DNA of 64,000 nucleotides, from assembly GCA_049322915.1 (NCBI GenBank), contig JBMOPW010000028.1, positions 2,965 to 66,964 of the forward strand. Reading direction: 5' to 3'. The notes beneath the pieces are model-generated. The model worked only from the letters and a program-made list of their open reading frames with translations, was not told the DNA's origin and searched no databases. Position 1 is the stretch's first letter, and each line of letters opens with the position of its first letter. Below, in pieces: positions 1-64,000 of the stretch. Position numbers and translations under genes: made by a program. Source of the stretch: Candidatus Zhuqueibacterota bacterium. Lineage in GTDB: Bacteria > Zhuqueibacterota > Zhuqueibacteria > Thermofontimicrobiales > Thermofontimicrobiaceae.

Positions 1-25
1 AATTAAAAATGAGATTAGCAGGATT

Positions 26-358
26 ATGGAGCAGCAAAAGCAATCGTGGAATCGGGGAGAGATCGATGGATTCATGGCATTTTACTGGAATTCGGATCAA
101 TTTACTTTTCAGTCCGGCAACAAAAGATTGGTCGGATGGGAAGAAATGATGGCCATGTACCGGAAAAATTACGCCGGCCCCAGCATGGGCGCCCTGGATT
201 TCACCGATATTCAAATCAATATCATCGATGCGAACAATGCATACGTACTGGGTCGCTGGACTGTGACGACTTCGGAGGCGACCAAACAGGGATTGTTCAC
301 ATTGGTCTTTCGCCAGTTCGAAAATGGCTGGCGCATCATCCACGACCATTCATCATGA
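26..358 (+). CDS. DUF4440 / SnoaL-like (NTF2-fold) domain protein; possibly truncated at the 5' end by the window edge
   Basis: ORF track 26..358. The C-terminal 'GWRIIHDHSS' and the overall hydrophobic pattern are typical of DUF4440. The reading frame stays open back to position 2, so the true start may lie upstream of the window. Confidence 0.55.
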   Translation: MEQQKQSWNRGEIDGFMAFYWNSDQFTFQSGNKRLVGWEEMMAMYRKNYAGPSMGALDFTDIQINIIDANNAYVLGRWTVTTSEATKQGLFTLVFRQFENGWRIIHDHSS

Positions 359-651
359 AACACAGTGTTCAAATTTCGGCGCATCATGCGGAAGGCGCGA
401 TGTAACATTCGTGTCGACCGGATGGTGCGCGGTCGTTTGCCCCGGATGATCCAATCGCGGCAGTCCTTTGCAGCCCCATATTTTCCCGTTGATGCAACGA
501 ATTCATTTTCCCATTTCACCTCTGTCCCACGCTGAAAGTTTTATGAATCTTTTGGCTGAATTTTACTTACATATAGGAGTAAAATTGACTCAAAAGAGGG
601 AGGCGACGAGCGCCTTCTCATACCCGATCCATTCACGTACTCATTCACACC

Positions 652-3600
652 ATGCGAATAAAACGATTTAAGCGGGTCTCCTGCCTGGCGACTGTCCTGA
701 CAATCAGTGCGAAGCAGGTGCGCCGGGGGCTGGTCATGCTGCTTCTTGCCGGGTGGCCGTGGGCGAGCGCCCACATGGTTCAGCCCCGCTTCGATTGCCT
801 CACGTTGCAGGACGGCCTGTCGCAAAGCACTGTGGCGTCGATCATTCAGGATGACCACGGATTCATGTGGTTCGGAACCATCGATGGCCTGAATAAATAT
901 GATGGCTACGATGTGACGGTCTATGAGAATATCCCGGAAGATTCGACTTCTTTAGCAGATGACTGGATCACGTCGCTGTGCCTCGATGATGAGGGCTTTC
1001 TCTGGATCGGCACCCTTTCTCGCGGGCTGTGCAAATACAATCACAGGACTGACCAGTTCACCAATTTCGCTTTGAATGTAGTCCAAGTCGATTCGCCGCT
1101 GCGCCAGCGATTGCTCGCGGAATTACCGTTCACGTTTTCATATCTCAATTACTACACCATAAAATCCATGTTCGAAGACAGCCGCGGCACACTCTGGCTC
1201 GGGACGTTCGGCGGTGGATTGTACCAGTTCGATAGAAAAAATGAGACGTTTGTGCACGTGCCGTTCGTCGATGATCCGACCGGAGGCATGGTGTACAACA
1301 TCATGTCGATCACGGAAACCTGGGCTGGTTCCGATCGGATCCTCTGGATTGGCACCTACGGCGGCGGCCTGGTGCGATTCACCGAGGACGATGGATTTGA
1401 ATATTTGCGCCATGATCCTGACAACCGCAATAGCCTGGGCGATGATCGCATTGTCACAGTTTACCCGGACACCCTGGGTCGCAGCGACGAGCTGTGGATC
1501 GGTACGTTTGGCGGCGGACTGGATCGGCTGGACATTGGCGAAAAGCGATTTCTGCATTATCAGTACGATCCGCGCGATGCCGCCAGTCTCAGTTCGAACT
1601 TCATCCTCTCCATTTTACGCGATGGATGCGGGTCGCTCTGGGTTGGCACGTTCGATGCCGGACTGAATCGGTTCAATTTTGATGAAAACAGGTTCCACCG
1701 ATTTCAGCATGATCCTCTCAATTCGAGCAGCCTCGGCAGTAATGAAGTCCTTTCGCTTTACGAGGATCGTTCCGGCACTGTCTGGATCGGCACGAATTTC
1801 GGCAATGGGCTCAATAAGTTCAACCGCCGGAAGAGCGCTTTTTCCCATTGCTATCACGATCCGTCGAATGCCAACAGCCTCAGCGAGCAGGTCGTGTTCT
1901 CCATCTGCGAAGATCGGGAAGGCATCCTCTGGATCGGCACATTTCAAACAGGGCTGAATCGCTACGACCGTCGCGCCAATCAATTTACCAACTACCGGCA
2001 CAATCCGCAAAATCCCAACTCGCTGAGCGATAATCACATCCGGGCGATTTTTGAGGATAGCCATGATCGGCTGTGGATCGGCACATTCAGCGGCGGGTTG
2101 AATTACTTCGACAGAGAGAAAAACCGGTTCATTCATTTCAAATATGACCCGCTGGATTCGGCCACAATCAGCGGCAATCAGGTGCGCTCCATCTGCGAGG
2201 ATGCTGGCGGCAATCTGTGGCTCGCAGTGTTCGGCAGCGGACTGGACAGGCTGGACCCGCGGACCGGTGTGTTCGAACATTTCCGGCACGACCCGGACAA
2301 TCCCAATACTCTCAGCAATAACAATGTCTATTACGCCTGCGCCCATCCATCCGGCGAGATCTGGGCGGCGACATTCGGCGGCGGGATCAGCGTGTATCAT
2401 CCGGCGACAGGAAAATTCGGGACACTCCGGCATGATCCTTCCAACGCGAACAGCCTGGCCGATGATCGGATCCTGACGATCTGCCTTGATCAGGATCATG
2501 AAGATATCGTGTGGATTGGCACGTTCGGCAGTGGTTTTGATAAGTACAATAAAACGGATCACTTGTTCGCGCATTATGCCCACGGGGACGGACTGCCCAA
2601 TAACGTCGTATACAGCATTTTGCCGGACAGCGACCGGAACCTGTGGCTGAGCACGAATAAAGGCATCTCCAAATTCAATCCGGAGGAGGAGACATTTATC
2701 AATTACGATGTTTCCGATGGATTGCAGAGCAATGAGTTCAATGCCGGCGCGTATCACCTGAGTCGGCTCAGCGGTGAAATGTTTTTTGGCGGGGTCAACG
2801 GATTCACGAGTTTCTTCCCGGACAAAATAGAGGTGAATCAGATAGTTCCCCCGGTCGTGATCACATCATTCAAGATTTTTGATGAAGAAATCACCGATAG
2901 AATCGGCCCGATATTCACGGGCAAGCGCATCGAACTGACGCATAAGGCCAACTTCTTCGCCTTCGAATTCTCCGTGCTCGATTTCACGGATGTGAATAAA
3001 AATTGTTTCGCCTATAAACTGGAGGGTTTGGATAAGGACTGGATTCATAGCGGCACGCGGCGCTACGTCAATTACACCAATCTGGATCCCGGGGAATATG
3101 TCTTCAGGGTGAAGGGGGCCAACAGCGACGGGATCTGGAATGAGCAGGGGACTTCGGTGGAGTTGAAAATCAGACCGCGGTTCTATCAAAACTGGTGGTT
3201 CCATCCAATGGTGGTCAGCTTGCTCATCATGGGCGTCATTGGTTTCTACACCTATCGCATGCGGATGAAAATCAAGCGGTCGGTTGAATTGGAGCGAATT
3301 CGAAATGAGGAGACGGAGCGGGTGCGAAAGACCATTGCGGCTGATTTCCACGATGAACTCGGCCAGAAGCTGACCAAAATTTCCCTGTTCAGCGAGATTA
3401 TCAAACGGAAACTGGTCGGAATTTCCCTGGACAATTTTGAATACATCGAGAAGATAAATACAGCGGCAAAAGAGCTCTCCCACAGCACGCGGGATTTCAT
3501 CTGGTCTGTCAATCCCAGCCAGGACTCGCTGTACGACGTGGCGATTCATCTCAAAGATTTTGGCGATGAATTATTCGACAAGACAGGCATCGATTTCCGC

Positions 3601-3936
3601 GTGCAGGGCATTTCCAGAGAACTGGAACAGGTGAAATTGAATATGGAGTGGCGCAGGCATCTGGTGCTCATTTTCAAGGAAGCAATGAACAATGTGCTCA
3701 AACATGCCGAGTGCAGAGACGTGCGATTTGCGATTCAGTTGCAGGACCGACATCTGGAAATCCGGTTGTCTGATGACGGCCGCGGCTGCAACGTGCACGA
3801 AAATACCAATGGATTGGGGCTGCGCAACATGCAGAATCGGGCCAGATTGATACAGAGCGAAGTGACGATCACGTCCAATAATGGCAACGGGACGCACATA
3901 AAATTCACGGGTGAAATCCCCCAAACGGGTTATTGA
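652..3936 (+). CDS. Hybrid-type sensor histidine kinase: two beta-propellers of Reg_prop repeats, a Y_Y_Y domain, one TM helix, then HisKA_3 and HATPase_c
   Basis: About 14 repeats of the 'W(I/L)GT..GGL..(F/Y)' Reg_prop motif. A Y_Y_Y region ('YKLEGLDKDWIHSG...YVFRVKG') and a TM helix ('WWFHPMVVSLLIMGVIGFYTY') follow. The H-box 'FHDELGQ' is NarX/DegS-type, and the ATPase motifs 'DDGRGC' and 'GLGLRNM' are present. Confidence 0.85.
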   Translation: MRIKRFKRVSCLATVLTISAKQVRRGLVMLLLAGWPWASAHMVQPRFDCLTLQDGLSQSTVASIIQDDHGFMWFGTIDGLNKYDGYDVTVYENIPEDSTSLADDWITSLCLDDEGFLWIGTLSRGLCKYNHRTDQFTNFALNVVQVDSPLRQRLLAELPFTFSYLNYYTIKSMFEDSRGTLWLGTFGGGLYQFDRKNETFVHVPFVDDPTGGMVYNIMSITETWAGSDRILWIGTYGGGLVRFTEDDGFEYLRHDPDNRNSLGDDRIVTVYPDTLGRSDELWIGTFGGGLDRLDIGEKRFLHYQYDPRDAASLSSNFILSILRDGCGSLWVGTFDAGLNRFNFDENRFHRFQHDPLNSSSLGSNEVLSLYEDRSGTVWIGTNFGNGLNKFNRRKSAFSHCYHDPSNANSLSEQVVFSICEDREGILWIGTFQTGLNRYDRRANQFTNYRHNPQNPNSLSDNHIRAIFEDSHDRLWIGTFSGGLNYFDREKNRFIHFKYDPLDSATISGNQVRSICEDAGGNLWLAVFGSGLDRLDPRTGVFEHFRHDPDNPNTLSNNNVYYACAHPSGEIWAATFGGGISVYHPATGKFGTLRHDPSNANSLADDRILTICLDQDHEDIVWIGTFGSGFDKYNKTDHLFAHYAHGDGLPNNVVYSILPDSDRNLWLSTNKGISKFNPEEETFINYDVSDGLQSNEFNAGAYHLSRLSGEMFFGGVNGFTSFFPDKIEVNQIVPPVVITSFKIFDEEITDRIGPIFTGKRIELTHKANFFAFEFSVLDFTDVNKNCFAYKLEGLDKDWIHSGTRRYVNYTNLDPGEYVFRVKGANSDGIWNEQGTSVELKIRPRFYQNWWFHPMVVSLLIMGVIGFYTYRMRMKIKRSVELERIRNEETERVRKTIAADFHDELGQKLTKISLFSEIIKRKLVGISLDNFEYIEKINTAAKELSHSTRDFIWSVNPSQDSLYDVAIHLKDFGDELFDKTGIDFRVQGISRELEQVKLNMEWRRHLVLIFKEAMNNVLKHAECRDVRFAIQLQDRHLEIRLSDDGRGCNVHENTNGLGLRNMQNRARLIQSEVTITSNNGNGTHIKFTGEIPQTGY

Positions 3937-3960
3937 AATTTTAAGGATAATGATTAAATT

Positions 3961-4668
3961 ATGTATAGCCATAGCAAGGGTATCGCTAAGACGTTAAGTG
4001 AGATGTCCAGGACACAGAATGTTTCAACCAAAGAGGACTGGCAAATGATAAACGTGAGCATTATTGAAGATGATGATGAAATTCGGGAGAGCCTTGCGCT
4101 GCTCATCAATGGAACGACAGGCTTTTCGTGCATCAGTAGCTATCGCGATTGTGAGACAGGGATCAAGGGCATCGAGGAGGATCCCCCCAATGTGGTTCTG
4201 ATGGATGTCGGTCTGCCGGGGATGTCCGGCATCGATGGGATTCGGATAATAAAGCAGAAAGTGCCGGACATTGATATTCTGATGCTGACGGTTCACGGCG
4301 ATAGCAAGCTGGTATTTCAGGCGTTGTGCGCCGGCGCCTGCGGGTATCTGATTAAGGACACCCAGCCGGCCCGGCTGTTGGAGTCCATCAAAGAAGCGTA
4401 CGAGGGAGGCGCGCCCATGACGACCCAGATCGCGCGGATGGTGGTCAATTCATTCGAAACGCGGCCGCACACCGACCTCACCCAGCGGGAGACCGATGTG
4501 CTGAGTCAGCTTTGCAAAGGCAAAAGTTACCGCATGATTGCAGAGGCGCTGTTCATCAGCGAGGAAACGGTTCGCCGGCATATTAAGAATATTTACAAGA
4601 AGCTCGAAGTTAGTTCCAAATCAGAAGCCGTTGCCAAAGCGTTCAAAGAACGGCTCGTTCAGATTTGA
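3961..4668 (+). CDS. NarL/FixJ-family response regulator (receiver plus LuxR-type HTH); an alternative start at 4046 ('MINVSIIEDDDE') is possible
   Basis: Receiver motifs 'IIEDDDE', 'LMDVGLPGMSG' and 'ILMLTVHGD' are followed by the LuxR HTH 'TQRETDVLSQLCKGKSYRMIAEALFISEETVRRHIKNIYKKL'. It lies directly downstream of the HisKA_3 kinase. Confidence 0.85.
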   Translation: MYSHSKGIAKTLSEMSRTQNVSTKEDWQMINVSIIEDDDEIRESLALLINGTTGFSCISSYRDCETGIKGIEEDPPNVVLMDVGLPGMSGIDGIRIIKQKVPDIDILMLTVHGDSKLVFQALCAGACGYLIKDTQPARLLESIKEAYEGGAPMTTQIARMVVNSFETRPHTDLTQRETDVLSQLCKGKSYRMIAEALFISEETVRRHIKNIYKKLEVSSKSEAVAKAFKERLVQI

Positions 4669-4896
4669 ATACCTGAATGGCCGGGGCTTCAGGCCTGTCC
4701 GAAGTGGAAGCGAGGTACATACGCTGCCAGAACTGCCCGGGAGTATCACCCATTTGGGTCATGGCGATGCTGACTGATCCTTTGATTCCCGTAAGCCACT
4801 ATCAGTTTTTTCATTCACATCGTCGTTTAATTGACTCGATCAGGGTTTCGACAGATCGAAATAGTGTTCAACATTTCTCAGAGAAGAGGAATTACC

Positions 4897-5289
4897 ATGA
4901 AACGTCTTTTGGTTGTGGAGGACGATCCAAATACGCTGGCAGGAATGGTCACCCTGCTGCGGGATGAGGGGTATCAGGTTCACGGCGTGATCAATGGTAG
5001 TGCTGCGCTGGATGCCATTGCAAATCACCATATCGATATAGTGCTCTGCGATTTTGATCTCCCGGATATCAATGGCTTGAACGTGAGCATTCTGGCGAAA
5101 AGACTTCAGCCGAACGCCCACTTTTTTATGATCACGGCTTACTACGACGACCTGCTGCTAGACGCTGCCGAGAAATGCGGAGTGAAAAAGGTATTCTGCA
5201 AACCGGTGGCGATTCATGACATGCTGGAATCATTGAATAATTCGACGAAACGCCGGGTTGTGAAAAATGCTGTGTCATGTTTTAGCTGA
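4897..5289 (+). CDS. Stand-alone CheY-like receiver domain protein
   Basis: Begins 'MKRLLVVEDDPNTL' and carries 'IVLCDFDLPDINGL'; there is no output domain. An RBS 'agaggaa' sits upstream of the ATG at 4897, which lies inside track ORF 4831..5289. Confidence 0.75.
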   Translation: MKRLLVVEDDPNTLAGMVTLLRDEGYQVHGVINGSAALDAIANHHIDIVLCDFDLPDINGLNVSILAKRLQPNAHFFMITAYYDDLLLDAAEKCGVKKVFCKPVAIHDMLESLNNSTKRRVVKNAVSCFS

Positions 5290-5519
5290 AATGAATTGTG
5301 CGCCTTTTAGTATTTGATAAATGTTTTTCTGACTTTGTCGGTCAGAAAATTTTATAACTTTTGTTGCAACAGGGTCGGCCAGCGCGGGCAATGGCCCCAT
5401 GGTTCGTGATGAATATCCCGAACGATTGGTTTAAGAATCTGTGGCGATCAGTACCATCCGCGTCATCTGTGTTCTATGTCTTTTTTGATTATGGCTTGCT
5501 CAAGGTTAGGGGAAACGAA

Positions 5520-5780
5520 ATGATTCGGATTTTGGTGGTTGAAGATGATACCAATACCCTCACCAGACTCATTCATCATTTGCAGAAAGGGGGGTATCTG
5601 GTCCGCGGGGTTATGAATGGCAATCAGGCGCTGGAGACGCTCGAGAATGAACCAGCCGATATTGTGCTGTGCGATTACAGCGTGCCGGAAATCAACTGCA
5701 CGAAGATATGCCTGCAATTGAAACGGCTGCAGCCGGACGATGTGTTATTGTGGCTTCGCACCTTTAAGCTGCAAAATTAA
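5520..5780 (+). CDS. Truncated CheY-like receiver paralogue of 86 aa; possibly a decaying duplicate
   Basis: 'MIRILVVEDDTNTL...IVLCDYSVPEIN...LKRLQPDD' parallels the gene at 4897..5289 residue for residue. It stops after the equivalent of beta4, so the conserved Thr/Lys region is missing. An RBS 'AGGGGA' precedes the ATG at 5520. Confidence 0.45.
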   Translation: MIRILVVEDDTNTLTRLIHHLQKGGYLVRGVMNGNQALETLENEPADIVLCDYSVPEINCTKICLQLKRLQPDDVLLWLRTFKLQN

Positions 5781-5847
5781 ATTTGACCCAATGACACTTC
5801 AAATAGGATGATTTCATTCGTTGTTTCCAAAACTGCAAGAGCACGAC

Positions 5848-5897
5848 GGGCACAAATGCTCCTTCCTCCTGAACAAGAGCATTTGTGCCTTTTTATT
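5848..5897 (+). terminator. Rho-independent terminator
   Basis: A perfect 13-bp stem 'gggcacaaatgctc ... gagcatttgtgcc' with an AT-rich 'tttttatt' tail lies downstream of the receiver genes. Confidence 0.7.
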
Positions 5898-6038
5898 CTG
5901 ACTCAAAGAAATGAGTCATTCCCCAGGTAGACAGCATGAGGAACGAAGATAATTTACGCGAGCCCTTTTTGCCTGAGTCGAATGGACTGCGTCCGAAGGC
6001 GTGCACTCCGGCAATCTAAAATCGTATGGAGGTACCCA

Positions 6039-7073
6039 TTGAATTGGATTCGAACGTCACCGAAGCTCTTTCTCTATCTTGCAATTTTTTTGATCATTGC
6101 ATGCAAAGACGAATCCATTGTTCCGCAGCAGACGACAAAACCGGAACAGATCCAGGCCACGCTGGAAAGTCTGGAACTATTGGACGACTATCCTCTTTAT
6201 ACCATGCAATATCACGGCGATTATGGCTTTGATGACTATTTGCGGACCGGTGTGTTGAATGCGCCTCCGGGGAAAACAGCGCATCGCCAATCTGCCTCGC
6301 CGAGTCCCCGGTTTGCCTGCACCTGTTTTGCAGCGATGGGGGCCAGCCAGTCCATGGTGTTCAGCCGCAATTTCGATTTCTTCCATCGACCGACGCTCAT
6401 GCTGTTCACGGACCCGCCGAACGGCTGCGCTTCGGTGTCGATGGTGGACATGTATTACCTCGGCTATGACGGATCCCGGTCGCTGGAGACACTGGACGAC
6501 CGCGAAATTCTACTGCAAGCGCCCTATTTGCCCTTCGATGGCATGAACGAGTATGGCGTGACGATTGGGATGATGGCTGTCCCAAATGCTGAACCGCCCT
6601 TTGATCCGAATAAGGTGACGATTTATGAACTGGCGCTCATCCGGCTTGTTTTGGACTATGCCACGACAACGGAGGACGCCATCAGGCTCATTGGCAAATA
6701 CAACCTCGCCGTGGGCAGCATCCCGGTGCATTTCCTCATTGCCGACCCCTCCGGCCATTCGGCGGTGATTGAATTTGTCAATGGAAAAATGCACGTCCTC
6801 CCCAACACCGAGTTGTGGCAGGTAGCGACGAACTTCATCATCTACGGTTCCAATGCGCCGGAGCAAACATCTTGCTGGCGATACGATGCGGCTTACAGTG
6901 ATTTAAAAAAAGCGACTGGCAAGAAAACGCGCGACAGCGCCATGGTGCTTCTCCAGAGGGTCGCCCAGGAATCGACCATGTGGTCCATTGTCTTTGATAT
7001 GTCGAATGTAAAAGTACAGGTGACGGTGGGACAAAACTTCAGTCAGGTCTACAGCTTCGACGTGACGCCCTGA
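6039..7073 (+). CDS. Lipoprotein, Ntn-hydrolase superfamily (C45 acyl-CoA:6-APA acyltransferase-like or choloylglycine-hydrolase-like)
   Basis: Proposed TTG start at 6039 with a GGAGG 7 nt upstream; the track ORF begins at 5982. The lipobox is 'LAIFLIIAC'. The internal 'RFACTCFAAMG' places a Cys at a typical Ntn autoprocessing site, and the product is about 345 aa. Confidence 0.5.
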   Translation: MNWIRTSPKLFLYLAIFLIIACKDESIVPQQTTKPEQIQATLESLELLDDYPLYTMQYHGDYGFDDYLRTGVLNAPPGKTAHRQSASPSPRFACTCFAAMGASQSMVFSRNFDFFHRPTLMLFTDPPNGCASVSMVDMYYLGYDGSRSLETLDDREILLQAPYLPFDGMNEYGVTIGMMAVPNAEPPFDPNKVTIYELALIRLVLDYATTTEDAIRLIGKYNLAVGSIPVHFLIADPSGHSAVIEFVNGKMHVLPNTELWQVATNFIIYGSNAPEQTSCWRYDAAYSDLKKATGKKTRDSAMVLLQRVAQESTMWSIVFDMSNVKVQVTVGQNFSQVYSFDVTP

Positions 7074-7163
7074 AGCTGCGACACTCATGGGGGCAATTCA
7101 GCCTCGGGCTAACGACACTCGTGATTAACCCGTGAAAAAAAATCTGCTAAAGAGGGGAGGCAT

Positions 7164-7889
7164 TCAACCCAATCGTTCCTTCAGTTTTGCAACATAACGC
7201 CGGCTCAACACGACCGGCTTTTCGATATGCTTCAAATAAACGCGGAACGAATAATTGAACCACTCCTCCAGCCGGTCGATGAAATCCATGTTGATGATGG
7301 TCGATCGGTGAATCCTGATGAAATGGCTCTCCGGCAGGCGCTGTTCCCATTCCCGCATGGACTTGTGGGCCAATCCGCGAATGCCTTCGCTGGAGATGAT
7401 TTCGGAGTAATCGCCGGCAGCGGTAATGCACATGATGGTGTTTATCCTCAAAAACTTCATGCGATTGTCGATCATCAGAAACAGGCGGTCCTCGTGGGTG
7501 AGCGGGCGCAGTTCTGAAGGCTCGCTTTTCTGTCCCTGCTCCAGCCGCTCGATGCTCAGCCTCAATCGCTCGGGACTGACTGGCTTGAGCAAATAATCGA
7601 GCGCGTTGATTTCAAAAGCGCGAATGGCATATTCATCAAACGCGGTGATGAAAATGACATTCACGTCGCTGTCGATTTTGTTCAGCAAATCGAAACCGGA
7701 TTCGCCCGGCATTTGAATATCCAGAAAGATGACGTCCGGATTCAACCGCTGCACAGCTTCCAGGGCAGATGGGACATCCTCGGCCTCGCCAGCTACATGG
7801 ATGTTCGCAAATTCAGAAAGCATCGAACGAATATCTTTTCGCGCCAACCGTTCATCGTCCACGATCAGGGCGCTGAATTGCTTATTCAT
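7164..7889 (-). CDS. LytTR-family response regulator (receiver plus LytTR DNA-binding domain)
   Basis: 'LIVDDERLARKDI' and 'FLDIQMPGESGFDLL' mark the receiver. The C-terminal LytTR region reads 'FLRINTIMCITAAGDYSEIISSEG...FIRIHRSTIINMDFI'. Confidence 0.85.
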   Translation of the reverse strand: MNKQFSALIVDDERLARKDIRSMLSEFANIHVAGEAEDVPSALEAVQRLNPDVIFLDIQMPGESGFDLLNKIDSDVNVIFITAFDEYAIRAFEINALDYLLKPVSPERLRLSIERLEQGQKSEPSELRPLTHEDRLFLMIDNRMKFLRINTIMCITAAGDYSEIISSEGIRGLAHKSMREWEQRLPESHFIRIHRSTIINMDFIDRLEEWFNYSFRVYLKHIEKPVVLSRRYVAKLKERLG

Positions 7890-8164
7890 TTTGTTAATCC
7901 TGTCTTTGAGAATTAGTAGTTACTCTGGAATATTTTCGAAATAAAGCTCAGTCACGGAGTGCACGAAAATGCGAAGACAGACAAAAGAAAAAACGAAACG
8001 GATCGCGCCGGAGTTTTCTTCGGAATGGAAATTGAATTCGGACTTTTGTCTGAACCATGATTGTCCCTGATGATGAATATCTTGAAAGATATTGGCCCGG
8101 CATAAATAGGCCGGACAATCCTGAGTTAATTCTTCTCCCTGTAGCCTTCGAGCCCTCTGTGATT

Positions 8165-9238
8165 TTATAAGGAGTTATTCTCGATTTCCAGGGCGACGCA
8201 AACGACACCATCGTTTTCAGTAATGGTCATTGCATGGTGTTCCGGGAATGCATTTTCCAATCGCTGGCGGATGTTATTCAAGCCGATGCCAGTGCTGATG
8301 GTGTTCAGATGTTGAGACGGCTCAATCCATTTTCCAGTGTTACACACTCTAATTTTCAATCGCGATCCATCCACAACCGTCGCGTGGATTTGTATTTTCA
8401 ACGGCATGGGACTTGTCTGCATACCGTATTTGATAGCGTTTTCAATGAGCGGGTGAATGAGAAAACTGAGCACCGGGTAATCTTCAGCCAGTGGATCGAT
8501 CTCAAACTCCACGATGAGCTTGTCCTCGTACCGAATTTTCTCGATGGCGAAATAGTGGCGAATGGCTTCAATTTCATTATTGAGCGGCACGTCCTTGAAA
8601 TTTTTGCTGGTGAGCGAATAGCGCAGGAATTCCGATAACTCGGTGATCATTCTTTTGGCGCTTTTCTGATCCTCATCCACCAGCGCGCGAATGCTGTTCA
8701 ATGAATTGAATAAAAAATGGGGATTCAACTGATAACGCAGCATTTGCAACTGCGCGCTTTGCGCCAGGGCATTTGCCTGTTCAGTCCGCTCCTTTTGCAC
8801 CATCCACTCCTGCCATAGTTTTATGCTGAAATACAGGGCGCTCCAGAGCAGGCAGACAAACAGATGAGACCAGATGCTGCTGATATAATATCTGACAGTG
8901 AGACGGTTCATCAGGTATTCGGCGCCATGCAGGGGAATACTGCAGAAAATATCGGTCCAGAGCCACAGATTGGATGCGATGAGCGAAGCGACGATGACCA
9001 CGCCGGAGAGCGAAAGAATGGAACGGGCAGAATAGTTAATTTTTTTGTAAACCAGGCGCAACAGGTAGGTGATGACAAAACCGATGGTATCTGTGATGAA
9101 AAGTCCAGCCATCACTTTGGAATTGTTCAATCGGTCGGAATAAAAAATGAAAATGTAGGCCAGGAAAAGCGTGGTCCAGCCGGAAATGTGCAGCGCCCAG
9201 AATAGCCGGTTGCTTATTTTTGCCTTCACATATTTCAT
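8165..9238 (-). CDS. LytS/YehU-type sensor histidine kinase with a multi-TM sensor, the His_kinase domain (PF06580) and HATPase_c
   Basis: Four or five N-terminal TM helices are followed by 'LNPHFLFNSLNSIRALV' and an ATPase domain. Start chosen at the internal ATG 9238 (RBS GAGGGA); the track ORF extends to 9319. It lies upstream of the LytTR regulator on the same strand. Confidence 0.8.
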   Translation of the reverse strand: MKYVKAKISNRLFWALHISGWTTLFLAYIFIFYSDRLNNSKVMAGLFITDTIGFVITYLLRLVYKKINYSARSILSLSGVVIVASLIASNLWLWTDIFCSIPLHGAEYLMNRLTVRYYISSIWSHLFVCLLWSALYFSIKLWQEWMVQKERTEQANALAQSAQLQMLRYQLNPHFLFNSLNSIRALVDEDQKSAKRMITELSEFLRYSLTSKNFKDVPLNNEIEAIRHYFAIEKIRYEDKLIVEFEIDPLAEDYPVLSFLIHPLIENAIKYGMQTSPMPLKIQIHATVVDGSRLKIRVCNTGKWIEPSQHLNTISTGIGLNNIRQRLENAFPEHHAMTITENDGVVCVALEIENNSL

Positions 9239-9550
9239 TGCATCCCTCGCGTCGCCCATGAGTCTGTCAGAGAAAAAAAGCCGTGTCACAAAGGTACTGT
9301 TTTCAGCCCAGATTTCCAAAGAAAAAATTGAATTTCGCGCTCACAACGTAATAAATTTTTTCCTGTTGTGAAAGATGAATTAGCCGTGCGGTCGCTGGAG
9401 GCGCTGAGTGGTTGCTCCGAAAAAAAATGCCACTGATCGAACGATACGACCTTTTATCGATTAGGAATTTCTTTTGAGAAAATGAAGTGTTAGGTTGATT
9501 CAGTCAAATGACTTTTCCCGATAAATTGATCTTAACAAAAGGATGATGCC

Positions 9551-12500
9551 ATGAAAAAAATGATCTCTTTTATTCTGATGATGCTCCTGGTCCTCTTTTT
9601 TATGAGTGACAGGAAAACGAGAGTGGAGAAAAGGACATGGGATTCGCCGAAAATGCTGGCAGGCGTTCAGTTGCCCTTCATCGAAAATGTGGGACAGACA
9701 GCCGGGCATGTCCGTTTTTATTCGCAGATAGGCGACGGCCTGGTTTGCCTGGACAGGGCCGGTCGCATCGCATATTCATTCATCAATCATGCCGGAGAGG
9801 GAAATCGGCTCTGTTTCGAAGAACAATTCCTCGGCGGCCGGATCGCCTCTCTCAGCGGGATGGAAAAGACCGACGCCCATGTCAGCCATTTCATCGGAAG
9901 CGATCGCCGCCGCTGGCGCACGCAGATCCCGACCTATCGCAGCGTGACACTGGGGCAGGTCTACGATGGTATTTTCATCAACCTGAAAAGCCACGCCAAT
10001 AACGTGGAGAAGCTATGCATTGTCCAACCCGGGGCAGAGCCGGAGACGATTCGAATTCAAATCAATGGCTGCGCCTCGCTGCAGATCAATGACGCAAAAG
10101 AATTAGTCGTCGAGACGCCTCAGGGGCGAATCGCGTTCACTGCGCCGGTGGCGTATCAGGAAATTGGCGGAGAACGGACTCGTGTCGAGGTCGCCTATGA
10201 ATTGGCTGACGGATCCAGCCAGTCAAATGTCTACGGTTTTTCAGTCGGCGACTATGACCGGAGTCGAACGCTTGTCATTGACCCATTAATTGCCGCCACG
10301 TTTCTGGGCGGTGGAAAAACTGAAGGCATGAATTACACCAATACGCAAGTCGTAGCCGCCGGGGATGGTGACGTCTATGTTGCCGGCTGCACCCAGTCCC
10401 CTGATTTTCCAGCGTTGGCGGATTCGTATCAGAACTCGCTTCGCGCCGGCTCCGACGGTTTCGTCGCGAGATTCAATCGTGCGCTCACTGAATTGAAGCA
10501 AGTGACATTCTTCGGCGGCGATGCACTCGATGAAATTTCCAGCATGCGGCTGGCCGGGGATGGCTCCCTTTACGTGGCGGGAAATACAGAATCCACTGAC
10601 CTGCCTACTACCGAGAGCGCCTATCAGCGAGTTTACAAAGGAGGGGAGTTCAATTACTACGGCAGCGGTGACGCATTCATCGCCCGATTCGACAGCAATC
10701 TTCAGACGCTGCTTGCGTCAACGTACATCGGCGGCAGCAAAGCAGAATACTGCGCCTCTCTGGCGCTGGACAAGGCCGGCCACGTGTTCATCTCCGGCGC
10801 CACAACATCGAATGACTTTCCATTCACTGCCAGTGCTTTTCAGAAAACGCACAAGGTCGGCGGCCAACTGGGAGAGGATGTGTATGTGTCCAAACTCAGC
10901 GGGGATCTGACGCAACTGCTGGCGTCCTCGTACATCGGGGGCAGCGGTGACGATTTGGCTGAGGAATTGGCCGTGATGCCCTCTGGTTCTGTGGTTCTGG
11001 TCGGGTGGGTCACATCGGCAGATTATCCCACAACTGCGAATGGGTACGACCGTTCGTTCGGCGCCGGCGGGTACGACGCATTTGTCACCAAAATCGACAA
11101 TGATCTCGGCTCGCTTCTGTCCTCCACCTATCTGGGCGGCAGCAACTGGGATTTCGGCTATGCATTGACCCTGGATAGCGCGTGCAATGTGTACGTGACC
11201 GGGCATACGGCGTCGACCAATTTTCCAACCAGCGCGAGCGCGTTTGACCTGACCTATAGCGGCAGCGGCGGCCAGAATATCGGCGATGATCTCTTCATTT
11301 CCAAATTTGATAGCTCGCTGAGCGCATTGTCAGCATCGACGTACCTGGGCGGCGAAGCCTGGGAAATCGGCTATTGCCTGATGACCGATGCGCAGGGCGC
11401 GGTGTACGTTGCCGGAACAACCAGTTCAGCGGAATTTCCGACTGTCGCCCATGCCTACGATTCGACCTACAACGGTGGGACGAAATATACCGGCGATGCG
11501 TTCATCTCCCGACTGGATGGAAATCTCTCGTCGCTTGTTGCCTCCACCTATCTGGGCGGCAGCGAATCCGAGGGCGTTGGCGGCATGTGTCTCGGTGGGG
11601 ACGGTTCCGTTTGGCTCGCCGGCAGCACCACCTCCGGGGATTTCCCTGCCTCGTATTCAGCTTATGATAAAAGCTACAATGACGGCGCCGGAGACGCCTT
11701 CCTCGCCCGACTGGATGCCAATCTCTCCAGGGATCTGGTGACGTCAGGATTTTATATGACGCCGCAGACCGGGCACATGCCGCTGACAGTGCAATTCACG
11801 GACGCATCGACATCGGTCGCGCCGATCACTTCCTGGCTGTGGGACTTCGATCATGATGGCGTCGTTGATTCCGATGAGAAAAATCCAACCTGGACGTATC
11901 AGGAAGCCGGCCAATTCATCGTGACCTTGCTGGTCTCCGACGGCGTCAATTCGGACATCGTTGAAATGGAGAGCGCCATTCACGTGTTCGATGGAGAAAG
12001 CGCGCTCTGGTTCGACGGTCTCAATAGCAAAGGGGCCTGCGCTGCAACCGCCAGCTTGAATTTGATGGACGCGCTGACGATTGAGGCGAAAATTAGTCCG
12101 TCTGGCTGGGGCGAAACCGCCGGGCTGGGACTCGGCCGTATTATCGATAAAAAAAATATCCAGCTTTACGTTGTTGGCGAACATCCCAGTTTTAGCGATC
12201 ATTCGCTGGCGTTGCAATTGACACACGCCGACGGCACAACGAGCATGTCAATCACAGAGGCCAATTCAATTTCGCTGGATACCTGGCAGCACATCGCTGT
12301 GTCGTATGACGCCAATTCCAACCAAGTGAGGATGTACATCAATGGGGTGGAGCAGTCGCTTTTTCAAACCCGAACGCCATCCGGCAGCATCAAGGACAAT
12401 AGCGCGGATGTTTTGTACATTGGTAACAATGCCACCACCACAAACACGTTCCATGGCGCCATTGATGACGTGCGGCTGTGGAATGTCGTGCGCAGCAAAG

Positions 12501-12991
12501 AGCAGATTCAGCAGCAGATCAATGCGTACCTGCGTGGCGATGAAAATGGCCTGCTGGCCTATTGGAAAATGAACGAAGGATTCGGGGACAGCCTGGGAGA
12601 TGGGTCCGGCCATGCCAATGAAATCGCACTGACCGGGACTGAGTGGATTCAGGGTCCGGGGCTGAATCTTCCCACCGGCGTCGCCCCTTTCGGTTCCGAT
12701 GAAACGAGCGCGAGGAATTACCTGTTGCTCAATAACTATCCCAATCCGTTCAACCCGGAGACCACAATCCGGTTTGATCTGCCTTTGGCCTCGGACGTGG
12801 CCATTCATATTTACAATATTGCCGGTGCGAAGGTTCGCACGCTGCTTGTTTCGCCGGAACAGGCCGGAATTCATTCCATTGTTTGGGATGGGAAAAACGA
12901 CGCCGGCGTGGTGGTGAGTTCCGGCGTCTACCTGTGCGAGCTGCGGGCGAACTCCCTTCATTGCGTGAAAAAGATGGCAATAGTGAAATAG
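9551..12991 (+). CDS. Secreted T9SS cargo protein: signal peptide, SBBP-type beta-propeller repeats, PKD domain, LamG-like (Laminin_G_3) domain and T9SS C-terminal sorting domain
   Basis: Repeats of 'GD(V/L)YV(A/T)G.T.S.DFP' recur through the N-terminal two thirds. A PKD motif 'WLWDFDHDGVVDS...FIVTLLVSDG' and a LamG motif 'IDDVRLWNVVRSKEQIQQQ' follow. The C-terminus 'NYPNPFNPETTIRF...VYLCELRA...VK' is a Por secretion tail. Confidence 0.85.
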   Translation: MKKMISFILMMLLVLFFMSDRKTRVEKRTWDSPKMLAGVQLPFIENVGQTAGHVRFYSQIGDGLVCLDRAGRIAYSFINHAGEGNRLCFEEQFLGGRIASLSGMEKTDAHVSHFIGSDRRRWRTQIPTYRSVTLGQVYDGIFINLKSHANNVEKLCIVQPGAEPETIRIQINGCASLQINDAKELVVETPQGRIAFTAPVAYQEIGGERTRVEVAYELADGSSQSNVYGFSVGDYDRSRTLVIDPLIAATFLGGGKTEGMNYTNTQVVAAGDGDVYVAGCTQSPDFPALADSYQNSLRAGSDGFVARFNRALTELKQVTFFGGDALDEISSMRLAGDGSLYVAGNTESTDLPTTESAYQRVYKGGEFNYYGSGDAFIARFDSNLQTLLASTYIGGSKAEYCASLALDKAGHVFISGATTSNDFPFTASAFQKTHKVGGQLGEDVYVSKLSGDLTQLLASSYIGGSGDDLAEELAVMPSGSVVLVGWVTSADYPTTANGYDRSFGAGGYDAFVTKIDNDLGSLLSSTYLGGSNWDFGYALTLDSACNVYVTGHTASTNFPTSASAFDLTYSGSGGQNIGDDLFISKFDSSLSALSASTYLGGEAWEIGYCLMTDAQGAVYVAGTTSSAEFPTVAHAYDSTYNGGTKYTGDAFISRLDGNLSSLVASTYLGGSESEGVGGMCLGGDGSVWLAGSTTSGDFPASYSAYDKSYNDGAGDAFLARLDANLSRDLVTSGFYMTPQTGHMPLTVQFTDASTSVAPITSWLWDFDHDGVVDSDEKNPTWTYQEAGQFIVTLLVSDGVNSDIVEMESAIHVFDGESALWFDGLNSKGACAATASLNLMDALTIEAKISPSGWGETAGLGLGRIIDKKNIQLYVVGEHPSFSDHSLALQLTHADGTTSMSITEANSISLDTWQHIAVSYDANSNQVRMYINGVEQSLFQTRTPSGSIKDNSADVLYIGNNATTTNTFHGAIDDVRLWNVVRSKEQIQQQINAYLRGDENGLLAYWKMNEGFGDSLGDGSGHANEIALTGTEWIQGPGLNLPTGVAPFGSDETSARNYLLLNNYPNPFNPETTIRFDLPLASDVAIHIYNIAGAKVRTLLVSPEQAGIHSIVWDGKNDAGVVVSSGVYLCELRANSLHCVKKMAIVK

Positions 12992-13181
12992 CCGGCTGCG
13001 GTGAAGTTCCGGCAATGCTCTTGTTTTTGCACGTTGACCTTGCCCTGGCCTTCCTCCTGAAAGAAAAGGCCGGGGGAGGTCTCTATGAGGCGTTTTACCC
13101 GGATACTTTTCATTTCAATACAAAATGGCAATGACGAAAAATCCTGAATAAATCTCACTGGAAACCCTATCGAGGTGAATA

Positions 13182-15566
13182 ATGAAAAAGTGCGTCTGTG
13201 TTTTCCAACTCTGTCTCTGCGCAGTGCTCTGTTTTTTGGATGCCGGTTTTTCGCAGGTCAATTTTCAAAAGCATTTCGTGGACACTGCATTCGATCATGC
13301 AGCCGGCGTGTACTCCTGCGACGTGGACGGCGACGGCCGGAAGGACATCCTCGGCGCTGCCGGCGGCGATGGTATCGCCTGGTGGCGAAATCGTGGGGGA
13401 CAGCCCATTTCGTGGGACAAGCACGTGATTGATGAAAATTTCAGCGGGGCGTTTTCTGTTTACGGGTTCGATGTGGATGCCGATGGCGATTTGGATATTC
13501 TGGGCGCTGCATGGAATGATGCGGACATTGCGGTGTGGCTGAACCAGGGCGGCGATCCCATCTCCTGGCAGAAGCAGATTATCGACGGCAGCTTCATGAA
13601 CGCGCACGAAGTGTACGCTTGCGATTTTGACGGGGATGGCGATGGCGACGTCTTCGGGGCGGCAGCCGCGTCGAATGATATTGCCTGGTGGCGCAATGAC
13701 GGCGGCAGTCCCATCCTCTGGACCAAGCAGACGATCGACCCGCAATTTTCCGGCGCGCGGTCCGTGCATGTGGCCGATTTCGATGGCGACGGCGATAACG
13801 ATGTTGCCGGCGCAGCGTTGGTCAGCAACGAAGTCGCCTGGTGGCGCAATGATGGCGGCGCGCCTGTTTCCTGGACAAAATTCATCGTATCGGCGACATT
13901 CACCGGGTCGCATCGGGTCTTTGGCTGCGACATGGACCTGGATGGCGATACCGATATTTTAGGCGCGGCGTATGCGGTCGCGGAAGTTGCGTGGTGGCGT
14001 AATGACGGCGGCGACCCTGTTCATTGGACAAAGGAGGTCATTGGCAATCAATTCGGCGGGTCTCTCACAGCCTATCCGGCGGATTTCGATCTGGACGGAG
14101 ATCTGGATGTCGTCGGCGCAGCCAATACGTCCGATGCTGTGGCCTGGTGGCGCAACGACGACCAGACGTGGACGCGATTCAATATCGATGCCAATTTCAA
14201 CGGCGCGTGGGTCGTGTGGGCGGACGATCTGGATGGCGACCGTGACATTGACGTGCTTTGCGCCGGCGATGCCGGCAGCCAGATTGCCTGGTGGGAAAGC
14301 GATCTGATTGGCGCCCATTTCTCCGCCGATGTCACATCAGGCTTTGCCCCGCTGACGGTGAAGTTTTCGGAATCATCGGTCTGCATGCCGGCTCCGGCAG
14401 CCTGGGCCTGGGATTTCAATAATGATGGCCAGATCGATTCACAGGAACGACAGCCGAGTTGGAATTTCGAACAGCCCGGGGAATACACCGTGGCGCTGGA
14501 AGTCTCCAACGGTTCCACCAGCTATCGCCGCGTTGAGACGAACTTCATCTCCGTGTTCGAGGGCGGCAGCGCGCTTTTATTCAGCCCGGAGAACAGCAAT
14601 GTCCATTGCCCGGCCGCGCCGGAATTGAGCCTGACCGAAGCGGCCACATTCGAAGCATGGATTTTCCCGACAGGCTGGGGATCGGTGCCAAATCTCGGTT
14701 TTGGCAGAATTGTGGATAAAGGGACCATCTCGCTCCTGCTCAATGGCGTGGGCGGATCGCTCAATACGCACAGTCTGGCAGTCACGCTGACAACGGAAGG
14801 AAGCTCCGCCGGATTTCTCAACTCGCCGGAGAATTCCATCTCGCTGGATACGTGGCAGCACGTGACAGTGACGTATCATGCGGCCAGCAGCGCCGTCACA
14901 TTGTACATCAATGGCGTGGAGCAACCCCTGAAGCTGGTGGCCAGCGCGCCGGCTGGCCGGCTGAAAGACAATGCGGGCGTCGATTTGCGAATCGGCCGTT
15001 CCGTGGCCGGCATGTTTTTCGACGGCGTCATTGATGAAGTCCGCGTCTGGAATACGGTGCGCACCCAACAGGAGATTGTGGAGCATTCAGGACGTCTGCT
15101 GCGCGGCGCTGAAACCGGGCTTGTGGGGTACTGGTCCATGGACGAAGCCTTTGGCGATACACTCGGCGATGGCTCCGGCAATGGGAACGATTGTAGCGTC
15201 GACCGGGCTGCGTGGAAACAGGGAGTGCGCCTTGACCTGCCGCTGAGCATCAGGGAGTCAACCGATCCTGACGCCGGCCGACCGGAGCAAATTTATATGC
15301 TGCAGAACTATCCCAATCCGTTCAATCCAACGACGCAGATTCGAGTTCATACGGCAGCGCCATTGCCAGTGACGATTCGGATTTTTGATGTGACCGGACG
15401 GCTGGTGAAAACGCTTGCCGACGGGGCGACTCTGAACCAGGGGATGCACGAAATAAACTGGAATGGGAATGATGACGCGGGGCGTCCTGTGAGTTCAGGA
15501 CTCTATTTTTGCCAGATTGAAAGTAGAGGGCAAAGAATTACGAAGAAAATGATACTGACAAAATAG
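13182..15566 (+). CDS. Secreted T9SS cargo protein: eight or more FG-GAP/VCBS-like repeats, PKD domain, LamG-like domain and T9SS C-terminal sorting domain
   Basis: There are eight copies of 'D(F/V)DGDGD.D(I/V)(L/V)GAA......(I/V)AWW(R/E)N.GG.P(I/V).W'. The PKD motif is 'AWDFNNDGQIDS...YTVALEVSNG' and the LamG motif is 'IDEVRVWNTVRTQQEIVEH'. The CTD reads 'NYPNPFNPTTQIRV...GLYFCQIES...K'. Confidence 0.85.
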   Translation: MKKCVCVFQLCLCAVLCFLDAGFSQVNFQKHFVDTAFDHAAGVYSCDVDGDGRKDILGAAGGDGIAWWRNRGGQPISWDKHVIDENFSGAFSVYGFDVDADGDLDILGAAWNDADIAVWLNQGGDPISWQKQIIDGSFMNAHEVYACDFDGDGDGDVFGAAAASNDIAWWRNDGGSPILWTKQTIDPQFSGARSVHVADFDGDGDNDVAGAALVSNEVAWWRNDGGAPVSWTKFIVSATFTGSHRVFGCDMDLDGDTDILGAAYAVAEVAWWRNDGGDPVHWTKEVIGNQFGGSLTAYPADFDLDGDLDVVGAANTSDAVAWWRNDDQTWTRFNIDANFNGAWVVWADDLDGDRDIDVLCAGDAGSQIAWWESDLIGAHFSADVTSGFAPLTVKFSESSVCMPAPAAWAWDFNNDGQIDSQERQPSWNFEQPGEYTVALEVSNGSTSYRRVETNFISVFEGGSALLFSPENSNVHCPAAPELSLTEAATFEAWIFPTGWGSVPNLGFGRIVDKGTISLLLNGVGGSLNTHSLAVTLTTEGSSAGFLNSPENSISLDTWQHVTVTYHAASSAVTLYINGVEQPLKLVASAPAGRLKDNAGVDLRIGRSVAGMFFDGVIDEVRVWNTVRTQQEIVEHSGRLLRGAETGLVGYWSMDEAFGDTLGDGSGNGNDCSVDRAAWKQGVRLDLPLSIRESTDPDAGRPEQIYMLQNYPNPFNPTTQIRVHTAAPLPVTIRIFDVTGRLVKTLADGATLNQGMHEINWNGNDDAGRPVSSGLYFCQIESRGQRITKKMILTK

Positions 15567-15937
15567 AACCCCGCTCTGCCCAGAGCGGGGTTGGAAGGTA
15601 CCGGTCGTCCATCTTTAAGCCTGTTCAGCCCGTCTTCCGTACCAATCCAGATTGTCCCGTCTTTGGCGGCCAAAATTGTATTTGCGTAGTTATTCGCCAG
15701 TCCGTCGCTTGTGTCATAGTAGGTAAATTTGAATTCATCAAAACAACTCACGCCGCCGCCGGCCGTGGCAAGCCATAAGTTTCCGTGATTGTCCTCGTCT
15801 ATGTCCCAGATAAAATTATTATTCAAACCCGGGTACTGGCTTTTGTCGTATGTTTTGAATTCAACGCCATCAAAACGGACCAGGCCTTCCTGTGTGCCAA
15901 TCCATCGGTGTAAAGGTAACGCCCCCATAAAAAACAC
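15503..15937 (-). pseudogene. Orphan fragment of a Reg_prop (two-component regulator propeller) sensor gene
   Basis: The first 110 or so residues ('GLVRFDGVEFKTYD...NHGNLWLATAGGGVSCFD...KDGTIWIGTEDGLNRL') are three propeller blades of the kind found in the kinase at 652..3936. There is no signal peptide, TM helix or kinase domain. The 3' end runs antisense into the stop region of the cargo gene ending at 15566. Confidence 0.5.
15569..15590 (+). terminator. Stem-loop immediately after the cargo gene stop; weak terminator without a U-run
   Basis: 'ccccgctctg cc cagagcgggg' forms a perfect 10-bp stem 3 nt after the stop codon at 15564-15566. Confidence 0.4.
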
Positions 15938-16594
15938 TAAATCGTCATAAATTGTCTGGCTGAATTATAAAACAGATTCGGCCTAAAGTCAAGTAAAAAA
16001 AATTGCATGTCGTAAAATACCATGTTTCGTTCTATGAAAATGTCAGAGCCCACCTTCAAATCCGCTGCTACGGACGCATTGCGAATCACCTTTCATGCGG
16101 TCAAAAAACGATTGTGGAAAAGTCTGGTCTTAAAGCGAATGATCCTGACTATCATGCTCCCCAATTTTCAGACAGGTGAATGGATGGAATTTCTGAATTC
16201 TGGAGCCTCGTATGACGAAAATGGAGGAACACCGCCGATCGCATGCCCCAGAGGAACGCCATGAAATCTGACTGGAATTCCCGCGTCACAGAAAATAGTC
16301 ATTGGAAGCGCCGGTTATTTTTGGTATATTTCAAACCGGGTGAAGTTGGGATTTGATTGTCCCTGGGCTGAATTGCATTCCGGCTGCAACAAGGAGATAG
16401 AAGATATCGTATGAGGGACATCGAATTCATCGGCGCATCCTTCATCGTCCCGGGATGCCGTTGCGGCGGTGATTTTCGTCGCGCCAGTTGCAGTTGAAAG
16501 TAACCCTTCCACAGGGCGTTTCCCGGTTCACACCGTGGAGTTTGCAGTCGCCGGATGAGCACGCAGTATTCACTTTTCATTGAGGAGAATTGAT

Positions 16595-18181
16595 ATGCTG
16601 ATTTCTATCGCAGGTTTTAAACGCTGTGTTGCAGTGTGGCTGATGCTGATCGTGACGACTGCCTTTGCGCAGCACACCAATGTGAAAGTCGGGTCCGCGC
16701 TGGGCAACGGCGATCCCCAGGAACCTTCCATCATTGTGAATTACAAAAATACCGATCACATGTTGATTGGCGCAAACAAGGACAATTATTACTATTCGAC
16801 TGACGCCGGGTTGAATTGGGTCCATGGCCAGTTGACGTCGCCGCTGGGTGTGTGGGGCGATCCGTGCGTTATCGTCGATACGACCGGCAGTTTCTACTTT
16901 TTCCATCTGTCTGATCCGGCTGGAGTCGCCTGGGTCGATCGAATCATGTGTCAGAAAACCGGCCGCCTGGGTGGTAAATGGTCTGACGGGACGTACATGG
17001 GGCTCAACGGCTCGAAGCTTCAGGACAAAGAGTGGGCTGCGGTGGATGTACGAACCAATGCCATTTACGTGACCTGGACTCAATTCGATCAATACGGCAG
17101 CATCGATCCCAAACATTTCAGCAACATCATGTTCTCGAAATCGACCGATGCCGGGGAAACGTGGAGCCCGGCGCTTCGCATCAACACGATCAGCGGAGAC
17201 TGTCGGGATGATGACAATACTGTTGAGGGCGCGGTGCCGGCAATCGGGCCTGAGGGCGAAATCTACGTGTCCTGGGCCGGGCCGGCTGGCATCGTGTTCG
17301 ACAAATCCAATGATCGCGGCGCAACATGGCTCGATACCGATATCTTCGTATCCGATATTCCCGGCGGCTGGGCATTGACAGTGCCCGGAATAATGCGATG
17401 CAACGGCATGCCGGTCACGGCGTGCGATGTCAGCAACGGGCCGCATCGGGGTACAATTTACATCAACTGGTCGGATCAGCGCCATGGGGTTTCGGACACG
17501 GATGTCTGGCTGAGCAAGTCGACCGACGCCGGCGAAACATGGAGCGCGCCGATACGCGTGAATGACGATGGCCAGGGAAAGCATCAGTTTTTCACGTGGA
17601 TGACCATCGACCAGACCAATGGCTATCTCTATTTCGTCTTTTATGACCGACGCTACCACGCGGATACCAGCACCGATGTGGTTTGCGCTGTATCCCGCGA
17701 CGGGGGCGAAACATTCATCAATTTTAAAGTGAGCGAAACTCCGTTTGCGCCGAATCAATCTGTTTTCTTTGGCGATTACACCAATATCTCCGGCCACAAC
17801 AATGTGATCCGGCCGGTCTGGGCGCGGCTGGATAATTCGGATTTGAGCCTCTGGACAGCGATCATCGATCCCGGCCAGATCACAGAACTTCCGCGGCCGG
17901 CCCCGGATGTTCAGCCGACCGGCTTTGAGTTCGTCTCGGTTTATCCCAATCCGTTCAATGCTTCTATTATGATTGAATACATAATTCCGAGATCTGGCGA
18001 GGTCGTTGTAAAAGTGTTCGATGTGCTTGGCAAAGAGATTGAAACGGTTTTCAGCGGGAATCAGGCTGAAGGGGAACATCAGGTCAGTTGGTTGGCAGAG
18101 GGAGTGGCCAGCGGCATTTATTTCGTGCATGCGAAATTTGCCAATGAACTGAAAACAACGAAGGTTACCCTGTCCAAATGA
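16595..18181 (+). CDS. BNR/Asp-box repeat (sialidase-like) glycosidase-fold protein with a T9SS C-terminal sorting domain
   Basis: The signal peptide is 'MLISIAGFKRCVAVWLMLIVTTAFA' (RBS GAGGAG). 'SKSTDAGETWS' occurs three times along with further SxDxGxTW boxes. The CTD reads 'VYPNPFNASIMIEY...GIYFVHAKF...LSK'. Confidence 0.8.
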   Translation: MLISIAGFKRCVAVWLMLIVTTAFAQHTNVKVGSALGNGDPQEPSIIVNYKNTDHMLIGANKDNYYYSTDAGLNWVHGQLTSPLGVWGDPCVIVDTTGSFYFFHLSDPAGVAWVDRIMCQKTGRLGGKWSDGTYMGLNGSKLQDKEWAAVDVRTNAIYVTWTQFDQYGSIDPKHFSNIMFSKSTDAGETWSPALRINTISGDCRDDDNTVEGAVPAIGPEGEIYVSWAGPAGIVFDKSNDRGATWLDTDIFVSDIPGGWALTVPGIMRCNGMPVTACDVSNGPHRGTIYINWSDQRHGVSDTDVWLSKSTDAGETWSAPIRVNDDGQGKHQFFTWMTIDQTNGYLYFVFYDRRYHADTSTDVVCAVSRDGGETFINFKVSETPFAPNQSVFFGDYTNISGHNNVIRPVWARLDNSDLSLWTAIIDPGQITELPRPAPDVQPTGFEFVSVYPNPFNASIMIEYIIPRSGEVVVKVFDVLGKEIETVFSGNQAEGEHQVSWLAEGVASGIYFVHAKFANELKTTKVTLSK

Positions 18182-18240
18182 TTGACCCGGCAACCAAATG
18201 AATGGCGGACAATCCATCAACTGTAATCAGTGGAGGCAAT

Positions 18241-19113
18241 ATGAAAACATCGGTCAAATGTTTTGCCATGATTTTCGCGGCTTTCGTCTGTTTCATCGGA
18301 ACGAAACCGGCTGCGGGTGGGAATGCTTTGTGCGGAGAAATGAAAGAGCATACAGCGCAAATCCAAGATCATAACATGAAAAGTGAGGTAATAATGAACC
18401 CGAAAAAAGTGACCATTCTGTACGATAACTATGTTTTCACACCGGGCACTGCATCGGAGTGGGGATTTTCCTGTCTGGTGCAGGGATTTGAAAAGACCAT
18501 CCTGTTCGATACCGGCGGCAAAGGCGATATTCTGATGTCGAACATCGGAGTCCTGGGAGTTGACCTGAAGAAGGTCGATATCATTGTCCTGTCCCACAAT
18601 CACTGGGATCATACCGGCGGTCTTTTTAACGTGCTGGAGAAGAATCCCAATGTGACTGTGTATGCGCCAAAATCATTCCCGGATGACTTTATCGGGAAAG
18701 TCACTCAGACCGGCGCGAAGATCGAGCGTGTGGATCAGCCGTTGGAGGTGTGCCGCGATGTCATTCTGACCGGGGAAATTGCCGGGCCTGTGAACGAACA
18801 GTCTCTGATTTTGAAAACAAAACAGGGCGCCGTCGTCATCACCGGCTGCTCCCATCCCGGCATTGTGAAGATTGTGAAAAAAGCCAGCGAAGTTGTCAGC
18901 GGCCGTGTCTACATGACGTTCGGCGGCTTCCATTTAATGCGCCATTCGGAGGCTGAAGTCGACGACATCATCCGGGAACTGCGCGCGCTGGGACTGGTCA
19001 AATGCGGCGCTACTCATTGCACCGGTGAGAAAGCGATCGGTCAATTCAAATCGGCATTTGGCGAAGACTTCCTGCAGATGGGAACCGGGAATGTCATCGA
19101 AATTCCGGAGTGA
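18241..19113 (+). CDS. MBL-fold metallo-hydrolase with a signal peptide
   Basis: 'ILFDTGG' and 'IIVLSHNHWDHTGGL' give the HxHxDH motif. Start taken at the ATG at 18241 after GGAGG; the track ORF begins at 18202. Confidence 0.75.
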   Translation: MKTSVKCFAMIFAAFVCFIGTKPAAGGNALCGEMKEHTAQIQDHNMKSEVIMNPKKVTILYDNYVFTPGTASEWGFSCLVQGFEKTILFDTGGKGDILMSNIGVLGVDLKKVDIIVLSHNHWDHTGGLFNVLEKNPNVTVYAPKSFPDDFIGKVTQTGAKIERVDQPLEVCRDVILTGEIAGPVNEQSLILKTKQGAVVITGCSHPGIVKIVKKASEVVSGRVYMTFGGFHLMRHSEAEVDDIIRELRALGLVKCGATHCTGEKAIGQFKSAFGEDFLQMGTGNVIEIPE

Positions 19114-19172
19114 TGCCGCAGGTTTCTCGGCGCGTGGCCCACGCAATCATTCGTCCGGCAAATCCGAAGGGC

Positions 19173-19694
19173 TCACAGACAATGGGTGATAAACGTTTTT
19201 CTGCGCTTTGAAAACGCCATCGCTTTTTCGAACAGACTGAAAAACAGGAGTATCGATCCGGCCGGGATCAGGTATTCAATAGTGATATGCAATCGTTCCA
19301 GGATTTCCAGACCGAAAAAATAGCTGTCGCTGAAATTCAGCCAGAGCTGATTCAGGAATTGAAAGGAAGAGGCAGGAACGTGAAGCTTCAGGAAATATCC
19401 GATGGGCAGAACCACTCCCAGAATGATCGAGGCTGCCATGAGCAGGTATTTCCAGAATTGAAATTTTCGATCTGGTTGCGGCGAAAGCCTGGCCAGAATC
19501 GCATCTTCAAACGCCGGGGAGAAGGACGCTTTCGGCTCGGACTGCAACTCCTGATACACTGCCCGATACGCCTGAATTGACCGCTGGCATTCCGCGCATT
19601 GCGCCACATGGGCCATGATCTCTGCATTGTCCTCAGCATTCGCGCGATCCAGATAGCGCTGAATTTGCCTGTCCGTCAGATGTTTCAAAGACAT
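19173..19694 (-). CDS. Anti-sigma factor (zf-HC2 type) with a C-terminal TM region
   Basis: The N-terminus has 'HVAQCAECQRSIQAYRAV', and the C-terminal half contains a TM helix. It overlaps the upstream ECF sigma gene by 10 nt. Confidence 0.7.
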   Translation of the reverse strand: MSLKHLTDRQIQRYLDRANAEDNAEIMAHVAQCAECQRSIQAYRAVYQELQSEPKASFSPAFEDAILARLSPQPDRKFQFWKYLLMAASIILGVVLPIGYFLKLHVPASSFQFLNQLWLNFSDSYFFGLEILERLHITIEYLIPAGSILLFFSLFEKAMAFSKRRKTFITHCL

Positions 19695-20296
19695 AATTCC
19701 TCCATCGTGTATTCAGCCAGAAGCCGATCCTTCAAAATTTTTCGACCGCGAAAAATATAGCTTTTCACAGTGCCTTCAGGGAGCGCGGTGATCTCGCTGA
19801 TTTCCCGGTAGCTCAAATTATCCACGTGAAAACAGGTCAATACAATTCGGTATTGAACCGGCAGCGATTCAATGTGCTGGTGCAGCAAGGACGAAACCTG
19901 AAGCTTTATAAATTCCTCATCCGGCTGCTGCGGGAGCGATTCGATTTCGCTCATTCGGAAAGAGTTACTTTGCCCGAAGTCCTCATGCCGGTCGCCCGCG
20001 CCGAAGTCCTCGTACAGGGGAATCCGTTTTTTCCTGGCGTAATTCAATGCCGCGTTGTACGCAATTCTCCCAATCCAGGTCGAGAATTTGGATTTGAATT
20101 GAAACGTGGCCAGGTTCTCGTACACCTTAATGAAAATTTCCTGTCCGAGTTCCTCGCGGTCCGTCGGATTGCTCACCACCCTGAAAATGATGTGTGAGAC
20201 TAATTTTTTGTACTTCTGAATCAGGACCCGAAAGTCGTCCGGTTCGCCGCTCAGGATTTTTGTGATCAATTCTTTTTCAGAATTCATGGTGTCCAT
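19685..20296 (-). CDS. ECF-subfamily RNA polymerase sigma-70 factor
   Basis: Region 2 'EIFIKVYENLATFQFKSKFSTWIGRIAYNAALNY' and region 4 'LSYREISEITALPEGTVKSYIFRGRKILKDRL' are both present. Confidence 0.85.
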   Translation of the reverse strand: MDTMNSEKELITKILSGEPDDFRVLIQKYKKLVSHIIFRVVSNPTDREELGQEIFIKVYENLATFQFKSKFSTWIGRIAYNAALNYARKKRIPLYEDFGAGDRHEDFGQSNSFRMSEIESLPQQPDEEFIKLQVSSLLHQHIESLPVQYRIVLTCFHVDNLSYREISEITALPEGTVKSYIFRGRKILKDRLLAEYTMEELCL

Positions 20297-20425
20297 GCCC
20301 TAATAGACAGATAATCATGAAAAAAGTTGCAGTAAAAATTTGGCCAGTCCCTGCAACATTCCGCTCACTCCTTTGTCTATTGTAGTGAAACCAAACCAAC
20401 AGCCATTAAACTAAGGAGTAATACC

Positions 20426-20779
20426 ATGAGCAACAATCTTGAGTTTTTAATCCCATTAGCGATCTTCCTGCCCTTCGCTCTCATCGTGAAAGTTATCTCA
20501 GACAACAACGTGCGGCGCAAGCTCATCGAAAAAGGCATGGTCGATGAAAAGATCAAATACCTGTTCTGGAAAAAGTACACAACGCATCCAGTGTCCAATC
20601 TCAAATGGGGCTTCATCCTCATCGGCATCGGACTCGCCCTGCTTCTGGGCCAGATTCTGCCGGATTCTGTTGATGAATCTGCGGTGTTTGGTATCATGTT
20701 CATCTTTGCCGGCATTGGTTTTCTGGCATATTATCGAATCGCTAAAAATGTCGTTGAAGACAAGAATGATCAGGACTGA
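20426..20779 (+). CDS. Small membrane protein with two or three TM helices, hypothetical
   Basis: A strong RBS 'AAGGAG' precedes the ATG. The hydrophobic segments are 'LIPLAIFLPFALIV', 'GFILIGIGLALLLGQIL' and 'FGIMFIFAGIGFLAYY'. Confidence 0.55.
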   Translation: MSNNLEFLIPLAIFLPFALIVKVISDNNVRRKLIEKGMVDEKIKYLFWKKYTTHPVSNLKWGFILIGIGLALLLGQILPDSVDESAVFGIMFIFAGIGFLAYYRIAKNVVEDKNDQD

Positions 20780-21222
20780 TTGCGCAAACAGATGCTGACT
20801 CCTGTGGTTTATCACCACACCGATGGCGATGCGGCCTGTGTTACTTTGCCACAAAGCGCATTTGTAGCGGAATGAACGGTGTCTTTAACGCGCTGTGGTT
20901 TCAGGCCTTAGCGCACGGGCGATTTCTGGAATGGTAATTGTATGTGTTTCCTGAATGGCATGGGTGATAGGCCACAGATTCAGCAATTCATTTTGCGCCG
21001 ACGATCTTGATGATTCACCGGCTGACCTGCGAATTTTGATGTGAAGTCCGGAGTTCCCCCTGTCTGCTGCGGCTGCCGTTCTTCGAACAGACTGCGCCGG
21101 CAGCCTTGGCCTGTCACAATTTCAAAGTTGTGAAAATTCAGGATAACGGGCTATATTTTCAGATGTTGAATGGAGAGCTTTTCGGACGATTCAATAAATA
21201 TTTCAAGAGAGGAGTACCTGAC

Positions 21223-22467
21223 ATGAAAATGATTCAAGCGCTTTGCGGTATTGTCCTGTTAGCAGCTGTCATGTTGCTTCAGGCCGGCCGTGCCGTGAGT
21301 CAGACAAATGATGAGATTTTTATCTACGGGAAAATCACCACGACCGACAATAAAACCTACATCGGCCCGATTCGCTGGGGCGAAGAAGAAGTGTACTGGA
21401 CTGATATTTTCAATTCCTCCAAGACAGAGAATGACTACGTGGATTTTTTATCGCGTCAGGATCGGAAAAAACTGGATGAGAAATCAGGGAAGGTCGAGAT
21501 TTTTGGATTGAAGGTGGCAAGCTGGACGAACTCCGGGAGTCACAGCCACACGTTCGCATGCCAGTTCGGCGATATTCAGTCCATTGAAATGCGCGGTCGC
21601 GATCGCGTCAATCTGCAGGTAAGGAATGGCGAAGTCTTCCGGCTCGATGGCGGCTCGAACGATATTGGCGCCACAGTGAACATCCTCGATAGCGACATGG
21701 GATTGGTGGAATTGGACTGGGATATGATCGATAATGTGCAGTTTCAATCTACGCCCGGGGCGCTTCCGAAAAAATTTGGCGAGCCGCTATTCGGCACTGT
21801 GACAACCCATGACCGGGAATTCACCGGACTGGTGCAGTGGGATCAGGATGAGCGGCTTGGCGAAGACGAATTGGACGGCGAAACCATGGATGGCGATGTG
21901 TCGATTTTATTCAAACAGATCGCCGCTATCGAGAAGAGAGGCAATAGCTGCCGTGTGAAATTGCACTCCGGCAAGGAATTGCTCGTGTCCGGCAGCAACG
22001 ATGTGGATCGGGGCAACCGGGGAGTCATTGTCACCATGCCCGGTGTGGCCGTTGTGACCATCGATTGGCGGGACTTTCGATCGGTTCGGTTTGAGTCGGC
22101 CACAGCTATCATCAACCAGGCCTATGGGGATTTCGGCTCGCCGAGGAAACTTGAAGGGACCATCGTCACGACGGATGGGACGAAATATTCCGGCGCCCTG
22201 GTCTATGACCTCGATGAGGCATGGGATCTGGAAATGCTGCAGGGCGATGAAGATGACATGGAATATATCATCCCATTCCGCTCGATTAAAAAAATCACTC
22301 CCAGAAATTTCAGAAGCTCGCTGGTCGAACTCAGGAATGGTCATCAACTCAAACTCCAGGCGACTCAGGATGTCAATGAAGATAATGATGGGCTGTTGAT
22401 TTTCAACGCATCGGAAAAACCCATCTGGATCGCCTGGGAGAAGGTCGACTACGTGGAATTTGAATAG
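21223..22467 (+). CDS. Secreted hypothetical protein built from three tandem internal modules of about 110 aa
   Basis: The signal peptide is 'MKMIQALCGIVLLAAVMLLQAGRA'. The modules begin 'IYGKITTTDNKTYIGPIRWGEEEVYWTD', 'LFGTVTTHDREFTGLVQWDQDERLGEDE' and 'LEGTIVTTDGTKYSGALVYDLDEAWDLE', and each closes on a basic 'VRF/VEF' segment. Confidence 0.6.
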   Translation: MKMIQALCGIVLLAAVMLLQAGRAVSQTNDEIFIYGKITTTDNKTYIGPIRWGEEEVYWTDIFNSSKTENDYVDFLSRQDRKKLDEKSGKVEIFGLKVASWTNSGSHSHTFACQFGDIQSIEMRGRDRVNLQVRNGEVFRLDGGSNDIGATVNILDSDMGLVELDWDMIDNVQFQSTPGALPKKFGEPLFGTVTTHDREFTGLVQWDQDERLGEDELDGETMDGDVSILFKQIAAIEKRGNSCRVKLHSGKELLVSGSNDVDRGNRGVIVTMPGVAVVTIDWRDFRSVRFESATAIINQAYGDFGSPRKLEGTIVTTDGTKYSGALVYDLDEAWDLEMLQGDEDDMEYIIPFRSIKKITPRNFRSSLVELRNGHQLKLQATQDVNEDNDGLLIFNASEKPIWIAWEKVDYVEFE

Positions 22468-22620
22468 AGTGTTCAGAGTCAAGGAAATAACCTGAGCACA
22501 CATGCTTTCGGGTCATGTGAAAAATCTGAGGGATTCAGCGCCCAAAAATTTGGTCGGAACATATGACCCGAGCGTGTCGTGCCGATTGAAGCGCCTGTCA
22601 AGAAATATACGGGAGGAAGT

Positions 22621-25560
22621 ATGCATCGAATTATCCTGCTTTTACTGGTACTGACGCCAGTCCTTTTTGCGCAGCCAAAGACCTATTTTCAGCAGCACGT
22701 CCGCTACGACATCGACGTTGTCCTTCATCCGGAGAACAAAACTTACAGCGGCAGCGAGACCGTGACCTATCAGAACAACTCGCCGGAGACGCTCCATTTC
22801 ATCTGGTTTCATTTTTATCCCAATGCCTTTAAAGACGAATCGACGCCCTACGCGAAACAGCAGGAGCGCTTTCGCAATTCGTCGTTCCACTTTTCTGCGC
22901 CGGAAAAACGGGGGTATTTGAATCTCGTCTCAGCGCGACGCGGCGACCGGGATTTGAACTGGCAGGCCAAATCCGATGCGATCGATGAAATAAAAATTGA
23001 ACTGGATCAGCCGTTATTGCCCGGCGAAAAAGTGACGCTGCACTTGAAATTCGAAGGAAAATTTCCCCGCGTCAATTCGCGCATGAAATATTTCGGGGAT
23101 AATTATTTCGCAGCGACGCAATGGTACCCCAAAGTTGTGGTCTTCGATGGCCTGGGCTGGCACCCGGATTCATACCTGGACATGGGGGAGTTTTACGGTG
23201 AGTTCGGCGCTTTCGATGTGAGCATCACCTTGCCGAAGAACTTCGTCATTGAGGCCACCGGGACGCTGCATGACAATTCTGAAGAAGAGGCATTTATCAG
23301 GGAAATCGTCGCCCGAACCAACGAACTGGCGCAATTGAAAACCGGGAAGGAGCGCAGCGCTTTTGTGAAGGACTGGAAAAAGGAGCGCAAGGCAAAGACC
23401 GATTACTCGCAGACAAAGACGGTCCGATTCGTTGCAGAGAACGTGCACGACTTCGCGTGGTTTGCCGGGGATGAATACATGATGTACCAGTCAGTTCACA
23501 ACAATGGCGTGCTCACCAATGTCCTGGCAAAACCCGGAAGCGCGTATAGCTGGCGCGATGTGACGCGATTTGTGGAGCAGACCCTCTGGTTTTACAGCGA
23601 CAGAGTGGGCAAATACGAGTACCCCAAGGCGTCCGTTGTGGAAGGCGATGAATCTGGCGCGGGAATGGAATACCCCATGGTGACGATCCTGTCCATGCCG
23701 GATCTGAGCTTCGTCAACGGGCTGGAAATGGTGGTCATGCACGAAGTGGGGCATAACTGGTTCTATGGAATGCTCGGTACGGACGAGCGGAGAGAGGCAT
23801 TTATGGATGAAGGGTTCAATACCTTTCTGGAAACGAAATATATGGAGCATTTCCATGGATTCAATAATATGACGAATTTCAGGAAATTGACCAAACTGAA
23901 TTGGCCGCAGGATATCGGGGAATGGCATTTAGCCCATCTGATGATGGGTATGTTGACGTCGATGCGCCTGGATTTGCCCATGAATTTGCCAACGGACGCC
24001 TATGAATCCGAAAACTATGGCGCTGTTCACTATCAAAAAGGCGCGATGATGCTGTATTCGCTGGAGTGGCTGGTTGGCGCGGACGACTTTTGGAAGGGCA
24101 TGCAGCTCTACTTCGATACCTGGAGCGGCAAACATCCGACGTCGCGGGATTTTTTTGAAATAATGGAGCGTGTGTCAGGCAAAGATCTGGACTGGTTTTC
24201 CGACGAATGGGTGACAACCACGCACACCAATAATTTTGAGCTCACGAAGAGCTCCACCGTGAAAACAGCCAATGGTTTCAAAACAACGGTCTTCGTGGAA
24301 AATAACGGCTCCATGAAACGGATGCCGGCGCCGGTCAATCTCATCACGGCTGAAAACGATACGCTCGAACAACAGTGGCTGGGCAATCCGGATGCGCCGG
24401 TCGTTTTCGAACTGGCGTCGAAGCCGAAAAAAGTGGAAGTCAATTTAAAGCGCCCCATTTTCGAAACCAATTATCTCGATAATGCGTACGTCCCGGATGT
24501 CGACGTGAATTTTTTATTCCAGATTCCGCGCTTTGATACGTACGCTGTGAATTTCTTTCCCTACTATTGGTACGAAGAAAATGTCGATCGCAGCAGGGTC
24601 GGATTGGGATTCTGGTCGGGTAATTTTTTCACCAATGACTGGCTCTCCCGCGGAGAAATTTATTACGGGACAGAATCCGGCGCATGGGGCTATGGATTCA
24701 AAGTGAAAAATCGCTTTCCGGGGTTGCTGCTGAATTTCAGCGAAGTAACGGCCGGCATTCGGGATAAGGATGGTTTGAAAAATGTGTCGCTGGGCCTGCG
24801 AACCGTCCATGTAAATCCGAAGGATACGCGCTTCAAATTGACGTTCAATCTGGGCATGGATCATGTCCGCCTGCACGACGTGGCCTATTCTGATGCGGGA
24901 ATTTTTGAACCGGGCGCCTATTCCATAGTGACGGCGGATGGAAAGATGACGTTCCGGCGAATGCTGTATCGGATCGAGGCGGGTGTGAGCGTCGAAACGG
25001 CCATCGGCGCATTCGATTCCGAGGCTGACTTCCTGAAATTGGAAGTGACTTCGTTGTACACGCAGCGCTTCACCCGAAATTTTTCGACGAAGGTGAAATT
25101 TTTCGGCAGCGGCATCTGGGGCGACGATCTTCCGTCACAGGAAAGAATCTACCTCGGCGGCGCTGTGGATCCCAAACATCAGCGGTTTGCTTTAGCCCGT
25201 CGCGGGGACCTGTCGCCGTTGCGGACATGGACGTTCGGCCAGGGCATGAACATGGCCGGTTACGCGTACAGCGATGGGATTTATCCATCCGGCAAAGCCG
25301 GCGCAGCGGTGACAGCGGAGTTCAATTACACCGGATTCCCGCTGCCAATTTTCTATGGCTCTGCTGCGACGCTTTCCCAATCCGTCGGTGATTTCGGAAC
25401 GGACGACGTCATATTTGAAGCCGGGATAAAAGCTGGCAGCAACATCCTCACGTTCATCATGCCGATCTGGGTTTCCGATCCCCTGGCAGGTGAAGACCAT
25501 TTTGAATTTCGCTTTTTGTTCAATCTGAATCTCACCGCGGGAATCGGGTTCGAACCGTGA
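22621..25560 (+). CDS. M1-family (gluzincin) metallopeptidase domain protein with a large C-terminal domain of about 450 aa of unknown fold
   Basis: The signal peptide is 'MHRIILLLLVLTPVLFAQ' (RBS GGGAGGAAG). 'VVMHEVGHNWFYG' with Glu 19 residues after the second His gives HEXXH-X18-E. The C-terminal half is rich in Gly and aromatics and may be beta-rich. Confidence 0.65.
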   Translation: MHRIILLLLVLTPVLFAQPKTYFQQHVRYDIDVVLHPENKTYSGSETVTYQNNSPETLHFIWFHFYPNAFKDESTPYAKQQERFRNSSFHFSAPEKRGYLNLVSARRGDRDLNWQAKSDAIDEIKIELDQPLLPGEKVTLHLKFEGKFPRVNSRMKYFGDNYFAATQWYPKVVVFDGLGWHPDSYLDMGEFYGEFGAFDVSITLPKNFVIEATGTLHDNSEEEAFIREIVARTNELAQLKTGKERSAFVKDWKKERKAKTDYSQTKTVRFVAENVHDFAWFAGDEYMMYQSVHNNGVLTNVLAKPGSAYSWRDVTRFVEQTLWFYSDRVGKYEYPKASVVEGDESGAGMEYPMVTILSMPDLSFVNGLEMVVMHEVGHNWFYGMLGTDERREAFMDEGFNTFLETKYMEHFHGFNNMTNFRKLTKLNWPQDIGEWHLAHLMMGMLTSMRLDLPMNLPTDAYESENYGAVHYQKGAMMLYSLEWLVGADDFWKGMQLYFDTWSGKHPTSRDFFEIMERVSGKDLDWFSDEWVTTTHTNNFELTKSSTVKTANGFKTTVFVENNGSMKRMPAPVNLITAENDTLEQQWLGNPDAPVVFELASKPKKVEVNLKRPIFETNYLDNAYVPDVDVNFLFQIPRFDTYAVNFFPYYWYEENVDRSRVGLGFWSGNFFTNDWLSRGEIYYGTESGAWGYGFKVKNRFPGLLLNFSEVTAGIRDKDGLKNVSLGLRTVHVNPKDTRFKLTFNLGMDHVRLHDVAYSDAGIFEPGAYSIVTADGKMTFRRMLYRIEAGVSVETAIGAFDSEADFLKLEVTSLYTQRFTRNFSTKVKFFGSGIWGDDLPSQERIYLGGAVDPKHQRFALARRGDLSPLRTWTFGQGMNMAGYAYSDGIYPSGKAGAAVTAEFNYTGFPLPIFYGSAATLSQSVGDFGTDDVIFEAGIKAGSNILTFIMPIWVSDPLAGEDHFEFRFLFNLNLTAGIGFEP

Positions 25561-25775
25561 TGAGGCGGAACATCTGCGTTGCCGGCACCAGAGCGGTATT
25601 GAAGGGATGAAAGACTGTCGCGCCGGGTCTGACTGTGGTGATGACCGACGATCGCGTCGATAAAATTAATTTTGAAAGAAATCAATCAGCCATAGGACAG
25701 GATTCTGCCTGGAACGGGGCAGCATCCATCGCAGTCTTATGGCGAATTTTTATCCCTTATCAGCAAGGAGGAACT

Positions 25776-26267
25776 ATGCGCTGTGAACGTTGTGGCAACG
25801 AGTATCCGTCAGAGTACTATTTCAAGACGCGCACCATTTGTTTGAGCTGCTACGAAAAACTGAATCCCGAAGAGCGAAAACGCGCGATCGAAAATTCGCC
25901 CATCGTGCAGGGGAGAACGATGAAATACGCCAATACCACGACCGCGTTTACCATCGATGGCTATACGATCAAACAGGTATTGGGCGTTGTGCGAGGCATT
26001 ACAGTGCGGTCGCGCTCCGTGTTTGGCACGATAGGCGCGGGCTTGCAGACCCTCGTCGGTGGAAATATCACATTGTTCACCGAACTGTGCGAAAAGACCC
26101 GCTCCGAAGCCTTCGAAATGATGGTGGAACATGCCGAAGAAATCGACGCCAATGCGGTCATCGGAATCCGGTACGACGCTACTGAGATCACGAGCGGCGT
26201 GACTGAGGTGCTGTGTTACGGCACTGCGGTGATCATTGAACCGAACGAGGCCAAAGCCGGAAAATAG
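25776..26267 (+). CDS. YbjQ/UPF0145-family protein with an N-terminal CxxC...CxxC zinc-ribbon
   Basis: '[10 protein letters not shown]...CLSCYEK' is followed by the '[12 protein letters not shown]...[12 protein letters not shown]' core. An RBS AAGGAGG precedes the ATG at 25776. Confidence 0.65.
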
Positions 26268-26439
26268 AAAAAGTAGTTGCAAAATTCAGGATTTTTTCTT
26301 ATACATGAGAGCCGGCTGTCATTCACTAATTCGTGTCAGTCCGAAAACACCTAATTTGCTATGGGGTTGATATTTTCAAACTTCATTACGTCAGACCTTA
26401 TCCATTAAACCTCTTCTTGCCCTGCGAACAAGAAGGGGA

Positions 26440-26790
26440 ATATCTGTTCTCCCTCTCCTTCGTAGGCTAATCCTTACCCATAAGTTTGGGGGATATAAAC
26501 AAATCAAATGAAACGCAGAGGTCGCGAAGGGCGCAGAGAAAAGACCCGCTTAGAATTGGCCTGAGTGATTTTAAAATTTTCAATCAAACAATGAAAATCA
26601 TGTTCACCCTTAGTCACAGAAGACCAAAATAACCGGGAAAATACCTGGTTTCATCAGTTTGCAAACAGTTTTTTTTCAATACCAAAACGCTGCGTACCTC
26701 TGCGGTCTCTGCGACCTCTGCGTTAGAAAAGATATGGATAAGGGTAAGCCTTTTCGGAGAGGGTTGGGGTGAGGTCAAAAATAGCAGTTT
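26440..26790. repeat. Long imperfect inverted-repeat element (arms of about 90 bp around an AT-rich core of about 150 bp); MITE-like, or a structured RNA
   Basis: The left arm contains 'ccctctcc...cttaccc...acgcagaggtcgc...cgcagag'. The right arm carries the reverse complements 'ctctgcg...gcgacctctgcgt...gggtaag...ggagaggg' in the mirrored order. Confidence 0.55.
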
Positions 26791-26847
26791 TCGGACAGAC
26801 TAATTCCCGCTGTTGGCCGGGATTTAACTCTTTGAATGAGGAGAACA

Positions 26848-28014
26848 ATGATGGCGCCTCTCTCCTGGAAGCGACTGTTTATTCTGATATCTCTGTTTAC
26901 ATTCGTCCTGGTTCTGCCCGGATTTTCTCAGGTCAATCATCGCTATTTCGATAACCCGGATGCCGGACCTGACCAGGTTGTGCTGACAATCCTCTATCCT
27001 TCGACCGGGAGCATTCAGGCGCTCATCAAGCTCCGGGAGCGAGGGATGCTCCGCGTGGAAAATCTGCTGGTTGTTGGCGTTTATCATGAGCAGGAGACAA
27101 CGCCGTACAGCAACAGCTTTGATCTGGTCGAGCGGGATTCCCTGCACTGGGTTCGATTTCATCGCATCACCGGGCGCCTGAACAATGCCAATATCTTCGG
27201 GCAAAATCCTTGCAGCGCGGAATTCAATGCCATTTTCGCCCACTCCGACGGCATCATATTTTTCGGCGGCGCTGATATTCCTCCCTCAATTTATCAACAT
27301 AAAACCCATCTGCTCACCTCGATCGAGACGCCCTCCCGCAGTTTTCTGGAAACATCGTTCATCTTTCATTTATTGGGAGGTTCCCAACAGAGCGATCTTG
27401 TCCCTCTCCTCGATGCTCGTCCGGATTTTCCCATATTGGGAATTTGCCTCGGCGCCCAGAGCCTGAACGTGGGCGCAGGCGGCGCGCTGGTTCAGGATAT
27501 TTGGGCAGAGACCTACGATAAATCCTATCTGGAGGATGTGCTGAATCTGGGGCGGGACCGCTGGCACACCAATCCGTTGGCGCGACTGTACCCTGAAGAT
27601 GATTTGCTCTGGTACAACATGCATCCCATCAAGCTGGCGAAGAAGGGCAAGTTTGTCGCCCGATTGGGATTCAGCGAAGCAGACAGACCGTTCGTCATCA
27701 GCGCGCATCACCAGGCAGCCGGCAAGCTGGGTAAGGGAATCAAAGTCATCGCCGCGTCGCTGGATGGCAAGGTGCCGGAAGCCATCGAGCACGAGAAATA
27801 TCCCAATGTGCTGGGCGTGCAGTTTCACCCGGAATTCCCGATTCTTTACGACCCGGCCAAAACCTATCGATTCACGCCCGAGGACAGAGAAGCGGTGAGT
27901 TTGATTTCCATTTTGGAGAGCAATCCGCCGAGCCTGGCGTTTCATCAGAAAATTTGGGAATGGTTTGGGCAGCAATTAGAGGAGTTTCATGAAAAAAGTA
28001 ATGTAAAAAGGTAA
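26848..28014 (+). CDS. Secreted class-I glutamine amidotransferase-like / peptidase C26 (gamma-glutamyl hydrolase, PuuD-like) protein
   Basis: The signal peptide is 'MMAPLSWKRLFILISLFTFVLVLPGFSQ'. The nucleophile elbow 'ILGICLGAQ' and the His region 'GVQFHPEF' are present. Confidence 0.75.
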   Translation: MMAPLSWKRLFILISLFTFVLVLPGFSQVNHRYFDNPDAGPDQVVLTILYPSTGSIQALIKLRERGMLRVENLLVVGVYHEQETTPYSNSFDLVERDSLHWVRFHRITGRLNNANIFGQNPCSAEFNAIFAHSDGIIFFGGADIPPSIYQHKTHLLTSIETPSRSFLETSFIFHLLGGSQQSDLVPLLDARPDFPILGICLGAQSLNVGAGGALVQDIWAETYDKSYLEDVLNLGRDRWHTNPLARLYPEDDLLWYNMHPIKLAKKGKFVARLGFSEADRPFVISAHHQAAGKLGKGIKVIAASLDGKVPEAIEHEKYPNVLGVQFHPEFPILYDPAKTYRFTPEDREAVSLISILESNPPSLAFHQKIWEWFGQQLEEFHEKSNVKR

Positions 28015-28262
28015 CGATGCAGACATGTATTTTTACTGCAACGCTTTCATCAGCCGTTTTAACCGCATCAGAAAAACCCGCACAAACCAACCAAACTTGA
28101 AACTACTCCGAATTTCGCCTGAACGAAACGGCGGTTAAAATCGGCTGGATGGAAATGTTATGTGATATTGTACTCGTGATAAATGGTTATTTGAGCATCT
28201 CAAAAATTACTTTTCTATTTAAATTCAAACAGCTGATTTCGTGTTTAAGTTTCTATTTCTTT

Positions 28263-28676
28263 TCATCCACCAAGCAAGTATTTCCACAAAGGAATGCCTG
28301 GTCCAGTAGGCTCTGTCTTCTGCAAAACTTCCATCTGGAGGAGCCACGCTGAGGTACAGGCAATTACAATATAAGAGTAAGATGATACATAAAATACTGA
28401 TTTTCGAATTTTCATGTTTGCTTCTGTTTTAAATTTTGGTTCAAGCATGGCCGAAAGTGTATATTTGTTGAGCATTAACCAAATGAAGAATAACAAATAT
28501 GGCACGTATCTTATCCAAGCCATAAAAATACCTGCGAGTATGCCAAGTATAAACATGATGGGAAACTTGATCCACCTATTCCTTGTGAATGCATTTACAA
28601 TCGGCGGAATTGCGAAATGAAATATCCCGAGTATCAAAATGCTTTTTAATAACCAATAGAATAGAGCAAGAATCAT
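28263..28676 (-). CDS. Small polytopic membrane protein (three or four TM helices), hypothetical; last gene of the AT-rich island
   Basis: The protein is hydrophobic throughout ('ILILGIFHFAIPPIV', 'FPIMFILGILAGIFMAW', 'VPYLLFFIWLML') and its composition is AT-rich. Confidence 0.5.
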   Translation of the reverse strand: MILALFYWLLKSILILGIFHFAIPPIVNAFTRNRWIKFPIMFILGILAGIFMAWIRYVPYLLFFIWLMLNKYTLSAMLEPKFKTEANMKIRKSVFYVSSYSYIVIACTSAWLLQMEVLQKTEPTGPGIPLWKYLLGG

Positions 28677-28836
28677 GTCTTCATCCTTTTATTTACCACA
28701 TAATCGCGGCGCTGACCCGCGAGCACGCTGGCTGGGAGTCCCGCTTGTGGGACGGACAGACAGCGCGCGCAGTCGCGCGGAACGAGCGACGATTTTAGCT
28801 ATCACCTGGAGCTATTTGTTAGGTGATTTTCTGTGC

Positions 28837-29373
28837 TCAGGTTTTTTCTTTTAGTACTTTAGTCAATTGACCTAATGACATAGTTCCATTCACGAGATTA
28901 TTACGAATTGGTCTAAAAGCATCTAACATTCGACGGTGCGTCTCTATTGAAGGGCAATGTGAATTAAAGCTACGACCTTTGAATTCTTGAAACCGATCTA
29001 ACTCGTTTACGAGAAACATCGCAGTGCCCATGTATTCAGCTTCATTATTACCATCGAATCCATTAAACTTTGGATCTTTTCTAAAAGGCTCTGCATCAAC
29101 TTCTAGCTTAGCCTTTTGTTCATCGTTTAATTTACTATATGCATGCTCAATGAAGCTCCACATATCCAAAATGTCAACCACTTCTTTAACAATCGATGGA
29201 TCTTCAGTTTGTTCAAATGGAATTCCACTATATTTCCACTTTATCCCCCAAAGTTGATCATTAAAAATTGCTGATTTTATAAAATCAGGATCAATTTCAC
29301 CTTCAACGCCAAGATTCTCGTATAACTCGCTTAGCATTAGAATTATAAGTTTTTCGCCATCTGATAGTTTCAT
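28837..29373 (-). CDS. YfbU-family (UPF0304) protein
   Basis: It aligns along its length with E. coli YfbU, for example 'MKLSDGEKLIILMLSELY' and 'FNGFDGNNEAEYMGTAMFLVNELDRFQEF' against the '[29 protein letters not shown]'-type core. Its ATG overlaps the stop of the upstream gene by 4 nt. Confidence 0.7.
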   Translation of the reverse strand: MKLSDGEKLIILMLSELYENLGVEGEIDPDFIKSAIFNDQLWGIKWKYSGIPFEQTEDPSIVKEVVDILDMWSFIEHAYSKLNDEQKAKLEVDAEPFRKDPKFNGFDGNNEAEYMGTAMFLVNELDRFQEFKGRSFNSHCPSIETHRRMLDAFRPIRNNLVNGTMSLGQLTKVLKEKT

Positions 29374-29885
29374 TTTTTAATCCCTTTCTTTTGTAGTAGG
29401 ACGCGCTCGCGCTTTTCATCTGACAGTTCTTTTACAGCAGGCATGAAGTTTTGAATTTTATAATAGATACTTTTCCCATAATTTTTTTTATCTTCGAAAG
29501 TTATCGCCTCTGACAATCTTTCGATATCAGCTTTCAAGTCTTCACAGAGTTCTTTTGCTTTGTTTTCAAAAAAATCATTGAAATGGCCGCTTTGCTCTAG
29601 GATGAAACTTGTATAAGTCTCAACTTCTTTTGCGATATTAGAGCAGTCAACACCCCTTAAGAGTTTAGCGTTACAGGATGGGCCAACTGTCGAAATGACC
29701 GATAAAACTCTTTTGGTTTCAGAGTGAACTACAGAAACCTCTACCATTTTTCTGCGATGAACGAGCTCATCATGGAGTATTTCAGCCTTTGTTGCTGAAG
29801 TAGATGCCTTTCTGGCTTCCACGAACGACCATATCGCTCCTGCTATCGAAGCCAACGAGCCAATTATTGATATCAAACTTTCCAT
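29370..29885 (-). CDS. Single-pass membrane protein (N-terminal TM helix plus a charged cytoplasmic domain of about 140 aa), hypothetical
   Basis: 'MESLISIIGSLASIAGAIWSFV' is followed by a Lys/Glu-rich domain. It is translationally coupled to the YfbU-like gene. Confidence 0.5.
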   Translation of the reverse strand: MESLISIIGSLASIAGAIWSFVEARKASTSATKAEILHDELVHRRKMVEVSVVHSETKRVLSVISTVGPSCNAKLLRGVDCSNIAKEVETYTSFILEQSGHFNDFFENKAKELCEDLKADIERLSEAITFEDKKNYGKSIYYKIQNFMPAVKELSDEKRERVLLQKKGIKK

Positions 29886-29966
29886 GATTGATTTTTATGC
29901 CTTATATTTAGATAGCCTAACGTTTGAATTCACCAGCTGCCGTAGGCAGTCCGGTGGAATGAATGG

Positions 29967-30761
29967 TTAGACGACATTTTTCGTTAACCACTCGGCCCCT
30001 GCGATCAATTCTTCCACTTGCTCCTTAGTAGGGTCAGCATCTTTTTTATGCGAGCAAAGATTACGAAGATCAGCTAGAAAACTTATTTTTCGCCAACTCG
30101 CTATATCGGTCACAGATGCAGCTTTCAGTGGATCATTGAGGTCCGCAATCGTAGGGTTCTTCTTGGCAATTTTTATGCCGTGCGAGTCTGCTACTTTCTG
30201 AAGGTGGCCTTCGATGAGAACACCAACAAGTGCACCCGCAGCTCTCGGACTGACTTTCAATAGCTGCCTAGCAACAATAACTTCGTTGTCTTGAATCTCT
30301 GCGTATAGCTCACCCTCAATATTGGCCAAAACTGAATCAATCCGCTCCTTGATTGCATTCAGGATCGCCAATTGGTTCAGGAAGCATTGCAGTACCTGCT
30401 TGCGCGTGTCGAAGCCTTCATATTGATAAGCGCCTGGAGCAACGCCCTTGAGGTAGTCTTGAATGACGTACGTTCCATAACCGAGCGACTTTCTCTTTGG
30501 ATCTACCTCGTAGTAGCTACGAAATTCAGAATGTCGGTCTGAGGCCAAGGAGGCGACGGCCTTAACTGCCTTTGTGTACCAGCTTTGGTAGTCGTAGTGG
30601 AATTGCTTTTCTTCCTTCTTCTGGAAAGATACGGCCAGTTCAGCACCTTCCTTGTAGAGGGCAGCTAGTTCTTTGTGGATTGCTTCGCGCTTCGTCATCT
30701 TGTCTTCCAACAAGTAATTATTCAGTTTCTGCATAACATCCTGAACAGGTAAAGACTGCAT
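29967..30761 (-). CDS. Hypothetical protein with a C-terminal HEPN-type Rx4H motif; putative RNase or abortive-infection-like effector
   Basis: The C-terminus 'ISFLADLRNLCSHKKDADPTKEQVEELIAGAEWL' contains R-N-x3-H followed by a helix, as in HEPN and Abi nucleases. The gene is AT-rich and is the first gene of the island operon. Confidence 0.45.
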   Translation of the reverse strand: MQSLPVQDVMQKLNNYLLEDKMTKREAIHKELAALYKEGAELAVSFQKKEEKQFHYDYQSWYTKAVKAVASLASDRHSEFRSYYEVDPKRKSLGYGTYVIQDYLKGVAPGAYQYEGFDTRKQVLQCFLNQLAILNAIKERIDSVLANIEGELYAEIQDNEVIVARQLLKVSPRAAGALVGVLIEGHLQKVADSHGIKIAKKNPTIADLNDPLKAASVTDIASWRKISFLADLRNLCSHKKDADPTKEQVEELIAGAEWLTKNVV

Positions 30762-31184
30762 CGCGAAACAACAATAGAAACAGTGCCTTTTGTGAAATGA
30801 TTTTCTATGTCTCAGGAAATCAGACTGACCGCATAACGCCCAAAAAAGAATGTTATACAGAAAGATGGTTTCGTGAGCAGAGCAGCGAATTTCCTGCCGG
30901 GATGTATGAGGATAAATTTAATAAGATAACGCAGAAAGTCAAGCTAATTTTTCTGAAATCGCAAAAGAATTCCCTGATAAAAAAATGGGCAACCGCTGAA
31001 ATCTTGAGGAAGAGATTTTTATAATTCCAGTGGCCACTTTTTCTCCTCTGTTGTCCTTGTTATGTTTTACGACCTGACAATTGCATAAATTTACCATTCA
31101 CCAAAAATCCTCTTGCTTTTTTGAAAAAAAATCTTAAACTATCTGTAACATAAATGTCATATTCATCATTTAGAGGTCTGGTAA

Positions 31185-32777
31185 ATGGCTGAAAAATATA
31201 TTGTCTCTCACGACATGGGTACGAGCGGGGACAAGGCGATTCTGGTGACTATCTACGGTGACATTGTGGATTCGGCAAAACGGCCCTATCCCATTCATCA
31301 TCCCCAGCCGGGTTTTGCAGAGCAGGACCCGTTTGACTGGTGGAATGCGGTGTGCGAGACCACGCAGGAGGTGCTTCAGAAAACAGGAGTGAATCCTGAC
31401 GACGTGGTCGGAATTACGTTTGCCTCACAGATGCAGGGACTGATTCCTGTGGACGCAACCGGCGCGCCGTTGACGCCGGCGATTACATGGCTGGATGGCC
31501 GCAGCGCGGATGTGATGCGCGAGCAACTATGGACCCAGCCGCGCGTGATGGGGTACAATATTTTTCATTTGCTCAAATTTCTCCGGATCACCGGCGGCAG
31601 TCCCGGCCAGACCGGTAAGGATCAGATCGGTAAAATTCTGTGGCTGCAAAAACACCAGCCGGAGGTGTTCTCCCGCGTGCACAAATTTCTCGATTCCAAA
31701 GATTTCATCATTTATAAACTGACCGGCAATTTTGTCACGTCCGTGGATGTGGCCTATATCTGGTGGCTGCTGGATTCCCGGAACAACCGCAATCAGTGGC
31801 ATCCCGGCCTGTGCCAACTGGCCGGCATTTCCATCGATAAACTGCCGGAAGTGAAAGAGAGCGCGGCCGTTGTCGGCGCGCTGCTGCCTGAAGCAGCCGA
31901 TAGACTGGGCCTGAAAGCCGGCACGCCGGTCGTCAATGGGTCCGGCGATTTGGGCGCGGCAGCGCTGGGTTCCGGCGCCATCAACGAAGGCGAACTGCAC
32001 ATCAGTCTCGGCACGAGCGGATGGGTTGCCGGGCATTTCACAAAACGGAAAATCGATATTCCCCATTACACCGGCTGCGTTGGCAGCACCTATCCTCAGA
32101 AATATTACCTGGCCATGGCGCACCAGGAGACCGCCGGCGTTTGCCTGGAGTGGTTGAAAAACAAGGTGCTTTACCATGAAGCGCAACTCAGGGAGGAGCA
32201 CAAGGTCGCTGAAGTGTACCAGGTGCTGGATCAACTGGCCGAGAACGCCGGTCCCGGCGCGCAAGGCTTGATGTTCACCCCGTGGATGTACGGCGAACGC
32301 TGTCCCCTCGACGACGACCACGTTCGCGGCGGTCTGTTCAATCTGGGACTGAACCATTCCCGCGAGCACATCATTCGCGCCGTATTCGAAGGCATCGCCT
32401 TCAACACGCGCTGGGCATTGGAAACGCTGGAAAACCTGTATTCGCGGGTGACGCAATTGAACATCATCAGCGGGGGCGCTAAGAGCGATATCTGGTGTCA
32501 GATAGTGGCCGATATCACCAATCGCACCATCCAACGGGTTGCCCAGCCCCAGCAGGCCGGCGCGCGCGGCATTGCGTTGCTGGCCAGCATGACCCTGGGC
32601 TACATTGAATCGTTCGGGGATATCAAAAAGTATATCAAAATCGATCGCGATTTCCAGCCGAATCCGGCCAACAGAAATCTGTACGACACTTTGTTCCGGG
32701 AATTCAAAAATATTTACAAGCAAAACAAAAAATGGTATGCCCGAATGAACCGGACAAACTCAGTTCACAGCGCGTGA
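31185..32777 (+). CDS. FGGY-family carbohydrate kinase (xylulokinase / glycerol-kinase-like)
   Basis: The N-terminal 'HDMGTSGDKA' and the typical FGGY N- and C-domain patterns 'GTSGWVAG' and 'ISGGAKSDIWCQIVADI' are present. Confidence 0.8.
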   Translation: MAEKYIVSHDMGTSGDKAILVTIYGDIVDSAKRPYPIHHPQPGFAEQDPFDWWNAVCETTQEVLQKTGVNPDDVVGITFASQMQGLIPVDATGAPLTPAITWLDGRSADVMREQLWTQPRVMGYNIFHLLKFLRITGGSPGQTGKDQIGKILWLQKHQPEVFSRVHKFLDSKDFIIYKLTGNFVTSVDVAYIWWLLDSRNNRNQWHPGLCQLAGISIDKLPEVKESAAVVGALLPEAADRLGLKAGTPVVNGSGDLGAAALGSGAINEGELHISLGTSGWVAGHFTKRKIDIPHYTGCVGSTYPQKYYLAMAHQETAGVCLEWLKNKVLYHEAQLREEHKVAEVYQVLDQLAENAGPGAQGLMFTPWMYGERCPLDDDHVRGGLFNLGLNHSREHIIRAVFEGIAFNTRWALETLENLYSRVTQLNIISGGAKSDIWCQIVADITNRTIQRVAQPQQAGARGIALLASMTLGYIESFGDIKKYIKIDRDFQPNPANRNLYDTLFREFKNIYKQNKKWYARMNRTNSVHSA

Positions 32778-32888
32778 GAAATTTCGTTGTTTAATAAACC
32801 GAAGGAGAGCGTGGAATTGAAATCCCCTGGGCCACGTTCTCCAGGACGTGATGGCTTCAATTTCACAGTGGCAAGTTAAGAGGAAGAT

Positions 32889-33734
32889 ATGATTAACCTG
32901 GCTGAGTACTGTGCACCGGGAGCAGCCTATGAAGAAGAAATGATCTCGGTGTCTGAGAATGTCTCGTTGCGGCTCATAACTTTTACTCCGGCGAAAACCA
33001 CAGATAATCCGCCGGTGCTCTTTGTCGCTGGCTGGATTTCTCTGATTTCCGGCTGGAAAGAAATATTGAAAGAAATGACCAGAGATTTTAAAGTGTATTA
33101 CATTGAAACCCGGGAGAAAATTTCTTCCCGGGTTCACGGTAAGGAGAATTTCGGCGTGGAAGACATTGGAAAAGATCTGGTCGACCTGGTTTCTCTGTTG
33201 AAATTTTCCTCCAAAAATTATTTCATGCTGGGGAGTTCCCTCGGCGCGACGGCAATTCTGGATTGTAGTCAGCATCTAAAAATTCCGCCCAAATGCCTGG
33301 TGCTGATCGGACCCAACGCAGTCTTTCGGGTGCCCCGTTTTGGCAAGGCGATTGTCACCATTTTCTGGCCGCGACTGTATTTCTTCATCCGACCGCTGGT
33401 GAAGTTCTACTTGAAAAATTTCCGGCTCGATGTGAAAAGCGATTACGCGCAGTATGAGAAATACTGTACGGCGCTGGATATTGCCGATCCCTGGAAATTG
33501 AAAAATGCGGTGATGCGGTTGTGGAATTACGAGGTCTGGGATATCCTGGGGAAAATTTCGTTCCCCACGCTGATAGTCGGCGCATCCAGGGATGATCTGC
33601 ACGAGCCGGAGAACCTCAAACGAATGGTGTCCATGATGCCGCAGGCGACGTACGTGGATTTAGAGACGAATAAAGGGACGCACTCCAAGCCCATGGTGGA
33701 TGAGGTTCGGAATTATATAAGCACGTTGAAATAG
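32889..33734 (+). CDS. Alpha/beta-hydrolase fold protein
   Basis: The nucleophile elbow is 'LGSSLG' (GxSxG), the length is about 280 aa, and 'DDLHEP' lies near the C-terminus. Confidence 0.7.
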   Translation: MINLAEYCAPGAAYEEEMISVSENVSLRLITFTPAKTTDNPPVLFVAGWISLISGWKEILKEMTRDFKVYYIETREKISSRVHGKENFGVEDIGKDLVDLVSLLKFSSKNYFMLGSSLGATAILDCSQHLKIPPKCLVLIGPNAVFRVPRFGKAIVTIFWPRLYFFIRPLVKFYLKNFRLDVKSDYAQYEKYCTALDIADPWKLKNAVMRLWNYEVWDILGKISFPTLIVGASRDDLHEPENLKRMVSMMPQATYVDLETNKGTHSKPMVDEVRNYISTLK

Positions 33735-33797
33735 CTGAAATACGAGTAAATTTCGATCCGATATTTTTGGCGACTATCAGTGGAAAAGTCCAAAAAA

Positions 33798-34204
33798 CAA
33801 ATTTCAAAAGACAAATAAATTCAAAAAAGTGAATACTCAAATTCCAAAATGATCGGGGCGTAAAACCGAAGCCTCGAATTATTTTTGTAATTTGATCTTT
33901 TGTCTTTTGAGATTTATTTGAAATTTGGTTTTTGAAAATTGGAATTTTTACAGTCCGATCGTTCAGGATTTTTATCCTGAGCGATAATTTTATTGGGATT
34001 TATATCCCATCGGGGTTAAAATTCCAAAAGAGCAAATTTCAAAAGACAAATAAATTCAAAAAAGTGAATACTCAAATTCCAAAATGATCGGGGCGTAAAA
34101 CCGAAGCCTCGAATTATTTTTGTAATTTGATCTTTTGTCTTTTGAGATTTATTTGATATTTGGTTTTTGAAAATTGGAATTTTTACAGTCCGATCGTTCA
34201 GGAT
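33798..34204. repeat. Tandem direct repeat: two near-identical 172-bp copies (33798-33969 and 34033-34204) separated by 63 bp
   Basis: The copies differ at one position ('tttgaaatttgg' against 'tttgatatttgg'). They are AT-rich, have inverted termini 'caaatttcaaa...tttgaaatttg', and lie upstream of the M28 peptidase gene. Confidence 0.9.
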
Positions 34205-34273
34205 ATTTATTCAGCACGCTAATTTTTTTGGGAATTGGCATTCCTCAATCACTTATCAAAGGACGGATTCGTC

Positions 34274-36568
34274 ATGAGAATAAAAAAGCGACTTGCTGCA
34301 ATTCTGCTGATGTTCCTTCCGTTTATCGCTTTCCCGCAGTCACTGGAATTCAGCGCTGACAGCACCTATTCTTTCATTGATCATTTGAGTGTGACCATCG
34401 GTCCGCGGCCCATGGGTTCGCCCAATGAGCGTCTGGCGTTGCACTGGGTGGTCGAAAAATTCAAACAATTCGGCGCGGATTCCGCCTGGGTTCAGCCGTT
34501 TGACAAACCAGCCGGCAAAATCAACACCAACAGCGGCAATGCCGTGGCGATCCTCGCCGGCGAAACAGATTCGGCCATTGTCATCGGCAGCCATATCGAT
34601 TCGGCTGGACGCGAATATGCCGGCGCGAACGACAATGCATCCGGCGCCGCCTCTGTCCTGGAATTGGCGCGCATCTGGAGTCAGCGGCCGCGGCATTACA
34701 CCATGATTTTCGCGTCCTTTGGCGGCGAGGAACAGGGGCTTCTCGGCTCCAAATATTTTGTGAAAAACTACCCGGACATCGATAAAGTCGCGCTCATGAT
34801 TTCCCTGGATATGACCGGCAGCGACGACGAAATTATGATCATGTTCGAGCGCGATTCGTCCCAGGCGCCGCAATGGCTTGTCAGAGATGCGTTTGAAACG
34901 GATCGGAAACTCGGGATCAATCGGTTACTCTACCCGACGCATTTTTCTGCAATAAATAATATTGGCAAGGGAAGCGCCGGTTCGGATCATGAGCCGTTTC
35001 TGGTATTGGGAATTCCGGCCATGGATTTCACAGCCGGCGTCAACAATTCTCCCATTCACACACCCCAGGATGTCATTCAATTCATCAGCAAATCATCGCT
35101 GGATCAATGCGGCCGGCTGGCTGATGCGTTGTTGCAAAAATATCAGTCAGAGGGGATTCCCGCCGCAACAAACGGTAAATACATGGTATGGACTATTTTT
35201 GGCGCGCCCGTCTTCATCCCATGGTGGTGCATTGTCGCTGTGGATGTGCTGGCTGTAATCCTGGGTCTCTGGGCGTTCTTCCACAGCCTGGCGACCCGGC
35301 TGCGCATTGAAAAGGCGAATCGAATTCGTTTCAGCGGGCTTAAACTTTTCGTCATGTTCATCGGGATCTCCGCCATGCTCCAGCTTGGCGAAGCGACGAT
35401 TCAACTGGTGAAAGGACTGCGCTATCCCTGGATGGTGCATGTCTATTCCTATCTGTGGTATGTGGCAATTTTGGCGCTCGCCGGCGCCTGGTTAGCGCTG
35501 CGCCTGGCGAGCCGCTGGCGGTTCAGCCCGGATCATACCGTCTATGCCAGACGCGCGATCATTGTGCTGTTTCTTTTCACCGTGCCTCTGAGTTTCGTCA
35601 GCTTCAGGCTGATGCTATACCCTGCATTGTCTCTGCTTTTGACCAGCCTGGCCATATTGATCCCATTTCAGCCCGGCAAAATACTTTTCGCGCTGGCGTC
35701 GCCGCTGCCCCTGTTGCGATTCATGTTTTTCGAACCAATCCCATTTCTGGCACGCGGCGCGTCCCGCCTTGGATTTCAGATCGATAGCTTTTTCTTGGCC
35801 CTGTTGTACAGCGCAGCGCTGGTGCTGCTGATGGCGCTATGGTATTTACCGTCGCTCTTCAGCTTTTCGTACCTTGCAGCCGCTTCGAATTGGTTCAGGC
35901 AGACGGTGAAAAAATTCCGTGCGCCGATTTTTGGCTGGGCCATCGGGATTGCGGTCATCGGCTATGGAATTTACCTGTTCACGCTGCCGGCGTATAACCC
36001 GCTATGGCGCCCGTATGTCCATGTGGATGCAGATTACCATATTCAAAATCAGAAAGGCGCGCTCAAAATTTCCGGCAATGAATATTTCAAAGACGTCGTG
36101 GTGAAATCGGATTCGCTTGACATGCGGTATCAGGGCAGAATTCATTCGGATACATTGAAGGCCCGGTTCGATGCGGACTGGGTGCGTGTGGACGGCGGGC
36201 AGCGCGTGACGCACGGAGAAAAGGACAGTCTGGCAATTGATTGGCGCATCACCAGCCGGCGGCCCTGGTATCTCGTGACGCTGGAGATCCGACCGGATAC
36301 GGCTTCGATCACCGGCGCGGCGTCGGCGCTGAATTTCAACCTGAAGGAAAAGGAATTGACCTTCCGCTGGTTTGCGGAACCGCCGGAAACGCTGAACGTG
36401 GCGGCGACGTTTCAGATAGAGCCTGGCGCATCGCTGATTCGGAAAGTCACGGCGGTCTATCCAGCCATGCCTTTACCCATTGACGTGACATCCGATCTGG
36501 CCAATGTGCGATACCGTACCACTGTGGTTTGGCAGGATACGCTGGGAGTCAATGGATTCTCAAAATGA
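34274..36568 (+). CDS. M28-family zinc peptidase domain fused to a polytopic membrane domain and a C-terminal soluble domain
   Basis: The signal peptide is 'MRIKKRLAAILLMFLPFIAFPQ'. The M28 hallmarks 'IGSHIDSAG' and 'GANDNASGAASVLELARIW' are followed by eight or nine hydrophobic helices and a domain of about 200 aa. Confidence 0.75.
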   Translation: MRIKKRLAAILLMFLPFIAFPQSLEFSADSTYSFIDHLSVTIGPRPMGSPNERLALHWVVEKFKQFGADSAWVQPFDKPAGKINTNSGNAVAILAGETDSAIVIGSHIDSAGREYAGANDNASGAASVLELARIWSQRPRHYTMIFASFGGEEQGLLGSKYFVKNYPDIDKVALMISLDMTGSDDEIMIMFERDSSQAPQWLVRDAFETDRKLGINRLLYPTHFSAINNIGKGSAGSDHEPFLVLGIPAMDFTAGVNNSPIHTPQDVIQFISKSSLDQCGRLADALLQKYQSEGIPAATNGKYMVWTIFGAPVFIPWWCIVAVDVLAVILGLWAFFHSLATRLRIEKANRIRFSGLKLFVMFIGISAMLQLGEATIQLVKGLRYPWMVHVYSYLWYVAILALAGAWLALRLASRWRFSPDHTVYARRAIIVLFLFTVPLSFVSFRLMLYPALSLLLTSLAILIPFQPGKILFALASPLPLLRFMFFEPIPFLARGASRLGFQIDSFFLALLYSAALVLLMALWYLPSLFSFSYLAAASNWFRQTVKKFRAPIFGWAIGIAVIGYGIYLFTLPAYNPLWRPYVHVDADYHIQNQKGALKISGNEYFKDVVVKSDSLDMRYQGRIHSDTLKARFDADWVRVDGGQRVTHGEKDSLAIDWRITSRRPWYLVTLEIRPDTASITGAASALNFNLKEKELTFRWFAEPPETLNVAATFQIEPGASLIRKVTAVYPAMPLPIDVTSDLANVRYRTTVVWQDTLGVNGFSK

Positions 36569-37012
36569 TGAAAGTGAGCACCTGAGCCGGACAGTCCTGA
36601 AATTTCAAAGCTCAACAACAAAAAATCAAACAAATTACAATACCAAAATCCTGAAAGCAAAACTCGGACAAGGCTATTTGGTTGTGCAGCTTAGTTCGAC
36701 TTTGTCACATTACCTGATTCTACCACAAAAACTCGAAGGACGCTAAGCAACACGAAGTAAGAGCATTAATCGATTATGTTATTTAACTGAATCAAATCAA
36801 TTTCAGATCGAAAAATGAAATTTTAATCAATAAAAATTAATGCTTTTCTTTGTGCGACTTCGTGACTTCGTGTTTTCGTGGCGGAAAAACAAGTGGCGGC
36901 GCATTTACACAGATTAAGAATCCGTGAAGATCAGCGTCATCCGCGTAATCAGCGTTCTATTTAATTTTTGGTTCAGGCTCGTCCAGGTTAGGTACTAAAA
37001 CAGGAAATTAAA

Positions 37013-37480
37013 ATGCCAGTGAAATGGTTGCCCCGGGAGAAATGTCTGCGGCTATTGAAAAAAGCTGTGTACGGCCGATTGGCCACGTGCGGATCGAACA
37101 GCGAGCCGTACATCACTCCGATGAATTTTGTGTTGTTCAATGACTGCATCTATTTTCATTGCGCATTTGAGGGGAACAAGCTGGAGAATCTGCACCACAA
37201 TCCCCGCGTGTGTTTTGAAATCAGCGCTGCCGGCAAACTGTATGCGGCGCCGCTGGCGAAAAATTTTACTATGCGATACTGGAGCGTGCTTGTGTTCGGA
37301 GAGGCGAAGCAGATCGATGATCCGACCTTGAAACTGGCGGTGCTCAATGCGCTCATGGACAAGTACGCCCGAGGTTATCAGTATTCACCGCTACAATTTG
37401 AGGATACGGCCATCGTCAATATCGTCGAAATTGCCATTCACAAAATAAGCGGAAAGGTGTCCGTCGATCCCCCGAAGTGA
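37013..37480 (+). CDS. Pyridoxamine 5'-phosphate oxidase-like FMN-binding split-barrel protein
   Basis: 'YGRLATCGSNSEPYITPMNFVLFNDCIYFHCAFEGNKLENL...VCFEIS' is typical of the PNPOx/NimA-like family. Confidence 0.7.
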   Translation: MPVKWLPREKCLRLLKKAVYGRLATCGSNSEPYITPMNFVLFNDCIYFHCAFEGNKLENLHHNPRVCFEISAAGKLYAAPLAKNFTMRYWSVLVFGEAKQIDDPTLKLAVLNALMDKYARGYQYSPLQFEDTAIVNIVEIAIHKISGKVSVDPPK

Positions 37481-37658
37481 CGCCGAAAGTCAATGGCCGC
37501 GCTGCTGGCTGAGGGATATCTGCCGGAATGAATTAATGACAAACGATTAGCCGTGGGACAGAGGGGATGCACAATGATGGCGCCAGTCATCGCGCTGCGA
37601 ATCCAGTTTGCTTTCCACCGGTGTAACGAAGATGCAACGATAAAACCAGGCGACTATC

Positions 37659-38147
37659 ATGAACTATACCATACGCCCCGCGAAAGAGTCCGATATTCCT
37701 GAGATGATCGAGGTGTTCAATTTTTTTGTGCACAATAGCTACGCATCCTATTCTGAAATTGAACTGGAGCCGGAATTTTTTCAGCAGCTCCGGGAATGCG
37801 CATTGGCCATTATTGTATTGGAAGTTGATCACAAGATTGTCGGATTCGCCTACATCAAACCGTACCTGGCCTATAAAAACTGCCAGCTCAGCGGCGTGCT
37901 TACCTACTTCATCCTGCCGCTGTACACCGGCAAAGGATTTGGCGCTATGATGCTGGATAAGCTGCTGGAGGCTGCGAAGAGTTACAACATGAAACACCTG
38001 CTGGCGCACATCTCATCCAGAAATGAGCAGAGCCTCCGATTTCACAAAAAACACGGGTTTGTGGAATGCGGCCGTTTCAACGACATCGGCACGAAATTCG
38101 GCCACACCTTTGACGTTGTCTGGATGCAGAAGACAGTGGATCAATAA
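37659..38147 (+). CDS. GNAT-family N-acetyltransferase (phosphinothricin acetyltransferase-like)
   Basis: 'MNYTIRPAKESDIPEMIEVFNFFV...YASYS' and the acetyl-CoA pocket 'YTGKGFGAMMLDKLLEAA' are present. Confidence 0.75.
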   Translation: MNYTIRPAKESDIPEMIEVFNFFVHNSYASYSEIELEPEFFQQLRECALAIIVLEVDHKIVGFAYIKPYLAYKNCQLSGVLTYFILPLYTGKGFGAMMLDKLLEAAKSYNMKHLLAHISSRNEQSLRFHKKHGFVECGRFNDIGTKFGHTFDVVWMQKTVDQ

Positions 38148-38677
38148 TCCGTCCGAGCAGTCCGATGAAGAGCGTCCTGCTATTCCCCGCGGCCGAAGCT
38201 GTTCTCGCTTTTGTCCACGATCTGGCATTAGCCCGGCTGGGTCTGCGGGAAGGCCTCAGAAATGTCCGCACTTCCGGCTGACGCAGCGTGCCCGAACAGG
38301 GGCGCCGGGCTCATTGGAACGCGACTCCTTCAGAAACGGATGAATCTTTTTCTGCACTGGTACATCTAAATTTTTAGTTTTCATTAACCAATTTTTCGAC
38401 TGAACCCATCATCCGGCCGGAGATCGCAGTCACTGCGACAACAGCGGAAAGCCAGGGCGTTTGACAACGGCTGGATTCGCTGCCTCAGTGAATTGCGCTG
38501 TCGGTGTTGAAAATGGGACATTCGAGTTCGATTAAAATTTTACTCATTCAGCAAAGTCGGCGGGAAGTAACTTTTCCGGAATTGATGACGATAAAAGTAG
38601 ACATGAAGACGCTGTCATCTCACATCGTGCAAACCGAAATTCCCCGACTCTGCTGCAATTAATTTGACGAGAAGGGT

Positions 38678-39316
38678 ATGAACGAATCCAAAGTAGAAGT
38701 CAAAGGTTTTGAGGCGAGACATTACGACACGCTGATGAACGTCATATCTCTGGGCAGCTATTCGCGTTTCATCCATAGCGCCATGGCGAAGATGGCCATT
38801 CAGCCATCGGATCGCATTCTGGATTTAGGCTGCGGCACCGGCCGCAATAGCTGTCTGATGGCGAAATATCTCTCAGATAGTGGTTCCATTGTGGGACTGG
38901 ATATCGGCGAGGAGATGATTCTGCAATTTGAAAAGAAATGCCAGCGCTATCCCAATGTCAGTCTGCAAAAGCTGCGCATCGATGAACCACTGCCGTTTCG
39001 GAGTGAATTCGACAAAGCGCTGCTCTCCTTTGTTTTTCATGGTTTTCCTGATGAGAAAAAAGTCGCCATTCTGGACAATATCAAAAAAGCGCTCAAGCCC
39101 GGAGGACAATTATTCATTCTGGACTGGAACGAATTCGATCTGAAGGATACACCGTTTGTATTTCAAAGGGTGTTTCAAAAAGTGGAGTGTCCGCTGGCGT
39201 TGGAGTACGTAAAAGTGGATTGGAAGAAAAACCTGACGGAGCATGGATTTGGCAATTTCGAAGAGAATCTCTTTTTCCGCACGTTGATTCGTTTGTTGAA
39301 AGCGGAGTTGAAATAA
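38678..39316 (+). CDS. Class I SAM-dependent methyltransferase
   Basis: Motif I 'ILDLGCGTGRNS' and the post-I 'LKPGGQLFILDW' are present. Confidence 0.75.
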   Translation: MNESKVEVKGFEARHYDTLMNVISLGSYSRFIHSAMAKMAIQPSDRILDLGCGTGRNSCLMAKYLSDSGSIVGLDIGEEMILQFEKKCQRYPNVSLQKLRIDEPLPFRSEFDKALLSFVFHGFPDEKKVAILDNIKKALKPGGQLFILDWNEFDLKDTPFVFQRVFQKVECPLALEYVKVDWKKNLTEHGFGNFEENLFFRTLIRLLKAELK

Positions 39317-39675
39317 AAAATTTTTGCCGCCAAAGCGCGAAGACGAGAAGAGAATAAACTGGGAGTTCCTGAATTTCTGAATTGAAATTCGACAAGTCAA
39401 TTCCCAGGAAACAAATGATAACTCACAAATAAATAAAAACAACCAGGTTTCAATTTTCTAACTGCTTCCACTCATTACATGAAATAGTGTTTTGATTGAG
39501 TTCTAAATTTGTCTCTTTGTTGATTGGAGGTTATTTAGTATTTGTGGAGTGTCAGTAATAAAATTCATTTTAGATATTGGGGTAGTCTATCTTTGTTTTT
39601 ACTTTGCGTCTTAGAGCTTTCGGGGCAACTGAAGAAAAATTCATGTGTTGATTAAAATACCAAAGGAGTAAAAAA

Positions 39676-40041
39676 ATGCCTGAACATTTGACGAAAGAGA
39701 CGTTTTTGAAAAAGATTTTTAATTATGAAGAGAACAGCGAATGGAAATTCGAAGGAAACCTGCCCTGTCTCATCGATTTTTATGCGGACTGGTGCGGACC
39801 CTGTAAAATGGTTGCCCCAATTATGGAAGAGCTGGCGGATGAGTATCGGGACAGAGTGAACATCTATAAAATCGACACCGAAGCCGAGCAGGAATTGGCT
39901 GCTGCATTTGGAATTCAGAGCATTCCTTCGCTGCTGTTCATCCCCAAAGAAGGCAGACCGCAGATGGCCGTTGGCGCACTGCCAAAAGAGACGCTGGTCG
40001 AAGTGATTGAAAAAGAATTATTGAATAGTGAAAAAAATTAG
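39676..40041 (+). CDS. Thioredoxin
   Basis: The active site 'WCGPCK' is present, the length is 121 aa and the RBS is 'AAGGAG'. Confidence 0.85.
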   Translation: MPEHLTKETFLKKIFNYEENSEWKFEGNLPCLIDFYADWCGPCKMVAPIMEELADEYRDRVNIYKIDTEAEQELAAAFGIQSIPSLLFIPKEGRPQMAVGALPKETLVEVIEKELLNSEKN

Positions 40042-40099
40042 GCAGGACTGTTCCTGGCGCAATCAATCGCTACGCCAGGAACCTGCTGCGAAGCTGATA

Positions 40100-40134
40100 A
40101 ATCACCAGGGAGCAAGCCCATGGTGATTTTTTTT
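40100..40134 (+). terminator. Rho-independent terminator
   Basis: 'atcacca gggagcaagccca tggtgat' is followed by a run of nine T, downstream of the thioredoxin gene and at the convergent junction with the TonB receptor gene. Confidence 0.75.
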
Positions 40135-40215
40135 TGGTGTCATGTAAATGCCGCATGCGGCTGACTGAAGGTATAACCCGGGCTGAATCTGCGCGAGACT
40201 AGTTCCAGCCGCTCA

Positions 40216-42978
40216 TCATAATTCAAATTTGATATTTGCGTAGATCGCTCTGCCCCGGTTCGGAATATCCCCGGCATTGGGATTGTTCGCAACGGCCAGA
40301 GGATAGGGCCCCGGATCGAGATATTCATTATCCATCAGATTTTTCGCCCCCAGGTTCAGGGTGAACCTGTTGTAGATTTTATGAATCATCAGGTTCATAT
40401 TAAACAGAGTATAGGCCGGAACTCTGGGGCGCGGATCCACCAAATCCACGCCATTATTCGAATAAAGTCCCCGCACTTTGGAAGACCGATAATTCACGCC
40501 AAAAGCCAATTTGATATGCGAACTCAAATCAAACGTGCCCCAGGTATTGAATAATATTGGACTCATGAACATGTTTTCCAGTGAAATCGTGCCCTGACCA
40601 TCTTCGGAGTTATCCGAAGTGGGAATGTCGGACGTCTTTGTCTTGTAATAGCTGAGATTCGAACTGACGTGGAGACGTCGACCCAGGGTTGTTTGCAGGG
40701 AGACTGTCCCGCCTATGCTCGTGGCCTTACTGGCATTGTTATATGTGGCCACCGGCGTGGTGGTGTTTTCGAAAATAATGTCGTCGATTTTGATGTAGGA
40801 ACCGGCCACGGAAATTTGGGTGTTTGCATTGGGAGTGAAGATAGTGAGAAATTCGTAGGTCTGGCTGATTTCCGGCTTCAACTCCTCGTACCAGGACGAA
40901 TCGGCGAATGCCAAACTCCCGGAGACAGGGATGCCCGGTTTAAAAGCGTACAGATCGCGAATCGCCGGTGCCCGGAACGCCTGACCGGTCAGCAGTTTGA
41001 AAGTCCAGCTATTGGTCGGGCGGTACACCAGACCGGTTCTCGGATTGAGGTTCCCCCCGATGTCCGAGTATTTATCATACCGCTGGCCGATCACGAAAGA
41101 AAATTTGTTCACATTGATGGACGCTTCCGCGTAACCGGCGTAGATCATCCGGTTCTCTGTCCCTTCCAGCAGCACCGATTCCTCCAGGTCATGATTTCTC
41201 TGATCCGATAGCGATGGAACTGTCGGCAAGATGGGCGTGCTCAGGACGCCCAGCATCATTCGGGAGACATCGGTGCGTTCTGCGGCGAAACCAAACACGA
41301 GTTCCACAGATTCGGTTGCATGGATGTTGGTGTAAATATCTGTTCCCAAGAGCGTGCTGTAACGGAGTGGCTCAAAGTACCCGCCATTCGGGTATTTGCC
41401 GGCAGCATAGGCTTTTTTGAATTTGGGATGAACCGCCATATCTTCCGGGCTGAGCACATCGCCTTCGCCGATCCAATCCGACGTCCGGTGATAGAATGTG
41501 GAATTCAGTTGGATCTTCCGGTGGAGCGGGAAATTGCCCTGGAGTGACAGATTTTTGTACTCGCCAAAAATTTCCATATCCTGGGCCGCGTGGGGATAGT
41601 TGAATCCGATGCCATTTACGCGCGCGTGATGGCTGTAATTGAAATCCAGGGTGAAGTATTTGAGCAGGTTGATTTTTCCACCGAAGTAGCGCATATCCTG
41701 AGGATCGATGATATCGAACCGATCGGTGTTGTAAGCCTGATATGGCCGCTGGAAACCGTCGTCTTTCAAATAATTGGCGTAGAAGCGAAAGGCAAATTTT
41801 TCGCGGTAAAATGAAAGGTGCGAATTCACGCTGCCTGCGCCGCCGTTGCCGCTGCCAAATTGAGCGCCGAAACCTGATTTTTCTGGGCTTTCCATGATGA
41901 TATTGACAATGCCTGAAAACGCGCCGGCGCCGTACAAGGCGGAACCCGGGCCAGTGATCACTTCAATGCGATCGATATCCGGAATTGAAAAGCTTTTTGC
42001 CGACCGCGATGCGCCGCCATGAAACGCGTCGGCCACATTGATTCCGTCAATCATGAACAGAATGCGGCTGTTGAACGGCGAGCCGATGCCTCGGATGTTG
42101 TACAAAAGATCGCTGCCCGCGGAAATCATCGATTCAAACCCGGGGACGAAATTTAATATTTCTTCCAAAGACGACCAACCATTGGCCTCGATTTCTTCGC
42201 GGGTGATCACGTAAATCATAGCTGGCGCATCTTCGAGCGTCTGTTCGATTTTCGTGGCGGATACGACTTTAATTTCTCCAAAAGTAAATTCGGCCTCTTT
42301 GAGCAATTCAGCTTCCTGATAACTCTGGCTGGCCGTATTCGAAGAAGTGGATGACAGCGATAATTCTGGGGCGCTCTGAAAATCCACTCCCTGGCTGGTG
42401 CTGACATAATCCGGAGTGATGTTGTAGTCCTTCTCAACACCCCGTTGAACTTCGACCACCTTGCCATCGATGATCAAATTAGCCGGTTGGCAGTCGGCTA
42501 TAATGGTATGCTTGATAGTCGGCGTTGCAAAATTGGCGGATATGGCTTCGTCGCTGTAGCGAATTATGCAATAATCAATCACCGATGTCCCTTTGCTCGA
42601 AGGCGTGAACTCCAGTCCCACCCAGTCTTTGCTGGTGGGCGCTGCTGCTGAATTGGCCGAATCGTCGCCAAAATCCGTATCCCGAATCGACGTGAATACC
42701 ACTCGCTCACCCAGTCGGCCGCTCACGATGAGCGATCCATTGACCTTTATTTTGTAATAGCCGGCAAATTTGACTAAAACGCCGGGGCCAATGGTCAATG
42801 TTTTACCAGCAGGAATGGTAATGTCGCCGCTTACGATGATCGGATTCTCGTTCGCAGTCCAGATGCCAGATTGTGTCCCCTTCACTTCCAAAGCCATCGC
42901 CTGCGATACGCCGGCAAAGAAAAAGATAACAGCCAGAACCGCAGCCCCACCGAATCCTCGTCTAAAAGTCACTTTCAT
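40216..42978 (-). CDS. TonB-dependent outer-membrane receptor with an N-terminal extension of about 230 aa ahead of the plug
   Basis: A signal peptide and the plug 'MIYVITREEIEANGWSSLEEILNFVPGF' are present. The barrel has the 'NPxL' and 'GRN' patterns and ends 'IYANIKFEL'. The N-terminal region reads 'IVSGDITIPAGKTLTIGPGVLVKFAGYYKIKVNGSLIVSG'. Confidence 0.8.
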   Translation of the reverse strand: MKVTFRRGFGGAAVLAVIFFFAGVSQAMALEVKGTQSGIWTANENPIIVSGDITIPAGKTLTIGPGVLVKFAGYYKIKVNGSLIVSGRLGERVVFTSIRDTDFGDDSANSAAAPTSKDWVGLEFTPSSKGTSVIDYCIIRYSDEAISANFATPTIKHTIIADCQPANLIIDGKVVEVQRGVEKDYNITPDYVSTSQGVDFQSAPELSLSSTSSNTASQSYQEAELLKEAEFTFGEIKVVSATKIEQTLEDAPAMIYVITREEIEANGWSSLEEILNFVPGFESMISAGSDLLYNIRGIGSPFNSRILFMIDGINVADAFHGGASRSAKSFSIPDIDRIEVITGPGSALYGAGAFSGIVNIIMESPEKSGFGAQFGSGNGGAGSVNSHLSFYREKFAFRFYANYLKDDGFQRPYQAYNTDRFDIIDPQDMRYFGGKINLLKYFTLDFNYSHHARVNGIGFNYPHAAQDMEIFGEYKNLSLQGNFPLHRKIQLNSTFYHRTSDWIGEGDVLSPEDMAVHPKFKKAYAAGKYPNGGYFEPLRYSTLLGTDIYTNIHATESVELVFGFAAERTDVSRMMLGVLSTPILPTVPSLSDQRNHDLEESVLLEGTENRMIYAGYAEASINVNKFSFVIGQRYDKYSDIGGNLNPRTGLVYRPTNSWTFKLLTGQAFRAPAIRDLYAFKPGIPVSGSLAFADSSWYEELKPEISQTYEFLTIFTPNANTQISVAGSYIKIDDIIFENTTTPVATYNNASKATSIGGTVSLQTTLGRRLHVSSNLSYYKTKTSDIPTSDNSEDGQGTISLENMFMSPILFNTWGTFDLSSHIKLAFGVNYRSSKVRGLYSNNGVDLVDPRPRVPAYTLFNMNLMIHKIYNRFTLNLGAKNLMDNEYLDPGPYPLAVANNPNAGDIPNRGRAIYANIKFEL

Positions 42979-43049
42979 GTAGCCTTCTCCTGTTTACCCA
43001 AAATGTATGATGCCATGAATTATTTGAATTCTGAAAGTCAGTTTTATAA

Positions 43050-43146
43050 GGACGTGAGATTAAATAAAATGGACACTTCCTGGTTAAAGATAATTGCTGA
43101 TGACGAAAGTCGCCGACGAATCGGGTAAGTTTTTTATCTCACGTCC
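43050..43146. repeat. Perfect 12-bp inverted repeat enclosing an 85-nt core in the divergent intergenic region between the TonB receptor and the TPR gene; possible regulatory RNA structure
   Basis: 'aggacgtgagat' at 43049-43060 and its exact reverse complement 'atctcacgtcct' at 43136-43147. Confidence 0.5.
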
Positions 43147-43836
43147 TGAATGAATTGTATTGACCATACCCTGATTTTCGGGGAAGTGGTTCAACCCATA
43201 CCCTGAAAAGTGAATTGGTCATCGCAATTCTTGTACCATCTGCATTTACAGCGTCACGGCGGCCATATCCTCCTATTATTTTATTGAATATGCCGGGAAA
43301 AATCATGAGAACATGGCGAATCACTGTTCCAATCGGGAACAATGTCCCAATGCCGGACACCTGCTGCGCGGATTGTCGGATATTTTTTATTGCAACCTCT
43401 CTTTTCAAAAATCATGACTTAATGATTACCCGTGACGGACTTGCGTTCAATGTGCCAAACCAGCCCATCCCTATTCGGACAGCAAGCCGGGGCGGGTAAC
43501 AGTTAACAACCGAAGGCTTTATGGCGTAATGCGAATGCGGCAGGTTCCCAAAAGCACTTCGCAGGATTGCTGATTCGGTAAGGTCCCCTTTGCCCGGAAA
43601 ACGATTTGGCCTGGGGCAGGGTTCCCGGGTGTGATTATACTCCTGCATTTTGGTATGGCCGGCAGGCTGGACTGTTGCACTTCCGGAATCCGGATCTGAC
43701 CGAGCGACCGCAGGGCTGAAGCGGTTTGACGGTATTTTGTGGCATACAGATTGCTCAATCGTTACATTCAAATTGAGTGACTTTTTTAATCCTGATTAAA
43801 CATTCTTCGACAAAAAAATCAATCGCGGTGGAGATC

Positions 43837-45666
43837 ATGAAAACGAAAAATCTGCTTGGCCTTTTTGTACTGGTTGTAATAGTGAGCATGACCAGCAATA
43901 TTTTCGCACAAACCAATGCGGTCACCTGGTTCAATCAGGGCGTCAAAGCTCAAACGCCGGAAGAGAAGATAAAAAATTATCTGAAGGCAGTTGAACTTGA
44001 TCCCAAATTCATTCACGCGTATTACAATCTGGGATATGCTTACAAAGAGGTGGGTGATTGCGCAAGCGCTGAAAAAGCGCTGCGTCAGGCCCTGGTTTGC
44101 GATCCATCGAAATTGAGCAAGGAGGATAAGCTGCGAATCAGCTATGAATTGGGTCTCTCGCTCAGGAAGCTGAACCGGTTCCAGGAGTCGGTGGACGCGC
44201 TGGAATCTGCCAAAAAAGTGACTGACAACGACGTTTTTCTCGCAGCCATTTTGTACGAGTTAGGCCGCACCAAAGTGATGATGGGTCAATTCGATGAGGC
44301 GATCTCTGAATTCAATGAAGGCATGGCATTGAACAGCGACAAACAATCGGCGTTTTTAGCTGCTTCGCGCGAAGCGAGCAAATTGAAATCCCTCGAAGCG
44401 TACTACCAGCAGGCATCGACGCTCATTGATCAGAATAAAATGCTCCAGGCTGAGGATGCGCTTTTGAAGATTGTCAATCTCGATCCCAATTATAAGGATG
44501 CACTGAAGAAACTGTCTGAGGTGCGCCTGTTGAATTCGTCCCAGGCTAAAAATAATGAACTGGAGGACAGCTACAATCGGGCATTGGGATTCATCAACAG
44601 CAAGGATTGGAAAAATGCGATTCTGACTTTGGAAAAAATCGTCCAGGTTGACTCCAATTACAAAGATGCATCGGTGCGACTGACCTTTGCCCGATCGAAT
44701 CTGGGCCGATCGACTCAGGTCTCGGAATATGATAAATTAATGGAACAGGGCATCGCGGACTATAGCCGGGGCGATTGGAATCAGGCGCTGGTTTCATTTG
44801 AACAAGTACGAGCCTGGGACGCCAATTATAAAAATGTGAACCAGTACTACCAGAATACGCTCTTGAAATTGCGGTCAACGGAAAATGATAATTTGAAAAT
44901 GCAATATTATCAGCAGGGAAAGAATCATCTCCAAAAAGGCGAAAACGAAATGGCCATTGAAGTCTTCACCAGATTAATGGAACTCGATTCCAATTTCAGG
45001 GATGTGCGATCGTTGCGCGACAGGGCGTTTTCCCAATTGGATGAAAAGAGCCGGCAGGAGCACTTCTACACGCTCTACGCCGAAGGACTGGAGCATCTCC
45101 GCAATGAGGAATGGCTGCAGGCGACCGTCGTTTTTGAAGAGGCCAAACACATCAATCCCGGCGACACATTGCTGCTGCAGAAATTAGCAGAGGCGGAAAT
45201 GAAACTGAAAGAGGCCACAATGGCCAATGCCGTCCGGCAGCAGGAGGTGAGTCGCCAGCAAGAACCGGCATCGAAATCCAATTACCTGTGGTTGTTCGGA
45301 GTGATCGCTGTGGCGATCGTCCTGCCAACAGTCATCGTGTTAAAATCGCCGACCCGAAAGGCCGCCGGGTATTTTAAACGAGGCGACTATCAGAATGCGG
45401 CGCTGCTGTACGAAGCGCTCCTGCTCAAAAACCCCTACGACACAAAAGTGCATCTGGCGCTGGCCAATGTGTATCTCAAGATGGATCGGAACGATGGAAA
45501 TGCCAGGAAAATTTATTCCATGGCGTTGCAACAAAAACTCGATCCCTACATCAGAAAAGAAATAAATCAGAAAATGAGCTCTCAAGGTACCAGCACGCTG
45601 GAACCGGGCCAGAATCTGGGAGATGTCGGAATCTGGCTGAAAAATGAATTGGACAATCTCAAGTAA
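43837..45666 (+). CDS. Tetratricopeptide-repeat protein with a signal peptide and a C-proximal TM helix
   Basis: The signal peptide is 'MKTKNLLGLFVLVVIVSMTSNIFAQ'. Multiple TPR-like repeats of 34 aa ('AYYNLGYAYKEVGD', 'ALANVYLKMDR') and the TM helix 'YLWLFGVIAVAIVLPTVIVL' follow. Confidence 0.7.
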   Translation: MKTKNLLGLFVLVVIVSMTSNIFAQTNAVTWFNQGVKAQTPEEKIKNYLKAVELDPKFIHAYYNLGYAYKEVGDCASAEKALRQALVCDPSKLSKEDKLRISYELGLSLRKLNRFQESVDALESAKKVTDNDVFLAAILYELGRTKVMMGQFDEAISEFNEGMALNSDKQSAFLAASREASKLKSLEAYYQQASTLIDQNKMLQAEDALLKIVNLDPNYKDALKKLSEVRLLNSSQAKNNELEDSYNRALGFINSKDWKNAILTLEKIVQVDSNYKDASVRLTFARSNLGRSTQVSEYDKLMEQGIADYSRGDWNQALVSFEQVRAWDANYKNVNQYYQNTLLKLRSTENDNLKMQYYQQGKNHLQKGENEMAIEVFTRLMELDSNFRDVRSLRDRAFSQLDEKSRQEHFYTLYAEGLEHLRNEEWLQATVVFEEAKHINPGDTLLLQKLAEAEMKLKEATMANAVRQQEVSRQQEPASKSNYLWLFGVIAVAIVLPTVIVLKSPTRKAAGYFKRGDYQNAALLYEALLLKNPYDTKVHLALANVYLKMDRNDGNARKIYSMALQQKLDPYIRKEINQKMSSQGTSTLEPGQNLGDVGIWLKNELDNLK

Positions 45667-45815
45667 TGTTGAGCCGATTTCCGGGGCTTGTTTTCAAGAC
45701 CGCTCCTGACGCATGATTCACATCATCGAGAATGGAAAAAAATTCTCATTGAAAATTCGAGTGAAACCAATTTTTCGTTTGCTATTGTTGGTGAATTTTA
45801 GTATAATTGTGAATC

Positions 45816-47756
45816 ATGTTACAAATACAAGACTTACACTATTCAATCGGCGAACGATCTCTTCTCTGTGGCATTGACTGGATCATCAATCCGGGCAAGC
45901 GAAGTGCGCTCATCGGGCCAAATGGTGCTGGCAAAACCACACTGTTGAGAATCCTCACGAATGAGATCGACCATTACGCCGGAACAATCACCAAGCCAAA
46001 AAATTATCGGATCGGATATCTCCCTCAGGAGGAAATCGCAATTGGCCAGGGGACTGTGCTGGAGTCGGTTTTCACCGGTCAGCATGACGTCATCCGCATC
46101 GAACAGGAAATGCATCGGTTGCATCAACTGCTGGATTCGGATCAGACGGATCATGCGTCGATTTTAAAACAGCTCGGCGACCTGGAAACGAAATTCGAAT
46201 CGCTCGGCGGCTATCGTCTCGAAGCCACGGCCAAGAGCATTCTCTCCGGGTTGGGTTTCTCCGAAAAGGACTTCTCCCGGTCACTTTCCGAATTCAGCGG
46301 GGGCTGGCGCATGCGATCGTACCTGTCCCGCTTGCTGGTTCAAAAACCGGATCTGCTTTTGTTGGATGAACCGACCAATCATCTTGACCTACCTTCACTG
46401 GAATGGCTGGAGCAATACCTCCTGTCGTTTCCGGGCAGCATCGTCATTGTCTCCCATGATCGTTTTTTCATTGACCGATTGGCTCAGGATATTTTCGAAC
46501 TGGACCGGGGCAAGCTCACGCATTTTGCCGGCAATTACCATTTCTATGAAATTGAAAAAGATCGGCGCGATGAACTGTTGCTCAAAAGATGGGAAGAGCA
46601 ACAGGCCGAACGGGAGCGGCAGGAGAAGTTCATCAATCGCTTCCGTTACAAGGCCACCAAAGCAGTGCAGGTTCAAAGCCGGATCAAACGGCTGGAAAAG
46701 CTGGAAGAGATCACGCTGCCTCCGGCAAGGCGCCATTTTGATTTCACTCTGACCGTGGATGTGCCGAGCTACAAAGAAGTTCTGGAAATTGACGCCATGT
46801 CCTTCCGCTATACTGCTGACTGGGTGTTGCAGGATGTGCAGCTCACGCTCTATCGGGGTGATAAAGTGTCGTTGGTTGGCGTGAATGGCGCAGGAAAAAC
46901 GACGCTCACGCGGATCATCGCCGGCCAGCTCGCGCCCCAGCTTGGAAAAGTGACTGTTGGCCAGCGAACGAAAATTGGGTATTACGCGCAGCACCAGGTC
47001 GAGACCCTGGATTTGAACGCGACGATTTACGATGAAGTGGCCGCCACGGTGGCGAATTCCCTGGTCCCCCGCATCCGGGATGTGCTGGGAATATTTCAAT
47101 TCAGCGGCAATGATGTATTCAAAAAAATCGGCGTCCTCTCCGGCGGCGAAAAAGCGCGCGTCTCATTGGCCAAAATTCTGATTTCACCGGTCAACTTCCT
47201 CATCATGGACGAACCCACCAATCATCTGGACATCATTTCCAAACAGGCGCTGGAACAGGCGCTTGCACAGTACGATGGCACGCTATTGCTGATATCGCAC
47301 GATCGCTATTTTTTGGACAAGCTGGTTCATCGCGTCATTGAAGTCAAAGGCCATCAGCTCCGGGAATACGAGGGCAACTATTCCGATTACCTGGCCCGGC
47401 GGGAACTGGAGCAGGCGGTTATCCCTGAAGTCGCTGAAAAACCAGCCGCAGAGTCGAAAAGCCGGAAAACCAAAAAGCAGAAACGAATTGAAGCTGAGGC
47501 GCGCCAATCGGTGAGCAAGGAGCGTCAGCGTTTGAAGAATGAAATTGACTTGCTGGAACGCGATATCGAGAATCTGGAAAAGAAGAAAGAAGAACTGGAG
47601 TTCCGGATGGCGGACCCGGCGACATATAAAAATGGCGAATTCGCCGCATCGCTGCAAAAGGATTATGCCAGCGTCAAAGAGACATTGAGCGCCAGATATA
47701 TCCGATGGGAGGAAGCCCATGTCGAGTTGGATAAAATTTTATCAGCGCTGGCATGA
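45816..47756 (+). CDS. ABC-F family ATPase (tandem ABC domains, Uup-like C-terminal coiled coil)
   Basis: The Walker A motifs are 'GPNGAGKTT' and 'GVNGAGKTT'. 'LLLDEPTNHLD' and 'LIMDEPTNHLD' are present, and the tail is Lys/Glu-rich with 'EARQSVSKERQRLKNEIDLLERDIENLEKKKEELE'. Confidence 0.85.
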   Translation: MLQIQDLHYSIGERSLLCGIDWIINPGKRSALIGPNGAGKTTLLRILTNEIDHYAGTITKPKNYRIGYLPQEEIAIGQGTVLESVFTGQHDVIRIEQEMHRLHQLLDSDQTDHASILKQLGDLETKFESLGGYRLEATAKSILSGLGFSEKDFSRSLSEFSGGWRMRSYLSRLLVQKPDLLLLDEPTNHLDLPSLEWLEQYLLSFPGSIVIVSHDRFFIDRLAQDIFELDRGKLTHFAGNYHFYEIEKDRRDELLLKRWEEQQAERERQEKFINRFRYKATKAVQVQSRIKRLEKLEEITLPPARRHFDFTLTVDVPSYKEVLEIDAMSFRYTADWVLQDVQLTLYRGDKVSLVGVNGAGKTTLTRIIAGQLAPQLGKVTVGQRTKIGYYAQHQVETLDLNATIYDEVAATVANSLVPRIRDVLGIFQFSGNDVFKKIGVLSGGEKARVSLAKILISPVNFLIMDEPTNHLDIISKQALEQALAQYDGTLLLISHDRYFLDKLVHRVIEVKGHQLREYEGNYSDYLARRELEQAVIPEVAEKPAAESKSRKTKKQKRIEAEARQSVSKERQRLKNEIDLLERDIENLEKKKEELEFRMADPATYKNGEFAASLQKDYASVKETLSARYIRWEEAHVELDKILSALA

Positions 47757-47828
47757 CCCAATCGGTTCACCAGCCGGTCGATTGAAGCGCGGCAGATTGA
47801 AAAATGATTTATAAAAGGAGTTATAACT

Positions 47829-49070
47829 ATGAAAAAAAAACTGATCCGGTGCATCCTTCCGTTGTGCATTCTTGCTCAACTCTCCTGCGCGCGCCAAATG
47901 AACAGCGACGAATCTGTAGAAGCCCGAGCGGTAAAAATTCATGACAGGGTTCTCACCGTGGATACTCACGTGGATACGCCCTTGCGACTGATGCGATCCG
48001 ATTTTGATCCCGGCGAACGCCACGATTCCAGCCGGCGCGGTGGGAAAGTCGATTTCCCGCGAATGAAAGAGGGCGGACTGGATGCGATATTCTTCGCTGT
48101 TTTCCTCGGCCAGGGTCCCAGAACGCCTGAGGGCAATGCAAAGGCCAAAGAAGATGCAATCAAAATTTTCGATGCGATCTACAAAACGTTGGAGAAAAAC
48201 TCAGCCCAGGCTGAGTTAGCGCTCACTCCGAACGACGCCTATCGCATTGAAAAATCCAGCAAGCGCGCTGTTTTCATCGGAATTGAAAACGGCTACCCGG
48301 TGGGAAACGATCTGTCGTTGATTCGCTCATTCTACGAACGCGGCGCCCGGTACATCACCCTCTGTCACACCCAGAATAATGATATTTGCGATTCATCCAC
48401 CGACACAACGGAGCATCATGGATTGAGCCTGTTCGGTGAAAAAGTGGTGGCGGAAATGAACCGCGCCGGCGTCATGGTCGATGTGTCGCATATTTCCGAC
48501 GAAGCGTTTTACGATGTGCTGGCGCTGTCCAAAGCGCCGATCCTGGCATCGCATTCCTGCGCGCGGGCTATTTGCGACAATCCCCGCAATCTGGATGATG
48601 CCATGCTGCAGAATCTGGCCGAGCATGACGGCGTGATTCAAATGTGCGTTCTCAGTTCATACGTGAAAACCCCGGAGCCGAATCCGGAGCGCGACGCTGC
48701 GATGAAAGCGCTGCGGGAGAAGTACGACAATTTCAATGATCTTTCAGAAGAAGATCAGAAAAAAGCGCGCGAAGAATGGAACGCGGTTCGCGAGAAGTAC
48801 CCGGAAAAATTGGCCAATGTCTCGGATGTGGTCGACCACATCGACCATATCGTGAAAGTCGCCGGCATCGATCATGTTGGTATCGGCACCGATTTTGATG
48901 GCGGCGGCGGCGTGGAAGGCTGCAACGACGTCAGCGAAATGGGCAACATCACCCTGGAATTGGTGAAGCGCGGCTATACCGAAAAGCAGGTCGAAAAGAT
49001 CTGGGGCGGCAATGTGATGCGCGTGATGAGAAAGGTTGAAAAAGTCGCCCGGGATCTCCGGAAAAGCTGA
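47829..49070 (+). CDS. Membrane dipeptidase, peptidase family M19 (lipoprotein)
   Basis: The lipobox-like signal is 'ILPLCILAQLSCARQ'. The M19 motifs 'VLTVDTHVDTP', 'DVSHISDEAFYDVL' and 'ILASHSCARAICDNPRN' are present. Confidence 0.8.
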   Translation: MKKKLIRCILPLCILAQLSCARQMNSDESVEARAVKIHDRVLTVDTHVDTPLRLMRSDFDPGERHDSSRRGGKVDFPRMKEGGLDAIFFAVFLGQGPRTPEGNAKAKEDAIKIFDAIYKTLEKNSAQAELALTPNDAYRIEKSSKRAVFIGIENGYPVGNDLSLIRSFYERGARYITLCHTQNNDICDSSTDTTEHHGLSLFGEKVVAEMNRAGVMVDVSHISDEAFYDVLALSKAPILASHSCARAICDNPRNLDDAMLQNLAEHDGVIQMCVLSSYVKTPEPNPERDAAMKALREKYDNFNDLSEEDQKKAREEWNAVREKYPEKLANVSDVVDHIDHIVKVAGIDHVGIGTDFDGGGGVEGCNDVSEMGNITLELVKRGYTEKQVEKIWGGNVMRVMRKVEKVARDLRKS

Positions 49071-49260
49071 TCTCATGCCTGCCCACTGCGCAGCGCGGGT
49101 ATCAGCACTGACGACGATTTCTCCGCAACCGCGAACGCCCGGACACTTTGACGAAGGCGCATCAATTTAATGCATGAATCCAGTCATGCGAAACCCACGA
49201 TCGAATCCATGAGAAACCACGGTGGTGGATCTCATTGCACCGGACAGAGGAGGTCGAACG

Positions 49261-51915
49261 ATGACAAATTACCAGAGAAGTATCATCCGTTTTATCGGTA
49301 TCATTCTTTTTTCTGTGATGTCGACAGTCAGTTTCGGCGGTGGGAAAAAAATCAAGCCGGTGGATGCGGAGCAGCGGTTGAGCCGCTACGCCCGGCATGA
49401 AGCCTTGAAAGAGACGTCGCTGTTCAAGCACCTGCCGTGGCAGTTTCTTGGGCCAACCAATATCAGCGGTCGAATGACCGATGTGGCTGTTGTCGCGCCA
49501 AAAGGGAAAAATTATACCATATATGTGGCCGGAGCATCCGGCGGCGTCTGGAAGAGCATGAACGAGGGCACAACATGGACGCCGATTTTCGAGCATGCGC
49601 CATCCACGTCCATAGGCGACGTCACCCTTGCGCCATCGGATCCCAACATCATCTGGGTCGGAACCGGCGAGGCCAACATTTTTCGCAGTTCCATGGCTGG
49701 GAGCGGCGTGTACAAATCAGTGGATGCCGGCAAAACCTGGCAATACATGGGTTTGGCCAAAACCCACACCATCCCGCGGATCGTCATCCATCCTGAGAAT
49801 CCGGATATTGTGTACGTGGCTGCGTCCGGCCATGAATGGACGAATAACGAGGATCGGGGCGTTTACCGCTCGCGCGACGGCGGCGCATCCTGGGAAAAAA
49901 TTCTGTACATCAACGACAAAACCGGCGTCATCGATCTTGTCATGAATCCGGCCGATCCGAACATAATGTACGCCGCGGCCTGGCAGCGCATCCGTCTCAA
50001 GTGGAATGATCCGCGCAATGAGCCGAACTACACCGGCAGCGGCATTTTCAAAACGACGGATGGCGGAGATACCTGGAAACCGATCAACGCAGGATTGCCT
50101 GAGGCGAAATTCCGCGGCCGAATTGGGCTGGATCTGTGCGCTGCGAAGCCGGGTGTGGTCTACTCCTTTGTCGATAATTACGAGCAGGCAGGCCAGGCCG
50201 AAGAGGGCGAGACCGATTCATACGGACGTCCCCGCGGCGGCATGATTCGCGGGGCCACAGTGTTCCGCTCCGACGACGGCGGCGAGAATTGGCGGCAGGT
50301 GAGCGAGCCCAGTGATTACATGCTGCGGCTATCTGCCACGTACGGCTGGGTCTTCGGGCAAATACGCGTTGATCCGGTGGATGAAAACAAGATTTACGCG
50401 ATGGGGATTTCGCTCCATGTCTCCGAAGACGGAGGGAAAACCTTCCGCCGGTTGCGCGGCATGCACGCCGACCACCATGGCCTGTGGATTGATCCGGAGA
50501 ATACCCGCTATCTGGTTAATGCGAACGATGGGGGCCTGGCCATCTCGTACGATGGCGGAGAAAACTGGCGTACGTTCTACGACAACATCCCGATGGTGCA
50601 ATTTTTCAATGTCATGGTCGATATGGCTGAGCCGTTTCATGTCTACGGCTCCATCCAGGATCACGGCAGCAGACGGGGAATTGTCGATCTCAGCCAGGGA
50701 CGCGATGCCATCCCGGCTGTGGCGTTCGAATACGCTCCCGGAGGAGAAGGGAGTAGTCACGCCATTGATCCCACCGATCCGAATATCGTTTACTCCGCCG
50801 GTTTTTATGGCTCCATCACGCGGACGGATTTGAACACCGGCCAGGAGAAAGACATCATGCCCAGGCCGGGAAAAGACGCGCCCAAATATCGCGGCCAGTG
50901 GCTCGCGCCGTTCATCATTTCGCCGCACAATCCCCTCATCATCTATCACGGTATGAACTACCTGTTTCGCTCGCTGAATCGGGGAGAAACCTGGCAGAAA
51001 ATCAGTCCTGATTTGACCGGCAACGATCCTGAAAAAAGGGGCGATATTTCGTTTCAGACCCTGTCCGCCATTTCTGAATCGCCGCTCAGGTTCGGTTTGA
51101 TTTACGCCGGCACCGATGACGGTCGCGCCCACGTGACCCGCGACGGCGGCCTTTCCTGGAAAGAAATTTCTAAATCCCTGCCGCAACGATGGATCTCCCG
51201 AATTGTCGCTTCGGCGTTTGACGAGGCCACCGTGTATCTGTCACAGAACGGGAAGCGCGACGACGATTTTGCCGCTTACCTGTGGAAGTCGAACGATTAC
51301 GGCGACACCTGGCAGGACATCTCCGGCAATATTCCCTGCGGGCCCATCAATGTGGTGCGCGAGGATCCTCATTATAAAAATATCCTGTATGTGGGAACCG
51401 ATCTGGGCGCATACGTCTCCATCGATGGCGGCGGCACGTGGAATATCCTGGCTAAAAATTTCCCGACCACATTTGTGCATGATCTGGTCATTCACCCGCG
51501 CGATCGGATTGCCGTCGCTGCCACCCACGGCCGCGGCATGTATGCCATGGATGTCAGCTATCTGGCGCAATTGACAGAGACCAACCTGGCTCAGCATGGT
51601 TTTCTGTACGATGTGGAATCGGTGAAATTGCCATCGAGGCGACGAGGATGGGGTGACGATCAACTCACAGTTCGCATCGCTTATTTTCTGAAAATGGCGG
51701 AGCAGGTGAAACTATGTGTTGCGGACTCGGCTGGAAATGCCATTCGGGAGTTGCAAACGACTGGCGATGCCGGGTTGAATTTTGCTCAGTGGGATTTAAG
51801 GCCGGAGAAACAGGCGGCTGAAGGAAAAGATTCCCTGGTCCAGGCCGGTCGCTACAAAATCCAACTCTCGCTGGAGTCCGGCAAAATCGAAAAGGAATTT
51901 GAAGTTTTGAAATGA
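49261..51915 (+). CDS. BNR/Asp-box multi-repeat beta-propeller protein (sortilin/VPS10-like or GH74-like), with a possible divergent T9SS-type C-terminal domain
   Basis: There are nine SxDxGxTW boxes ('SVDAGKTWQ', 'SRDGGASWE', 'TTDGGDTWK', 'SDDGGENWR', 'SEDGGKTFR', 'SYDGGENWR', 'TRDGGLSWK', 'SNDYGDTWQ', 'SIDGGGTWN'). The C-terminus 'VKLCVADSAGNAIREL...WDLR...GRYKIQLS...EFEVLK' resembles a Por tail. RBS GGAGG. Confidence 0.75.
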   Translation: MTNYQRSIIRFIGIILFSVMSTVSFGGGKKIKPVDAEQRLSRYARHEALKETSLFKHLPWQFLGPTNISGRMTDVAVVAPKGKNYTIYVAGASGGVWKSMNEGTTWTPIFEHAPSTSIGDVTLAPSDPNIIWVGTGEANIFRSSMAGSGVYKSVDAGKTWQYMGLAKTHTIPRIVIHPENPDIVYVAASGHEWTNNEDRGVYRSRDGGASWEKILYINDKTGVIDLVMNPADPNIMYAAAWQRIRLKWNDPRNEPNYTGSGIFKTTDGGDTWKPINAGLPEAKFRGRIGLDLCAAKPGVVYSFVDNYEQAGQAEEGETDSYGRPRGGMIRGATVFRSDDGGENWRQVSEPSDYMLRLSATYGWVFGQIRVDPVDENKIYAMGISLHVSEDGGKTFRRLRGMHADHHGLWIDPENTRYLVNANDGGLAISYDGGENWRTFYDNIPMVQFFNVMVDMAEPFHVYGSIQDHGSRRGIVDLSQGRDAIPAVAFEYAPGGEGSSHAIDPTDPNIVYSAGFYGSITRTDLNTGQEKDIMPRPGKDAPKYRGQWLAPFIISPHNPLIIYHGMNYLFRSLNRGETWQKISPDLTGNDPEKRGDISFQTLSAISESPLRFGLIYAGTDDGRAHVTRDGGLSWKEISKSLPQRWISRIVASAFDEATVYLSQNGKRDDDFAAYLWKSNDYGDTWQDISGNIPCGPINVVREDPHYKNILYVGTDLGAYVSIDGGGTWNILAKNFPTTFVHDLVIHPRDRIAVAATHGRGMYAMDVSYLAQLTETNLAQHGFLYDVESVKLPSRRRGWGDDQLTVRIAYFLKMAEQVKLCVADSAGNAIRELQTTGDAGLNFAQWDLRPEKQAAEGKDSLVQAGRYKIQLSLESGKIEKEFEVLK

Positions 51916-51982
51916 GACGCATTTCGCGTCATGTTTGAAATCAGTTCACCGGCACTATTTCATTATTATTGGGAGGCGATTC

Positions 51983-54034
51983 ATGCAGAAACGATTTTAC
52001 TTTTTCTTGCTTGTTTTATGCATTATGCCAATGGCGCTGGCTCTTGCCCAACCAGTTCCTCAGAGCATGCAGATGCGATTTGGCGATCCGGCGGCCCGAA
52101 AGGGAACGATCTCCGAAGTGGTCTGGAGCGAGGATGGCGCTTATCTGGACTATGTGAACCAGGATAAAAAATGGCAAGTCGATTTGAAGACCGGCGTCAT
52201 CAAAGACCTGGGCAGGGTGGAACAGGCCGGTCAGCAAGATCGCCGCTTTCAATTTCAACGCTCCGTGAAAATGGGGAATCGGGATGTCCCCACGCCGTCC
52301 CGTGGGCATCAATTTCTGACCGAGATTTCACCGGATGAAACCTGGTTTGCTGTGTGCAGGAACTGGAACGTAGTTCTGGAACATGCGACGAGCGGCGATT
52401 CCATTGTCGTCACCACAGAAGGACATCGAAAATTCAGGTACGGCACAGCCAACTGGACCTATGGCGAGGAGTTGAATGTCCGCCACGGCATGTGGTGGAC
52501 GCCGGATTCCAAAAAGCTGATTTATTACGTATTCGACGAGCGGCCGGTGCTGGATTTTTATCTCATCGGCAATCTCACAGAAGTGAACACAACACTGATG
52601 ACCGAAGGCTACATCAAAGCCGGCGCGCCGAATCCCATTGTGTGGCTGGAGATTTACGATCTGGAAACCAAAACAAGGACGGCTGTGGATGTCGGACAAA
52701 ACGGGCAGGATCAATATATTTACAACATGCGATTCACGCCGGACGGGACGGAACTGCTGTTCAACCGCATCGATCGCCACCATCATAAACTGGACGTGGT
52801 GGCGCTGGATGGGGCCACGGCTAAGACGCGCGTGGTGGTGACCGAAGTTCAGGAGACCTGGCAGGAAAACGAGCCGGCCATGGAATTTCTGGCCGACGGG
52901 AAGCGGTTCATCTGGGAGACCGAAAAAACCATGTGGCTGCAGTATGAATTGCGCCACCTGGATGGGCGTTTGCTGAAAACGCTGACAAAGGGCGAATACC
53001 CGGCTGCCGGGATTTATAAAATCGATGAAAAAAATAATTACCTGTATTACGGCGCTTACAGCGACAAAATGCGATTGAGCGAGCAACTGCATCGGGTGCG
53101 ATTGGACGGAAAAGGCCAGGAGCGATTGACCCGGACGTCCAGCCATTATTCGCGATTCGAATTTTCTCAAAATGGCGAGTACTTCACCGCGCAGAGCGAA
53201 GAGGTGAACACGCCGCCGTCCACAGCGCTGTACAAAACAGACGGCTCACTGGTCAGGGTGCTGGCAGAAGGGGCCCAGGTCGAAAGCAAACGGACAGAGC
53301 TGTTCACGTTCAAAGCGGCGGACGGCGTGACCGAGCTGTATGGCGTGTTGCATACGCCGGAAAATTTCGATCCTTCGAAAAAGTACCCGGTCATTCTGAA
53401 CGTGTACGGCGGACCGGACTCCCGCGCCGCGTCCAATCGATATCAGAATGGGAGCCGCACCACGGAACGCGGATATTTGGTCGTCGAGTTGGATAATCGC
53501 GGCCTCACCGGGCGCGGCAAGGCGTTCAAGGCGGCGGTCTATAAAAAGCTGGGCGATGTCGATATTGCCGATCAGGCCGAAGGCATCAAGTTCCTGCGCC
53601 AGCGCAGTTACGTCGATGGCGACCACGTGGGCATCGTCGGCCATTCCTACGGCGGATTTATGGCCGCCATTGGCATTGTGAAATATCCGGATGTATTCGC
53701 CGCTGCGGTGGATCGCGCCGGCCCTACGGACTGGCGCAACTACGACAGCATTTATACCGAGCGCTACATGAGTCTGCCGCAGGATAACCCGGAGGGATAC
53801 GATAATGGCTCAGCCATGAAATTTGTCAGAAATATGACCGGCAAATTGATGATCATGCACGGCATGGTGGATGATAATGTGCATCCCAGCAATGCCTGGC
53901 AATTTATCGATGCGCTGGACCGCGCCGGGAAAAAGTATGAGAGCCGATTCTTCCCAAAGAGCGGCCACGGTTTCGACGGAAGCGATACCCAATGGGACTT
54001 TTTTGATCGCTATTTAAAACCGGCCGGGAAATAG
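51983..54034 (+). CDS. S9-family serine peptidase (dipeptidyl-peptidase IV / prolyl oligopeptidase type)
   Basis: A signal peptide and an N-terminal propeller are followed by the catalytic 'GHSYGGFMAA' (GxSxGG). 'DDNVHPSN' supplies the Asp/His region. RBS GGGAGG. Confidence 0.8.
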   Translation: MQKRFYFFLLVLCIMPMALALAQPVPQSMQMRFGDPAARKGTISEVVWSEDGAYLDYVNQDKKWQVDLKTGVIKDLGRVEQAGQQDRRFQFQRSVKMGNRDVPTPSRGHQFLTEISPDETWFAVCRNWNVVLEHATSGDSIVVTTEGHRKFRYGTANWTYGEELNVRHGMWWTPDSKKLIYYVFDERPVLDFYLIGNLTEVNTTLMTEGYIKAGAPNPIVWLEIYDLETKTRTAVDVGQNGQDQYIYNMRFTPDGTELLFNRIDRHHHKLDVVALDGATAKTRVVVTEVQETWQENEPAMEFLADGKRFIWETEKTMWLQYELRHLDGRLLKTLTKGEYPAAGIYKIDEKNNYLYYGAYSDKMRLSEQLHRVRLDGKGQERLTRTSSHYSRFEFSQNGEYFTAQSEEVNTPPSTALYKTDGSLVRVLAEGAQVESKRTELFTFKAADGVTELYGVLHTPENFDPSKKYPVILNVYGGPDSRAASNRYQNGSRTTERGYLVVELDNRGLTGRGKAFKAAVYKKLGDVDIADQAEGIKFLRQRSYVDGDHVGIVGHSYGGFMAAIGIVKYPDVFAAAVDRAGPTDWRNYDSIYTERYMSLPQDNPEGYDNGSAMKFVRNMTGKLMIMHGMVDDNVHPSNAWQFIDALDRAGKKYESRFFPKSGHGFDGSDTQWDFFDRYLKPAGK

Positions 54035-54202
54035 TCCGGCGATCATTCCGAATTCAACTGCAAAATATGGATGTGCACAAAGGCAAGAAATGGGGTGCGC
54101 AACGCATCGCCTAATGAAACATAGACTGCCCCGCGCGGGCGGTGTTGCTGATGATGCTTTTTTCAACCCCTCGCTTTTCACAAAACCAGGAGGAGACTTT
54201 CG

Positions 54203-56563
54203 ATGAAATTCAAACAAATCGTCCTTTCAATTTTTCTTGTCGCTCTTGTTTTAAATCCGCTGTATGCCCAGAAGACCGCTATCAAGGTCGACGGGGACGT
54301 CGTTAAAAGCTATATCACCCACATGGCTGATGACAAATTTCTTGGCCGAAAACCATTGACCCCTGAAATGCATGTGACACAGGAGTGGGCGAAGAATTTG
54401 TTTGCGAACTGGGGACTGGAGCCAGCCGGGGAGAATGGCGCCTATTTTCAGGCTGTCCCGATTGAAGGACGACGAAGCGGCTATACGGTCAGCAAGGGCA
54501 CACCGAAGATGGTCATCGACCGTCGGGAATTTTTCACCAAATTCAATGATTTCACCGTTGATCCCCGCTCCGCGACCGGAAAGAAGCTGAAGGGCGAAAT
54601 TGTGTTCGCCGGCTACGGTATTTCCGCCCCGGGAAAGCAGTTGGATGAGTACGCGAATCTGGACGTCAAAGGCAAGTTTGTGCTCGTCCTGAAAGGCTCG
54701 CCCAATGACGTCGATGCGCCGCGCGGATATTTCTCTCCGCAGGAGGAAGCTAAGGACGCTCCTGTGGATTGGGAGCCGGAATCGCTGGACAGTTCCAAAA
54801 TTCAGACAGCCTATCAAAAAGGCGCGGTCGGCATTCTATTTTACAATCCCAAGTCGGAAGAAGATTTTCGTTCCGGGCGCGAGCCGCTCCGGAAAAGCGG
54901 GTTTCAGCGGGCTTTCATCATTGTCCCTGAAATCAGCAAGAGCGTGTTTCAATGGATCATGTGGGGCGACGACCAGGAATCGGTGAGCGGATTTGAAGGA
55001 AGAATCAATCGCATGCAGCTTCAAATCAAAGATAAAAAACCGCAGTCATTCGCCACAGGCAAAGTTGCGGCGATCAAAGGATTCGATTCCACGGATTTTT
55101 ATGGGGAGAATTTTAATAATTTTAAATGCCGCAATATCATCGGCAAAATCACCGGGACCGATCCGGCGCTGAAGGACGAATACATCGTCCTCGGCGGCCA
55201 TTTCGATCATCTGGGAGTGACGAACGGTCAGGTGTTCAATGGCGCGGACGACAATGCGTCGGGCAGCGCCGTGGTGATGGAAGTGGCCCGGCTGATGAAG
55301 CTGCACAAAGTGCAGCTCAAGCGCACTGTTTATTTCTGTCTGTGGACTGCCGAGGAACTGGGGCTCATCGGTTCGCAATACTGGGTCGATCATCCCACGG
55401 ATGGCGTGACCCTGGATAAGGTGGTGGCGAATTTCAATATGGATATGGTGGGACTGGGAGAAACCATCAGCGCCGGGGGCGGACTCAATTTCCCGTCGGT
55501 GTGGGACATCATCGCGCGCGACCAGGATGAGGACATCATCAACGTCGTCACGCCGCGGACAGGCGGCCCGGGCGGGAGCGATCATTCCGCATTCATCCAG
55601 TTGGGGATTGAATCGGTGTTTCTGATCACCGGCGGCGGCGTGGGCCATCCGGATTACCACGACACCGGGGATGATGCCGAAAAGATCGACCCGGAAATTC
55701 TGAGGAAGACGACGCAATTCGTGCTTCAGGCGACGATCAATCTCGGACAGACGGCGGAAACTCTTGTCATTCAGGATCGCCAGCAATTGTACGATGGCCT
55801 GCTGTGGAATATGGCCGTGATCAATCCCGGGCTGAAAGCCCGTGGCGGCTGGACGCAACTGGAGGCCGGCGCGCCCGACGATCTGGCTCGCCTGATGATG
55901 AATAAAGTGAGTGAGAAGAAGAATCCCCAGCCAACGCAGCGGCGGCAGCGGTTTTTCAGGGGGGGATCCCGCTCCAATATCTCCACCGGTCTGGCCGGGG
56001 CGCAGCTTTTCAACTTTGATGTGAATTACATGCTGGTGGCCCAGAAGACCCTGGAATTTGGCCGGCTCGATGTGGCCGGCGACGACGGCCGCTGGTTCGA
56101 CAAAGGGCTGACCGAATGCGGCGCCAAAGCGCTGAAGACCATGCAGGACAGCAGCATCGTCCTGCACCTGATCCGGCCGAGTCAGGAGACGTTGAGCAGC
56201 GTTTTGCAGAATGCCGAAAAACCGTTCATCATTTCCGGCGTGACGGAATTCGATTCGAATCAGTTAGCGCTTATCAATGAAAAGAAGGTAGTGGTGACTC
56301 TGGACCTGGATCCGAAAAACACGGATAAATTTATAGCGGATCTGAATGCGCTCACAGCGGCTCTGGGCGATAAAGACAATATCATCATCAACGCGCTGTC
56401 CGAGGACAGCCTCGACGCCGCGAAACAGGCCGTGTACATGAAGCTTTTCAAAGACGGCTGGACCAAACAGGATATTTACGCGATTGGCGGGGCGAGCCCC
56501 GAGCGAGGCGGTTCCGGCAATCTCAGCCCGTTCATGCCGCGACGGGATCGGCGCTGGTTTTAG
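54203..56563 (+). CDS. M28-family peptidase fused to a C-terminal degenerate M19 dipeptidase-like domain
   Basis: The M28 motifs are 'GGHFDHLG' and 'GADDNASGSAVVMEVARL'. The C-terminal region 'LTECGAKALKTMQDSSIVLHLIRPSQETLSSVLQNAEKPFIISGV' parallels the M19 gene's '[44 protein letters not shown]' but lacks the N-terminal HxDxP motif. Confidence 0.65.
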   Translation: MKFKQIVLSIFLVALVLNPLYAQKTAIKVDGDVVKSYITHMADDKFLGRKPLTPEMHVTQEWAKNLFANWGLEPAGENGAYFQAVPIEGRRSGYTVSKGTPKMVIDRREFFTKFNDFTVDPRSATGKKLKGEIVFAGYGISAPGKQLDEYANLDVKGKFVLVLKGSPNDVDAPRGYFSPQEEAKDAPVDWEPESLDSSKIQTAYQKGAVGILFYNPKSEEDFRSGREPLRKSGFQRAFIIVPEISKSVFQWIMWGDDQESVSGFEGRINRMQLQIKDKKPQSFATGKVAAIKGFDSTDFYGENFNNFKCRNIIGKITGTDPALKDEYIVLGGHFDHLGVTNGQVFNGADDNASGSAVVMEVARLMKLHKVQLKRTVYFCLWTAEELGLIGSQYWVDHPTDGVTLDKVVANFNMDMVGLGETISAGGGLNFPSVWDIIARDQDEDIINVVTPRTGGPGGSDHSAFIQLGIESVFLITGGGVGHPDYHDTGDDAEKIDPEILRKTTQFVLQATINLGQTAETLVIQDRQQLYDGLLWNMAVINPGLKARGGWTQLEAGAPDDLARLMMNKVSEKKNPQPTQRRQRFFRGGSRSNISTGLAGAQLFNFDVNYMLVAQKTLEFGRLDVAGDDGRWFDKGLTECGAKALKTMQDSSIVLHLIRPSQETLSSVLQNAEKPFIISGVTEFDSNQLALINEKKVVVTLDLDPKNTDKFIADLNALTAALGDKDNIIINALSEDSLDAAKQAVYMKLFKDGWTKQDIYAIGGASPERGGSGNLSPFMPRRDRRWF

Positions 56564-56668
56564 ATATCGGAACCTGATATGATTACTCCGATCACCGCGG
56601 AGAAACCAAAACTGTTTTTTTAGATCTGTGAAGATGCGCCGAAAGATGCATCTGCAGGATGACGTTAC

Positions 56669-57895
56669 ATGTCATTGAGCATCCAGGTTATCGACTATGA
56701 ATTGGGAGTGATCGCTCTGTCTGATTCTGAAATAAAATTCGTATTGCTTCTCCTGGCTGTCAGCGGCTTTTTAACCTACCTCGCACTGGAGAAATTTCGG
56801 CTGGCGCGTTGGCGCACGTCGATTCCACTCCGTATCGCCATCAGCGGCATCCGGGGAAAATCCAGCGTCGTGCGGATGCTGGCTTCGGCGCTGCGCGAGA
56901 ACGGCTGGAATGTCCTGGCAAAAACCACCGGCTCCGAGGCGATGTATATTTTGCCCGATGGGTCAGAATCCCGCGTCCGGCGATGCGGCGTTGTCTCCAT
57001 CCTGGAGCAGAAGTCGCTGCTCAAAAAAGCGGCTTCGCTGGGCGTGGACTGCCTGGTGGCGGAAGTGATGAGCATTCACCGGGAGAATCATTTTGTGGAA
57101 TCCCAGCGAATCCTCAAACCGACTATTGTCGGCATCACCAATGTCCGACCGGATCACACCAACGCGCTGGGCGAGACAGAGGGACAGATCGCGGAGGCCC
57201 TGAGTCTGGACATTCCGGAGCAGGCGATTGTGTTCATCCCTGAAAATGAAATCCGGCCGGCGTTTGCCGCTGCTGTGGCGAACAAACGAGGGCAATTGAT
57301 TTCAGTTCCGACGGGAGCATCGATGTCCATCGATCTCCCGGATCGGATTTTTTCTGAGAACATCGATCTGGTCGCAGCCATCGCCTGCCATCTCGACGCG
57401 CCCGTCCCGGTCATCCGGCAGGGAATTTTGAAAACGAAATACGACAGAGGACAGGTGGCTGTGTGGAAATACCTCAGTAGCGGCGGTCGCAAGATGGTCT
57501 ATTGCGCCAATGGTTTTGCTGCCAATGAGCCCAAATCGACATTACAGATTTTGCGCCTGGTGAAAGGGAGACTGCCGCAATCTATGGATAAAATTGTGGG
57601 ACTGTTGAGCCTGAGGTCGGACCGCGCCGACCGGAGCGATCAATGGCTCCGCGCGCTTCGCGAGACCGGGCCGGGATTTAAAAGGCTCTACGTCATCGGC
57701 GCCCATGCCCATATCTTCCGGTGGAACATCGACGGCGCCGAAATCCTGCGCGGGAAAGATCCCCGGCAGTTGACCGAGACGTTGATATCCGCTGTGGATT
57801 CCGACAGTGTGATATTTGGCTTTGGCAATTTCAAGGGCATCGGTCAGGCGCTCGTCGAACACTGGCAGCAGAACGGGGAAGATTATGGGCTATGA
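56669..57895 (+). CDS. pgsB: Poly-gamma-glutamate synthase, amide-ligase subunit PgsB/CapB
   Basis: The Mur-ligase-like P-loop 'ISGIRGKSSVVRML' and 'KTTGSEAMYI', 'VAEVMSIHRENHF', 'ITNVRPDHTNALGET' and 'CANGFAANEPKSTLQI' match Bacillus PgsB along its length. Confidence 0.8.
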   Translation: MSLSIQVIDYELGVIALSDSEIKFVLLLLAVSGFLTYLALEKFRLARWRTSIPLRIAISGIRGKSSVVRMLASALRENGWNVLAKTTGSEAMYILPDGSESRVRRCGVVSILEQKSLLKKAASLGVDCLVAEVMSIHRENHFVESQRILKPTIVGITNVRPDHTNALGETEGQIAEALSLDIPEQAIVFIPENEIRPAFAAAVANKRGQLISVPTGASMSIDLPDRIFSENIDLVAAIACHLDAPVPVIRQGILKTKYDRGQVAVWKYLSSGGRKMVYCANGFAANEPKSTLQILRLVKGRLPQSMDKIVGLLSLRSDRADRSDQWLRALRETGPGFKRLYVIGAHAHIFRWNIDGAEILRGKDPRQLTETLISAVDSDSVIFGFGNFKGIGQALVEHWQQNGEDYGL

Positions 57896-58322
57896 GATGT
57901 CATTTCTGGGACTGGTCATTTCGCTGGTTTTCATCGGCCTGACTGGTTATTTCCCCGGCGGCATCATTGTGCCCGGCTATCTGGTGCTGTTTCTCGATCA
58001 CCCGGCGCGAATTCTCGGCACGCTGGCGGTTGCGCTGGTTTCATTTTTATGCTATCGGTTGATTGCCCACTACCTGATTTTGTTCGGCAACCGCCGGTTC
58101 GTCTGCATGATTCTTTTGGGCGGCTGTTTCACATTCCTTTCGCTCCGCGTTCTGCCGCAGATTTTTCCGGCGTCGCCGGAATTCCAGATCATCGGCTGGG
58201 TCGTCCCTGGATTGATCGCCAACCAGTTCGAACGCCAGGGCGTGATGGTCACAACCGGCGCGCTGATTGCAGTCACCGCGTTCATTTACATGCTGGGGAA
58301 GGCTGTTCATTTCGTTCTTTAA
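57885..58322 (+). CDS. pgsC: Poly-gamma-glutamate synthesis membrane protein PgsC/CapC
   Basis: 'GGIIVPGYLVLFLDHPARIL' and 'GWVVPGLIANQFERQG' match Bacillus PgsC ('GLVVPGYLALVF' and 'GIIVPGLIANTIQRQG'). The gene overlaps the pgsB stop and encodes a small four-TM protein. Confidence 0.8.
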   Translation: MGYEMSFLGLVISLVFIGLTGYFPGGIIVPGYLVLFLDHPARILGTLAVALVSFLCYRLIAHYLILFGNRRFVCMILLGGCFTFLSLRVLPQIFPASPEFQIIGWVVPGLIANQFERQGVMVTTGALIAVTAFIYMLGKAVHFVL

Positions 58323-58343
58323 TCCAACCGGCGGACTTGAAAG

Positions 58344-59468
58344 ATGCAGAGAGACTGGTTCCGAAATCCGATTCTGACGACGCACGATCGCGCGGTGAGA
58401 CAGGGCATTGTTCTGGCCGGAGCATTCAGCGTTCTGGCGCTGGCGTTGCTGCACCTGGTATCCGGCGAACCAGCGCTGCCGTACTCAATGGAGATGCGCC
58501 ACGCAGCCGCCATCATGGACAGCGCCATTGCAGCCATTCGGGATTTCCGCAATAAGGCCGATCTCCCCATCGACGACCTGGTCGATCCGAACCGCACCGG
58601 GCTCATTGGCGCGGAATACACGGAATTGACGACCACGCTGGGCGATCTCGCAGCGAAGCGAACGACGACCAATCCCAATGTTGCCGCGCTGCTCGTCCAT
58701 CTGATGAACCAGGCGCATGTCGACCCGGGCGATACGGTGGCTATTGGTTGCTCGGCATCGTTTCCGGCGTTGATGATCGCTTCGATGTCAGCGGCCAGAG
58801 CCATGAGGGTTGTGCCAATCGTGATACTCTCTCTCGGCGCTTCGTCGTTCGGCGCGAATCAGCCGGATTTCAACCTGCTGCACATGTACGCGCTGCTGCG
58901 GGAACAGGGGATCATCACGGCGACGCCGGCTGCGGTTTCGTTGGGCGGCGAGAAGGACATTGGCGAGGAATTCGCTCCGGCATTGCGCGACAGGCTGATA
59001 GCGCAGATTGAGCGCAGCGGATATCCGCTCATTCACGAGCCGGATTTTCAAAAAAACATGACGGCGCGATTGGCGCTCTACCAGCCGGATCCGACGCGGG
59101 GACGGATTGTGGCGTTCATCAATATCGGCGGAAGCGCGATGAATCTGGGACTGAGCGAACTGGCGCTGCAACTCAATCCCGGCATCGTGAAGCGCGGCGT
59201 GCTCCCGCAGAATGCCGAGCGCGGCGTCATTCATGTCATGCTGGACCAGGGCGTGCCGGTGATTCATCTGCTGTACATCCGGGAACTGGCGTCGCGATAC
59301 GGGCTTGATTGGGATCCAATCCCGCTGCCCGCGCCGGGGGAGGATATCCTGCACGACCGAAACGACGCGCCGGATAAAAAAATTGTGGCCATTGGGCTGA
59401 TTTATGTAGCAGGATTGGGCGTCATTTCATTCCGGACGTGGCGGCGGAAGAAATGCTTTCATGAGTGA
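58344..59468 (+). CDS. Membrane-anchored protein completing the PGA module in the position normally held by PgsA; putative poly-gamma-glutamate system protein, not CapA/PgsA-like
   Basis: There are N-terminal and C-terminal TM helices ('GIVLAGAFSVLALALLHLV' and 'IVAIGLIYVAGLGVISF'). It starts 21 nt after pgsC and has no metallophosphatase (CapA) motifs. Confidence 0.45.
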   Translation: MQRDWFRNPILTTHDRAVRQGIVLAGAFSVLALALLHLVSGEPALPYSMEMRHAAAIMDSAIAAIRDFRNKADLPIDDLVDPNRTGLIGAEYTELTTTLGDLAAKRTTTNPNVAALLVHLMNQAHVDPGDTVAIGCSASFPALMIASMSAARAMRVVPIVILSLGASSFGANQPDFNLLHMYALLREQGIITATPAAVSLGGEKDIGEEFAPALRDRLIAQIERSGYPLIHEPDFQKNMTARLALYQPDPTRGRIVAFINIGGSAMNLGLSELALQLNPGIVKRGVLPQNAERGVIHVMLDQGVPVIHLLYIRELASRYGLDWDPIPLPAPGEDILHDRNDAPDKKIVAIGLIYVAGLGVISFRTWRRKKCFHE

Positions 59469-59520
59469 CGGCGCAGCGCAACTCACTCGACCATCGAAAC
59501 CAAATTGAAGGGGCAAACTC

Positions 59521-60813
59521 GTGGAACACGGTCGGCAGAAACATGTTGATGATGTGCAGACTTTGATCGATCGCATGAATTTCTTGCACGCGGTCTCTCA
59601 GAAAATTTCCGAAATGAAATCATTGCCGGATCTGCTGAATGATATTCTGGAAAGCAGCAAGCTCGTTGTGAACGCCGAAGCCAGTTCCCTGCTGCTCTAC
59701 GATCCCGGCGATGGCGCGCTGCATTTTCAGGTGGCCACTGGCGACAAGGGCACGCTGGTGAAAGAGTTCAGCGTGGAAATGGGGGCTGGCATTGCCGGCT
59801 GGGTGGCGCAGCACCGACAGTCGCTGTTGATTCAGGACTGCTATCGGGATCCGAGATTCAATCCGGATTACGATAAAAGATCACATTTCAAAACCAGGTC
59901 CATGATCTGCGTGCCGCTGATTCGGAAAGAAGCGCTGCTGGGGGTGATTGAAGTGATCAATAAAAAAGGCGGCGGCATTTTCGACGAATGGGATTTATCC
60001 ATCTTTGAAACCCTGGCTGCTCAGTGCGCCATTGCCATTGAAAACGCGCGGCTCATCGAAATTCAGATCGAGACAAAGGCGCTGGAGCGGGAACTGGAGA
60101 CCGCCCGATCGATTCAGCAAAAGCTGCTGCCGGCGCAATTGCCTAAATATCAGGATGTCGAGGTCGCGGCAAAGCTGATCCCGGCAAAGCAGGTCGGAGG
60201 CGATTATTACACGATTTTGAAAATCAACGATGACGAAACCCTATTGCTCATTGCCGACGTGGCCGGCAAGGGGATCCCGGCCGCTCTGATCGTCTCCACG
60301 GTCGATTCCTGCCTGCACACCTTCCTCAAATTGAATCACCAGTCGTTCGAACTACTGCCCTTCATGGATGGTTTGAACCGAGTTCTGATAGATTCGGTCA
60401 CATCCGATAAATTTGTCACCTGCTGGTGCGGGCTGTACAATCACACCAGTCGGACGCTGATGAGCGTCAACGCCGGGCATAATCCGCCCTATCTGCTGCA
60501 GAAAGGCGCTACCGCGCCGATTGAGTTGAATGCAGGAGGATTATTTCTGGGCATCTTCAGTCAGAGTTTTGAAGGACAATCCCTTGCCATGAATTCCGGC
60601 GATGTGCTTGTATTTTACACGGATGGCGTCACCGAGGCGTTGAACGAGCAGGGACAGGAATACGAGGAAGCCCGGCTGATTCGATTGCTGGGAACGTGCG
60701 GTGCGAATTCAGCCGGGGAAATTTTGGCGGCCATTGAGCAGGATGTCCGGATGCATGTCGGCGATGCCCAGCAGAGCGATGATTTTACATGCGCGGTTTT
60801 GCGAGTGAAATGA
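59521..60813 (+). CDS. GAF-domain PP2C-type (SpoIIE/RsbU-family) serine phosphatase
   Basis: The GAF-like N-terminus reads 'LLLYDPGDGALHFQVATGDKG...AGIAGWVAQH'. The PPM region includes 'GGDYYTIL', 'LLLIADVAGKGIPAALIVS' and 'VLVFYTDGVTEA'. Confidence 0.8.
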   Translation: MEHGRQKHVDDVQTLIDRMNFLHAVSQKISEMKSLPDLLNDILESSKLVVNAEASSLLLYDPGDGALHFQVATGDKGTLVKEFSVEMGAGIAGWVAQHRQSLLIQDCYRDPRFNPDYDKRSHFKTRSMICVPLIRKEALLGVIEVINKKGGGIFDEWDLSIFETLAAQCAIAIENARLIEIQIETKALERELETARSIQQKLLPAQLPKYQDVEVAAKLIPAKQVGGDYYTILKINDDETLLLIADVAGKGIPAALIVSTVDSCLHTFLKLNHQSFELLPFMDGLNRVLIDSVTSDKFVTCWCGLYNHTSRTLMSVNAGHNPPYLLQKGATAPIELNAGGLFLGIFSQSFEGQSLAMNSGDVLVFYTDGVTEALNEQGQEYEEARLIRLLGTCGANSAGEILAAIEQDVRMHVGDAQQSDDFTCAVLRVK

Positions 60814-60879
60814 AAATTCTTTTGCTGCACTTGTAACTTGAATCCAGAGCTTATAATGTAAATGACTTTTGAATGTAGG

Positions 60880-61535
60880 AATGTCAGACTCCGTCAGGAG
60901 TCAAATCTTTGTTGTAATTCGTGGTAACAATTTACAAAACTCCGTAGGAGTGGAAGAGAATAGATGGAGGGCAAACGCGATGCCGAATACCTTCACACAG
61001 ATTTATATCCAGGTTGTCTTTGCAGTTAAGAATCGGCAGGCGCTAATCCACAATGATTATGAGGATGAATTATTCAAATATATCGCCGGAATAATCCGGA
61101 ATGGAAACCAGAAACTTTTTGCCATCAATGGTATTCCAGATCATATCCATATTTTCATAGGTATTCATCCGAATATCGCTCTATCGGATTTGGTGCGCGA
61201 TGTGAAAAATAGTTCATCAAAATTTTTGAATTCACATAGACTGGTTTCCGGAAATTTCAACTGGCAGGAGGGATTTGGAGCTTTTTCTTACAGTCATTCA
61301 CAGATCGATGCAGTAGTAAAATATATTCAGAGGCAAAAGCTTCACCATACAAAGCAGCCATTCAGGGAAGAATATCTCGACATGCTGAAAAAGTTACATA
61401 TCAATTATGATGAAAAATATCTGTTTGAATGGATTGATCAGGGAGCGCAATAATACTGTGTCACCCCTAAAGGGGTTTCAATTTTGACGGTTATGAATTG
61501 GCTACGAATAGGATACCCCTGACGGGGTAGAGGCG
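60880..61535 (+). mobile_element. IS200/IS605-family minimal element (tnpA only) with subterminal hairpins
   Basis: The left end has hairpins 'gactccGTCAggagtc' (60887-60902) and 'actccGTAggagt' (60939-60951) with a 'TTAC' just upstream. The right end has hairpins 'ccccTAAAgggg' (61464-61475, followed by 'TCAA') and 'accccTGACggggt' (61514-61527). Confidence 0.6.
60980..61453 (+). CDS. tnpA: IS200-like Y1 (HuH) transposase TnpA or a REP-associated tyrosine transposase
   Basis: The N-terminal beta-strand is 'QIYIQVVFAVKNRQ', the HuH motif is 'PDHIHIFIG', and a C-terminal helix carries Tyr ('GAFSYS...VKYIQRQ'). The product is about 157 aa. RBS GGAGGG; the track ORF begins at 60869. Confidence 0.75.
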   Translation: MPNTFTQIYIQVVFAVKNRQALIHNDYEDELFKYIAGIIRNGNQKLFAINGIPDHIHIFIGIHPNIALSDLVRDVKNSSSKFLNSHRLVSGNFNWQEGFGAFSYSHSQIDAVVKYIQRQKLHHTKQPFREEYLDMLKKLHINYDEKYLFEWIDQGAQ

Positions 61536-61747
61536 AAGCTGGCTATCTCAAATAGTCGGGAATACCCCGATGCCAAAATTTGAATTCGAATTTGAAGTGG
61601 CATTGAATGGTTCTCTTTAACATTGTCCGGGGAAAAACACTCTGGCAGTCGACATGGAGTATGAGAAATCCATATGCTCTTTGCATTTCGATATCATGTT
61701 GTCACAGTGAAAATAAATAATACCAAACAATAAGGGAGAGTATAAAT

Positions 61748-62365
61748 ATGATTAATTATTTATTTGATACACTTGAAGATTGGAGACATCTGCCAAACTA
61801 CCAACTCGAACGACGAGCCGATATTTTTTTTGCAATCCATTTAAAAACAATCTTAAAGCACACACACAATATAGATGTCAAGGCGATTATTCCAGAATTT
61901 CCAATACGTATTGGCAGTATTTATCCTGACAAACACAACAATAAGTCTTATAAAGTTGACTATGCTGTTTTCGATTCGAGTAAATGTTATCTGATCGAAT
62001 TAAAAACAGATGATGGTTCTGCAAAAGAAAGTCAATTTATAAATTATTTCGAAGCTATTGAAATCGGCTTTGAGTCGATAGTGAAGGGAATACTCGATAT
62101 TGTCGAAGCAACGGAAGATAAATATAAAAGCAAATATTTATATCTTATTGAGAAGCTTACAAATATTAACGCTATTAATAATGGCCGTGTTTCGAGTATA
62201 TACTCCTTTCATGAAAAGCCAATTTGTATAAAACCAACTGGTGAGGACGTTGATAAAATAATTGTAATAAATTTTATGAGGATTAGTCGCATTCTCAATC
62301 AGGAAAATGATGGATTGACTATTGCATTCAGAAATGCATTAGATAAATGGGTTAAGCCTGCTTAA
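61748..62365 (+). CDS. AT-rich hypothetical protein with a PD-(D/E)xK-like nuclease motif
   Basis: 'ERRADIFFAIH...VDYAVFDSSKCYLIELKTDDG' gives the E...D...ExK pattern. The composition is distinctly AT-rich relative to the flanks, and the RBS is 'AAGGGAGAG'. Confidence 0.5.
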   Translation: MINYLFDTLEDWRHLPNYQLERRADIFFAIHLKTILKHTHNIDVKAIIPEFPIRIGSIYPDKHNNKSYKVDYAVFDSSKCYLIELKTDDGSAKESQFINYFEAIEIGFESIVKGILDIVEATEDKYKSKYLYLIEKLTNINAINNGRVSSIYSFHEKPICIKPTGEDVDKIIVINFMRISRILNQENDGLTIAFRNALDKWVKPA

Positions 62366-62544
62366 TAAATGCGGGTGTAAATTGAATTCAAGTATATTTT
62401 TTTTAAAAATAATCGGCCGCGCCTGTCATTCGCACGCTGACGCATGGCGTTAATCTTTTCCCGGTATTCTAAAAATTGTCTTTTCACAAAAGCCAGTCAC
62501 TGAAAAAAAATAGAAAAATCACTCGATCCTACCCTGGAGGGACC

Positions 62545-64000
62545 ATGATATTGAAAAAAAATGGGATATTGAGGGACATTGCCTGTGGACTGATTTTGGT
62601 GCTATTCCAAATCGTCCCGGCCCGGGCGGAAATTACCCCGCCGGAAAAATATCTGGGCTTTGCGCCCGGCGCGGATTTCTATTTGATGACGTACGAGCAG
62701 GCCATCGGCTATTTCGAATTGTTGGCCGGGCAGACCGATAGAATGATTGTGCTGGATATGGGGGCCACCTCCGAGGGCCGGCGCATGAAATACGGTGTGA
62801 TCTCTTCGGCTGAAAACCTGGCCCGTCTGGACTATTTTAAAGATTTGAATAAAAAGCTGACATTGGCGCAGGGCGCGTCTGAAGCCGATGCGAAAAAATT
62901 GGCCGATGAGGGAAAGGCCATTGTCTGGATCGATGGCGGGCTTCACGGCACCGAAGTCGCGCCGGCGCAACTGCTGCCCCAATTGGCATACGATCTGGTC
63001 ACGATGGAGGACGCACGCACAAAATCCATTCGCGAGAATGTCATTGCGCTCATTGTGTTCGCCAACCCGGATGGCATGACCATTGTCTCCGACTGGTACA
63101 TGCCCAACGTGGGCACGCCGTACGAGGTGAGCCCGATTCCCTGGCTCTATCACAAATACGCCGGGCACGATAACAACCGCGATTCCTTTGTGTCCAACCT
63201 GATCGAAACGAAGAACATGAACATCGCCACTTCGCTGGAGTGGTTCCCGCATATTTTGTACAATCAGCACCAGACAGCGCCATTCCCGGCGCGCATCTGG
63301 ATACCGCCGGATGCCGAGCCCACAAATCCCAATATTCATCCCATCATCATTCGCTGGAAAAATCTGTTTGGCGCGGCCATGGGCAAAGCCTTCGAAGAGG
63401 CCGGTCAGCCGGGGGCTATTTCCCGCGTTCTGTTCGATACGTGGTATCCCGGCTATGCCACGCAGGTGGTGGATGGCCACAACACCATCTCCATCCTCAC
63501 GGAGACGCAGCTTTATCGCTATGCCACGCCCCAGTTCTATCACCTGCAGGACTTCCCCCGCGAGCACCAGGATTTGACCAAAGGCGTGTTCTATCCCAGT
63601 CCCTGGACAGGCGGCTGGTGGCGCATCGGCGACGCTGTGAAGTACAACTGGACCGCGTGCATGGCAGTGCTGGAAACAGCGGTCAAGTTCCGTTACGACC
63701 TGCTGTTCGACAAATGGCGCATCGGCAGGGATGTCATCGACCAGTTTTCAAGCGAGCCGCCCTACGGCTGGATTGTTCCGGCGGAGCAGCGCGATCCCTT
63801 TTCATCGGCCAATCTCATCGACAAGTTGCTCATTACCGGCATCGATGTTTTTCAGGCGGAGACCGGTTTCGAGCATAACGGGATTCAGTATGCCAAAGGT
63901 TCGTACATCGTCCCCACCAGTCAGGCGTTCGGACTGTTTGTGAAGAATTTATTCGAGAAGCAGGATTATCCTGATCTTCGAAAATACAAGCACCTGTGGC
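62545..64000 (+). CDS. M14-family zinc carboxypeptidase, 3'-truncated by the window edge
   Basis: The frame is open from the ATG at 62545 (RBS GGAGGG) to the window end, so it is absent from the ORF track. The signal peptide is 'ILRDIACGLILVLFQIVPARA'. 'IDGGLHGTEVAP' is the HxxE zinc ligand region, and 'HKYAGHDNNRD' and 'ETQLYRY' are also present. Confidence 0.75.
   Translation, partial: MILKKNGILRDIACGLILVLFQIVPARAEITPPEKYLGFAPGADFYLMTYEQAIGYFELLAGQTDRMIVLDMGATSEGRRMKYGVISSAENLARLDYFKDLNKKLTLAQGASEADAKKLADEGKAIVWIDGGLHGTEVAPAQLLPQLAYDLVTMEDARTKSIRENVIALIVFANPDGMTIVSDWYMPNVGTPYEVSPIPWLYHKYAGHDNNRDSFVSNLIETKNMNIATSLEWFPHILYNQHQTAPFPARIWIPPDAEPTNPNIHPIIIRWKNLFGAAMGKAFEEAGQPGAISRVLFDTWYPGYATQVVDGHNTISILTETQLYRYATPQFYHLQDFPREHQDLTKGVFYPSPWTGGWWRIGDAVKYNWTACMAVLETAVKFRYDLLFDKWRIGRDVIDQFSSEPPYGWIVPAEQRDPFSSANLIDKLLITGIDVFQAETGFEHNGIQYAKGSYIVPTSQAFGLFVKNLFEKQDYPDLRKYKHLW

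Follow-up and report, generated by a model that had tools for sequence, protein, structure and literature searches.

A promoterless single-gene integron cassette in a Candidatus Zhuqueibacterota genome encodes a divergent DUF4145-type HEPN protein

The first gene of a low-GC island within the 64-kb stretch of DNA analysed here (hereafter "the window") is a promoterless, single-gene integron cassette, and the C-terminal half of the 243-residue protein that it encodes consists of a HEPN domain of divergent DUF4145 type in which the R-N-x3-H motif is intact. The protein is a new, uncharacterised member of the DUF4145/HEPN proteins. By analogy with characterised relatives, its function is most likely that of a stand-alone, self-regulated, growth-arresting RNase, and such an RNase would probably serve in defence against phages or plasmids. 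What is listed in the metagenome-assembled genome (MAG) as a "hypothetical protein" can thus be replaced by a concrete prediction, namely a stand-alone HEPN RNase on an integron cassette.

Gene boundaries and true start

The preliminary description of this DNA had taken the gene to be an open reading frame (ORF) of 264 aa. This ORF exists, but its length was overstated, as its first 21 codons are not conserved and nearly all homologues are 243 aa long (Table 1). Of the 120 best-matching database proteins, which were 75–93% identical to the query, almost all had this length. In the 20 genome loci that we compared, DNA similarity to the window extends from position 30711, 13 nt upstream of the ATG (30698), to 29915–29917, and upstream of 30711 the window has no similarity to any of the 20 homologous loci. 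Given the length of the homologues and the point at which DNA similarity starts, we place the true start at M22 of the 264-aa ORF. The NCBI annotation uses a third start, giving a 255-aa "hypothetical protein" (MFZ5517976.1), and exact-sequence look-ups with both the 264-aa and the 243-aa forms found no record. Contigs reached through neighbouring genes came from this same organism and gave no further context. Below, residues are numbered by the 243-aa protein, and adding 21 converts these numbers to the numbering of the 264-aa ORF.

Table 1. Positions in the window of the cassette, its gene and the regions of the encoded protein
Feature	Position	Strand	Remarks
ORF of the preliminary description	29967..30761	minus	264 aa; C-terminal end ...ISFLADLRNLCSHKKDADPTKEQVEELIAGAEWLTKNVV
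CDS of the 243-aa protein, including stop codon	29967..30698	minus	start at M22 of the 264-aa ORF
Spurious 21-codon 5' extension of the ORF	30699..30761	minus	mostly outside the cassette; not in the conserved gene
N-terminal helical region, residues 1–97	30408..30698	minus	conserved Y37, W40, Y41, R55, F59, Y63, D81
Long helix or helices, residues 98–147	30258..30407	minus	helices 98–118 and 120–147 in the full model; one 50-residue helix in the domain model
DUF4145-type HEPN core, residues 143–232	30003..30272	minus	Pfam match region; R152, G155, G159, E163, H165 conserved
Catalytic-type motif R212-N-L-C-S-H217 (Rx4H)	30048..30065	minus	R, N and H conserved; canonical HEPN position
Whole integron-type gene cassette, ~790 bp	29921..30710	minus	starts with the TT of G|TTGGAA (5'), ends with the G of the GTTAGGC core (3')
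5' recombination junction GTTGGAA, R'-type core	30705..30711	minus	GTTAGAA at other loci
attC, 58 nt	29915..29972	minus	R'' GTCTAAC overlapping the stop codon; R' GTTAGGC

The C-terminal half is a DUF4145-type HEPN domain

A HMMER search against 1.84 billion representatives recovered a family of at least 1127 clusters at 50% identity (1127 at E ≤ 1e-3, 278 at E ≤ 1e-30). The query itself matched the Pfam profile DUF4145 at residues 164–253 of the 264-aa form with 15.2 bits (E 0.022), which is below the cut-off of 23.1. Two homologues, P0128 and P0218, reached 31.2 bits (above the gathering threshold of 23.1) and 23.1 bits (at the threshold), respectively, each over profile positions 2–85 of 88, and the query matched both of them over their full length (E 6.5e-67 and 2.2e-39). 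DUF4145 (PF13643), which Pfam places in clan CL0291, is well established as a family of HEPN domains (PMC3710099), and transitive sequence homology assigns the protein to this branch of the HEPN superfamily. Across the family, DUF4145 was matched by 44 of 142 members at E < 0.01, and HEPN (PF05168) and HEPN_RiboL-PSP were matched by 16 and 12 of the 142, respectively. The Pfam matches within the family were all of HEPN type (DUF4145, HEPN, RiboL-PSP, and Swt1), with no other family recurring.

The R-N-x3-H motif that had been noticed beforehand in the C-terminal region of the ORF is present there (encoded at 30065..30048). By itself, the motif is weak evidence, because an Rx4-6H pattern arose in 53% of shuffles of the protein (RNxxxH in 0.7%), and its significance comes instead from conservation among distant homologues. 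In an alignment of 141 representatives that were 35–63% identical to the query, R212 was kept in 94%, N213 in 92%, and H217 in 92%, with R or H missing in about 6–8% of the sequences; conservation of these two residues had been set beforehand as a test of the HEPN reading. In the same alignment, R152 was invariant (100%), E163 was conserved at 96% and H165 at 93%, all three lying in the predicted helix 151–172, and G155, G159, E163, and H165 were each conserved in at least 93%. Column entropy was lowest at residues 151–160 and around the R-N-x3-H motif. The HEPN core was the most constrained part of the protein among diverse representatives, with a mean identity of 48% vs 34% for the N-terminal region.

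An AlphaFold2 model built from the family alignment was all-alpha (pLDDT 96.7, pTM 0.84), with helices at residues 3–26, 33–51, 53–61, 79–84, 98–118, 120–147, 151–172, 184–193, 199–216, and 225–241, and a separate model of residues 95–243 reached a pLDDT of 97.0. In the former, R212 stands at the end of helix 199–216, H217 is the first residue of the following loop, and the short helix 184–193 forms an insert that separates the two preceding core helices (i.e., helices 2 and 3). [quoted passage not shown] Residues 98–147 pack on the HEPN core in the models and are probably HEPN helix 1. The predicted domain spans roughly residues 120–243, or 98–243 with the long helix counted.

Foldseek searches of the domain model against the PDB returned HEPN structures as all of the top nine matches, the best being 2hsb (probability 1.00, TM 0.60/0.69, rmsd 3.0 Å), and the compact matches of the full-length model were likewise HEPN proteins (Csm6, 1o3u, 2hsb, HEPN-MNT toxins, YutE, and AbiV). 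The Foldseek E-values were weak (0.06 or higher), though the lists were HEPN-specific. Structure prediction followed by structure search had been proposed at the outset as a test of the fold, and it gave an all-alpha, HEPN-type bundle. One could still read the motif as a coincidence within an unrelated helical protein, given its frequency in shuffles and Foldseek E-values above 0.01, but this explanation is effectively refuted by the conservation of the motif, its position in the fold, the HEPN-only top structural matches, and the homologues above the DUF4145 threshold. The same lines of evidence support the HEPN reading that the preliminary description had proposed.

The N-terminal module

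The N-terminal ~100–120 aa had no match in Pfam, NCBIfam, PADLOC, the PDB, or BFVD (viral folds), and the region is found in nearly all aligned full-length representatives. The earlier view of an N-terminal region that could not be placed therefore holds in that it matches nothing known. Its size does not, since the HEPN domain begins at about residues 98–120 and the region comprises about 100–120 aa rather than 180.

Comparison with known HEPN systems

Like other DUF4145 (PF13643) proteins, the query has a domain of ~88 residues (at residues 143–232) with an RNxxxH-type motif at the end of helix 3, joined to a variable partner domain. It is unlike them in its N-terminal partner, which is not among the REase, helicase, Zn ribbon, TM, TIR, AbiJ-NTD1, and DpnII-NTD domains. 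One characterised relative of this kind is RAZR (PD-T7-4), a zinc-finger and DUF4145 RNase required for phage defence, in which R and H are essential (R146A/H154A mutants lose defence) and which acts by abortive infection (PMC13017515). RAZR resembles the query as a small single-gene protein with an N-terminal accessory domain and a C-terminal DUF4145 HEPN domain, and differs from it by the zinc finger and the R146...H154 spacing, whereas the N-terminus of the query is helical and without cysteine clusters. BxaP and Ishtar1 are also DUF4145 defence proteins.

Single-gene HEPN defences have been reported on integron cassettes, including Esos and Taranis (10.1101/2024.07.02.601686), BrcN/AbiV (10.1101/2024.07.02.601719), and an AbiU2-HEPN protein of V. 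mimicus (10.64898/2026.03.17.712381). Like the query, these consist of a compact single ORF with an attC, encode a HEPN effector, and are spread by integrons, but they belong to other HEPN subfamilies (Abi_C, AbiV, and AbiU2). An "integron cassette HEPN" family represented by PDB entry 3jrt (PMC3710099) is similar in that its HEPN domain is borne on integron cassettes; it is gammaproteobacterial, in contrast to the cross-phylum spread of the query family. Our family profile did not match 3jrt in the PDB at E up to 10, this structure was absent from the top 50 Foldseek matches, and sequence and profile searches against the PDB gave coiled-coil noise only.

The best structural matches to the C-terminal domain were MNT-associated HEPN toxins (HepT/MntA; 7ae9, 5yep, and 6m6w) and AF_0298 (2hsb), with TM scores of 0.45–0.69, and these carry an Rx4H motif at the same position. 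Unlike the HEPN-MNT toxins, the query has no MNT or antitoxin gene adjoining it in 20 loci and possesses an extra N-terminal module of ~100–120 residues. Among the PADLOC models (including PD-T7-4/RAZR, AbiJ, AbiV, and AbiU), the query had no matches at E up to 1 and family members had weak, scattered matches only, and NCBIfam gave no meaningful match for the query. On the PADLOC, PDB profile, Foldseek, and neighbour evidence, we rejected RAZR, AbiJ, AbiV, AbiU, HEPN-MNT toxins, and the 3jrt family as the identity of this protein.

The gene is a promoterless integron cassette

The cassette consists of a 12-nt leader, the 243-codon ORF, and a 58-nt attC that overlaps the stop codon, and it has room for one ORF only. 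Most loci share the 5' boundary G|TTAGAAGACAxxATG (in the window, G|TTGGAAGACAAGATG), with the sequence before the G unrelated between loci, and the flanks beyond the two cassette boundaries are likewise unrelated. In two loci (L001 and L011), the 5' junction of the gene coincides exactly with the end of a neighbouring attC. The R'' and R' cores of the cassette's own attC fit the pattern RYYYAAC...GTTRRRY of an imperfect R''-L''...L'-R' hairpin, and as single-stranded DNA this attC folds into the bulged hairpin typical of such sites (z-score -3.6). Its stem is 89.5% paired over eight loci with four compensatory pairs, compared with at most 52% for slid partners, the structure having been derived from the copy in the window. 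With a covariance model built from the attC of this same cassette, the copy in the window scored 84 bits (E 1e-18), and in a strict pattern-plus-fold scan of the 64 kb it was the sole passing site (29972..29915).

Neither the strict scan nor the covariance model, which is biased to its own attC subtype and may miss degenerate sites, revealed another attC in the window, and there was no integrase among the ten large ORFs of the window that were scanned against Pfam. Upstream of the cassette, we found no promoter above chance using a sigma-70 consensus, which may not apply to an FCB-group host. The cassette in the window is solitary; it lies in a chromosomal island of the MAG, which belongs to Candidatus Zhuqueibacterota (FCB group), and its expression there is uncertain. 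Excision and integration by IntI would make it mobile.

Relatives in arrays, hosts, and selection

Same-strand attC arrays flank the gene in four loci (L001, L002, L006, and L011) according to the covariance model and a cruder scan. The L001 locus, from Xanthomonas hortorum, contains at least ten attC sites, and the nearest upstream one stops 6 nt short of the ATG. This array (5153..10549, at least ten same-strand attC) adjoins secD, its ORFs are mostly without a Pfam match apart from one that is a Rce1-like CAAX protease, and no IntI lies within the 12.7 kb fetched. Even in distant relatives, an attC-like site occurs just past the stop codon (L017, a cyanobacterium, 59%; L013, Caulobacteraceae, 62%).

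The gene evidently also travels outside integrons, as suggested by a Terriglobia chromosome (L018, 1637..7822) in which an 81%-identical homologue lacks an attC. That homologue is preceded by a 1431-aa ATPase and repeat protein and directly followed by a truncated and an intact serine-recombinase ORF.

Members of the same 90%-identity cluster come from Comamonas, Acidovorax, Paracidovorax, and Xanthomonas, and further relatives were found in Pseudomonadota, Acidobacteriota, Chloroflexota, Nitrospirota, Bacillota, Methylomirabilota, Bacteroidota, and Cyanobacteriota, with MAG binning errors possible for some of these assignments. The cassette gene is present nearly unchanged in about nine phyla. 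An all-against-all comparison of 20 loci revealed no recurrent neighbouring ORF, save for genes common to two Xanthomonas genomes, and we rejected toxin-antitoxin pair and operon models as no partner gene was found in these 20 loci. The dN/dS ratio was 0.03–0.04 against the four closest DNA relatives (L001, L002, L003, and L016), and purifying selection is very strong; against the remaining DNA relatives, synonymous sites were saturated and the proteins were 72–86% identical.

Possible functions

We consider it somewhat more probable than not that this integron cassette encodes a two-part protein, in which an N-terminal module is joined to a HEPN RNase that causes growth arrest and, through it, immunity of the abortive-infection type. 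As in other HEPN proteins, the HEPN domain would dimerise, and the two copies would together make up a composite RNase site that needs no metal. Normally, the enzyme would be inactive or weakly active, held in check by the N-terminal module and/or by low, position-dependent expression in the cassette array, until a trigger (e.g., a phage or plasmid component) led it to cleave cellular RNA (tRNA, rRNA, or mRNA). This cleavage would stop translation and growth, and so provide abortive-infection-type immunity. The attC would let integron integrases carry the gene between arrays and hosts, and such movement would explain its presence in about nine phyla. Two observations count against a defence role, namely the lack of a PADLOC match for the query and the unusually high conservation: an identity of 80–93% across phyla with a dN/dS of 0.03 is atypical of fast-evolving defence genes and may indicate a role other than defence. 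A bolder version, which we hold only tentatively, is that of a widespread single-protein cassette module for immunity or toxicity in which a new N-terminal helical sensor controls the DUF4145 HEPN RNase, and in which the constraint comes from a universally conserved target of the cell or of mobile elements. Recognition or cleavage of such a universally conserved component would account for the near-housekeeping constraint (dN/dS ~0.03).

The high conservation also bears on readings without an immune function. An unlikely one is that of a toxin for dormancy under stress or for cassette maintenance, whose RNase would slow translation under stress or penalise loss or rearrangement of the array. 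This was proposed in 2013 for integron-borne HEPN domains (PMC3710099), the HEPN and cassette evidence fits it equally well, and high conservation would suit a conserved cellular RNA target; yet there is no antitoxin, classical addiction is hard to picture for a one-ORF cassette with no conserved neighbour in 20 loci, and the integron HEPN cassettes tested so far (Esos, Taranis, BrcN/AbiV, and AbiU2-HEPN) have all turned out to be phage defences. We give the same low likelihood to a non-toxic accessory factor for RNA processing or RNA binding, catalytically active but specific and of a housekeeping-like benefit. Both the dN/dS of ~0.03 and the identity of 80–93% across phyla resemble core-type constraint, and neither matches to defence models (PADLOC) nor conserved defence genes nearby (20 loci) were seen, but a patchy, cassette-borne, and horizontally spread gene is typical of accessory conflict genes, and the nearest DUF4145 proteins of characterised function are without exception defence effectors. 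Less probable again is a non-catalytic HEPN domain that binds a ligand or RNA or acts as a scaffold, as happens in some HEPN families. Inactive HEPN families are numerous (PMC3710099) and a minority of the representatives here lack R or H, whereas the retention of R, N, and H at 92–94%, together with E163 and R152, is the pattern expected of an active site.

Recent work has established integron cassettes as reservoirs of compact genes for phage defence. The family described here is large and unusually conserved and extends over many phyla. If active, the protein would extend the defence repertoire of integrons by a portable RNase effector encoded by a single gene and would represent a clear case of cassette transfer among Proteobacteria, Acidobacteriota, Chloroflexota, Nitrospirota, Cyanobacteriota, and FCB-group bacteria. 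If the bolder version given above held, the cassette would be a broadly portable module for defence or growth control with a new trigger mechanism.

Surroundings of the cassette in the window

The cassette gene heads a low-GC patch (0.38–0.45 vs ~0.52 in the flanks) with four minus-strand ORFs. Directly past the attC lies a two-gene unit (29885..28837, minus strand) whose ORFs overlap by 4 nt. The first encodes 171 aa (150 aa in the NCBI annotation) with an N-terminal hydrophobic helix and weak, sub-threshold matches to the SLATT_1 and Saf_2TM effector domains (E ~0.08–0.1), and the second encodes a 178-aa YfbU-family protein (PF03887, E 1e-19). Possibly, this unit is an unrelated, second cargo module; neither the strict scan nor the covariance model found a canonical attC after it. 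An AT-rich spacer separates the YfbU gene from the next ORF and contains a GC-rich, strongly structured element of ~90 nt (28700..28790; DNA fold z-scores of -3.2 on one strand and -3.8 on the other), which was not recognised as an attC by either of these methods. The last ORF of the island (28676..28263, minus strand) encodes a 137-aa hydrophobic, probably multi-pass membrane protein that has no family match and forms a singleton cluster in a collection of 15 billion proteins. On the other side, a 470-bp AT-rich spacer (30712..31184) separates the 5' junction of the cassette from a divergent xylulokinase gene, and neither a fold resembling attC or attI (z +1.0) nor a promoter signal beyond chance was seen in it. 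A second low-GC patch (61000..63600; 0.37–0.43), which carries a 321-aa minus-strand ORF (62602..63567) without a Pfam match, may be another acquired island.
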